Shown: piece by piece, positions 1 to 64,000 of the stretch
How positions within the stretch are numbered: the stretch's first letter is position 1
How the letters are laid out: each line of letters opens with the position of its first letter
Assembly (NCBI RefSeq): GCF_016432865.1
Contig: NC_067400.1
Location: forward strand, 615,660,001-615,724,000
DNA: 64,000 nucleotides
Source of the DNA: Antechinus flavipes
Taxonomy: Eukaryota
Direction of reading: 5' to 3'
The notes under the pieces: generated by a model
What the model was told of the DNA's origin: nothing
The model's input: the letters and a program-made list of their open reading frames with translations, nothing else
The model's database searches: none
Made by a program: the position numbers and the translations under genes

Positions 1-1544
1 AAAATAAAAAAAATTATTAAAAAAAAAAAGCAGTTGGTTAATATAGGTTTGTTGATTGCCAGGTTTGGAGGCAAAAATGAACAGGCTATGTCCTCATAGT
101 GTTTACATTCCAATGGGGATAATCAGGAGTTTGCAAATGAATACAAAACAGAATAGTGTGGAGCGGGAGAGATTGTGGGAGAATCAGGTGGGTGGGGAAA
201 GCTACCTCAAGGAGAAGACGGGAGGCCCCTTGGGGAATGGTTACCCTAGAGGGATGAATAGAAGGCTTAGCTGGTAAATCCAGCAACCTCTGGCTTTGTT
301 TCTGAGGTTGAGGATGGAATGGGAGGGAGGGGGAAAAGGGAGAGAGGAACAAGCAGGTATTAAGCACCTACTACGTGCCGGGCAACTCGCTAAGCATTTT
401 ATGGATATTATTTCCTTTGATTTGGAGGATGGATTTAGAGTTGGTAGAGCCCCAGGGATTTTTTTTATCCCCAAATCTTGGCACGTGGTAAGTGCTTAAT
501 AATTACTTCTCCAATTGAATCTGGCCCAAGCACCTTATTTTACAGAAAGGGAAACTGGATCCCAGAGAAGGGATCCCTTATCAAAGGACACAAGTTGTGG
601 TAAGTGACTTTCCAGGACTTTAAATTCATGCTATTTCCAGTCCATTTTAAATTGCAAGAATATAGATAAAATCTAGGACTTTAAAAATCTAGGGACTTCA
701 AAGGCGATCTAGTAAAAACAAATAAAAACCATTTACAAACCAGGAATTTATGGCCCAAAGAAGACACCCAAGGTCCTACTCCTAGGGAGGTCACGCTATG
801 CTGGGATTAGAACCCAGAGCCTCTGTCTTTGAGCTCGGGCTTTTCCCATGCTACCAGACATGAATCAGCAAGAACAGAAATCTCACCTCCGGGTATGTAG
901 CAGAAGGAAGCCTCCTCCCCCACACCTCGTGCCAGGCCTGGGCTCCAGTAAAAATAAACAGACAAGTCAACAATTAGCAGACTTATGTAAGGATTGCCAA
1001 CCGGAACTGCTCTCTGCTGTCTCCAGCATCCCTCCAGGCCCTCAGGACTGACTGCCCGAACCAGGAGGTGGGCAGGGGCTGGTTTGGGTGGCCTCCATGC
1101 AATGACCCGGGTTTGAGAAGGCAGCTTTGCCTAGAAGGTTCCCACTTCATTGCCCCCTCCGGATTTTGCAACAGGGAGCTCCCCCGGGGTGGGGGGTGGG
1201 GTCCGGAGTGGAGAAGGGAGCTGTTCTTGCTGACTGAGAGGGCTTTGGATTGGGGCTCAGAAGGACCTTGAGAAGCCCCTTTTCTGAGGACGACTTCTTT
1301 ATTTGTAAAATGAAAGGAAGCTGTCATCTCCAGTCCCTTCAGTCCATGGTCCTCTGCAACCTTGTCCACGTTTGCATGTTGGCAGCGTGCCCCTGGTCCC
1401 GGACATTTACTGGGCGCCAGAAGGGCAGCTCTTCACAGAATGCAAGCTCCCTGCCCTCGTGGAGCTTACAGTCTAGGAGGGAATCAAGCCTTCTCCTACA
1501 AGGCTCCCATGGGGAAGTGCACAGAGCGCGGACTTGACCAGCGT

Positions 1545-2480
1545 TAGTCATTCTTCAGCTGCGTCCAGCTCTTTGTGACACCATTTGGCGTTTTCTTGGA
1601 AGACACTAGAGGGGTTTTCTGATTCCTTCTCCAAGACATTGTATAGAAACTGAGGCAACATCAATTGGAGAACGGCTGAATAAATTGTGGTATATGAATG
1701 TTATGGAATATTATTGTTCTGCAAGGAATGACCAGCAGGAGGATTTCAGAAAGGCCTAGAGAGACTTACAGGAACTGATGCTGAGGGAAATAAGCAGGAC
1801 CAGGAGATCATTATATACCTCAACAACAATACTATATGAGGATCAATTCTGATGGACGTGGCCCTCTCCAGCAATGAGATGAACCAAATCAGTTCCAATA
1901 GAGCAGCAATAAATTAAACCAGCTACACCCAGTGAAAGAACTCTGGGAGATGACTATGAACCACTACATAGAATTCCCAATCCCTCTGTTTTTGCCTGCC
2001 TGCATTTCTTATTTCCTTCACAGGCTAATAGTACATATTTCAAAGTCTGACTCTTTTTGTACAGCAAAATAACTGTTAGGACATGTATATTTATATTGTA
2101 TTTAATTTATACTTTAACATACTTAACATGTATTGGTCAACCTGCCGTCTTGGGGAGAGGTGGGGAGAAAGAGGGAAAAAGTTGGAACAAAAAGTTTTGC
2201 AATTGTCAATGGTGAAAAATTACCCATGCATATATCTTGTAAATAAAAAGCTATAATATAATTTAAAAAAATACTACCAATAAAATGGGATACCTTTTTT
2301 AAAAATTAATGAGAGTATATGCACTGAAAATGAATATAAATTCAAATGTAAGTTCAAATTAAAACAAAGAAACTGAGGCAAACAGGGCGCAGTGACTTGT
2401 GAAGGGGTCACCCAGCTGCTAAGTATCTGAGGCTGGATCCTGATTCTGGGGCTAGCACTCTATTCACTGCAGCGCCACCT
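1545..2480 (-). mobile_element. MAR1-like marsupial CORE-SINE split in two (about 1545-1658 and 2368-2480) by an L1 insertion
   Basis: RTE-type tail (cagctctttgtgacaccatttggcgttttcttgg) followed by the core agaaactgaggcaaacaggg...gtgacttg...gggtcacccagct. AGAAACTGAGGCAA occurs at both 1645-1658 and 2368-2381. Family name is from recall. Confidence 0.7.
1659..2270 (+). mobile_element. 5'-truncated marsupial LINE-1: ORF2 C-terminus plus 3'UTR and A-rich tail
   Basis: aattggagaacggctgaataaattgtggtatatgaatgttatggaatattattg encodes the L1 ORF2 C-terminal motif (WLNKLWY..MEYY). Ends in AATAAA and an A-rich tail. Flanked by a 14-bp TSD. Confidence 0.85.
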
Positions 2481-2704
2481 AATGACCAGCTAGATCTCTT
2501 AGCTGCCCAATCCCCTGTCAATCACTCTCCTTGACAAAGAGGGGGACAACATATACACAACTATGTACAGGCAAGAAGCAAAATCAGGTTAAATCAAGAG
2601 AGAGAAGGGTTCAGGAACAGAAGGAGGGATGCAGATATGAAAGAAAGTAGTGAAAATGCTGCCTAAGCCACTGGAGGTTCAGAAACTTAAGCACTCTGGA
2701 GTAG

Positions 2705-2866
2705 TATTTTTGTTTTTGTTTTTCTTTTTTCTGAGGCAATTGGGGTTAAATGACTTGCTTGGGGTCACACAGCTAGGAAGTGTGAGTGTCTGAGGCTGGA
2801 TTTGAACTCAGGTCCTCCTGACGTCAGGGCTGGTGCTCTACCCACTACAACAACTAGCTGCCCCCG
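2705..2866 (-). mobile_element. WSINE1/SINE1-type tRNA-derived marsupial SINE
   Basis: The reverse complement reads ggggcagctagttg...gagcaccagccctgacgtcaggaggacctgagttcaaatccagcctcagac...gctgtgtgacc...aaccccaattgcctc, followed by an A-rich tail. Confidence 0.8.
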
Positions 2867-3328
2867 TGGGCATTTTCACTACCAACTTCCACACCTGGAA
2901 TGCTCTTCCTCTGTAATTCTGCCTCCCAGCTTCAAGACCCACCTTCTACAGGGAGCCTTTCTAGAACCTTCCCTCTTGATTTCCTCTGTACATAGTTATT
3001 TGTATGCTATCTCCCTCATTAGATTGTGAATTCCTTGAGGGCCGGGATTGTTTTCTTTGAATATTTGTCCCCGCCTAGCTTAGCCCAAGTGCCTAGCACA
3101 TAGTAGGCAATTTATAAATGACTCCAATTGCATTATGTCCTCCTCTTAGAGGCCTTTGAATCGAAATCCCTTGTTTTATAGGTGAAGAAACCGAGACCTT
3201 GAGAAGCTGAGTGACTTGTCCAGGGTCACACAGTAAGCACTCTGTCCCTAACGGCAAAGGGAGGCTAGGAGGCGAGACCAGTTCTGCGGGAGCCTCCGGG
3301 CTTCACCCTGGAGGGCATTCTAAACGAG

Positions 3329-3914
3329 CCAATCAGAGCGAGCCCTTCTGAAAGCCAATGGGAGAAGAAGCCCATGGGCAGAGAGGGGAAATAGACCAAT
3401 TAGAATGAACTTTTGTAGGCGGACTCTGCTGGGCCGCTCCAAGGCGAAGGGGAGGATCTTGATCTCTCCCACCCCGGGGTTTAGGGTTCCTTCTAAGGGG
3501 TCACGCCCCCGACCTCGGAGCGGGTCTGAATCTTGGGGACTACCTTTATTCTCCCGGAGAATTACGCAGGGGGGGAGGGTGTGTGCTTTCAGGACTACAC
3601 TTCCCAGAATGCAAGCCTGGGCATCTTAGCCTAAGAGGAGGCCACTGGGCTTCCTTATAGGCTCGCCCGAGGCCGTCACAAAGCTAGGAGGCGACAAAGT
3701 GGCATTTAAACGTGGGACCTCGGATTGCTACTACTGAGCTCTTTCCGCTACTCGCGGCCTTCGGGAAGCCGTGGGGAAATGGTGCCCCCTGGTGTCCAAG
3801 CTCGTGCTACTAGAACTATGACTCCCGGGACGAGAGGAGCTGGGAAGAGCGGAGCATGCTGGGAAGGGAGAGACGGCGCTCCAATGCCCACCGCCCTGAA
3901 CTACAAATCCCAGC
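3329..3914 (+). promoter_or_regulatory. AP2S1 promoter: CCAAT boxes and ZNF143/THAP11-type ACTACA-N-TCCCA motifs
   Basis: CCAAT at 3329, 3355, 3396 and 3881. ACTACACTTCCCAGAATGC at 3594-3612, GCATGCTGGGAA (reverse) at 3854-3865, ACTACAAATCCCAGC at 3900-3914. CpG-rich and immediately upstream of the AP2S1 ATG. Confidence 0.7.
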
Positions 3915-4068
3915 GACTGCCGCGCGGAAGGGAGGTGTCGTACCGGATGTCCGTTTCGGCTGGGGCCCGGAGAGCAGCCTGAAGCCGCGGCTTTGGAAGT
4001 CACCCAGCCTCCGCGGGACCCCGGAGATCGGGGAGATCGGGGTGGGGGCTCGACCCCGAGGGATCACC

Positions 4069-7000
4069 ATGGTAACGGGGATCACGCGGGCAAGAATCCT
4101 TGGGCCATGTCAGTCTTCTCTGACTCCTCTATTCCCCCCCCCCCGCACCTCCCCCCAGGCCGGGTCCGTTGGTTCTGACCGCGTCCTGGAGTAACGGAGT
4201 CGGGATGGACCACGGAGGAGTGGAAGGGGGAAACAGAGAAGGCCTTCAGTGTGGGGGAGGGGCGGGCGCGGAGAACCAGCTATCTGGCCGGGAGCTTGAG
4301 ACCTGCAAAACACCTGGAGGGGGAGGGGTGTTTGAGACCAGGAAGACACCGGGAGGGGGGGGGGGTGTTTGAGACCAGGAAGACACCGGGAGGGGGGGGG
4401 GGTGTTTGGGATTTAGGGACGTTGAAGATCCCGGGAGGGGGAAGGGACTTTGGGACTTAGAAGACACCTGGAGGGGGAGGAGGAGCTTGAGTTTTGGGGA
4501 CCCAGAAGACACCGGGAGGGGGAGGAAGAACTTGGGACTTTGACTTAGAAGGCACCGGTAGGGGGAGGGGGAGCTTGGGTCTTTGGGACCTAGAGAGCCC
4601 TTAGGGAGGGAGGGGGATCATGGGTCTCAGGGACCTAGAAGGCCCCTGGAAGGGGAGGGGAAGGGAGCTGGCAACCTTGAGGGGAGGGCGGGGAACTTAG
4701 AAAGTGGGACCCTGAATAGCTGAGGAGGAAGTGTAGAATTTGGAGACATGAAGGGGGAGTTTAAGCTGGGACCCTGAAAGGAAGAGAAGGGAGCGTAGAA
4801 GCCTCCAGCCCGGGAGGGCCACGAAGAGCTTTAGGAGCTGTTGAGCCCAGGGAGAGGGTGGGCTCTGGGGCCTGCCGCTAAGAAGAGCCCAGCCCCCTCC
4901 CCGGCCCTTGGGGCTCTTCCTCACTTCCCCAGGGCTGGGCTAGTTCCTGGCCATGGTAGGAAGCAGTTCCCCTGAGCTCAGCAGCAGGAGGTTGAAGCCA
5001 GTGTCCCCCGGGCAGCTGAGCTGGTGACTCAGACCCAGCAATTACAGAGCAGCAGAAATCCGCCCCCAGCTCAGAGCCCCGAAGCTTGAGGGGGGCGTCC
5101 CCCCAAGTCTCACGCCGCCTCCCTTCCAGGCTTTGCCCGGGCCTCCCCCTCTCCTCTCTGCTCATGGCTTCCTGTCCTGTCTCTTGTCAGATCCGATTCA
5201 TTCTCATCCAGAACCGAGCGGGCAAGACCCGCCTGGCCAAGTGGTACATGCAGTTTGACGATGATGAGAAGCAGAAGCTGATTGAGGAGGTCCACGCTGT
5301 TGTCACAGTCCGAGACGCTAAGCACACCAACTTTGTGGAGGTGAACGCGCCCCCCCCCCCCGCCCCCACCCCACAGCCTCCTCTTCTGGAAGGATGTTGA
5401 GAAGGCAGATGGGGGGAGGGGGTACAGGAAGTTTAATCCAGCCTCAGTTTCCTCATCTGTAAAATGGGAATTGAATAGGGCCTGCCTCCCAGGGTAGTAT
5501 CAAATGAGATATTTGTAAAATGTTTTGCTGACACAAAAGCTTCCTATGTGAGTGTTAGTTCTTGTGTTAAAAGCTGGCACAGAGGGCAGGGAGGTGGCAC
5601 AGTGGATAGAGCATCAGCCCAGAGTCGGGAGGATCTGAGTTCAAGTGTAACTCCAGATACTTGACACTTATGAGCTGTGTGACCCTGGACGGCTCACCGA
5701 ACTCCGACTGCCTCGGGAAAAAAGCCGCTCCGTATTGGGGTCATCGCCCTGAGTGCCAGTAGGGAAGGCCTGGGCAGCGCAGAAGACTCGGGGGACACTG
5801 CCTCGGTCTGTAAGGGGTGCGTGGAGGAAGCTTGACCTTAAGGGGATCTTGCTGACTGGCAGGTCTGGGTTCTGTGGAGGAAAACCGTCTCCATGTGCAC
5901 GCTGTCCCAGCTGGAATGGGCTCCCCAGTGGCAGATGCTGGAGGGGTCCCGAACCACCACGAGTCAACCCTTCTTTCAGCGAGGATTTATTACGGCCACT
6001 GGGGCTGTCCCCAGGCGCAGGGGCTGGGCCCGGTGGAGAGCCCCGAGATTGGGTCTGCCTGGATGTGCCCCTCCCGCCTCGGCTGTGAAACACTTCCCAC
6101 GAGTGGGTCAGCTGGGCCTTCTGTGGCCTGCGGGAGCGAGGCTTCCTGCGGGCAGAGCCTGGGCGCCTTTGGGGCCCTCCTGTGCCCGGCACTGGCTCAG
6201 TGCCAGCCCCGAACCTGCCCTATTTTATCGGGCTGTGCTGTGGAGGTGGGTTACAAGAGTGAGCCTCCGGCAGCTTAACTTCTCCCGAGGCGCTCACGGC
6301 CTTGGGTGCATTCGTAGGAGATGCTGGTATAAGGGCACTTTAGCCAAGACAGTCTCCCCAGCTGGGGGGGGGGGGGGGCTTGGGGGGCCTGAGGAGCTGT
6401 CCAGGCCATGGACAGAAGTGAAGTCTCATTAGGAGGATAAGGACGGGGGAGGGAGCAGGGCAGGGTCAGAGAGCAGTGCGGGACCCCGCGCTGCCCCTCT
6501 GGCCACCTGGGAGCTTGGGCTCTGCCTCCTGGGCCTCCCATCCATCTGTCCCCCAGGCTTCTTGCCCTGCCCCTCCCACCTGGAGCGCCTCGCTGCAGTT
6601 ACCAGGTGGGCCACAAGGTGGCGGTGCTCCTACAGCGAGCCCTGGGCAGGGAGGGGGAGACAGGAGGAGGGATGGAGGTGAGAGAAGAGGAGAGAGGAAC
6701 CATGGTCCTTTCCTAGCACTGAACCCGAGGGTGCCGTGGGACGGGGAAGCCTTTCTCCTGCTCTGCCGTGGGACCCTGGCCCCCACTCTGAGCCCGGGGC
6801 CGTGCAAAGGGCCGGTCAGACCTGCTGTCCTTTGGAGCCTCCCGGGGCTGTCTGCCTGCTTCTGTCTCTCCCCGCCCCCCCCCCTTTCCCTCTATCTCCT
6901 CTCTGTCTGTTCCCTCCGTTTCTTCTCTCTGACTCTTCCCCTTCTCTGTCTTCCCTCTCCCCTTCTCTCCATCTCTGCCCCTTGGCCCCAGTGACCGCCC

Positions 7001-7673
7001 ACTTGTGCCGGGCCTGTGCCCGGTGAGGGGCTGGCTGCAGTGGCCCTGGCGGCCCTCGTGGCCCTGACCTCCGGTTTCTCTCCTCCCTTACCTCCAGTTC
7101 CGCAACTTCAAGATCATTTATCGCCGTTACGCCGGCCTCTACTTCTGCATCTGTGTGGATGTCAACGACAACAACCTGGCCTACCTGGAGGCCATCCACA
7201 ACTTTGTGGAGGTGGGCCCGGGGGTAGGGGAGGGGGGCAGGGAGGTCAGCAAGGTCCCAGCATGGGGCTGGGGGAGCATCCTGGCTTGGGGGCGGTGGGC
7301 TGGCCCTGCTTTTTGACCACATCAGCTTCCATCCTATCCCTCCGGCTCCCGAGTCCTCACTGCCTCTGTTTCCCTGCCTCTTAGGTCTTAAATGAGTATT
7401 TCCACAATGTCTGTGAGCTGGACCTCGTCTTCAATTTCTACAAGGTAGGGAGCCCTGGGGTGCGGGGGGCCCCGATCCGGATTCCCCCCTCCCCCCGGAG
7501 GAGTCGGCTGAGGCGAGGGGCTCCCCAGACCTGCTCGCCCTCGGGCCCAGCCCCTGTCCCTCTGTCTGCAGGTTTACACGGTGGTGGACGAGATGTTCCT
7601 GGCCGGGGAGATCCGAGAGACCAGCCAAACAAAGGTGCTGAAGCAGCTCTTGATGCTGCAGTCCCTGGAGTGA
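4069..7673 (+). CDS. AP2S1: AP-2 complex subunit sigma (142 aa). Exons 4069-4071 (ATG only), 5191-5340, 7098-7211, 7385-7444, 7572-7673
   Basis: The spliced product [20 protein letters not shown]...[16 protein letters not shown]...[20 protein letters not shown]...[12 protein letters not shown] matches human AP2S1 as recalled. All introns are GT-AG and phase 0. Confidence 0.98.
4297..4640 (+). repeat. G-rich degenerate ~40-bp tandem repeat in AP2S1 intron 1
   Basis: gagaccaggaagacaccgggaggggggggggggtgttt occurs twice, followed by several diverged gggacy-agaag-cacc-ggagggg units. Confidence 0.7.
5585..5722 (+). mobile_element. WSINE1-like SINE in AP2S1 intron 2
   Basis: gggcagggaggtggcacagtggatagagcatcagccc...gaggatctgagttcaag (A/B boxes)...gctgtgtgaccctgg...tgcctcgggaaaaaa. 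Confidence 0.75.
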
Positions 7674-7924
7674 GGGGGCCCGGCTGGGCCCCACCCTGCC
7701 CCCACCCCTCTGTCCTCCCCCTCCCCCAGCAGATGCTCCGAGTTTACCGTCTGGGACGGCGGGACCACACCCTGGCCGGGATCAGGAGGAGGGGAGCCCC
7801 TTGTGTGTGGTGCCATAGCCCCTGGAACCCTGCGGTCACGGCAGCGCCGCCGTGAGCATGTGAGCGAGCCCGTGTGTCTGCGTCCGCGTGCGTGTATGTA
7901 CATATGTGTGTACCTGGAGCTCCC

Positions 7925-7930
7925 AATAAA
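7925..7930 (+). terminator. AP2S1 polyadenylation signal AATAAA
   Basis: First AATAAA after the AP2S1 stop (about 250 nt downstream), followed by GT-containing sequence. Confidence 0.8.
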
Positions 7931-10900
7931 GTTGTGGACCCGGCCCGCCCAGCCCCTCTCGCCGCGCCGTCTCCCCCTGGGATCAGCCTCTTCCTGGGCC
8001 CTTTCTCCGCTTTCCCAGCCTCCTCTCGGTGCCTCCGTCTGGGCGTCCCCGGGCCTTTTAGGAACAACTCTGGGGCCTCGGAGAGACCCTCTACCCCAGC
8101 CCTGGCCCCCTGGCTTTGCAGGGCTGGAAATGGAGGCCGACATCAGAGCCACGCTCGGCCCGGCCCGCGGCGCCTCTTACCAGACTCCCATCCCCACCCC
8201 CCGGGGTCTCCCGGGCGCCATCTCTGGCCTCGGCCTGTGGCTTTCTGCAGGTTCTCCACGTCCCCTCAGCGATGGGTGGAAGGGACCGAGAAGGGGAAGC
8301 TCCTCCCCCTGCCCAGCTGGCACCCGCACACCTGGCCGGGGAGGGGGGAGGGAAGGGGGGGGAACCTTGGGGCCTGGCCAGGTGGCAGCCCCGGGAGCTT
8401 TGAGGTCCTGAATGATGCAACTTGGGGCAAGGTTGGGAGAGAATGGAGGCCGAGGGCCCGGGCCCTTCAGCCAGGAGCTCAGTGGGGCACAGGAGGCAGC
8501 TGGCCGAGCCTGGGAATGAGGCGGAGGGGCCGGGTCCGAGTGCTCGGACCTCCAGGCTTCTCTGGCCCTCGGGCCTGACTAGCCCCTGGAGGGGGCCCTC
8601 GTGGTCTCGAGTACACGCTGCTGTAGACCATGGCAAAGGCTGGATGGACTCGGTCTGGGGACAGCCCGGGGAGGGGAAGAAGGCGGCGCCTCCTCAGACT
8701 GGCCAAGATGGGTCCAGGGGTCCCAGAGGAGTCTTATCGCTTGGTGAATCTGCCCCACCCCCCGGGGGGGCAGGAGGGCCCGGGTGCTTGGCCCTGCTCT
8801 AGGATTTCAGGTTGTCAGGGGAGGAGTCTCTTTGAGGGCTCCCACCTTGCCGGGGCACCTGGTGGCACAGGACGAAGAGCTCGAACCCGGCCACGACTCC
8901 AGCGGTGTGACCCCTCCCCAGAAGGTCACTTAATCTCCCTCAGCTTTTTCTTCTGTGAAATGGGCTTAAGAAATAGCTGTAGGCTCTCAGCAATGTTGGG
9001 AGGCTCTGGAAGCAGCACATAGGTCATCATTCTCATGCCCCGGCAGCCTCTGTTTTCCTCGCATCTAGTTCCGTCCCCACCCCCCAGAGAAACCAGGAGC
9101 TGCCTCCTCCCCAAGGGCAGTGGGCCGAGGAGGAGGAGATGCTGGCTGAGGGCCTGCCCTGGCGAGATCCGAGCCACGCCTTGCCTCCCTGTGCCAGTCT
9201 GAGGACAGCCTGCTGCATGGGGGGCCGAGATGGGGTCCCCCCCAGCCCAGGGAGGGCACAGCTGCCTGGCACTTGGGCCTGGAGATCCAAAGGCAGCTTT
9301 TGGGGAATAAGGATCAAGGCAGGGTCGAGCCTGGAAGGTGGGGCCGGTTTAGGATCACCATCGTCCCCCCTCCTCAGGGACTGGTTAACAAAGTCTGGAC
9401 AAGGTCTGCTTCTGGGAGGGGAGCTGTAGGCCGGGGGAGATCATGGGCAGGTGCTCACATTCCCCTCCCCAGAAGGGTGGTCAAAGTTGGGGAGCAGCTT
9501 CCTGCTGGGACTGAGACTAGCGGGGCCGGGGTGTTCCAGAAGCTGGCCGAGGAAGCCCCGTCGGGCCTGGGGCGAGTGGAGGACAGAACCCCTTTGTCCC
9601 CCGCACTTGCAAGCACCCCACTTCCTGCTGACCCTGCTCACACCCCAGGGAGTTTAGGGAGGATAAGATGGTGACTCCCGCTTCTCCAAGGTTTTATTCA
9701 CCCAAGAACCCTCTTGGGAGACAGGGCAGAGGGATGTCGGGAGTCTCGCTCTAGGGTGGCGACTGAGAAGGCAAGGGGCGGACGGAGTCCCTGCCCCACC
9801 CACTGACCAGCGCTGGGCCCTCTCCAGCTCCTTTCATCCCGGACCTCAAAGCTCGGGCCAGGCAGGCTTCCTGACTCCAGCTGCCCTTTGAAAGGGTGGA
9901 GGGGAGGAGCGAGGCCTCTGAAGTGGTTAGGTCAGATGCACCCTGGGCCCGGCAGCTGCGCTTGGGAGGGGAAGGCTGGCCCAGGAGGCAGGGTTCCAGG
10001 CGCTTCCCCTCCCTCTGGCCCGTGCCCCCAGGTTTCTTGTGGACAACACCCCCACCCCGCCCGCCTGGAGCCTCTTCCCTCCTCGGCTGGCGGCCCCTTC
10101 GCTTCCGCCCCCATCTCAGCCTCGACTTCCTCCCTGGGGAGAACCTTTTCGCCCCTTAATGCCCCCCTGAACCCCCTCCTGACCCAGCAGGCCCTCGGCA
10201 CTTCCAAGAATGTGGGGATCTCAGTAGTAGACTTGGGTTTGGAAAGTTCTAGGGTCCCAGAACTTCTGCCTGAAGGCGGATTCATCCATGCCCCGAGACC
10301 CTGGGCTGCCAGAGGCCACGCAGGAAGTGGAGCGGACCCAGGCCCCGGTTACCTGACCTGCAGGCCAAGGCCTCCCCCCACGCCGCCTGTGGGCAGGTCC
10401 CCTGCTAGGAGAGACGGGAGGTGAGGGAGGGAGGGGCCGGGGCAGAGAAGGCAGGTTGTACGTGGGGGGCCACTGATGGGGTCGGTTTTCTCCTGAGTCA
10501 CCCGGAGGAGGAGAGGAAGAGGGATTGCTCGGGAATCTTGCTGAGGATGAGGGTTGTCATGGTGACTGTCTCTTTCCCTCAAACTAGGAGTAGGGCAGGG
10601 CCCCTCTGTTTCTATGGAAACAGATCCAGGCCTTGCAGCATCTCCTGGTGTCCGAGACAGCGGGCTTGGGGAACGTGCCCCATTCCCCCCTGGCTGGGAT
10701 CCAGACCTCGCCCTCTCCTCCAAGGGCTTTTTGTGAAAGGAATGTGGCGGAGCGAGCCAGGGGCCAGGAGTCCAGAGGCCGGTTCTGACCTTGGGGATCA
10801 CGTGACATGGGGCGGTGTCCCTGGACTGTGCCAAAGTCCTGGGGGAGGCAGGGGACCAGTCAGTCACCTCGGTGGCTCCGAGAGAGCCCCTTACCTGCTG

Positions 10901-12045
10901 GCGCCTCAGTTTCCTTGTCTGTAAAATTGTCTGCTCTGTGATCTTTGTGACCTTGGGCAGCTCCCTACACACTCGTGGCCATCAGCTTCCTTGCCTGGAA
11001 AATAAAAGGAATGATCTAGATGATGACCCCTTCAAGGGACCATCCAGTTCTAATTCTATGACCCTCCGTCTTGGATTCAAATCTTACCCCATCACTCACA
11101 CCTTGCATTGGACCTTGGTTAAGGGAGGCAGCGTAGAACAGTATCTGCCGGAGCAAAGGACTTGGATTCCAATCCTGTGGTCTGATGCTTTCCCTGAGCA
11201 ACTTGTTCTAGTTCTTAGACCTCAGTTTCCCTGTCTGTCACATGATGGACTTGGGTTATTACCGTTCTCATAAAGCACATCCCTCGGTGCACTTTGGGAG
11301 ACCGGTAATCACCAAGCCCATATTTATGGAGGGGTCCCCCTTCCAGCTCTGCACCTGGTCCTGTGACCCTGCGGGAGGACACAGCTCGCCTTCCCCCCGG
11401 CGCACAATGTGACTCGCCGGCTGCTAGAGCCTCTTCCTCCTGTTTCCCTCAGGGGAAAGCCCTGAGATTTTGAAGCCCCTGCACCCTTGGTTACCAACGC
11501 GCCCCAGTGGTGCTCTCCAGATGGGGAAGCCTGGGTGAAGAAACCAGAGAGAGCTCTGTCAGAGCCCCCATCACCAGCGTGGGAGAACTTCCTTGGAGCT
11601 CAGAATCACAAGATCTGAGCGTTGCTGGGGTGGGGGGGAGGGGGATGGTTAGCCACTCAGGGAAAGGGGGGGACGACCAAAGAGAGGCTCTTTGCTGGGA
11701 AGACGATAACTGGCACCAGAAGAAGTACAGGGCTACTCCATTCTTTTTTCCTGTTTTCTCTGCAAAGAGGAAATGACGGTATGAAAGAGCCAAACAAGGA
11801 GTAGAAACACTCTAAGAGAATGAAGGAGCTAGAAAGAGAGCCTCTGGCTGTCCTTTATGGTTCCAGGGAGCCAATGGACCTAGCAGCGGGAGTGGTGATG
11901 AAAAGGATCATGGGAAAGACAAAAGATAGCGCAAGCTGGCAAAGGACGGATGCCATCCTGATTTTTTAAAAGAAAAAGGAGAAAATCTGCTCATTGCTGC
12001 TCAGTAGGCTGGATTTCCATTCCAGGAAAAATTCTAGATTGGATT

Positions 12046-13038
12046 TTTTAAAATAACTTTTTATTGATAGAACTCATGCCAGGGTATTTTTTTACAACAT
12101 TATCCCTTGCATTCACTTCTGTTCCGATTTTTCCCCTCCTTCCCTCTACCCCCTCCCTGAGATGGCAAGCTTTACATGTTGAATAGGTTACAGTATATCC
12201 TAGATACAATATATGTTTGCAGAACCGAACAGTTTTCTTGTTGCACAGGGAGAATTGGATTCATAAGGTACAAATAGTCCGGGAAGAAAAACAAAAATGC
12301 AGGAAGTTTATATTCATCTCCCAGTGTTCTTTCTTTGGGTGTAGCTGCTTCTGCCCATCTTTGATCAACTGAAACTGAATTAGCTCTCTTTCTCGAAGAG
12401 ATCCACTTCCATCAGAATACATCCTCAAACAGTATCGTTGTTGAGGTATATAATGATCTCCTGGTTCTGCTCATTTCACTCAGCATCAGTTCATGTAAGT
12501 CTCGCCAGTCCTCTCTGTATTCATCCTGCTGGTCATTCCTTACAGAACAATAATATTCCATAACGTTCATATACCACAATTTACCCAACCATTCTCCAAT
12601 TGATGGGCATCCATTCATTTTGCAGCTTCTAGCCACTACAAACAGGGCTGCCACAAACATTTTGGCACATACAGATCCCTTTCCTGTCTTTAGTATCTCT
12701 TTGGGATATAAGCCCAGTAGAAACACTGCTGGATCAAAGGGGATGCACAGTTTGATAACTTTTTGAGCATAATTCCAAATTGCTCTCCAGAATGGCTGGA
12801 TGTGTTCTCAATTCCACCAATAATGTATCATTGTCCCTGTTTTCCCACATCCCCTCCAACATTCCCCATTATCTTTCCCTGTCATTCTAGCCGATCTGAC
12901 AGGTGTGTAGTGGTATCTCAGAGTTGTCTTAATTTGCATTTCTCTGATTAATAATGATTTGGAGCATATTTTCATATGTCTATAAATAGTTTCAATTTCT
13001 TCGTCTGAGAATTGTCTGTTCATATCCTTTGACCATTT
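12046..13038 (-). mobile_element. 5'-truncated marsupial LINE-1 (~1 kb) with target-site duplication
   Basis: ORFs 12808-13023 (QIKTTLRYHYTPVR...CWRGCGKTGT) and 12412-12726 (LGLYPKE...FVAALFVVA...WLGKLWYMNVMEYY) are L1 ORF2 C-terminal fragments. TAGATTGGATT is repeated at 12035-12045 and 13039-13049. Confidence 0.9.
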
Positions 13039-13100
13039 TAGATTGGATTGTTAAAGAGACCTTAACAAAATCTAGAAACAGAAGCAGAGATTGCAGAAAA

Positions 13101-13756
13101 GGAACATCACTTCATCCTCAGTATATCACACTGGCCTAGCCTTTCCCCTTGCTAATGTGGTATCTGAGGAAGATAATGTGGATATAATTTAGGTACATTT
13201 TAGCAAAGATTTCAGCAGAACATTTTGTGCGATTCTCATCAGAGAAGAGAAAACATTCAGATAATGGATGAATGGATGGATGGATGCAGTGTTTCTTTAG
13301 CACTTACTATACGCACAGGGGTCCTCAAACTTTTTAAATAAAGGGCCAGTTCACTGTCCCTCAGACTGTTGAAGGGCCGGACTAGAGTAAAAACAAAAAC
13401 TTTGTTTTGTGGGCCTTTAAATAAAGAAACTTCCTAGCCCTGGGTGGGGGGATAAAGGTCCTCAGCTGCCGCATCTGGCCTGTGGGCCGTAGTTTGAGGA
13501 CCCCTGGGCTAAGCAGCCCCTGGAATGTCACTTCATCTCCAAAACGTCACGCTGATCCAGCCTTTCCCCTTTTTTTATGAAATTATGGGGTATCTGAGGA
13601 AGATAATGTGGATATAAGTTAGGTACTTTTTAGCAAAGTTTTCAGCAGAACATTTTGTGCGATTCTCATCAGAGAGAAGAAAAAACATTCTGATAATGGA
13701 TATTTGGATGGCTGCAGGATTTCTTTAGTGCTTTCTATGGGCTAAGCAGCCCCTGG
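13101..13756 (+). repeat. Local tandem duplication (~230 bp) of an L3/CR1 fragment; copy 1 carries the hAT MITE
   Basis: ggaacatcacttcatc...tatctgaggaagataatgtggatataa...cattttgtgcgattctcatcagag...ggctaagcagcccctgg occurs at 13101-13523 and again at 13522-13756. Confidence 0.85.
13316..13506. mobile_element. Non-autonomous hAT DNA transposon (MITE), OposCharlie1/OC1-like, 191 bp
   Basis: Perfect 16-bp terminal inverted repeats: CAGGGGTCCTCAAACT (13316-13331) and AGTTTGAGGACCCCTG (13491-13506). The OC1 assignment rests on recall of this TIR. Confidence 0.85.
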
Positions 13757-14269
13757 CCTTAGGAAGCTTGCATTCTGATGGGGGAGACAACAATACAGGG
13801 AAGATATCGGCTACAAAGATAGAAAAGCCCCATGGTCCTTAGGGGGCAGCAGCAAAGCAGATAGTGATGCTTTTCCTTGAAGGCCATTTCCTCTGATAAA
13901 ATCATTCCGTTTCTGACATTGATAGTAGCAAGCACTTGGCGATGAAAACTTTTCTTTCTGAATCTTCAGACGGCCCCTGTGGAAGCAATTTTCAGGCATC
14001 TCCACAGGGACGGTTCCAGGGATGATGGCTGGGGGCACCAGATTGTTGCTGGCAACGAGGAGGACCCCTTCTACCTAAGGGCCTCTTCCCCCAGTGATGG
14101 CGATGGGGACTGGAAGCACACCAGGTGGTTTGGGGGACGCTTGTTCAATCCAAGGCTCTTGGGTTCAGGGTCATGGGCTATCCTGTCAGGATCTGAGGGG
14201 AAACGGTGGTCAAGGTGGGGGTGACGATTCAGCATCTGCTGCCTCATGTCTTTCTTTGCTGCTTCAACT

Positions 14270-15090
14270 ATGCTAGGTGTATTTTAGAACAGGTTTGATG
14301 GCCGTTCTCCAAGAGTGGTTATTAAATATTCAGTGACGGGGTGACAGGAAGTCTCTAGCGAAGGGCCCCAAGCTTGGCTGTGTGCTGTTTAAGCTGGTTA
14401 TCAACGCTTTGGCTAAAGGCATAAGTAGGATGCTCATTAAATGTACAGATGAAACCAAGCCAGGAGGCGTGTTCCACTCTGGAGAACAGCCAGGAGCCAG
14501 AAGAACTTTGACATGGGAGCCCTGAGAAGAATATAACAAGATGAAATTCACTGGGCTTGAATGTAAAGGGAGACAAAAGTCAACATCTGAATATAAAGTG
14601 GGGAAACCAGGGTTGGGCAGGAACTGTTCTGGAAAAGGGCTACAGAGGAGGGGGATCCAGCCCCGAATGAGCCAAAAGCTGATTCAAGAGCATCCTGGCT
14701 TCCAGGAACAGGGAGTGATGGTCCCGCTGCCCTGGGCCCTCATCAGACCTCATCTGAAATGTTACATCCACTTGTGGCTGAGGAAGGGCGTCGATAAGCT
14801 GCCTAGAGAGTGCCCACAGCGGGGCAGGCAGGAGACTGAAGGCCTGCAGTCTGTGTCAGGGGGCCCTGGTAGAAAGAACTGGTATATTTAACTTGAGAAG
14901 ACTGAGGTGGGGAAGGAGAAGGGAGACTGATGGGGTCCAAGTATCTTCAGGTCTGTTGGGAGGAAGGGATCGGGATCGGACTTGGGCAGACCCAGAAGGG
15001 ACAGAGGGCATTTGTAAAGAGGCAGATCCGGGCTTAATGTTGGGAAACATTTCCTAGTGGTTAGAGCTGTCCACGAATGGACCGGGCCTT
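14270..15090 (+). mobile_element. L3/CR1 LINE fossil (reverse-transcriptase 3' region)
   Basis: Decayed CR1 RT motifs: ...ggatgctcattaaatgtacagatgaaaccaagccaggagg (cf. LIKFADDTKLGG) and WALIRPHLKCYIHLW...DKL in ORF 14541-14891. Confidence 0.75.
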
Positions 15091-15176
15091 AGTGAGAGGT
15101 GGGGGCTTCTGCCTTCTTGGAGGATCTCGAACACAGATTTAATTGATTATTTATAGGGTCCTTTGGTTGGCCATAG

Positions 15177-15405
15177 GGCAGCCAGGGGGCACCGCAGCAC
15201 CAGGCCTGGAATCAGGACTCATCTTGCCGGGTTCAAATCCGGCCTCAGACACTTCCCAGTCATTTCATGATGTCTACCTTGGTTTTCTCCTCTGTAAAAT
15301 GAGCCGGAGAAGGAACTGGCAAGCCGTTCCTGTAACTCTGCCAAGAAAACCCGAAGTGGGGTCACAAAGAGTCAGACACAACTGAAAAACGCCTGAACGA
15401 CAAAT
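15177..15405 (+). mobile_element. MAR1-like CORE-SINE
   Basis: tRNA-like head (caggcctggaatcagga...gggttcaaatccggcctcagacact), core (ctctgtaaaatgag) and RTE-type tail (ctttgccaagaaaacc-like...ggggtcacaaagagtcagacacaactgaa). Confidence 0.75.
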
Positions 15406-15704
15406 TATGGGCACTCCTTTTCCTTGTGGGTTGAACCAGATGCCTACCGAGCTCCCCTCCAACTCCCAGATTCTGATTCCGAGGTTCTAGGCAACCAGGA
15501 GTTGGACTTCCCTGTGCCCCTCTCCCCCTTTCCTTGTGACAAGGAGTATCTAGGTACAGACAGGAGTCAGAGCTTAGGGAGCAGGTCAACACCTGTTCTT
15601 TCTGGGGACAGAGAGGAGAGGTCAGAGTATAAGATTACTGGAGAGCCTGAGGACGGCTTGATGACTTGACCACATCAAGCCTGCTCTCAAGTAGACTCTG
15701 TATG

Positions 15705-15958
15705 TGTGTGTGTGACAGAGAGAGACAGACACAGAGACGGAGAAAAAGAGGGGGAGAGGGAAAAAGAAAGAGAGGGAGAGACAGACATACACAGAGCCAG
15801 AGAAAAAGAGGGGGAGAGGGAGAGAGAGAGGAGAGGGAGAGGGAAAGAGAAAGGGAAGGAGAGACAGACACATACACACAGAGAGAGAGAGAGAGAAAAG
15901 GAGGGGGAGAAAGAGACAGAGACAGGAGAGGGAGAGGGAAAGAGAAAGGGAAGGAGAG

Positions 15959-16012
<54 letters not shown>

Positions 16013-16070
16013 AGGGGGAGAGAGAGGAAGGGAGGGAAAGACAGAGACACAGGAGAGAGAGATGAGATGA
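15705..16070 (+). repeat. (GA)n / GA-rich low-complexity repeat
   Basis: Includes a pure (GA)n run at about 15965-16007 inside gagagacagacac-type variants. Confidence 0.9.
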
Positions 16071-17453
16071 AAGATTGGGACAAACTTCCAACTTATTTAG
16101 ACATAGAGTGTTGGAGACAATGAGAAGGGCCAAGTGATTCCAAGGGATAATGAGATTTAGGGTTGGAAGGGACCTCTGAGGCTGTCAGGTCCAACCTCCT
16201 CTTTTTTCAGATGAGGAAACTGAGGCCCTGGGTGAGTCAATTCCTCAAGATTTCTGTTCTCCCCCTCCAAAGAAGGAACTGGTGGATCTCAATGCAGGCT
16301 GAAGCAGACTTTTTTCCTTCCTTTTTTTCTTCTTGGTTTGTATTTTCTTTTGCAACATGACTGTTATGGAAATATTTTGCATTGACTGCACCTGTATAAT
16401 CTAGATCAAATTGCTTGCCTTCTCAAGGAAAGAGAATTTGGGAAATTAAAAAAAAAAGTTTAAACTGTTTTACATGTAATTGAGAAAATAACATAAAATT
16501 AAAATTACATTTAAAAAAGAAAAGAAAATGAGTTTCCTTAAACAAGCATTTATCAGGTGCCTCCATGTACTGTGCTCGTGCTTTACAAACATCGCAAGGG
16601 ATTCTCACAACCTTGGGGAAAGACCGTTGAGGAAACGGCAGCCAGGTGACTTGACCACAAGTGTGCTCAGCTCCAGCTGCCCCTGGGAGGCTGGAGACTC
16701 ATCAGTCCAGCCTCCGTCTGAGTTTTCGGTGCAGACCAAACCTTGGGGGCTCTGGCCTGTCCCTGCCAGGGTCTAGACGCGCCTGGTTTTCCCCTCTCTT
16801 TTTGTAGCTTCCTCAGGACAGGGCCCGGCTCTTGGGGCTTCATGTGTGTTGACTGCTGGCTGCGCGGCCCCCACCTGCTTGGTCAGGGCGTCCCAGCCTC
16901 GGGGAGAGGAGAATAGGGTGGAGAGGGTCACAGAGCCCGGAGGCGGGTGAGGGCGGGGGTAGCTGCTCCTGCTCGCGGGGAGCCCGGGGGCCTTTCTCAC
17001 CTCTGCCTTGTTTACTTTCCTATCCGAGCAGAGGGTGGAGAAGGCCCTCGGGGAAAAGCGAGCCGGCCCCTCCCCGCGCCCTGGTCACACCTGAGGATCT
17101 GGCCAGGGCTCTGACAGTGCCCCGGCCATTATTTATTCAAGAGCCGGTGTTAGGTGGCAGTGAGCGCCCGGCTGGTCCCTCCCCCGGGCCCGGTGCGTGC
17201 GCCCGGCCCTTCGGGCCCTGCTTGGGGCAGGTGGAGGCGGCTGCCCCCGCTCCCCGAGGGACCCCCGGCATCTGGGGCGTGGGAGGGAGTCTCCGTCGGG
17301 ACCTCCCGCTCCCTGCAGGGTTCGCTTTCTCTCACCTAAAGGGGAGGCCGGTGGGCCGCCCCAGGGACGCCGGAGCAGAAGGGCTCCGTGGAATGGAAGC
17401 TCTTGGAGGGCAGGGCGCGCTCCCTTTCTCCCCCGCTGTGTCCGTACGGTGCC

Positions 17454-17540
17454 GGCACACAGTAGGCGCTCGGGAAATGCTTGGCACACAGTAGGCGCTC
17501 GGTAAATGCTTGGCACACAGTAGGCGCTCGGTAAATGCTT
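17454..17540 (+). repeat. Three tandem 29-bp copies of an L2 3'-tail sequence
   Basis: ggcacacagtaggcgctcgg(t/g)aaatgctt starts at 17454, 17483 and 17512. It resembles the L2 tail ggcacatagtaggcgcttaataaatg. Confidence 0.85.
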
Positions 17541-18574
17541 GTGGAATCGGTTGCCGCGCCGCTCTGGGGGCCTGCCCCCCCCCCCCCATCCGCTGGCCAG
17601 AAGGGGCCCCCAGGCCGGGACGGGAGCGAGACTTGCGCAATGTCAGCCTGGCAAGGAGCCGCTGGGACTCGGCCTCGTGGCCCGGCCTCCCCTTGGCAGC
17701 GCGGTGGGGCTTGGGAAAGCCTGAAGCTGTTTCCCTTAGAGATTAAGTCTAGCGGGAACTGGAGCCAAGAGGTGGGTCTGGGTCGGAGGGAGTGCAACGG
17801 GAAGGAGCGAGCAGCTAGCACCCCTGGGGGGCGGGGGAGGGGGAGAAAGGGGGTGTGGCCGTCCCGGCCAATCCCGACCTGAGCACTCTTAACCCTCCTT
17901 CTGCTGGCTTGCGGGGGACCCCTCCCCCTGGGCTCGGAACTGGAAAGGGCCTTGGTTTCGGCGAGTAAAAATCACCCCCCGGGGCGGGAGGCTCAGAAGC
18001 CCCTTAGTCCAACCTCCCCGAGTCACAGGGTGAAGGAGGAAGCCCGGGGGGAGAGGACTGCCCCCCAATGTCCCGCAGCGAGTCGGCGGGCCCGGAATTC
18101 AGACTGCGGGTCAGGACTTTTCCTATCGTTGCCTTATTCGAGGCCCTAGAGAAGGGGAGAGGTCCCTGAGGTGCTGGGAGGGGGGCCCAGGCCAGGGGAG
18201 GGGAGCCCCGGGAGGAAGGCTCGGGAGGAGGGCCCGAGCGCATCCATTTCCCTTTCCCGTAGACCACTGCCTCCCGCGCTCTCCCCCAGCGGCCCCAGTT
18301 CCCCCTTTGTCTCCCTACAGCCTCTGCACCTTCTCTCGAGGTCTCTGCTTGCCTCTCCTCCCCCGCCCCCTCTCCCCATCTGGCATCCGGTTCCCTCCAG
18401 GCCTTGGGGTGCGGTTCTCAGCATAAAGCCGGCTCAGTCCTGCCTTCTCCCCTTCCTGCAACAGACTGAGCCGATTCCTTTAGGTGCATCTCCGGGGCAG
18501 AAGCAGCCACATCCTGACCCTCCCGTCTGCGCTCGGGGCAGCCGCAGCCAGCTTCCAGCCTGTCCGTCCTTCCC

Positions 18575-18937
18575 CCTCCTTGTGTCTCCTCCCTGGACTT
18601 TCAGGGGGCATCCCCCTCCTCCCCCGCCCTCCTTGCTCCCTCTGAGGGCTCCCTCCTTGTGTCTCCTCCCAGGACTTTCAGGGGGCATCCCCCTCCTCCT
18701 CCCGCCCTCCTTGCTCCCTCTGAGGGCTCCCTCCTTGTGTCTCCTCCCTGGGGGAGGCATCCCCCTCCTCCCCCGCCCTCCTTGCTCCCTTTGAGGGTCC
18801 CTTCCTTGTGTCTCCTCCCTGGGGGAGGCATCCCCCTCCTCCCCCGCCCTCCTTGCTCCCTCTGAGGGCTCCCTCCTTGTGTCTCCTCCCTGGGGGAGGC
18901 ATCCCCCTCCTCCCCCCACCCTCCTTGCTCCCTCTGA
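18575..18937 (+). repeat. Pyrimidine-rich minisatellite with ~61-77 bp units, about 5 copies
   Basis: Repeats of ggcatccccctcctcccccgccctccttgctccctctgagggctccctccttgtgtctcctccc with two linker variants (ggactttcaggg or tgggggag). Confidence 0.9.
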
Positions 18938-19469
18938 CTGTCCCCTTCTTGCCGGATCCTTCTCCAGATCCTGCCCTCTGACCCTAAATGCCTCCCAGGG
19001 TTCTATCCCCTCTTCTCTCCTGCTTCTTTTTGGTGAAGCTTCCATGGATTTAATCCCTATCCCTAGGCTGATGATTCCCAAATCTGCCCCCTCTGCTCGG
19101 TTCCAACCTCACACCTCCAACTAACTGCCTTCCAGCCAACAAACAAGGAAAATAAAATTAAAAAGTAGGCTTTGAATCGCATTCAGAGCCACAGTTCTTT
19201 CTCTGCAAGCGGATCGCATTTTTCATCCCGTGGCCCTCAGCATCCTCTTGTGCCTCTGAGAAAAGTTAGTGACAGTTGATCTTTGTGCAATATTGTGATT
19301 GTGGGCAATACTATCCTGCTTCTGCTCACCTCATAGAGACTCCCTGCTTATCCCTTCCCATAACACAACAGTACTCCCCGACAATATGCACCGGGTTCAG
19401 TGCTCCCTCGGTTGCTGGGCATCCCTTCAATTTCCTACTCTTTGCCGCCACAAAAAAAAAAAAAAAAAA

Positions 19470-20200
19470 AAAAAAAGGAGCGACTACAAATATCTTCGTC
19501 CGCCCAGGTCTTTTTCCTTTTCCTTTGATCTCTTGAGGTAGAGAACTATTTGTAAAATTATTAGTTCAAAAAGTATGCACAGCTTTATAACCCTTTGGGC
19601 CCAGTTCCAGATTGCTCTTCAGAATGGCTGGATCAGTTCACAACTCCACCAACAATCCTACTTTTCCCACATTCCCTCCAACATTTGTCATTTTCTTTTT
19701 CTGTCATATTAGTCATCCTGATAGGGATGAGGTGATACCCCGGAATTGTCTTCATTTTGCATTTCTCTAATGTGATTTAGAGCATGATTTCTTCTTCTGA
19801 AAACTCCCTGTTCATATCCCCCGACCTTTTATCAATTGGGGAATGACTTGTATTCTTACAAACAGGAATCAGTTCTCTATATATTTGAGAAATGATACCT
19901 TTGTCAGATAAACTTGTTGTAAAATCTTCCCTCCCCCCCAGTTTTCTGCTGCCCTTCTAATCTTGGTTTTGTTTGTGTAAACCCTTTTTAATTTGGTGTA
20001 ATTGAAATTATCCCGTTTATATCCCATAATACTTTCTATCTTATTTGGCAATACTTTTTCCTTATCTGTAGATCTGACAGGTTCCCTTAATTGGCTTATG
20101 CCATTATCCTTTATGTCTAAATCCTGTACTCATTTTGACCTTATCTCAGATGTTGGTTTATGTCTAGTTTCTGCTAACCTGCTTTCCAGTTCTCCTCAGT
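19470..20200 (-). mobile_element. Older L1 ORF2 fragment
   Basis: cagttcacaactccaccaacaat...cattccctccaacattt...tgcatttctctaat...ctgttcatatcc is the antisense of the L1 ORF2 C-terminal region. Boundaries are approximate. Confidence 0.7.
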
Positions 20201-22759
20201 CTAGAATGAGGAAGACTTGAGTTCAAATGTGGCCTCAAGGCACTTAATACTGGTTGTATGAACTTGGGCAGTCACTTAATCCCAATTTCCTCAAAAAAAA
20301 CCCCAAAAAACAAAAAATAACAACAATAAAAACCAGTTTTCCTAGCACTTTTTGCTAAATAGCGGTTTTTTGGTCCCCAAAGCTTGGCTCTTAGGTTTAT
20401 CAAATATTACACATCTAACTACTATATATTGTGGTTCCTAATCTATTCCACTGATCTATCTAAAAAGAGACTGGAGGGTAAAATTCGGTCATCTAACCCT
20501 CCATCCAGTTGTTTGATGACTACCATTTTGTAATTCACCCCCACTCCCTCTTAATTCCTGGGACTTTTCTCCTTTTATGTAGTTTGTACATCTTTATTTT
20601 GCTTAATGCCCCCCCCCCCATTAAACTGTTAAGATCCTTAAAGGCAGGGGTTGACTTTTGCCTCTTTTTGTATCCCTGTATTTTAGCACAGCCCCTGGTA
20701 AACAGTAATAGCTTAATAAATATTTATTGACTGATTGGGGGTGTAATTCCTCGTTTACTGGGGGTCTCTCTGGACCTGAGCTTCACCTAACCTTTGTTTT
20801 TAGTCCAAGAGACTGTATGAGAGTCCTTGCTGGAAGAAAGGTGTGATTTGAGAAGGGATTAAAAATATCCTTAGGTATTCGCTTTATGAATTTAGCTCCC
20901 TTTAATTTTTTGAATCTAAAATCAGATCTAAACAGGTCAGGACTTTCGAGATGGTCTAAGAGGAACAGTAACTGGAGTGCTGGACCTGGAGACCTGGGTT
21001 CAAATTCTGACTCAGGGCAACTTAGTTGTCTGAAGTAGCCTAAGGAAGAGACAGACCAGTCAAATGATATCGCTCCTTTGGTGAATAGTCCAGGTGTCAG
21101 AATCTAGGAACTTCTGGGAATTTCAGGGCATCACCTGCTTGTAGGTAAATCGGAGGGTCCCTCGTTATTGTGTCCGTCCCTCCAAACCATCAGTCCTTCT
21201 ACCAGTCAAATACACCTTCCCCCAACCGTCATTCAGGAAAGCAACCTTTATGGAGATCTGTCTACAACCTCCCCTCAAGCTTCCTGAAGCAGTCAAAGCT
21301 CCTGAAGACCCAGAAAAGAAAGTTCTTAACACTAAATGTGGTTTTATCCATGGAAATGACATTCAAGAAGAATCATTGTTTTATGTGACCTTTCCAGCTA
21401 CCTTGTGGCTGTAACCTCATGGTGTGAGAACTGGGGCCGTGCTGCTTTTCCATTAGTATTTGCACATAGTAGGCACTTAATAAATGCTTTTCCATTCCCT
21501 AATTGGGGATTTCATGGGCTCTTCATTGGATCTATGAACTTTATTGTATAGATGGGGAAACCAAGACTGACACATATGATGATTTGGGCCCCAAATTGTG
21601 ATTTCCAAGTCAGAAATGGAGTCCTGCAGGTTCTGGGGTTCTGAGAACAGAGAGCTAGAGAGTGTTGGAGGGAGATGGGGGGGCCATGGGTGGTCTCCCG
21701 AGAGGAGGAGCCCCAGGGGGGTGGGGAGGTGCTGGAAGGAACACAGAGGGAAGGATGCTGGGAGCTGTGCAGCCTCGTTAGGCTAGAGCTATTCTAAGAA
21801 TCTTGGCCCGATTTCAGTTGCTTTCCGGTTAAGACCAGATATTGCCAGGTGACTTGAGTCCATCCAAGGGGATTTGTTCTTGGATACCCTCCAGCCAGAG
21901 TCACTGGCCACTGTCACCATTTAAGATTATGTAAGGGTACTCATCTGCCCCAACCCTCCACCAGGTTCCCATTTTACTGAAAAGGAAGCTAAGAGCATCC
22001 CATAGTCCACACAGTGGCCAAACTGGTGTGGCTAAGGGCCACCTAACTTTGTGGCTTCCTCTGCCGCAGGGCCCTCCTTTGTGTCCCTGGGGCTTTGAAG
22101 ATTAAGTACAAACGCCTCAGTTTCCTCTCCAGAACATCCACTGGAATCTCAGGCTCTGGAAACCATTCCCCCTCAAAGCTTCCAAAGCCCTGGACATCTC
22201 ACCTTGGCCCCACCCATACAGCCTCTCTTTCCTTTGGCTGGTTCCTCCCAGAGGCCCATTTTAAGGAAGAATCCAGGTCTTTATCTCTCTCCAGGCTGCT
22301 TACCAGACTCTCCCCTCCATAACCCCAAGCTGGGTACCTTTGTCTCTTCCTTCTTCCATTCCACTTTTTACCTTTGCTATATTGTCCTCCTCTTTTAGAA
22401 TATAAGTTCCTTGAGGGCAGGAACTACCTTTTTTTTTCTTCTTATATTTAATATCCCAATCAGTATCTTAGCATTTGGTGCCTGCACAAAGTAGTCAACT
22501 CAGTCTGGAGTGTAAAGTCCTTCACAACTGACTGCCTTCCCTTCCTGAGGTTCTCTGCCTGAACTCGGACCTGCAGCTAAACTTACCTGATTATTTTTCT
22601 ACACTGTCTTTCTATCTCCTGCTTCGGCATGGACTATTCCTCATGCCTCAAATAGTCTCCATAGTCACTTCTACCTCTTAAGAGAGAAAGAGAAGATCAG
22701 GAACCTGGCTGAGGCCTGAAAGCTAGAAGACCTCATCCTGTATCTGAAGTTTACTTACT

Positions 22760-23560
22760 ATCTTTATTTTTCAACTTAGATTTTATTTTATTTAAAAATG
22801 TTCAATAGTATTTTATTTTCCAAATATATGTAAAGATAGTTTTCAACATTGATTTTTGTAAGGCTTTGTGCGCCAACTTTTTCTCTCACCCTACCTTCCT
22901 TCCCCCTTCCCCAAAACAATAAATAATCTGATATAGGTTAAATATGTGTATTCTTTTAAAATATACTTCCATATTTGTCATTGTTGTGCAAGAAAAAGCA
23001 GATCAAAAGAGAAAAAACTATGAAAAAGAAAAAAACAAACAAAAAAGTGAAAATCCTCTGCTTTGATCCCATATTCAGTCTCCATAGTCCTCTCTCTGGG
23101 TACAGATGGCTCTCTTCATCACAAGTCTATGGGAAGTGCCTTATATCACCTCATTGTTGAAAAGAGCCATGTCCATGAGAATTGATGATTGTATAATCTT
23201 GTTGTTGCCGTGTATAATGATCTCTTGGTTTTAGTCACTTTACTCGGCATCAGTTCATGTAAGTCTCCCCACTCTGAAATCATCCTACTGATCATTTCTT
23301 ATACAATAGTAATATTCCATAACATTGATATAACATTATTCAGCCACTGATGGGCATCCACCCAGTTTCCAGCTTCTTGCCACTACAAAAAGGGCCGCCA
23401 CAAACATTTGTGCACATGTGGGGCCCTTTTCCTCCTTTAAAATCTCTTTGGGATACAGGCCCAGTAGAAACACAGCTGAGACAGAAGTAACCATGAATTC
23501 TGGGAGATGGAAGTGATGGGAAGTCCCCCAAAGGGGATGCAGTCTGACAGCCTTTGGGCA
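22760..23560 (-). mobile_element. Marsupial L1 3' fragment carrying a short templated insertion at 23476-23530
   Basis: Same L1 3'UTR/ORF2 antisense motifs as 12046-13038 (cagtttc...ccactacaaaaagggccgccacaaacattt...cccagtagaaacac). Confidence 0.75.
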
Positions 23561-24989
23561 CTTCGTTTGTATCTGTGCCGTATCCTGTGATCCCGGGACA
23601 TCAGCCTCCTTGCTATTTCTCTGTCAGGACACTCTCACTCTAATTCCAAGAATCTGCATGGTGGTCTCCATACCTGGACCACTTTTGTCCTTTATCTCTG
23701 CCTCCTGTACTTCCTTTAACTAACTAACCATCCCACTTTCTACAAGGCAGCTTCCTCGCTCTTCCTTTTAGTTTCTTTCCCATTTATGCTTTATCTATGT
23801 TATCTGTACAGAGTAGTTTGCAGGCTGTCTCCCCGTTACCATGTGAAATTTCTTTTTACTTTCTTTGTATCCCCAGCGTTTAACACAAAATAGGCCCTTA
23901 ATAAATGCTGGAGACCTAGCAGAGGCTCCTCTGGATTGCGTAGCATCTCTGAGACTTCCTGCCCTAAATCTTTGTCTTGTGACTAGAATCCAAGAGTCAT
24001 AATGTACCTCACCCCCAATTAAATCTCTAGCATCTGTCATGTCCTGGACAAAGCTACAATCTGGGGGGAGGGAGAGGAGCTGTGTGGGACCTTAGAGAGC
24101 TTATCTTCCCCGAGAAGGAACAGTTTTTGAAGATGCTTTGTCTGCTCCTCACTGCACAGGACAACCAGAGAACTGGGCTCAATTGCAGATAATGTGTAAT
24201 AATCACCTACAGGGGCTTCCAGTTACCCCGTAGGAGCATGGGAGCTCAGCCTTGACCTCAGGGAGCTCCTGGTCGGAGGCCAGAGACTAGGACTTTGCGC
24301 TGAAGGATTCCTAGCCTTGGCTCTGGAGGGAACAAGCCCCAGTCCTCTATCAGTCAACAAACCCTCTTAATCACCTGCTATCTGCCGGCAACGTCCTAAG
24401 CACAAAGATAGCAGTGAATGGCTCCCTCCCTTCAATGAGTTTACAATCTAAGGCTGGGATGATCTGTACACACAGTAGGAGTCCCAGAGAACAGAGGAAA
24501 TCCATCATAATTTCACTGGGGATCAGGAAATGTAGAAGCTGGTGCTTGAACTGAGACCGAAGTAACCATGAATTCTGGGAGATGGAAGTGATGGGAAGTC
24601 CCCCATGTCTGGGGCACTGCTGGGGCAAATGTTAGAGATTGCAGATGGAGTGCAAGGGCTGCTTGCTGGACTTGAGAACTTGGAATCTGGTGTCTTTTTA
24701 AGAGGTGGGGTGACCATTAACTAATATGGAAATATGTTTTACATGATTGCACATGTATAACCCATATCGAATTGCTTATTATCTCGGGGAAGGAGGAGGG
24801 GAAGATGAGAATTTAAAACTCAAGACTTTTAATTTTAAAAGTTTAAAAAGTTAAAACTGTTTTTATATGTGACTGAGGAAAATGTTATTCAAAGGAAAAA
24901 AAGAGTCGGGGTGACTCATCAGAGGAGAATGATTTGAGTCCAAGAAGGAAGAGAGGGAGGGAAGGAGGGAGGCAACAAGCATTGAAATA

Positions 24990-25735
24990 TTAAGCTCCTC
25001 AATTGGGAACTATGCCCAAAGGGCTCTAAAATTGTACATCCCCTTTGATCCAGCAATGTTTCTACTTGATCTGTATCCTAAAGAGATCAAAAAAGGGGGG
25101 AAAGAACCCTCATGTGCAAAAGTGTTTTTGTAGTGGCAAGGAACTGGAAAATGAGCGGATCCCCATCAGTTGGGAAATGGCTGAATGACTTATGGGATAT
25201 GAATATAATGGGATATTATTCTTCTATAAAAATGACGAGCAGGCTGACTTCAGAAAAGCCTGGAAAGATTGACAGGAACTGATGCTGAGTGAAGTGAGTA
25301 GAAACAAGAGAACATTGTACACAGCAACAAGATTATATTTTGGTCAACTGCAATGTACTGGCTCTTTTCAACAATGAGATGATTCAGGCCATTTGCAATA
25401 GGCTTGTGATGGAGAGAGCCATCTGCACCCAGAGAGAGGATTGTGGGAACTGAGTGTGGATAACATCGCATTTTCTCCTTTTTTGTTATTGTTTGCTTGG
25501 TTTTTTTCTTCCTCATTTTCCCCTTTTGATCTGATTTTTCTTGTGCGGCATGAAAAATGTGGAAAGATGTCTAGAATTGCAAACGTTTAACTTACATTGA
25601 ATTACTTGCTGTCTAGGTGGAGGTGGGGGGAGAAGGGAGGGAAAAATTTGGAACACGAGATTTTGCAAGGGGGAATGTTGAAAATTATCTTTTCATGCAT
25701 GTTGAAAAATAAAATGCTATCATAAAAAAAATTAA
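24990..25735 (+). mobile_element. Marsupial L1 3' end
   Basis: ccctttgatccagcaatg...tatcctaaagagatc...ggaaatggctgaat...gaactgatgctgagtgaagtgag, followed by the 3'UTR and an A-tail. Confidence 0.8.
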
Positions 25736-27029
25736 GCTCTTAGCATGTGGCAGACAACATGGAGACTACAGATACAAGTAAAAAGACAGTCTTGCAATCA
25801 AAGAGTTTATGTTCTAAATGTGGGAGACAAACCAGAAAAGCCAGCTGGAAAGATGAGGGGCATCGTGGAGATACCAGATCCAGGTAAACAGGTGCTCAAT
25901 TGTCTCTCCAGGGCAAAAAATGTACACTAGACACACCTTTAAGCTTAATCTGATTTATTAATTTTTTTTCTTAGGCTAGAAATCAATGGAACAATCAATC
26001 AATCAAGCCCAGAGTAAATTTAACAACTGGCTAAAAAAGCCTTAGGCTCAGGCCCTCCAGACACAAAGTATATGATTTTTCAGAAAGTGAAAACCTCCCA
26101 GGTACCTCTGCAAGTCTAGAAATAAATTCATAATTCAGGGCCAGAAAGATTTTAAGGAGCTAAGAGGTAGAAGAAATGGTAAATCATTGTAGTGTCTCTG
26201 CCAAAACAACTCCAAATGAGGTCAGAAAGGGTTGACATGACCGAAAAAAACTCAGCAAAAACAATGAGGCTGGAATACAAACCAACCAATGCCCACATTT
26301 ATTAAGTGCCTACTTTTAAATTATTTTACTGAGTATTTTTATTAAATACCTACTTTTTATTAAGTACTTTTTATTAAATACTATATAAAGTACTTTTTAT
26401 TAAGTGACTATTTTTTAATTAAGTACTTTTTTTTCTTTTACTATTAAGCGCCTACTCTATGGGTGGCACACATACACGGATACAAAAATATCCAAGCCCA
26501 TTCTCCTCCTGGGGCTGAGGATTGTACCTAGTTTGTTCTGATGTGGTCTGGAGGGACTAATCGAAGTGAGGAAAGAATTGAGAGTGGGGATGAAGCCAGA
26601 CACCTTCTGGGAGAGGGTGAGGGAGCCTTTAGCTGTGCTTTACAACAGAGACAAACTTGGGAGTATTTATGTCCTGCTCATCTGCAGATTCCCATCATTC
26701 CCGGGTCTGTGGGCCTCCTGCTCAGGTCCTTTCTGAGGTGGCTGTCGGGAGGCTCCCAGGCTTAGAAATTCACCTAGAATGCATACTCCTGGGAATTTGA
26801 GGATTGTAAACCCCTAGAAAGCATTGTCTGTATCTTGCTTTTTTTCTTTCTCCTAGGAGATACAAGAGTTTAAACCAACCAAAAAAAAAAAAAAAAAAAA
26901 AAGGCAAAGATCTCTCTTACCATTCTAATAAGATCTTCACCATGCCATCAGGTTAATGTGAGTCCTCAATTTAAATAAGTCATACCATTAAAAAAATGGA
27001 AGAGAAGCAACAATTACAGGCTGAAGTAT

Positions 27030-28580
27030 TTTTTTTTTTTAAAGGCAATCAGGGTTAAGTGATTTGCTCAGGGTCACAAAGCCAGTAATTGTTAAATATC
27101 TGAACCTGGACTTGAACTCAGGTTCTCCTGATTCCAGGGCACCTGCTCTATCCACTGTGCCTACTAATAGTGAGAAATAAAAATATATCATATTTCTCAG
27201 ATGATTCACTATCCTTTTTGAAGTAGCTTATTTTCAAAATACGTGCGAATAGTTTTCAACATTCACCCTTGCAAAACCTTGGGTTCTAAATTGTTCTCCC
27301 TTCCTTCCCTGCCCCCTTCCCTAGACAGCAAGCAGCTGAAGGTTAAACATGTCCAATTCTGCACAGAAAAACCATCCAATAGCCATTCTTCAATAAGTGG
27401 TGAAAAAACAAGGACAAATGGTTCTCACAAGAACTGTGAAATGTTTGCCACCCTGTAAAAGAATGCCCCAAATCACTAACAAGAGTGCAATGGTGAAGGT
27501 TGAAGACTATACATGTGTTTTGAAGAAAAAGACAAGCACACCGATGCATTGTTGGTGGAGCTGTGGTCGCTAGTGAGTCTTTTCAGCAGCGAGGTGATTC
27601 AGTCCAGTTCTGTTGGTCTTGTGATGGAAAGGGACATCTGCACCCAGAGAGACTGTGGGGACTGGGTGTGGATCAGAACATTTGCCTTTTCACTTCTGTT
27701 GTTTGCTTGCATTTTATTTTCTTTCTCATTTTCCTCCTTTTCACCTGATTTTTCTTGTGCGGCATGATAATTGTGGAAATATGTATAGAAGAATTACACA
27801 TGTTTAACGTATATTGGATTGCTTGCCATCTAGGGGAGAGATAAGGGACAGAGAAAAAAAATGTTAACACAGGGTTTCACAAGGGTTAATGTTAGAGACT
27901 ATCCATGTGTTTTGAAAATAAAAAACTTTATATATATATATATATACATACATATATATATATTTTTTAAAGGCACACTCATGCATTATTGGTGGAGCTG
28001 TGGTTACTAGTTTTGGAAAGCATTTTCGATTTAGGGAATTTCAAAGTCCAAACCCTTTGACTCAGATGTTCCACTATTATTAGGCATATATCCTAAAGGC
28101 AATTGATGACAAGAACGTCCCCACAATACACTAAAATATTTATAGCAGCACTTCTGGTGAGGGCAAAGAATTGGAAACAAAGTTAATCCCCATGGATTGG
28201 GGAATAGCTGAACAAATTGTGGTCCACTTTTATAATGGAGTCTTGGGAAACAACTAAAAAAAACACACTGGATATTATTTATTATGCAAAAACTTAAATA
28301 AGCAAGTGGAGGTGCCACAAAACAAGAACAAATCACAACCCAGCATGGCTTCAGACTGGAGATATAAAGAGACACCTCCCAGCGTTCCTTGGTGAAAGGG
28401 TGTGGGGGTGTGTCCACTGGTGAGCAATGACACGTTTTCATATTTACAAGTTTTCTGGTATTCCTTTGTTGGGGAGCTTTTTCCTCTCTTTTTTAAAAAA
28501 AAATTCCTTGTTATTTGGCTCTCTTGAAGAGGGGGAGGAGGAAATTAAAGTGATTTTGAAAGCAAAAATAAAAATCAAAT
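27030..28580. mobile_element. Cluster of SINE (27030-27160, -) and L1 3' fragments (about 27170-27340 -, 27550-27920 +, 27965-28580 +)
   Basis: WSINE1-like antisense copy plus L1 motifs (ggtggagctgtg...ccctttgactcag...taggcatatatcctaaag...aattggaaacaaag). Boundaries are approximate. Confidence 0.65.
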
Positions 28581-29224
28581 TCATTTTAAAAAGAAAAAAG
28601 AATATGAGCTCTTTGAAGACAGGACCTGCTTTTACCTTTACTTCCATCTCCTGTTTGGACCAGAAACCCCGAGGGTCTCTTCCCCTCCCAGATCTTTTTT
28701 TTTTTTTTTTTAATTGGTGAAAGAAGCCATCTTCTGCCTCATTTCTTATCTCGTCTCAATCCCTGAATGGGCAGTGACTTTATTCAGAGTGAGACTTGTC
28801 AGAGTCCCGAGTTCTAAAAGACCCAGGTCTCCCAATGCATCGGCGGCCATCCCCAGGGGTCCAGATCCGTCTCTGGCCACTGGACCCAGATGGCCCTGGA
28901 GGGGAAAGCGAGGCAGGTGACTTTGCACCTCGCTTAAATCCAATTCACTTGCAGCTCCCGTATCACCTCCCGCTCTCAAGGTCGCCTTCTAGAAGGAAGG
29001 AAAAACAATCTCCACGACTCGACACGGAGTCTGACTCGCAGGACGTGCTTAATGAATGCTTGTGGGTTGACGGAGGTTCTGAAAGGTTCCGAAAAGTTAG
29101 CAGCTGCCTAAAGCCACAGGCGTTTGGAGACGGGAACTCCGACGTTCTACCTCCGAAGCCAGCCTTCTCCTTGCTCTGCAGGGGAAGGAACCACTCTCGT
29201 TTCACCCTAGAAACTTCAAGCGTC

Positions 29225-29750
29225 TCCCTCTCCCCAACTCTCTCGTAGGCCCCCGAGGTTTCTCCCCAGCATCCCTCACAGTTCTCCAATGTCCCTTTCC
29301 GCGGCTTTCCTCGTAGCTCCCCTAGGTCCCTCTCCCCAGCATCCCCTGAGGCTTCCTGATGCTCCCTCTCCCCAACATCTCTCATAGCTCCCCTAGGTCC
29401 CTCTCCCCAGCATCCCCTGAGGCTTCCTGATGCTCTCTCTCCCCCACATCTCTCATAGTTCCCTAAGATCCCTGTCCCCAGCATCCCCTGAGGCTTCCTG
29501 ATTTTCCCCCTCCTCACCTCTCCTAGCTCCCCTAGGTCCCTCTCCCCAGCATCCCTGGTAGTTCCCTCTCCCCAACTCTCTCGTAGGCCCCCGAGGTCTC
29601 TCCCCAGCGTCTCTCCTAGCTGCCCAAGGTCCCTCAAACAGCCAAGGTCCCTCTCCCCAGCATCCCCCGAGGCATCCTAATGTTCCCTCTCCCCAACATC
29701 TCTTGTAGCTCCCCAAGGTCCTTCTTATCATCCTCCGAGGCTTCCTCTCA
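29225..29750 (+). repeat. Composite C-rich minisatellite immediately upstream of the SLC1A5 promoter
   Basis: Interleaved units agctcccctaggtccctctccccagcatccc / ctgaggcttcctgat / ccctctccccaac(a)tctctc, with more than 10 ccctctcccc cores. Confidence 0.85.
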
Positions 29751-29899
29751 ACCCGTAGCCCTCTAGCCCCTCCCCCAGGGTTGTTGGTTCCACGAGTGCA
29801 GTCCAGGAGGATCCTGGGGCTGGGAACGGTTGGGGGCCGTTGTGGACCAGTTGGTGCTTCTGGCGGGAAAGTGTCTTAGCTCTCGCCCTTCCACCTCCT

Positions 29900-30556
29900 C
29901 CGCCGAGCCCCCCACAAGTACCGCCCCGCGCATTGTTTTCCTCTCCCCCGCCCCCCAGCCCAGGAGCCGAGACTCGGCCCGGAAAAGGCGGGGGGGAGGG
30001 CGCGGAGCGCTCTACGGCCAATCAGCGCCCCGGGGCCCCGCCCCCGTGAGTAGGGGCGGGCCGGGCTGGGGGCGGTCTCGGAGCCGGGCTTAATCCCCGG
30101 GTTTCCGCCGTCCAGGCTCACAGGCTCTCCGAACGCCGGCTCTAGCGTCCTTCTGCCGGACGGGCGCCGCCTCCGCGCCGCAGCCGGCCAGCTGTGCGCT
30201 GCCGCTCACCCACGGGCCGGCAGGCCAGGAGCCGAGGCTCTCCCCGGGACCCCAGCGCCCGCTGACCGCAGGGCTCGGGAGCCCCCCGGCGCCGCTGACC
30301 GCAGGACTCGGGAGGCCCCCGGCTCTGGGCTAGCGGAGCGCGAGCGGTGCCCCGGGAGCCCGGGCTTTGGCCTCATTGCCCTCCCGGAGGCGGGAGGCAC
30401 CGAGCCCGGGGAAGAAGCTCGCCTCCGAGGGGGTGGAGAACTGAGCCGGGCGGCCCCGCTGAGCTCCGAGGCGTCCGGAGAGCCCGAGGGAGCCGGCTCT
30501 TCGGACCTCGCGGAGTCTTCCCCGGCGCCCGGCCCCGAGAACCCTAGGGGGCAGAG
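29900..30556 (+). promoter_or_regulatory. SLC1A5 CpG-island promoter and 5'UTR
   Basis: GC boxes (ggggcgggccggg, ccccgcccc), GGCCAATCAG at about 30017 and high CpG density. There is a 33-nt tandem duplication in the 5'UTR at about 30261-30323. Confidence 0.75.
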
Positions 30557-33500
30557 ATGGTGGCCGAGACGGCCCCTGGAAGCCCCAAGCCGGGCGCGGT
30601 CAACGGCGCGGGCCCTCCCAGCGCCCAGTCCTCCGGCTGCTGCGGGGGGCTGCGGCCGCCGCGGGTGCGCTCGTGCCTGCGCGCCAACCTGCTGGTGCTG
30701 CTGACCTTGGCCGGAGTGGCGGCCGGCGCGGCCGTGGGCTTGGCCGTGGCGCGCTGGGGGCCGCGCCTGGGCCCCGCGCAGCTGGTCGCCTTCTCGTTCC
30801 CGGGCGAGCTCCTGTTGCGCCTGCTGCGTCTCATCATCCTGCCGCTCGTGGTGTGCAGCCTGGTGGGCGGCGCCGCCAGCCTGGACCCGGCCTCGCTCGG
30901 CCGCATGGGCGGCTGGGCGCTGCTCTTCTTCCTGCTCACCACGCTGCTGGCCTCTGCCCTGGGCGTCGGACTGGCCTTCGCCCTGAGCCCCGGAGTGGGC
31001 ACCCAGGCCGGGGGGAAGCAGGACGCGCAGCTGCCCCCCACCAAGGAGGTGCTCGACTCCTTCCTGGACCTCTTCAGGTACCCGCCCGCCGCCGGCTCCA
31101 CGTGGTGCGGCTCACTGCCACGTAGGGCCCGGATGTGGGGTCCCCCCCCCATCTGTCCCCTGGGTGAGCCGGCCGCCGCCACCCCTTCCCCGCCCTCCAG
31201 TGGTCCACCGAGGGCAGCATCGCTCAGCCCCGGGAGTTTGGCTGAGGGGAAGCGAGCGCAAGTTAGTCCTTTCCTGGCCCCTGAAGCCCCCTCCCCGCTA
31301 TTGGCGAGGGATGGACTGACCAGACTGACCAGACTGGGCTCGCCTAGGGCCATTCCTCCTCCTCTTTGCCGGCCCAAGCTGGGATGCGCTTTTTGTTTTG
31401 CTCCTCCCGGGGGGAGGGGGTGGATCGAGTCTTTTCCAATGCTTTTCCCTCCAACCCGCTTCCGTGGGGGTCAGCACACTTGACGGGCTCGGGAAACTGC
31501 CCGCCGGCCCCTCCCCCGTCTCCAGCTGAAAGGCAAGCCCATTCCTGTCTGAGGATTGGGACACTTGTGTCCAGATAAATTACCCCCTCCGCTCCCCTCC
31601 CCTCCCCCCGCCCCCAGGCCGATGATTCAGTATTTCTGTTTAGGGAAATGGAATGTTGGATTGGAAAGATCTGCTTTCTTGAGCCATTCACTTAAGCTCT
31701 CTGTGCCTCAGTTGTGAAGAACTCCAGAGGCGGGAGCCTCCGTCTGCCCTCCCATCCCTTCGGCTTCTTTGAGGGAAGCTGAGGCTGAGCCGGGCCCCCC
31801 AGGGCTAGCGGCTCGAGATCCCTGCCTGAGGGACTTGGAGGTCTCTGGGTAAAAGCAGATAATCTCAGGACGCACTTGGCAATCTGAGGGCTCAGACCCT
31901 TTCCTCCCTCTGCTCTAGAACCCGGGCGCTAGGGATGGACTTGGACTTCTGGGGCTCTGTTTACTCTGCCCAGTCGGCGTCAGAGGGATGGGCCGACTGA
32001 GCAGGCGGGACCTGAGATAACCCCGGGGACTGGGGACCGCCTGGAGTCTTCTGATAAAGAGGGGACTGAAGGGAGTTCAGGTAGCACTGCATCGGCCTCC
32101 AGGGCCAGGGGATCCCGGCCCCAACTTCACCCCCACGGGCCAGGGGCTACCCCTGCACTCCCCGTTCGCACTAAAGCTGACAGGATTACCCCCAGGCGCA
32201 TAGACACTGGCTGGCGCAGCGCCTTTTCTCCCTGAGGGACTTAGAGTACTCCAGGCTTGCTCTCCCTCTCACACATTCAGCCTCGCTCGCACACTCACAC
32301 ATTCTCACACACACTTTTAATCTCTCACATTTTTTCTCTCTCCCTCTGTCACACACACACACACACACACTCCTTTTGCTTCTCAAACAGCAAACACAAT
32401 ATCGCAGCCATCCCAGGAACAAAACTCCCTGGGGTGATTAACACTTGCGGCCTCTGCAATGTCTGCCTGGGCAGCCATCTGTCAGGGGCAGGTGCTTGAG
32501 AGAGAAGGGGGACCTACAGGGTGAGAGGGTGCTCGGGTTCCCCTCCCCCGCCCCGGGTGTCTGGCCCAACCATCTGTCTCTGAGTGGGTCAGAGAGGGGG
32601 GTTCTTTTTCCCCTCCCCTCCGTAGCTGTCTCGAGTTACAGAAACAAGTCTGTACAAAAGGCATGTGTTTTGAGGGTGTTCATGTACACAAATGTATGGA
32701 GGTATCCTGTTCACACAGACGTATGTCTGCCGGAGGAAGGGAGTTTCTGACCCACGAAAAAGTCCCCAGGGTGTGGCCCCCGCCCGCAGCCCACGTGGGG
32801 TTCTTTGCGTTCTCTGTCAGGTTCCAGCTAATCAGAAGCTTGCAGGAGGGCTCTCCTCAGGATCCCCAAAGCCCAGTGGGGGAGGGAAGTAGTAGAGGGC
32901 ACCAGGGAGCAGCAGGGGCTCTGGTTGGAAGTCCAGAGGGTTCTCCATCCAGAAGGCCTCCTGTTTTAGTCACCGTGATGTCAGCCTGGAACTGCCTTTT
33001 CCCCTTCTGTCACCGACCCCAAGTTTCTCACACTCAACACAGTCTCACCAGCTTCATGGGGTGGTGCTGCCAGCTGGCAGGGAGGGCATAGGGGAGGGGA
33101 ATGCAGGGAAGCCTCCCCCAGCCTGCTCAGGAACACCTTCCCTCCCCTGAAACGGGCTGAAAGGGTTTTGGGGGAGAGAGCCTGGTGTCCCCGGCTCTCT
33201 CTCCTCTCCCCACATTACTCCCTTCTCCTGGGCCTGGCTCCAGCATGGGAATGGAGGGGGAGCTGCTTTTTGCTTTGCTGCCCCCCACACTGAAGATGCT
33301 CCTCATGGGCCTCCCTGGCCAGAGGGACTGCCTGTTCCTAGCCTTCCTCTCTGGCTCTTTCTTCTTCCAGTGGTGTGAAAGGATCAACAGTCCCCCCAGA
33401 ATGGGATGGGGGCCAGGCCCTGCCCCACCCCACAGCTGGGTGACTGGGCAGAGACTTTGGGCTGAGAAGTTTTCCTTTTGCTTCCTCCAGTATTCAACCA

Positions 33501-36500
33501 TGTCTTTTTTTATAGGAATATCTTTCCAGATAACCTTGTGTCGGCTGCCTTCCGCTCTGTAAGTCTTAAGGGTTGAGGGAATGGAGGGGAGGGGAGTGGG
33601 AGGGCAAAGAGTGGGCTCAGCAAATAATCTCCTTTTCTCCCCGATTCCTTTCACCCCAGTATTCCACTGAGTACGAGCTGAATAACTCCAACATGACCTT
33701 GATGAAGGTAATGGGGGGTGCTGGTATCTCCCCTCTCTTATTCTCTGTATCTACTTGTTTTTTCTCCTTCCTCTCCCTTCTCTTCTCTCCTTCTTTCCCT
33801 CTCCTTTTCCCCTTCCCCCCTCTCCTTTCTCCTATTTCGCTCTTTCCCCTCCCTTTTTTCTCCTCTTCCTCATTTCCTCCCTTTCCCTTCTTCCTCTCTC
33901 TCCTTCCTCTTTTCTTTCTCTTCTTCCCTTTTCCCCCTTCCTTTCATCCTTTTCTTCTTCCTCTCTTCCACCTCCCCTCTTTGTCACTTTTCTCTCCGTT
34001 TTCCTCCTTCCTTTCTCCCTTCTCTTTTTTCCCTTTCCCCCTTCATCCTCTTTTCTTTTCTTTTCTCTTCTCCTTTCCCCCTCTCCTTTCTCCTCTTTCT
34101 GGGACTTTTCTCTCCCTTTTTTCTCCTTCCCCCTCTCTCTCCCTTTTCTTTTCTCTTTCCCTTCCTCCCCCCTCTCCTTCCTTTCTCTCTCCCTGTCCTT
34201 TCCTTCCTCTTTTGTCTCTCCTTCCTCTTTTTTCTCCTTTCTCTTTTTTCCCTCCCTCTCCTTCATCCTCTTTTTTCCCTTCCTCCTTTCCTTCCCTCTC
34301 CCCCTCTCCTTTCTCCTCTTTCTGGGACTTTTCTCTCCCTTTTTTCTCCTTCCCCCTCTCTCTCCCTTTTCTTTTCTCTTTCCCTTCCTCCCCCCTCTCC
34401 TTCCTTTCTCTCTCCCTGTCCTTTCCTTCCTCTTTTGTCTCTCCTTCCTCTTTTTTCTCCTTTCTCTTTTTTCCTTCCCTCTCCTTCATCCTCTTTTTTC
34501 CCTTCCTCCTTTTCTTCCCTCTCCCCCTCTCCTTTCTCTTTGTCACTTTTTTCTTCCCCTTTCTCTCTTTCCTCTTTACCTCCTTCCCCCTCTCTTTCTC
34601 TCTTCTTTTCTTTTGTACTTTCTTTCTCCCTTCTCTCCTTCCATTTTCTCTGCCTCCATCCCCTCCTTCTTCTTCCCCCTCCCCCCTCTGTCCTTCCCTT
34701 CTTCCCTCTTTCCCTCTCTTTTCTTCCCCCCTCCCCCACTCCCATCAGTTGACTTTCCAGTTCTTTTCACTTTCTTCTCGTTCAGTCGGTCTTGGACTGG
34801 GCTTCCCAGTGACTGTAAGGAAAGCAGAGCAAGGCAAGCGGGAAGAGGGTCTTTTGGAAGGGAGTTGATGGAAAAGAAGCGTGCCATTCCTTGTCAGGTT
34901 GGGAAAGGCCCAGCGGTAGTGGGGGGCCAAGGCCCCTTCCGGTCCACGTGGGCAGGCCCTTGCGCCTTCTCTTTCTGTCCTCCTCGGACCCAAGCTCGTG
35001 CCTGGCTCCGACTGAGGATGGGCCTTTCCAGCCGCCGGCCCTCTCTGCAGCCTGGAGGAGGCTCCGCTTTCGCCACGGGGCCTTTCTGGGCTCGGCCCGG
35101 GACGGGGGACACGGAGGCGTTTGGGGGCGCACGAGTCTAGCCCAAGCCCTGGCTGTTTTGTGGACTCGCGGCCGTCGGCCCAGTTGCTGTTCCTTCTGCT
35201 GAAGCGGCCACAGTTTCCCCCGTGCTTGGAAACGCGGCTCGCGCCCTCCCCCACGGAGTCACCTCGGGGCGCACTCGCCCTGTGGTCGGTTGAATTTGGT
35301 ACTTCCCGGGTCTGCCCCTGAACGTCCCTCGTCTGTAAGATAGGAACGAGAGGGCCCACCCGGGGTGGAGGCAGCGAGATGCTGGCCGTGACCGCGCGCT
35401 CCCACAAGCCCGGGCCCTCCTGGCCGCCGCGCGCCGCGCACTAAAGCTGCAAACGGGCCTTTGCTTGGCCTCCATTTTTCCCGCCCTAGGTCCCGGTTGG
35501 CCGGGAGGTGGAAGGGATGAACATTCTGGGGCTGGTGGTGTTCGCCATGGTGCTCGGGGTCGCCCTCCGGAAGATGGGCGCAGAAGGGGAGCTGCTCATC
35601 CGCTTCTTCAACTCCTTCAACGAGGCCACGATGATCATGGTGTCCTGGATCATGTGGTAGGCGCGGGGAGCGGGGTGCCCGAATCACGTGGCATGGTGTG
35701 GGGGCGGGGCCTCTCGGATCACGTGGCAGGGTGGGGGCGGGGCCTCCTGAAGGCCGGGGGCCCTTGCTGGGGGGGGGGGGGGGCGGAGAGAGGCCGAGGA
35801 GTGGGCCCTCTCGGAGAAGGGGCTGCTTCATCCCTCCCCACAGGTACGCCCCCGTGGGCATCATGTTCCTGATTGCGGGCAAGATCGTGGAGATGGAGGA
35901 CGTGGGCCAGCTCTTTGCCAACCTGGGCAAGTACGTGTGCTGCTGCATCCTGGGGCACATCATCCACGGGCTGGTGGTGCTGCCCCTCATCTACTTCGTC
36001 ATCACGCGCAAGAACCCTTACCGCTTCCTGTGGGGCATCGTGCCGGCCCTGGCCACCGCCTTCGGGACCTCCTCCAGGTACAGGAAGCGGCGCCCTTTTC
36101 CTGTTCCCCCCGGGCTGCCCAGGTGCTCTGGAACCACCTCCCTCCAACCCCGAACCTTCCGCCCGAAGGGCCGCATCTCTCCAGGCCTTGGTCAGCTGCT
36201 GGGGAAAGGCGAAGAGGCCGGACTCGGCCCCGCCTCCCAGCGCGTCCTCTGGACTGGGGGTGGGGCGGCGGGCGGGCTGGGCCGGAGCAGAACCGGGCTG
36301 GGCCGGACCGCCGGGACCCACTCCGGTCCCCTTGTTGTCTCCAGCTCGGCCACGCTCCCGCTGATGATGGAGTGTGTAGAGGAGAGAAACGGGGTCTCCA
36401 AACACATCAGCCGGTTCATCCTGCCCATCGGGGCCACGGTCAACATGGACGGCGCCGCCCTCTTCCAGTGTGTGGCCGCCGTCTTTATTGCCCAGATGAA

Positions 36501-37108
36501 CAATGTGCCCCTCAAGTTCATCCAAGTCCTCACCATCCTGTGAGCGGGGAGATGGGGGGCTGAGAGGAGGGGGGTGGGGGGCAGGGACCTGGCCACGACT
36601 AGGGCTGACCCCGAACTCCTTCCCTGGGGCAGCATCACAGCCACGGCCTCGAGCGTGGGGGCGGCTGGCATCCCGGCAGGGGGCGTGCTGACCCTGGCTA
36701 TCATCCTGGAGGCCATCAGTCTGCCCACCAAAGACATCTCCTTCATCCTGGCGGTGGATTGGCTGGTGTGAGTATGCGGGCTCCTCCTCCCAACCCCACC
36801 CTCCCCCACTCCCGAGGCCACGGGCAGTCGGCCTCCTGCGGGCGCTCACGCCGCCGCCTCTCCCTCTGGCCCACAGGGACCGCTTCTGCACCATCATCAA
36901 CGTGGAAGGGGACGCCTTTGGGGCGGGCCTGCTGCAGTGCTACGCAGACCGCGACGGGGCGGGGCTGGGGCCCGAGCCGGCCGAGGTCAAAGAGGCCGTC
37001 ACCGTGGTGGCCCTGTCCCCTGAGGCCGACCCCCTCATTCTCAGGAAAGTCCAGCTTGGCGGCCCCGCGGGGGACGCCGGCGCCTGTGAGAAGGAGTCGG
37101 TCATGTAG
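30557..37108 (+). CDS. SLC1A5: Neutral amino acid transporter B(0)/ASCT2 (524 aa). Exons 30557-31077, 33516-33558, 33660-33707, 35490-35656, 35844-36077, 36345-36539, 36633-36767, 36877-37108
   Basis: SLC1 motifs [71 protein letters not shown] (Cys at the ASCT specificity position) and C-terminal EKESVM. Exon lengths sum to 1575 nt with consistent phases. Synteny with FKRP and AP2S1 supports SLC1A5 over SLC1A4. Confidence 0.97.
33720..34745 (+). repeat. ~1 kb polypyrimidine (CT-rich) tract with ~224-bp internal periodicity in SLC1A5 intron 3
   Basis: Almost purine-free on the + strand. ccccctctcctttctcctctttctgggacttttctctcc recurs at about 34077 and 34301, with diverged starts near 33815 and 34524. 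Confidence 0.9.
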
Positions 37109-37572
37109 GGCTGCGGCGGCAGCTCCCCAGGGGGCTCTCGGACGCTTCAGAGACCATCCTTTTGGAAGGCCTCCCTCCCCTGCTCCGGGCCGGCCCTCCC
37201 TTTGTGGCTGCTGCTCTCGCGCCTATCTTCTGGGCGTGGGGACTGGCCCTCTGGGGCCCAACCGCCTGGGTCCTGGAGGTAATTCCAGGTCCAGAGAGAC
37301 GCCTGGACTGAGCACGAGCACCTCTGGCGGCCTGTTAGCTGCCTGGGGACCAGAGACGGGCAGCTTGGCTCCCCTTGCTGACCAAAGTTTGGCGTCTTCT
37401 CCCACCTACCTCTGCCCCCGACGTAGGCCGAGGCGCCCCGCGCCGTTCTGGCCCAGGCCACCTGAGTGACAGCGCCATCTGGTGGGGGGGGGAGCAGACT
37501 GGCCCCGGCCTCCTCCCTGGCGTTTGGCCCAGCCCGGGGCCTGGTCGCATGGGGAGGGGTGTGGTCCGAGGC

Positions 37573-37578
37573 AATAAA
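37573..37578 (+). terminator. SLC1A5 polyadenylation signal AATAAA
   Basis: AATAAA about 465 nt after the stop, followed by tgtgtgtct. Confidence 0.8.
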
Positions 37579-37833
37579 TGTGTGTCTAACCATGCCCTGA
37601 CTCCTGTGCTATCTGGGGGACCTGTCGGGACGAGCCCACTGGGCCGGGGGAGCTGAAGACCAAGGACTGCGGGCGCAGGCTGAGCCCCTGCCCTCAAGTC
37701 CCCAGGGTCCCTCTTTTTCCCTGTGGCCCCCCCTCCAGGAGTCCCAGGAGTTGGGGGACAGTGCCCCCTGGTGGTGGATGGGATCTGTGAACCACATGCA
37801 GACAGTCTGGGCCAGCCTGGTAGCAGGGGGTCT

Positions 37834-37839
37834 TTTATT
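37834..37839 (-). terminator. Probable FKRP polyadenylation signal (TTTATT on +)
   Basis: First minus-strand AATAAA after the FKRP stop at 37990. Confidence 0.65.
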
Positions 37840-37989
37840 GCTTCCCTTGCTGTGTCCCCCTCCCCGCGACCCCCCTCCCATTCCTGGACGGCCTCGATCC
37901 TCTCCATGCACGACTGAGATTCAGCGCCCTCTTGTCCTGCTCCCGGGGAGCCCCTCGGGAGAGCTGGCTGCCGGCGCCCCGAAGCGCCC

Positions 37990-39486
37990 TCACCCGCTGC
38001 CTGCCAGGCTCTTGAGGGCGGGGTTGGGGTACTCGGGGTTCTCGATGGCGCCGGGCCCGAACTTGAGCTCCAGGAAGCGGCGGTAGTTGTTGGGAGCCTG
38101 GGCCAAGAAGCCCGCGAACTGCAGGGGCACCAGCGGGTGGAGGAAGTGCTCGGGGAACTCCACGTCCTGCCGGTGGTCGAGCCACGTGTCCTTGGTCATG
38201 ACGCCGTTGCGGGGGTAGAAGGGCCACAGGTCCACGTGCAGGTGGTTGGTCTCGCTGTACTGGACGCGGAAGAAGTCTCCCTCCACGGCCTTCTCCCACA
38301 CGAAGCCCCGCTCGTCCACCACCGAGCCGGCCTCGGCCCCCCGCAGCTGCTCGCAGTTGGCCACGTCCTCCAGGTAGATGCCCAGGTCCACATCGTAGTC
38401 CCAGGGGATGATGTCGCCGTGGCGCACGGCTCCCAGCAGGCTGCCGCCCTCCAGCCAGTAGCGCACGCGGGCGGCCTCCAGCACGCCCACCACGTGGCGC
38501 GCCGTCTCGCGCAGGGCCTGCAGGCAGCAGGGCGGCGTCCAGCGGCCCTCGTACAGGTAGGAGGGGGTGTCGCCCACCACCGTGTCAAAGCACCTGGCCG
38601 TCTCCTTGCCGCAGCCAAACCACTCCTGCCGGCCGCCCTCCCAGCTGACCAGCCGCATGTCCAGCGTCCGCAGCAGCGCCTCCCGCCGGGCGCGCCCCTC
38701 CTTCTCCGCCTTCCAGCGGGCGTGGGCCGTGGCCAAGGGGGGCTGCCGGGCGGGGGCGAAGGGCAGGTCCAGGAGGCGCACCGACCACCCGCGGACCGAG
38801 GTCTGCAGGAAGAGGCCGGTGCTCATGGGCCGGGCCAGGGGGGCCGAGAGGTTGAAGAGGTCGCGGGTGCGGACCACTACCACCACCTCCCCATCCAGCG
38901 CGTCGCAGAAGGGCGGGTCCGGGGCCGGCCCGTAGCTGGCTGTCCACTCGCGCACGTTCACCTCCAGCGCCAGGCAGTGGGGGGGGCTCGCGGTGGCCAC
39001 GGGGGCGGCCACCAGGCGGGCGTGGGTGTTCCTCAGCTCCTCTACCATGCGCTGGAGCTGCCCGGGGGTCTCTGCCCGCGTGCCATCGGGCACCAGGGCC
39101 ACGAACTCCGTGTCCACGTAGGTCTCGGGCTGCGAGGCGGCCGCCGGCCGATCCAGGGAGGGCCGGAGCAGGGCCAGCCGCACGTTGGGGACGGCCGGCA
39201 GGGCCAGGGGCGGGTAGGGGAGCGTGTCGGCCGCCACCACGATGGGCTGGCTGGGGTCGAGGTGCAGGAAGGAGGCCACCACCTCGGGCACCGCGTTGTC
39301 AAAGGCTTCGAACTCTCGGATGAGGACGGTGACGCGGGGGTCGGGGGCCGAGTGGGCGAGGCGGGGGGGCCGGACTGCCCGCCCGCCCCGCCGACGCTGC
39401 TGCTGCAGCCGGGACACGTAGAAGAAGACGAGGAGGTTGAGAACAATGGCGGCCGCCAGCGCGACCTGGCATCGGGTGAGACGCAT
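37990..39486 (-). CDS. FKRP: Ribitol-5-phosphate transferase FKRP (fukutin-related protein), 498 aa, single coding exon (acceptor opens at 39527)
   Basis: MRLTRCQ start with a type II TM anchor. Zn-finger cysteines (WFGC..ETARC...TPPCC), nucleotidyltransferase motif [23 protein letters not shown] (DxD) and C-terminal IENPEYPNP. The ORF-track 550-aa version extends into the intron. Confidence 0.98.
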
Positions 39487-40204
39487 CTGGCTTTCGGAAG
39501 TGGGGCTAGCCCCAGGATCCTGGTAACCTGGGGGGGTGGGAGGGGGGAAAGGCGGGGAGGCCTTGAGGCCGGGCTCACTCCCCAAACATCCCCTCCTCCC
39601 CTCCCTGCCTTCTCTACACCGCGTCCCCTCCTGGCAGCCCACCCTGACTGACCCCCTGAGGAGAGCAGAGGCCTAGGGTTCAGAGCTGGAAGAACCTCTA
39701 GACTCTTTACCGAGAAGGAAACTGAGGCATAAGAGGGCCATTAGCTCGTGGCTCTCCCGGCAGCTAGGCCCTAGCTCAGCACAGCGTCTGGTCCTGTTGG
39801 GGGGGGTTTCCCTGTTCAATTTTTCGCCCCTTGTAAACGGCTCCCCAATCCCTGCCCAGCCAGGCTGCCCGTGGGCCACGGGAAACCGCCTTCTCGGGCT
39901 CTGCTGCGGGTCCCACCCGTGCCAGGACCTCCCGAGCCTCCCCCAGACTGAGCCCTGCCCCTTCCCAGGTCCCTCTCCAGAGCTGGGGGCTCCCCTCAGG
40001 GAAGCCAGCCTCGAGCCCCTCCCCTGGCCTATGAGTGTGACTCAGTGCCCATCCCTAAGCCCCGGGGCAAGGACCAGCCCAATGGAGTCCAAGTTCGGGA
40101 AGAGGCCGGCAGGCCTGTTTCCACACAGGGCCTCTGAAGGGAACCCTAAAATGCCCCATGTTGCCCCGAGGGGCTGCTCCATCCCTGTCTCCTCTGGGTC
40201 TGGA

Positions 40205-40452
40205 TCCTGGGGGGCCGGCGCTCCCGGAGGAGGGGCCGGCGCTGCCGTGGGAGGGGCCGGGATCCCGGAGGAGGGGCCGGCGCTCCCGGGGGAGGGGCCG
40301 GCGCTGCAGTGGGAGGGGCCGGCACTCCCGGGGGAGGGGCAGGAGCTCCCGGGGGAGGGGCCGGCGCTGCAGTGGGAGGGGCCGGCACTCCCGGGGGAGG
40401 GGCAGGAGCTCCCGGGGGAGGGGCCGGCGCTCCAGGAGGAGGGCCGGCTCGC
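40205..40452 (+). repeat. 21-bp G-rich minisatellite (~12 copies) with a 63-bp higher-order unit, in the last FKRP intron
   Basis: Variants of ggaggggccggcgctcccggg. The trimer ...gctgcagtg / ...gcactcccggg / ...caggagctcccggg is repeated twice. Confidence 0.9.
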
Positions 40453-41246
40453 TGTTGGCAGCCTGGGTTCTCTGCGCCTTCTCTCCAGCCGTGCCCAGAC
40501 TGGCCCTAGCAGCCTCAGCTAGCCCAAGGAAGCTTTCTCGTCTCCGCCCTCGGCCCCGGAAAAACCCCGACCGGAGCAAACAACCTCCTTTCCAGCCCTC
40601 TCGTTCTGCCGAGCCCGGCCTGTCCCAGGACAGAAGCATTTAGGCCTCGCGCCAGGGCGCAGGCTCCTCTCCCCGCTACCCATGGGCTAACCCCTCTAAT
40701 CCTGGGGCTCTGAGCCCCTAGATAGCGCCCTGGGATCACGGAGTCCTATTATTTTACTGAGAGGGGAAGGATCCTGGGTAAGTTGCCCGAACAGGAGAGC
40801 AGCCTCCCCTCTGTGAACTCCTCCCAAAGGTCTGCCCCCCTGGGAGCAAGATCCTGGGCTGGGGGGGAGGTAGGATGGGGGGGCCCTGAGAGGGGTCTGG
40901 CCCAGCTCCGGGCCTCTCGGGAAATTCGGTCTAGGAGGGAGACGAGACGGACACAGACAACTACCATACCAGTGGACCGCGGGATGGAGCGGGGACATTA
41001 GACGTCATCTCCAAGGCCCTAGCTCTGACCCTGACTTCCTGAGTGCCCTTAGGAAAAGTCCCTTCCTTTCTCTGGGCCTCAGTTTCCCCGTCTGTAAAAG
41101 GGATGTTGTGGTTCTTTGAAGGTCTAGGATTCTGAGAAATGAGGGTGGGCATCGTGGTAAAGGGGAAGTGGCCTACCCCAGATCCCACTCCAGCTCAGTT
41201 TCTATTCTAGTCCAGCAGGCCCAAGATTGGGGGTCCTGGAGCTTAC

Positions 41247-41297
41247 CTTTTTAGGACAGAGGAGCATAGAAATCTCCAAGATGGACTGCTTTTCCTG
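41247..41297 (-). other. FKRP: Candidate FKRP non-coding 5'UTR exon (51 nt)
   Basis: On the minus strand: acceptor tttttttcccttcctaattcttcAG and donor AAG|GTAAGC. Inferred from splice signals only. Confidence 0.6.
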
Positions 41298-41582
41298 CTG
41301 AAGAATTAGGAAGGGAAAAAAAGCCTGAATTAGATGCGATTTGGGGACCCCTATCCTCAGGTCTCCTATCTCCTCAGGTATACCCCAATGAAAGGGGGGC
41401 CGCCCCCTTGAAAGGGACAGGGCTTTTTCTGCCTGGCTCAGTCGATGGGGGAAAGGAATGACTTGACCTCTCCTTAAAGGAAGAGAGTAAACACTAGTAA
41501 CTAGGAGTTCCTAGTTACTCCTTTCCCCTTTGGCATCAGTTTAGAATTAGGAAAGGGGTGAGTGGAAAAGAGGGAGCCGGAA

Positions 41583-42354
41583 GTAACCATAGCAACCTGC
41601 CTTCCCCTCCGAATTGCAAACCCATAAGCTCCCATCCCTGAGTCGGTCTGGACACTTCTCTTCGGAGAAGAGCCTATTACCACAGCAACCATCCTTCCTA
41701 ATCGGGATCTCTTCCCAATCCTCTCCCCAGCTTGTTATCCATGTATAGTTGGGAGGGGGGTCCATGGCAATCACCCTTTCTTTCTCTGGGTATTAGCTCA
41801 CCGGGGTCTAGGTGTGGTACTAGGCCTGGATGGACTCAGCAGATGTCTGGGAAGGGGCAAGATTAAGGGGACCATGGTAACAGCTCGAAGGTGGTTCCCA
41901 TGGCAACTGGCCTGGGAAGGCCATTGATCCTGGCCCAGGGTATCCTAAAATTCTGGGGAGAGGAGAGAATAAGGTAAGGGTTTGAAGCCCAAAGTATTGC
42001 CATGGCAAACAACCAGGCTCAGGATGCAGGGTGGGATAGGCTGGGGTTGGAGAAGAGCCTCCCTGAGGCCAGCAGGATTGCTATGGCAACGGTGGGGGGG
42101 AGAGGGAGAAAGGGATCCAGGATTGGCAATTTGTAGAACCCAGGGTGGGCAGGATAGAGGTGTAATGTGAAGGGTCATAGTTGCTATAGCAACCGCGGGG
42201 ATCCAGGAGACAACGTGCAGACTGGTTCCCCGTTTCTATAGCAACCATTTAAGGATGGGGAGAAAGAGCTCTAAGGAGGGGCTAGAACGGGAGGGGGCCA
42301 CGGAGAGGTGGGCTGGATTCAAGATTGGGAAGGCCTATATGTTGCTACAGTAAC
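41583..42354. promoter_or_regulatory. Homotypic cluster of RFX X-box motifs (about 9)
   Basis: GTAACCATAGCAAC 41583, ATTACCACAGCAAC 41676, GGGACCATGGTAAC 41868, GTTCCCATGGCAAC 41894, ATTGCCATGGCAAA 41996, ATTGCTATGGCAAC 42077, GTTGCTATAGCAAC 42180, GTTTCTATAGCAAC 42232, GTTGCTACAGTAAC 42341. Confidence 0.8.
41802..41846 (-). other. FKRP: Candidate FKRP non-coding 5'UTR exon (45 nt)
   Basis: On the minus strand: acceptor atcttgccccttcccAG and donor CCG|GTGAGC. Inferred from splice signals only. Confidence 0.55.
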
Positions 42355-42399
42355 CGGGGCGAGGGGCGGAGCCAGGAGCTTAGACCGGCTGGGATGCCG

Positions 42400-42667
42400 G
42401 GTAGGAGGCTGAGGGGAGGGGTGTCAAAGGGCTAGGACCAAGGGCAGCCCTCCCGGCGCGCGGCCGCCGCCCTGCGCGCCTCCCTCAGGGGCTAAAAGCG
42501 CGCGTGCGCCGGCTGGCACGCGGCGGTAGGGAGCGAGGCTCCTCCCCCCTCCCTCATCCCCGCGGGCTCGAGCGCGCGTGCGCGCGTGCAACCGCCGTCC
42601 GCGAGGGAGGCGCGCGGGGCAGGCGGCGGCCCGCGAGGGCGCGCGCGCGCTCCAGCCGCCGGCCTCC
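42400..42667 (+). promoter_or_regulatory. STRN4 proximal promoter/5'UTR in the shared STRN4-FKRP CpG island
   Basis: NRF1-like GCGCGTGCGC at 42500-42509 and again at about 42573-42590, a GC box (ggggcggag) at about 42363 and dense CpG. Confidence 0.65.
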
Positions 42668-43069
42668 ATGATGGAGGAGCGAGCGGCCCCCGCCGCCGCC
42701 GCCGCCGCCGCCGCAGCAGCCGCCGCCGCCGCCGCCGCCGCGACCGCCCCCGCCTGCCGCCCGCCGGCCCCCAGCCCCGCCAAGGGCAGCGGGGGCGGCG
42801 GGGGCGGGGCCGGCGGGGGTAGCCCCGGGGCGGGCCCCGAGCCGCTGAGCCTGCCCGGCATCCTGCACTTCATCCAGCACGAGTGGGCGCGCTTCGAGGC
42901 GGAGAAGGCGCGCTGGGAGGCCGAGCGGGCCGAGCTGCAGGTGAGCCGCCGCCGCCGCCCCACCTCCCCCCGGCCCGGGCCGCCGCCGCCCCCGCCCCAG
43001 CCGGTCCAGGACCCGCCCCCGCCCGGCCCGACCCGCCCCCCATCGCTGCCCGAGCCCCGGGCCCCTCAC

Positions 43070-43102
<33 letters not shown>

Positions 43103-46100
43103 TCTTGGAGAGCAATGGCCGCCACCCCCCCCCTCCGCGGGAGGGAGCGGAGTAGGGAGGGGAGGGGGGGAGCGGGGAGCGACCCCCCCACGGCCGGGCT
43201 CGAGCTCCTGCGGGAGAGGGGGGAGCGAGGAGCGACCCCAGGTCCGGGCTCGAACTCTTGCGGAGGAGGAGAGGGTTAGCAGAACGCTACCCCCCACCCA
43301 CTCACCGTGTGTGTGGGGGAAATGACCCCTCCAACCCCCGGCCCCTACGGGGAGGAGACGCAGAGACCCCCACCCCAGCTGTCCCCACACCCTCTTTCTT
43401 TCCTAGCACGAGACACTGGGTGAGAAGTGAGACTTCGGGGGGCAAGCGCACCCCACAATGGGGGGAATGCAGGGACAGAACTCCCCCCTCCGCCTTCAGG
43501 GGGCCTGTTGGAATGGAGGAGGGGGGATCCTAGGGGGAAGGGAAGGAACGGGTATCCGAGATACTTGCTTGCTGAGGGGGGGACCCTTGCTCCCTACTCC
43601 CGGAGCCTTTAGGGGCTTTGGGGAGAAAGTGGGAAAACTGAAAAGTGGATCAGGACAAGGGTTTGCTTCCAGGTGGGTGTGAAAGCAGCGTCCTCTGCCT
43701 CGGAAAGCTCGGGGCACCCCTTTACCAGAATGTGCTTCTTGACAGTGACCCCCCTTCTTTCTGATGAGAGGGCTCAGGTAGTGGCCCCCCCAGTGAGATG
43801 AGTCGCGGGGGGGACAATGAGCATCCCCGCAGTGACAGGGAGAAGGCTTTGAGGGAGGCGGGGGACTCCTGCAATAGCCGTGTTCCTGTGGGCTCACTAG
43901 CGTTTTCCAGAGACGCTCAGAGATAGATTTCCACATTCATTTTTGTACGGTTCGCCTTCCGAATTCTCCTCCCTCCTCCGAGGCTGCGAACAAGCCTAGA
44001 AAAGTGAAACGGGGGCGGGCCTTGAAGACATATCCCTGGATTTGTCACCTTGGGCGAGAAAAACCTGACTCTGAAAAGGGGAAATGGGGGGAAGAAAAGG
44101 GAGGCAGGTGGGAACACTCTGCCTGGTCCCGGGGCTTTTCCCATCCCAAGTGCAGGAAGCACTTTGTTGTCAGAGACCCTCCCGGCCCGGCCTAGTGGGC
44201 TCAGGGCCCGCAGCCTGGGCCTAGGGACCGCCTCCAAAGGCTTCTCTTTAAATGAGGGGGCGGAGGAGACACTCCCCCCAGTCCCTTCCTTTCCGGGCCT
44301 TTGTGAAGTGCTTTCTGTCCACCACTCCCACCCAGATACTCCCGGCTTTTCCGGGGCCTGGGTCCCAGCGATTGGGTGCAGTGTCCAGGAGGGCTGTAGG
44401 GGGAGGAGGGGGCTGCTTGGGCCTCAAGGCAGTACCCCCCCCCCCCAGTCCCTTGGGGCAGGGCCCTCGGGAGGGAGGGTCCAGGACCTCTGCACACAGA
44501 GAGGGTTGATGGAGGGCCCTGGGAGGCCGTGACAGGGGTTCGGGGCAGAATTTGAACCTGGGGCTGTTCTCCGAGGCCAGCCTCAGGGGCTCGGGCCAAA
44601 TGGGTGGGCGGTGTGGGCCAGAGCCTGGGGGTCCCGAAGACGGGGGCTGTTTTGGCATCATTAGGGCATCTCCCGTGTCTCTGTGATCAGGAGCCTTCAA
44701 CTGGTCAGTTACTCCCACTGAGTGAGTGTCTCAGGACATTAAACACTTACTGGGTGCTGGAGCTCCAAGGGGAAAAAACAAAAGTCCTGCCCTCCGCGGA
44801 GACGGCCCCCTCGGGGAAGAGTCCCTGAGGCCCCGGGCCTTCCAGGAGAGCAGGGGGCCGTTCCAGGGCCTCCCTCCCAGCGGGCGGGGGGCGCCCATGG
44901 GTGAGGAGGGCCCGGGGGGGGGGCGCGGTTCATTGAAGACACTGAGGGCTCCATTCGCCCGCTCCTGAGGAGAGGGAGCCCGGCTTAGTCACAGCCAGCT
45001 GATTGTCTCTCAGACAGGAAGGAGAGAGAGGAACAGCAGGAAGGGAAGTGGGAGCCGGTTCTCAGCTCCCACTGGTGGGTGGGAGTCTGGGAAACTGGGA
45101 CCTGCAAAGGGAGGGTGTGAAGTGTGAGTGTGTACCCGTGGGCAGTGTGTGTGTGTGTGTGCCCGTGGGCAGTGTGAGTGTGTGTGTGTGTGTGTGTGCC
45201 CGTGGGCAGTGTGAGTGTGTGTGTGTGTCCGTGGGCAGTGTGAGTGTGTGAAGCATCCCTGGGCAGGGACTGGCTTCCCCCTCACCTCCACTTTCCACCA
45301 GGGGCCTCCTCGTCCCCTTGATTGGCAGAATCAAAGTGACTTCATGAAGTTGGGGTTACGGGGGAAAGTGTGATCCTCGAGGTGGGAGGGAACAGGAAAA
45401 GGAGGCTTAGTGAGAGCTCTTCGGGCCCAGTAGCTTTTTCTGGTGATTTATCCCCCTGCCCCCAGATCCTTCCCTTCTGTCCGGGGCCGGGAGAGCGCAG
45501 CACTAGACCCCGAGGAGGGGGCTGCCCCACGCCGAGGCCGCTCACCAGCCCTTGGAAGAGGTCTCGGAGAGACCCCGGGCCCAAGGCTCTGGTTTTCCGA
45601 GAGGGAAGGCGGGAAGCTTTGGGAGGCAGCGGGGAGGCTTTCAGCAGGGGGTGGACGCGGAGTTTGGGCTGGGAAGCAGGAGGGTCCGTGTGCACGGTCA
45701 GGCCTGGGAGCTGGAGCTGCGGGGAAGGGGGCTGAGAAAAGCGTCATCTGGCGCCCGGCGGGGGGATGTGGATGTGGGGGAGGGGCTGGGCCCTAGTCCG
45801 GGGTGCGGGGGAGAAGGAGCCGGACGCATGGGGGGGGCAGATGCTGAGCGAGCTGGACTCGGGGCGGGAGCCCTAACCCCGGAGCCTCTTGGTTGGGGCA
45901 TCCTGTAAGGCGGGGCCCCGGGCGAGGCTCAGCGGCGTCACCGAGCAGCCTTCGGTTTGTGGGAGTCGCCGTGGTCGTCTGGAGAGCCTGGGCCGGGCCT
46001 GGAGGGGGCTCCCGGAGAGGGGGCGCTCCCTCCCTCCGCGCCGCGGCCTTCTCGGGCTCTGGGTCTTGCGTTGCTTTGACCCGGAGGTGTCGCGGGGCGA

Positions 46101-49100
46101 AGATTTCTCCTGCCCCCTGACTTCTCCTTGTTTCCTCCTCTCAGGCCCAGGTGGCTTTTCTCCAAGGGGAGAGAAAGGGACAGGAGAACCTTAAGACAGA
46201 CCTGGTTCGGCGGATCAAAATGCTAGAGTTTGCACTGAAGCAGGAACGGTGGGTGAGCTTCCCCTCCCCCTGCCCATGTACCCCGGCCCCCCCCGGCAGA
46301 ACGGGAGCCGCGGGGAGTGCGGGGGCCCCTGGCTCCGCGACGGGCTGGCCCAGCCGGGACCGGGGCTTCGGGGGGAGAGCGGGGGGCCCTTAAGGGCCTG
46401 CTGCCTGGGGGAGCTGCCCCAGCCCCTGCCCCATCAGAGTCTCCCTGGGGGGACTTGGTGACCGTTCTGGGCTCCTTTACCTCCCTTGGGCAGTCAGTCT
46501 GGAGCCGTCCGGACAAGGCAGGGAGGCCCTGAATCCACCCCCGGCACCCGCTTACGGAGCCTTCTCCAGAGCGCCGCCCTCCTTTTCCTTTGGGGGAGAC
46601 TGAGGACTTGTCCGGGGGCGCTAAGTTCGGGGCCCGAGTGCCGAGCCTGCCTCCGGGCCCTCCCAGCGTTGGAGCTCTTTGGGGTCCGGACCCCCTTAGT
46701 GCCCTCCCTCCGGAGGACTCGACACGGAAGCCGTTGGCCCGCTGAGGCCGGCCTCCCTGACAGCCTCCCTTTCTTCCAGAGCCAAGTATCACAAACTGAA
46801 GTTTGGGACGGAATCAAACCAAGGGGAGAAGAAGTCGGAGGTGCTGGAGCAAGGTGTGTGGGGCGGACTCCTTCCCAAGCCCTCTGGGTGCGGGGGTCTC
46901 GGGGGGGGGGGGCGCTGTCCTGAGCCCCTCTCTCTCTGCTCAGTTCCCAACGGGCCCGTGGAGTCAGTCTCCTTGGAGAGCAGCCAGCTGGTGTGGAAAG
47001 AAGGCCGGCAGCTGCTGCGACAGTGAGTGTCTGGAGGGTGCCGGGCTGAGCCTCTGAAAGAGCGGGGGTCCTGGGGGATGGACCCAGAGGGTCTCCCCGG
47101 CGCCCGCCCTCCCTGCGGCTGAGCCGCCTCCGAGAGCCACGCAGCTCCCGCTTTGTCCTCCCTCTTGGGCTGGGGGGGAGCAGATAGAGGGAAGGGCTTT
47201 CCTGGGAGGTGCCCCCCTTGTCTGAGGGGAGGCCCCCGCCTTCTCCTCCTTGGCTTTGCCTCAGGTCTGGAGCTTCCGAGCCCTCTAGGGCTGTCCCCCC
47301 AGACCACCTTCCTTCCTCCTTCCTCAAAGGTACTTGGAGGAGGTGGGCTACACGGACACCATCTTGGACATGCGCTCGAAGCGCGTGCGCTCCCTGCTGG
47401 GCCGCTCCGTGGAGCTGAATGGGGCCGCCGAGCCCGGGGACAGCAGCCCTGGGGGGCTTCCCACGGGGGAGTCGGTGTTGGCCAAGCAGATCGAGGAGCA
47501 GATCAAGAGGTGAGGGCCTGGGGCCGTCCCGCGCTTCCCCCTCCTTCCCCCTTCCCAAAGCTGATTGCTGGCCGAGCCTCCGGGGAGGTTCGCTAAGCGC
47601 CTGCTGTGTGCCCGGGGTCGCCGTGGTCACGCCCCAGTCTCTGGCTTCCCAAACGCCGTGTGTGGGGAGGGGGCCAGGGCTCCCCGGGGTCTCAGCAGCC
47701 TGGCTTGGGGCAGTCTCTGGGCAGTCCCGGGAACCAGCGGCCTGGCTGGGGGGGGGGGGCGGCACGAGCCCCTGCTACACCCCTCACTTGTGTCTCGGGC
47801 AGGAACGCTGCAGGCAAGGAAGGTGCGGAGCGGCTGGGAAGCTCCGTGCTGGAGAAGATCCCGTTCCTGCAGAACTGCGAGGAGGAGGACAGCGACGAGG
47901 AGGAGGAGCTGGAGAGCATGCAGCCCAAGAAGCAGCGGGTCAAGGTGCGCCCACCTGGCAGCCAGGGCCCGGCCGGGGGAGGGAGGGAGGGAGGCCCGCC
48001 TCGGGCCCGGCCCTTACTCGGCCCTCGGAGCCCTGAGGGTCCGCCGGGTCTGAGACCGGAGGGAAGCGGCCGCCGGTGCTGGTTTCTCCCACTGGGCTCC
48101 GAGTCGGGGCCCCCCGGGCCGGCTTCCTGCTGGCCTGTTGCTGTGGAGTGGTGCGGGGGTGACCTAAGCTGGCTGAGGGGTCATTCTGGCCTTCAGGCAC
48201 TGTCGGAGGGAGGGTGGGGTACCTGAGCCAGGGCCGGGGTTTCAGAGGGAAGGGCCTTGAATGCCGGGTTCAGGGGCAGCCCCGTCCCTGCGCGTGGTGG
48301 GGAGGCCGCCACAAGGGAGCCGCGGTTGCTGGCGAGCGGACTGGGGCCCCTTGTCCAAGACCCGCTGGGTTGGGGGGGAAGGACCGGGTCTCCCCCCAGG
48401 TGCCCCCTGCAGCCCCAGCCCTCAGCCCCTGATTTCCTGTTCCCTCAGTTATCATCTAAGCCCCTGGTCCCAGAAATGGACGAGGAAGACGATGATGAAG
48501 ACTCCGAGGACGCCATCAACGAATTTGACTTTCTGGGCTCTGGGGAGGACGGGGAAGGGTCCGCTGAGGCGCGCCGCTCCGGAGACGGCACTGAGCTGGG
48601 TAAGCCGAGGGGGTCCCGGCCCACCCGCAGCCGTTTCCTGCCCCGACGCTCGGCTTCCTGAAGTCTCCTCCGGAGGCCTAGAGGAAGCCTGCAGGCCCGA
48701 CCTCTGCCCTTGGCGGGGGCTGGGGGAGAGGGAGAGGGCTCCGGCGGAAGAGAGGGAGGACGGCCTGGGGCAGGGGGAGGGCGAAGCCTCTTCTCCCTGC
48801 CCTCGGGCTTGCTGTCCCGCCTGCCCCCAGCTCTGCTTCCCAGGCCGGGGGATGGACGTCTTGGGGGGCCGGGGGCAGTGCTGTCTCCTCCCTGCGTGGG
48901 GCAGAGGGAGGGAGCGGGGAGCCCCGAGCCCCGGCGGCTCAGCCCCTCCGGCTCCCCTTTCCCACCCCGGCAGAGAGTCGGCGGGTGAAACTGCAGGGCA
49001 TGCTGGCTGATCTCCGGGACGTCGATGGGCTGCCCCCAAAAGGCACCGGCCCGCCCCCTGGCACGCCGCAGCCCCGGCCCCACGACGGTGAGGGGGCCTT

Positions 49101-52100
49101 TGGGGAAGGGGGGCGAGCCCCTGGGAGGGACTGGGAGGGGCCAGCTGGGAGGAGGGTCTGGGCTGCCAGGAGAGCCTCTGGTCAGCTGCTTTGTGCCGGG
49201 GAGGTGGGGGCCCCCTGGAGGCCGTGGGAGGTCCCCAGGGGGGCAGCGGGCCAGGGGTCAGAGGCCGCAGGGAGGCGGGGGCCCCGGGCCCTCCGGCGAG
49301 CTGCCTGTGCTCCGCAGGTTCCCTTGGCTTTTCCTCCGACGTCTTTATCATGGACACTATCGGGGGCGGAGAGGTGAGCCTGGGGGACTTGGCCGACCTC
49401 ACCGTCAGCAACGACAACGACCTCAGCTGTGACGTGAGTGTGGGGGCTCCCAAGGGTTGTTAACAGGGCGGCCGAGTCAGCCCGGGGCCCGACCCCTCAG
49501 CACCCCCGGGGGCCTCGCTCTGACATCCGTGAGAGGAGGGGCTTTAAGGAGGTGGCCCTGGATCTGGGGCTGGTGAGGAGAGGGGCCCGGGAAGGGACGG
49601 GGGCTGACCCGAGGCTGGGGTCCCTCTGGCTGTGGGCAGAAGCCGTTGCCCCGGGTAGGGGCAGGGTGAGCTCCCAGGGCAGGGGGGTGGCTCTCACCCT
49701 CAGGTCTGTGAACTGGATTTGGAGAGGGCCCGGTGACCCCAGCTGTAATCTGGCGGCTGGGGGAGCCAAGGCTGCTGGGGGTATCTGGCCCCAAGTGGGC
49801 AGAGCAGCAGGGACAAGTGTCTGCCCTCGTCCCCCCCTTGCCCCCCACAACTGGGGGCGGCTACTGCACTTGTGCCCCCTCCCCCAATATCTGCACCTAC
49901 GTGAGTGCCGCTTCCTTTGTGGCCCTCCTTTCTAAAACCTGAGGAGGGGCCGGGGGTCCGTGCCACAGAAACGGTGAGGGGGCAGAGATTGGGGGATGGG
50001 TGGCTCCGAGGGTCCTGGGGCGTCCCGGGGGGACCACATGTCTTTGCACCGTGGGACGTGTGGAAGGGGGTGGAGGGGCAACGCAGAGATTCCCCGTCTT
50101 CCCTCCCCCAGCTTTCTGACAGCAAAGATGCCTTCAAGAAGACTTGGAACCCCAAATTTACCCTCCGCTCCCACTACGACGGCATCCGCTCGCTGGCCTT
50201 CCACCACAGCGAGTCAGCCTTGCTCACGGCCTCGGAGGACGGCACCCTGAAGCTTTGGAACCTACAGAAGACTGTGACGGCCAAGAAGTGAGTGGGCCCC
50301 GGGGCAGGGGTGGCGGGGGGGCGGGGCAGGGGCGGCGGGGGGCGGGGCAGGGGCGGCGGGGGGCGGGGCAGGGGCGGGGGGGGCGGGGCAGGGGCGGCGG
50401 GGGGCGGGGGCTGCAGCTGCCCATTGACCCCCTGTCCTCTCCCGTGCAGGAATGCTGCTCTGGATGTGGAGCCGATCCACGCTTTCCGGGCCCACAGGTG
50501 GGTAACGGGCGGCCTGGCCTTTGCCGTGCTTGCTGGGAGCCGCTGGGGGGTGCCCCTGTGCCCATGGCTGTGGCCTCCAGCCGGGCCCGACTGCCTGCTT
50601 GTGTCCTCCCAGCACTTCCTTCCTGAGCTCGAGGGAGTGTGTGTGAAGGGCCGAGCCCGGTGCCCGGCACACAGTGGGCACCCGCACGGGGCACCCTTCT
50701 GCCCCCCTGCCGGCCCGCTCACCCGCCCTCCCCCTCTAGGGGCCCCGTGCTGGCGGTGGCCATGGGCAGTCACAGCGAGCACTGCTACAGTGGGGGAGCA
50801 GACGCCCGCATCCACTGCTGGAGGATCCCAGACCTCAATATGGACCCTTACGACGGCTATGGTGAGGCTCCCTGCTGGGGCCCGCCCCGCTCCTCCCTCG
50901 GGGCAGCGCCCCTCACCCCCAGCCCCTTCCCGGAGACCCAGCAGGCTGCGGGTTATGGCGGCCACGCCTCTCGTGTTCCCTTCGGAGACCTGGGTGCCGA
51001 CGTGCCCCGGCAGCGAGCCCAGGATGCGCTGGGACCCCTCCCCACTTCACCCAGGGCCTTCCACCACCAATTGGGAGGGACGGGGGGAGGGGAGGGAGCG
51101 TCCAGCCTGGGCCGACCCTGACCGCCGGCCCCTTCTTCTGGCTCGGGCCTAGACCCCGGCGTGCTGAGCAGCGTCCTGGAGGGCCACGGGGACGCCGTGT
51201 GGGGCCTCGCCTTCAGCCCCGCCTCACACCGCCTGGCCTCCTGCTCCGCGGACGGCACCATCCGCATCTGGGACCCCAGCGGCCACAGCCCCACTTGCCT
51301 GTGCACTTTCCACACGGCTGGCGGTGAGTGGGGGGAGGGAGAGCCCCCTCCTCCAGGGGCGCAGAGCCTGGCGGGAGGACAGGGTGGGGTGGGAGGAGGC
51401 GTGGCCAGCTCCCCCTCTCTCGCCCCGGACAGAGCACGGCATCCCCACTTCCGTGGCCTTCACCAGCACAGAGCCGGCCCAGGCCGTCGCTTCCTTCCGC
51501 TCAGGTGACACGGTCCTCTACAACCTGGAGACTGGCAGCGCCCTTCTCACCCTGGAGTCCCGAGGGAGCAGTGGTGAGCGGGGGCGGGGCCGGGCGGGGC
51601 CCATCACGGAGCCGATTTCCCCCTGGGGGAAAGGTCATGTTCTCCCTGTGAGACAGAGGGAAACTGAGGCGGGCCCCACAGCGCCCCCCGGAGGCCTTGA
51701 GGAAGGGTCTGGAGCCGGACTCTGGCTGCCCCGGGCTTAGTCTGGCCAGCAAAGCTCTCCTTGCTCTGCTCGAGAGATCAGTGGCCCCAGATGGGCAAGC
51801 TGGCGGCCAAAAACTCCCTTAGGAGCTGTCCAAACCTCCCCAAACCCAGGCCCAGTGCTGCGCTGGGCCTTCACTCACTCTGCTCCTTTCAGGGCCCACC
51901 CAGATCAACCAGGTGGTGAGCCACCCCAACCAGCCCCTTACCATTACCGCCCACGATGACCGAGGCATCCGATTCCTGGACAACCGGACAGGTAGGAGCG
52001 GCTGCGCCCCCGGCCCGCGCTGAGGTAGGGCTGCACACGGGGGCGCACCCACACGGCTCTCTCACCTCTCAGGGAAATCTGTGCACTCCATGGTCGCTCA

Positions 52101-52704
52101 CCTCGACGCGGTGACCTGCTTGGCCGTGGACCCGAATGGAGTCTTCTTGATGTCCGGAAGTGAGTTCTTGTGGGAGCGGGACAGCGGGCTCTAGGGGAGC
52201 GGGCAAAGCGGCCCTGCTGGAAAGGGGGCTCGTTTAGGAGAACAGCGTGGGGGGGTGAGACAGCCGCCACAGGGGGCCACAAGGGTTTGGCCTAGGGCAG
52301 CGGGGAAGGCCGGAGCACAGTTCGAGGAAAGAAGCTGGATGGTCCGGGGTGGGAGGGGGGATGTCAGCAAGGGACCAGCTGTGGGGACTGGGTGGCGGTG
52401 GGGGAGGGGGCGCGCCTTGTTCTTGCCCCAGCTCTGGGCGTTGCCTGGGAGAAGGTCGGCCTGGAGGCCTGAGGGGCTGGTGCCGGGGGGAGACGGGGGA
52501 GACTGGAGGGAGCCCGTACTATGTTTCCCCCAAGGCCATGACTGCTCCCTCCGCCTCTGGAGCCTGGACAATAAGACCTGCGTGCAGGAGATCACCGCAC
52601 ACCGGAAGAAGCACGAGGAAGCCATTCACGCCGTGGCCTGCCATCCCAGCAAGGCGCTCATTGCCAGCGCCGGGGCCGATGCCCTGGCCAAGGTGTTTGT
52701 ATGA
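42668..52704 (+). CDS. STRN4: Striatin-4/zinedin (748 aa). Exons 42668-42940, 46145-46248, 46780-46853, 46944-47022, 47330-47509, 47803-47944, 48449-48599, 48974-49087, 49318-49433, 50112-50287, 50450-50497, 50740-50861, 51153-51323, 51433-51573, 51893-51991, 52073-52159, 52535-52704
   Basis: Striatin N-terminal domain (SLPGILHFIQHEWARFEAEKARWEAERAELQAQVAFLQGERKGQENLKTDLVRRIKMLE, WKEGRQLLRQYLEEVGY) and C-terminal WD40 repeats ending SAGADALAKVFV*. The exons sum to 2247 nt, all GT-AG with consistent phases. Confidence 0.97.
43070..43118 (-). other. FKRP: Probable FKRP first exon, antisense within STRN4 intron 1
   Basis: The minus strand reads ccattgctctccAAGATGGCG(GCG)n...CGG|GTGAGG, containing a YY1-type CAAGATGGCGGC motif and a good donor. 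It resembles the human FKRP mRNA 5' end as recalled. Confidence 0.7.
45110..45255 (+). repeat. (GT)n-based compound repeat in STRN4 intron 1
   Basis: Four units of gtgtg(c/t)ccgtgggcagtgtgagtgtgtg. Confidence 0.85.
50297..50410 (+). repeat. G-rich ggggcaggggcggcggggggc repeat in STRN4 intron 10
   Basis: About 5 tandem units with G4-G6 runs fill most of the 162-nt intron. Confidence 0.85.
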
Positions 52705-53867
52705 CGCCCCGTCCCGTGCCCCGCCACCTCCCCCCTCTTCCCCGAGGAAGGGTGGGGCGGGGCAGGTGGCCCCCCAAGGTGAGTCGGCCTCCGTGTGACG
52801 CCGTGTCCTGCCTCGCCAGGCTTCTGGTCCCTGCTGGGAGGGGGTTTGGGGGCAAGAGGCGGCTTCAGCTTGCTTTGGTTCCAGTGTTTCTTTCCCCTGG
52901 CTGGGGGGGATGGGAGGGGGTTCTCATTGGGTGGGGTTAGGGCTCTGCCCACCACGTCTCCCCTGTTTTCCAGCCAGTGATTTTCTCCACGTCTGAAATG
53001 GGGGAGCAAGAAGCCTCCACTCCGAGCCTCATGGTGCTAGCAGCCCGTGGGGCTGGCCCTCTCCTCCGTCACCTTCCCCATTTCTACTGGGGTTGAGGAG
53101 GGAGCCGTTCTCTCCAGCCAGAAGGGGCCTGATGCTTCCCCACCCCTTCAGAACTGGCTCCTTTTCTCCCCTCCTCCCCACTGGGGCCCGGATTCAAGAG
53201 TCCAGAGCTTTCCATTGGTCTTTGAGCCACAGTAATAGGGCTGGGCGGAGGTGGGGACTGTCATGCTGAGAGGTGCAGACCCTCCCTCTGCCTGGCTGGC
53301 CCCTCTTCTAGGGCAGCAGAGAAGGACCACCTGGGAGGACCTTTCTGCCCACATCTTTTTGAGGGAGGAAAGGTTGGGGGGACCAAGATGGCGTCACCGG
53401 ATCACCACAGTGGTCCCTCTCTCCGACTTTTAGAAACACACCCATACTGCAGACACTAGCCCCTCCCCCAAACCAGAAGCATCGACTGCCTGGGGGGGAC
53501 ACCTCCTGCCATCCCAGCACCCCTCTGGGGCCAGGGGCCCACAAGGGACGAGAGGGGCGCCTCATTGACTTGAGGGAGCAACGTGGAATCCTTTCTTTCC
53601 CCCTCTAACCCCTTTTTCACACTGTATATTCTGTATAAATCAATACAATTTTAAATGGAAGCCCAGCTCTCCTCCCCCAGCCTGCCCAGACCCTTCCCTT
53701 GGTTGTTATCACTGTGTGATAGTCTCTGTCCGTCTGTCCCCCTGTTCCCCCCTCCCCCCCAGGGTTCCCAAACTTTTCTCTTTGTATATTTATTTCACTC
53801 CTGATTTCAGCTCTTCCCCATCCGGCCTTCTTCCTGCCTCTCCCCATTGTACGTGAAGACCTGCCTC

Positions 53868-53873
53868 AATAAA
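53868..53873 (+). terminator. STRN4 polyadenylation signal AATAAA
   Basis: AATAAA follows a typical conserved-looking 3'UTR end (ctgtatattctgtataaatcaatacaattttaaat). Confidence 0.75.
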
Positions 53874-54599
53874 ACCTTTGGAATAAGAGCCGCTGTGTCT
53901 GGAGAACTCGGGTCTGGGACTTTGGGGGACGCAGGGACCCCTGTGAGGGACGGGGCTTAAGAGTCGGTTAGGTCTTCAGTGAGAAGGGAGGAGGCAGCTG
54001 TTGGGGAGGGGGGTTGCAACTTGGGGGAGGGTGGGGTGGGAGGAAGTGGAGCCGAGGAACCGTATCTCCCCTGGCTGCCCAGAGCCCCTTGGGACAGAGA
54101 CGTGGACGCTGCGCAGCCCGCCCAGCCACCGGTTCTCTTCCTAAAGTCGGGGAGCAGTCGCTTCTCATTAGCTTGCCCACACTGAGCCTGTGCTCCAAGG
54201 CCCAAAGGACCCCCTCTCCTGGCCTGGGGCAGCTCACACCGCTGGGGGGGCCCACGGGGATCTCGGGCACCATCTGGTCCCTCCTTGTGCAGATAAACAG
54301 ATCGGGCCGGGAGTGGTCCAGGACGGCCGCTGCAGTGTTACCCCCCCCGGGGGCGGAGCCTGTCCGCAGGAGCTCGCGGAGGCGGGGCCCCCTTGGCTGG
54401 AGGACCTCCGCGGGGCCACAGAGCCCCCTCCCCCCCACGTGCTGGCCAGGGTTTCAGACCGAAGCCTTTAAGACTTCCTTCCCCGGGCCGCCCGGATGTG
54501 GCATAAACAGCCACTACCTCCAGAGCCGAGGAGCCCCTCCCCCAGCAGCCCTTTCCCACTTTCTCTGCCCCCACCGCGGGCCTCGCCGACTTTCTAGTG

Positions 54600-55300
54600 G
54601 GAAACGTCAGGAAGGAAGGAGCGGCCACTAGGAGCCCCCCGCCTCGGGGAGGAAAGGCCGCTTCCTGGGGGGGCAGGGGAAAAGGGGGAGCCCAGGCGCT
54701 TTCTCGGTGGCGAAACGCCTTCCGTCTCTCAAGTCCTGGGCTGCCGTCTGAAGTCGGGCGCTCGACCGGCTGGGGGCGGTCATCCGGGCCACCTCCCGCT
54801 GCGGCCCCCCAAATCCCGCCCGCTCCTCCCTGGAGCTCCGGTCTCGGGGCTCAGGACCCCTTGGGTGGGGGAGGTGTCCAGTTAGGGCTCCACGGGCATC
54901 CTGCCCACGCCCCCGGGGCAGCCTCCTCCGGGCCACAGGGGGTCTCTGCTGGGCCGGCCGGGGCCCCACGCGTGTGGGCTCCGCGCAGCGCTGGGGAAAG
55001 TTTGTTTCCGGGACCTCGGCGGGGCGTGGTCAGGATGTGGGGGAGGAGTCGGCCCGGGGGCCCCCAGCCTCCCTCTCCGGACCCGGGGAGAGGATTGCCC
55101 GTGCCCTCGCAGGCCGGCGCGCCCCCGGAGAACCAGCCGGGGCTTTGGGGGCAGCGGGGTCCCCGGGCCCCAAACCGGGCCCCAAACCGGGCCCCCCCTT
55201 CAGCACGCTGACGTCACCCCAGGCCACGCTGATTGGCTGCTCTTGCCGTCGGTCAGGACACTTCCTCCTGGGCCGCCGCCGCCGCCGCCGAGTTACAAAG
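54600..55300 (+). promoter_or_regulatory. PRKD2 CpG-island promoter
   Basis: Palindromic CRE TGACGTCA at 55209-55216, reverse CCAAT (ATTGG) at 55232-55236 and an ETS-like CACTTCCT at about 55259, followed by a (GCC)6 5'UTR run. Confidence 0.7.
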
Positions 55301-55664
55301 TTCTGAGCGCGGGGGGCGGGGGCGGGAAAGGAGTCCGAAGACCCCCGCCCGCCCTCCCGTCGCGACCGCGACCCCGGCCCGCCGAACCCGAGCCCGCCCG
55401 GTAACCCCCGCGCCCCCCAAACTTCCCCAGGGCCCCCAGAGTCCGCTCCGCTCCGCCCGCGTGGGGGCCCCGCGGGGGTGTCCGCACCTTTCCGACCTGG
55501 GGTCTCCCTTCCCGTGCCCCATCCCTCTTCTTCCGAGCCGGCTGAGCCCCCGGGCGCGGAGAATCCTACTCGAGGGTGCACCTCCCTGATCCTCGCGACC
55601 CCTTCCCCCGATCGCAAGTGGATGTGGGCGTGAGGCGGCCGGGCGCCACTCCGTCATCCCCCCA

Positions 55665-63894
<8,230 letters not shown>

Positions 63895-64000
63895 GTACGG
63901 CTGGCCCTTCCCCGCGCCCACTCCCTGAGCCTGACCCCCCTTCCCCGCCCCCACTCCCCGAGCCTGACCCCCCCTTTCCCGCCCCCATTCCCAAGCCTGA

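Follow-up and report, generated by a model that had tools for sequence, protein, structure and literature searches.

The window analyzed here, i.e., the whole stretch of 64,000 nucleotides taken from the Antechinus assembly GCA_016432865.2 (chromosome record CM028219.1), carries SLC1A5, FKRP and STRN4, with an array of RFX X-boxes lying between the latter two genes and occupying positions -1086 to -315 relative to the STRN4 ATG. The main features of the locus are as follows:

~30.5-37 kb, + strand: SLC1A5
37993-39486, - strand: FKRP coding sequence, single exon, 498 aa, recognized by its ORF and by the domains PF22921 (FKRP_N) and PF04991 (LicD)
41583-42354, no strand assigned: X-box array
42363-42520, no strand assigned: GC box at 42363, then a strongly conserved core-promoter block with an NRF1-like GCGCGTGCGC at 42500; the CpG island begins here
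42669-42940, + strand: coding part of STRN4 exon 1, reading MMEER...AELQ from the ATG at 42669 and followed by a GTGAGC donor

The Striatin Pfam domain is present in the STRN4 gene called at the orthologous loci (see below). The array itself lies in CpG-poor DNA (54% GC, CpG observed/expected 0.24) adjoining a CpG island (83% GC, CpG observed/expected 0.96). Since a GC box follows the most proximal X-box at about 10 bp and the conserved NRF1-like block at about 150 bp, the array abuts the core promoter.

Several other sequence features accompany these genes. The region between the FKRP ATG and the array includes a GC-rich minisatellite (40211-40448) with 3.8 copies of a 63-bp unit, itself made of three 21-bp subunits, whose ORFs on both strands read GEGPALP-type repeats, and a stretch at 41055-41104 that to the eye resembles the core of a MIR SINE. 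Rfam gave nothing but sub-threshold chance matches for the region from 41105 onward. Within STRN4 exon 1, a GCC repeat (42686-42766) corresponds to a poly-alanine run that varies in length among dasyurids and is clearly shorter in Sarcophilus. The SLC1A5 gene region contains about 1.5 kb of C/T-rich low-complexity DNA (33573-35140), in which long ORFs read Ser/Phe/Leu/Pro on one strand and Glu/Lys/Gly/Arg on the opposite one.

X-boxes were searched with the pattern GTTRCYNNRGYAAC, which has a 2-nt spacer, leaves the two central positions unconstrained and is stricter than the general RFX X-box definition of two inverted half-sites (GTNRCC-N(0-3)-RGYAAC), to which the array sites also conform. 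With ≤1 mismatch, this pattern has seven matches in the 64-kb window, all seven of them inside the 772 bp from 41583 to 42354, compared with a mean of 1.2 and a maximum of 4 per 64 kb in dinucleotide shuffles, none of which (0/100) reached seven. A rough Poisson estimate from the shuffle rate puts the occurrence of seven such sites per 800 bp anywhere in a 3-Gb genome at ~1e-9. The array thus holds more sites of one motif than chance provides, as a homotypic cluster does. When ≤2 mismatches are allowed, nine sites are recovered within the 772 bp, in agreement with the nine X-box matches that a sequence-only reading of this DNA had reported; the two 14-mers that it quoted are found where it placed them (GTTGCTATAGCAAC at 42180 and GTTCCCATGGCAAC at 41894), and its estimate that the array starts ~310 bp upstream of the STRN4 ATG fits a proximal site ending 315 bp before 42669. 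Cross-species alignment added a half-site and a site with a 3-nt spacer, so that the array, weaker sites included, comprises nine full X-boxes, one half-site and one 3-nt-spacer site. These are listed here, together with a site found only in Dromiciops (strand is not assigned to any of them):

41487-41501: distal X-box-like outlier with a 3-nt spacer, GTAAAC-ACT-AGTAAC, weak in Antechinus
41583-41596: X-box A, GTAACCATAGCAAC, 1 mismatch, from the pattern scan
41676-41689: X-box B, ATTACCACAGCAAC, 1 mismatch, from the pattern scan
41758-41771: half-site C', ..CCATGGCAAT, from the cross-species alignment
41868-41881: X-box E, GGGACCATGGTAAC, 2 mismatches, from the pattern scan, 26 bp before F
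41894-41907: X-box F, GTTCCCATGGCAAC, 1 mismatch, one alignment column block in 6/6 therians
41996-42009: X-box G, ATTGCCATGGCAAA, 2 mismatches, matched in the alignment by perfect sites of Onychomys and Erinaceus
42077-42090: X-box H, ATTGCTATGGCAAC, 1 mismatch, present in 6/6 therians
42180-42193: X-box I, GTTGCTATAGCAAC, a perfect palindrome, present in 6/6 therians
42232-42245: X-box J, GTTTCTATAGCAAC, 1 mismatch, 52 bp after I, present in 4/4 marsupials and decayed in placentals
42341-42354: X-box L, GTTGCTACAGTAAC, 0 mismatches, the proximal site, ending 315 bp before the STRN4 ATG
6940-6953 of the Dromiciops locus (L004): X-box K, Dromiciops-only, matching site I in 20/21 bases, including 7 bases of the 3' flank

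Orthologues were found with the FKRP protein in Sarcophilus harrisii, Sminthopsis crassicaudata, Dromiciops gliroides, Onychomys torridus, Erinaceus europaeus and platypus, and 10 kb on each side of the genes were compared; the sample is without didelphids, diprotodonts or human (the Monodelphis, Macrotis, Vombatus, Petaurus and Gracilinanus loci are not included). In all six of these other mammals, STRN4 exon 1 stands head to head with FKRP. The similarity of the window to the Sarcophilus and Sminthopsis sequences marks its source as a dasyurid marsupial. Between -1500 and -250 relative to the STRN4 ATG, 2-nt-spacer sites with ≤1 mismatch number as follows:

Antechinus: 7 sites
Sarcophilus: 8 sites
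Sminthopsis: 7 sites
Dromiciops: 10 sites, 6 perfect
Onychomys (rodent): 6 sites, 3 perfect
Erinaceus (hedgehog): 6 sites, 2 perfect

In the five other therians, the array is found between 300 and 1300 bp ahead of the STRN4 ATG, and no spacer-2 site with ≤1 mismatch occurs outside it in any of the six therian 21.5-kb loci, each of which would be expected to contain 0.24-0.65 sites. The largest shuffled clusters held 2-3 sites, with at most 3 per 1250-bp stretch in 200 shuffles, versus the 6-10 observed per therian locus. Platypus has one perfect X-box at -340, near the position of the marsupial proximal site, a half-site 72 bp beyond it and, at -2050, another perfect site. When the six therian arrays were aligned with MAFFT, no fewer than six X-boxes (B, D, F, G, H and I) fell into shared columns. 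Marsupials and placentals split ~160 million years ago, and the presence of the array at the orthologous place in both clades implies, given the established phylogeny, that the array predates this split. The mapping of individual proximal sites is less clear: both clades own a 52-bp pair, MAFFT places the placental pair on G-H and not on the marsupial I-J, and a one-to-one correspondence of these sites between marsupials and placentals is ambiguous.

The histories of the single sites differ. X-box A has the same sequence in Sarcophilus and Dromiciops, has decayed in Sminthopsis and was not retained in either placental. X-box B is perfect (GTTACCACAGCAAC) in the other three marsupials and aligns with an Onychomys X-box. 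Half-site C' keeps the word TGGCAAT in 4/4 marsupials and is aligned with placental ..TAGTAAC sites. X-box D, which reads GATACTATAGCAAC in Sarcophilus and GTAACCATAGCAAC in both placentals, is missing from Antechinus through a 27-bp deletion at ~41835 (between 41760 and 41868). The E-F pair is kept at 26 bp in 4/4 marsupials, with X-box E itself being marsupial-only. Likewise, the proximal X-box L is present in 4/4 marsupials, at -313 to -334 of the STRN4 ATG, and is marsupial-only in the therian alignment. The distal outlier at 41487-41501 has counterparts in Sminthopsis and Dromiciops, at the aligned place and with one mismatch to GTTRCY-NNN-RGYAAC.

Some of the DNA around these sites has features of its own. 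Adjoining the 3-nt-spacer X-box is an Antechinus-specific inverted repeat (41496-41523) with arms of ~12 nt (AGTAACTAGGA.. / ..TCCTAGTTACT), the second of which is missing in the other three marsupials. A good splice-donor word on the + strand, GGG|GTGAGT (41553-41566), lies in a block that is conserved in 4/4 marsupials, with GTAAGT in Sminthopsis, and not conserved in placentals; it could belong to an upstream STRN4 exon or to a structure on the FKRP strand. The most conserved marsupial spacer block (42110-42152), not kept in placentals, contains GGATTGGCAAT, a CCAAT word on the FKRP strand that overlaps an X-box-like half-site.

Selective constraint is concentrated on the X-boxes. In the four-marsupial alignment, 15 of the 122 ungapped X-box columns are variable (12%), versus 190 of 599 spacer columns (32%; Fisher p=5e-6), i.e., X-box columns change ~2.6 times less often, and one third of the marsupial X-box changes merely exchange A and G where the motif has its degenerate R. 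Gapped columns follow the same trend (13% in X-boxes versus 30% in spacers). The placental pair agrees, with an Onychomys-Erinaceus identity of 84% in X-box columns and 64% in spacers (p=0.001). Hence, in marsupials and in the placental pair alike, the sites are more constrained than the DNA between them, as in homotypic clusters. Between Antechinus and Dromiciops, identity falls from 92% in the X-boxes to 75% in the spacers, ~62% in the FKRP 5' region and ~41% in a proxy from STRN4 intron 1 that is effectively unalignable, a gradient indicating that the whole module is constrained in marsupials, with the X-boxes constrained most. Across Theria, little aligns other than the X-boxes. The composition of the sites tells the same story as palindromic RFX matrices (JASPAR/HOMER), which have the same AT center and flanks as the high-affinity ..GCC AT GGC.. 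palindrome: among 50 sites of the six therians, position 7 is A in 46 and position 8 is T in 44, a bias that was not imposed by the search because the pattern left the central dinucleotide free, and the base directly 3' of the X-box is C in 34. The 50 therian sites thus resemble high-affinity palindromes also at the center and flanks, which were unconstrained.

The arrangement of the sites is far looser than the sites themselves. Center-to-center spacings range from 26 to 192 bp (median 96) and differ between lineages, and no helical phasing was seen in Rayleigh tests at 10-11 bp (p=0.1-0.7). A fixed-geometry enhanceosome was therefore rejected. A module of the MHC class II SXY type was rejected as well, since no CRE (TGACG/CGTCA) is present in 41450-42400, and the three CCAAT words within the array stand at irregular distances, with none of them kept in placentals. 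The number of sites is conserved while their spacing drifts and single sites come and go, a combination expected of a homotypic cluster of the billboard type.

Could the array instead be the neutrally decaying remnant of an old minisatellite or transposon in which X-box-like words arose by chance? Some traces are compatible with such an origin. Neighboring sites share short flanks (families D2-D4), which leaves room for a very old duplication, and spacer-to-spacer local alignments score slightly above shuffled sequence (mean 16.1 versus 13.4), with 2/21 pairs above the 99th percentile of shuffles. The match of Dromiciops site K to site I looks like the product of a local duplication or gene conversion, and indicates that local duplication can add sites. 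However, TRF found no tandem array in 41300-42400, and the 10-nt flanks of the sites are 24-32% identical, which is the chance level. With spacers this close to shuffled controls, a tandem repeat or minisatellite was rejected, and the initial view that the spacers are unrelated and the array is not a tandem repeat holds. Moreover, the array has kept its place since the divergence of marsupials and placentals, with constraint specific to the sites, and an ancient duplication is in any case compatible with a present function. A neutral remnant is thus extremely improbable. The objection that the cluster might not be conserved, which had been foreseen from the start, is likewise rejected by its orthologous position in four marsupials and two placentals and by the slower change of its X-boxes relative to spacers.

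The sequence-only reading had taken the array to be an unusually large homotypic RFX module and not a repeat, a proposal strongly supported by the orthologous arrays in four marsupials and two placentals and by their slowly evolving X-boxes. That reading further suggested a cilia-, brain- or testis-specific STRN4 output and an alternative FKRP start bypassing a uORF, ideas that these comparisons neither favor nor disfavor. Because both clades have kept the array, it can be read as an unusually large RFX control element that is almost certainly functional. We put at roughly 70% the probability that RFX dimers bind it and that it serves the adjoining promoter as one cis-regulatory module. The best reading, as judged from comparative sequence, is that of a therian-wide homotypic RFX module on a CpG-island shore that would have been selected for the number of its sites over their spacing. 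Under this model, a cluster of predicted high-affinity RFX dimer sites occupies the CpG-poor shore of the CpG island that contains the start of STRN4 and probably also that of FKRP. Six or more sites would already have been present in the therian ancestor, and a single promoter X-box, as is still found in platypus, may represent the older state. Later selection would have maintained the sites and their number while spacer lengths drifted, with single sites lost (D in Antechinus) or gained (K in Dromiciops), as on a billboard of sites. At a median spacing of 96 bp, many RFX dimers could keep ~0.8 kb occupied and probably nucleosome-free, and the transcription of the adjacent promoter would then respond steeply to the level of RFX.

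Which gene would respond is suggested by distance. The array lies 300-485 bp from the STRN4 ATG in all species and 1.9 to 4.9 kb from that of FKRP, and the near-constancy of the former distance makes STRN4 the most likely target. If FKRP starts in or beyond the shared CpG island, this argument fails to separate the two genes. The array could also be an intronic enhancer or alternative promoter of FKRP, or serve a more distant gene, and not act on STRN4. Its position, with the shared CpG island on one side and the FKRP coding exon on the other, would suit such a role, as would the fact that in marsupials the whole 1 kb, spacers included, is better conserved than the neighboring non-coding DNA. 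Nevertheless, the 2.6-fold variation in the distance to the FKRP ATG, set against the nearly fixed distance to that of STRN4, makes this quite unlikely. It is slightly easier to imagine, though still unlikely, that an RFX-bound array works mainly as a repressor or damper, holding brain-enriched STRN4, or a read-through FKRP transcript, at low levels outside particular cell types. Repression through several X-boxes is documented for human MAP1A and the yeast RNR genes (PMC3245922), and the array, like the MAP1A sites, would be downstream of the start of FKRP if that start lies within the CpG island or past it; the sequence, however, does not tell activation from repression. Finally, the sites could be recognized by some factor that is not an RFX protein, or could work through the structure of the DNA, a suggestion prompted by some site ends (CAACTG or CAACGG) that resemble MYB sites. 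These MYB-like ends are not conserved, the CRE and a regular CCAAT partner are absent, and what has been conserved is the complete 14-bp palindrome of the X-box, including both half-sites and the AT center, all of which renders this alternative very improbable.

Returning to the RFX module as preferred here, a bolder version of it can be formulated, although tentatively and with less than even odds. The array would be a landing pad for RFX throughout Theria, larger than any other conserved homotypic RFX array so far noted in vertebrates, with selection acting on the number of its sites and not on their geometry. It could serve as a sensor of RFX dosage, or as a boundary separating the divergent, overlapping transcription units of STRN4 and FKRP. 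If true, the RFX program would extend to a gene for a STRIPAK scaffold or to one for dystroglycan glycosylation. RFX factors are regulators of ciliogenesis, spermiogenesis, hearing and MHC class II expression as well as of a p53-linked tumor-suppressor network, and the targets described for them have one or two X-boxes. Mutations of FKRP are found in limb-girdle muscular dystrophy and dystroglycanopathy, and STRN4 encodes a STRIPAK/Hippo scaffold. The array thus stands at the start of two medically relevant genes. With six to eleven strong sites and an age exceeding that of the marsupial-placental split, it also constitutes a natural experiment on site multiplicity, bearing on response steepness, occupancy and nucleosome exclusion. 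Public ChIP tracks very probably already show a peak at the array.

We know of no homotypic RFX cluster described in vertebrates, and none was found in the literature searched, whose coverage is incomplete. Within the same incomplete coverage, STRN4 or FKRP appeared together with RFX only in coincidental co-mentions, and no paper was found on a joint FKRP/STRN4 promoter; both genes are absent from the supplements of one human RFX target survey, as far as these were accessible. Searches for X-box clusters or arrays returned nothing on vertebrates beyond a C. elegans two-site study that also reviews yeast and MAP1A. To this extent, the literature agrees with the original statement that no description of the array was known.

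In itself, the array is a homotypic binding-site cluster that is built from a well-known motif and stands out by its size and age, and its relation to known systems can be set out accordingly. The closest relatives are the promoter X-boxes of RFX/DAF-19 targets (ciliary, spermatid and other genes), which share with the array the same conserved 14-bp inverted repeat with an AT center, a location within a few hundred bp of the gene start and the proximity of GC-box-type promoter elements. However, the cases described have one or two sites, whereas the STRN4 array has 6-11 full sites over 0.5-1 kb and, unlike those targets, neither STRN4 nor FKRP is recognized as an RFX or cilia gene in the searched literature.

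More than one X-box on a gene is known from other cases. Two are found in C. elegans F25B4.2, two others lie downstream of the start in exon 1 of human MAP1A, which is repressed via RFX1/RFX3, and in yeast Crt1 combines strong and weak X-boxes to repress RNR2/3/4 (PMC3245922). The MAP1A and Crt1 cases resemble the array in having several X-boxes, both strong and weak, on one gene, and the location of the MAP1A sites downstream of the start is one that the array may share with respect to FKRP. They differ in number, with two sites in MAP1A and a strong/weak combination in yeast against six to eleven in the STRN4 array. With the S-X-X2-Y module of MHC class II genes, which is bound by RFX5/RFXAP/RFXANK, CREB and NF-Y, the array has in common the recognition of X-boxes by the RFX family; yet that module joins a half-site-type X1 to X2/CRE and Y/CCAAT elements at fixed spacing, whereas the array consists of full palindromes without CRE and with only sporadic CCAAT words. 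In its organization, the array is comparable to homotypic clusters such as the Bicoid sites at hunchback, which likewise gather many sites for one factor, maintain their number over their spacing and undergo site turnover.
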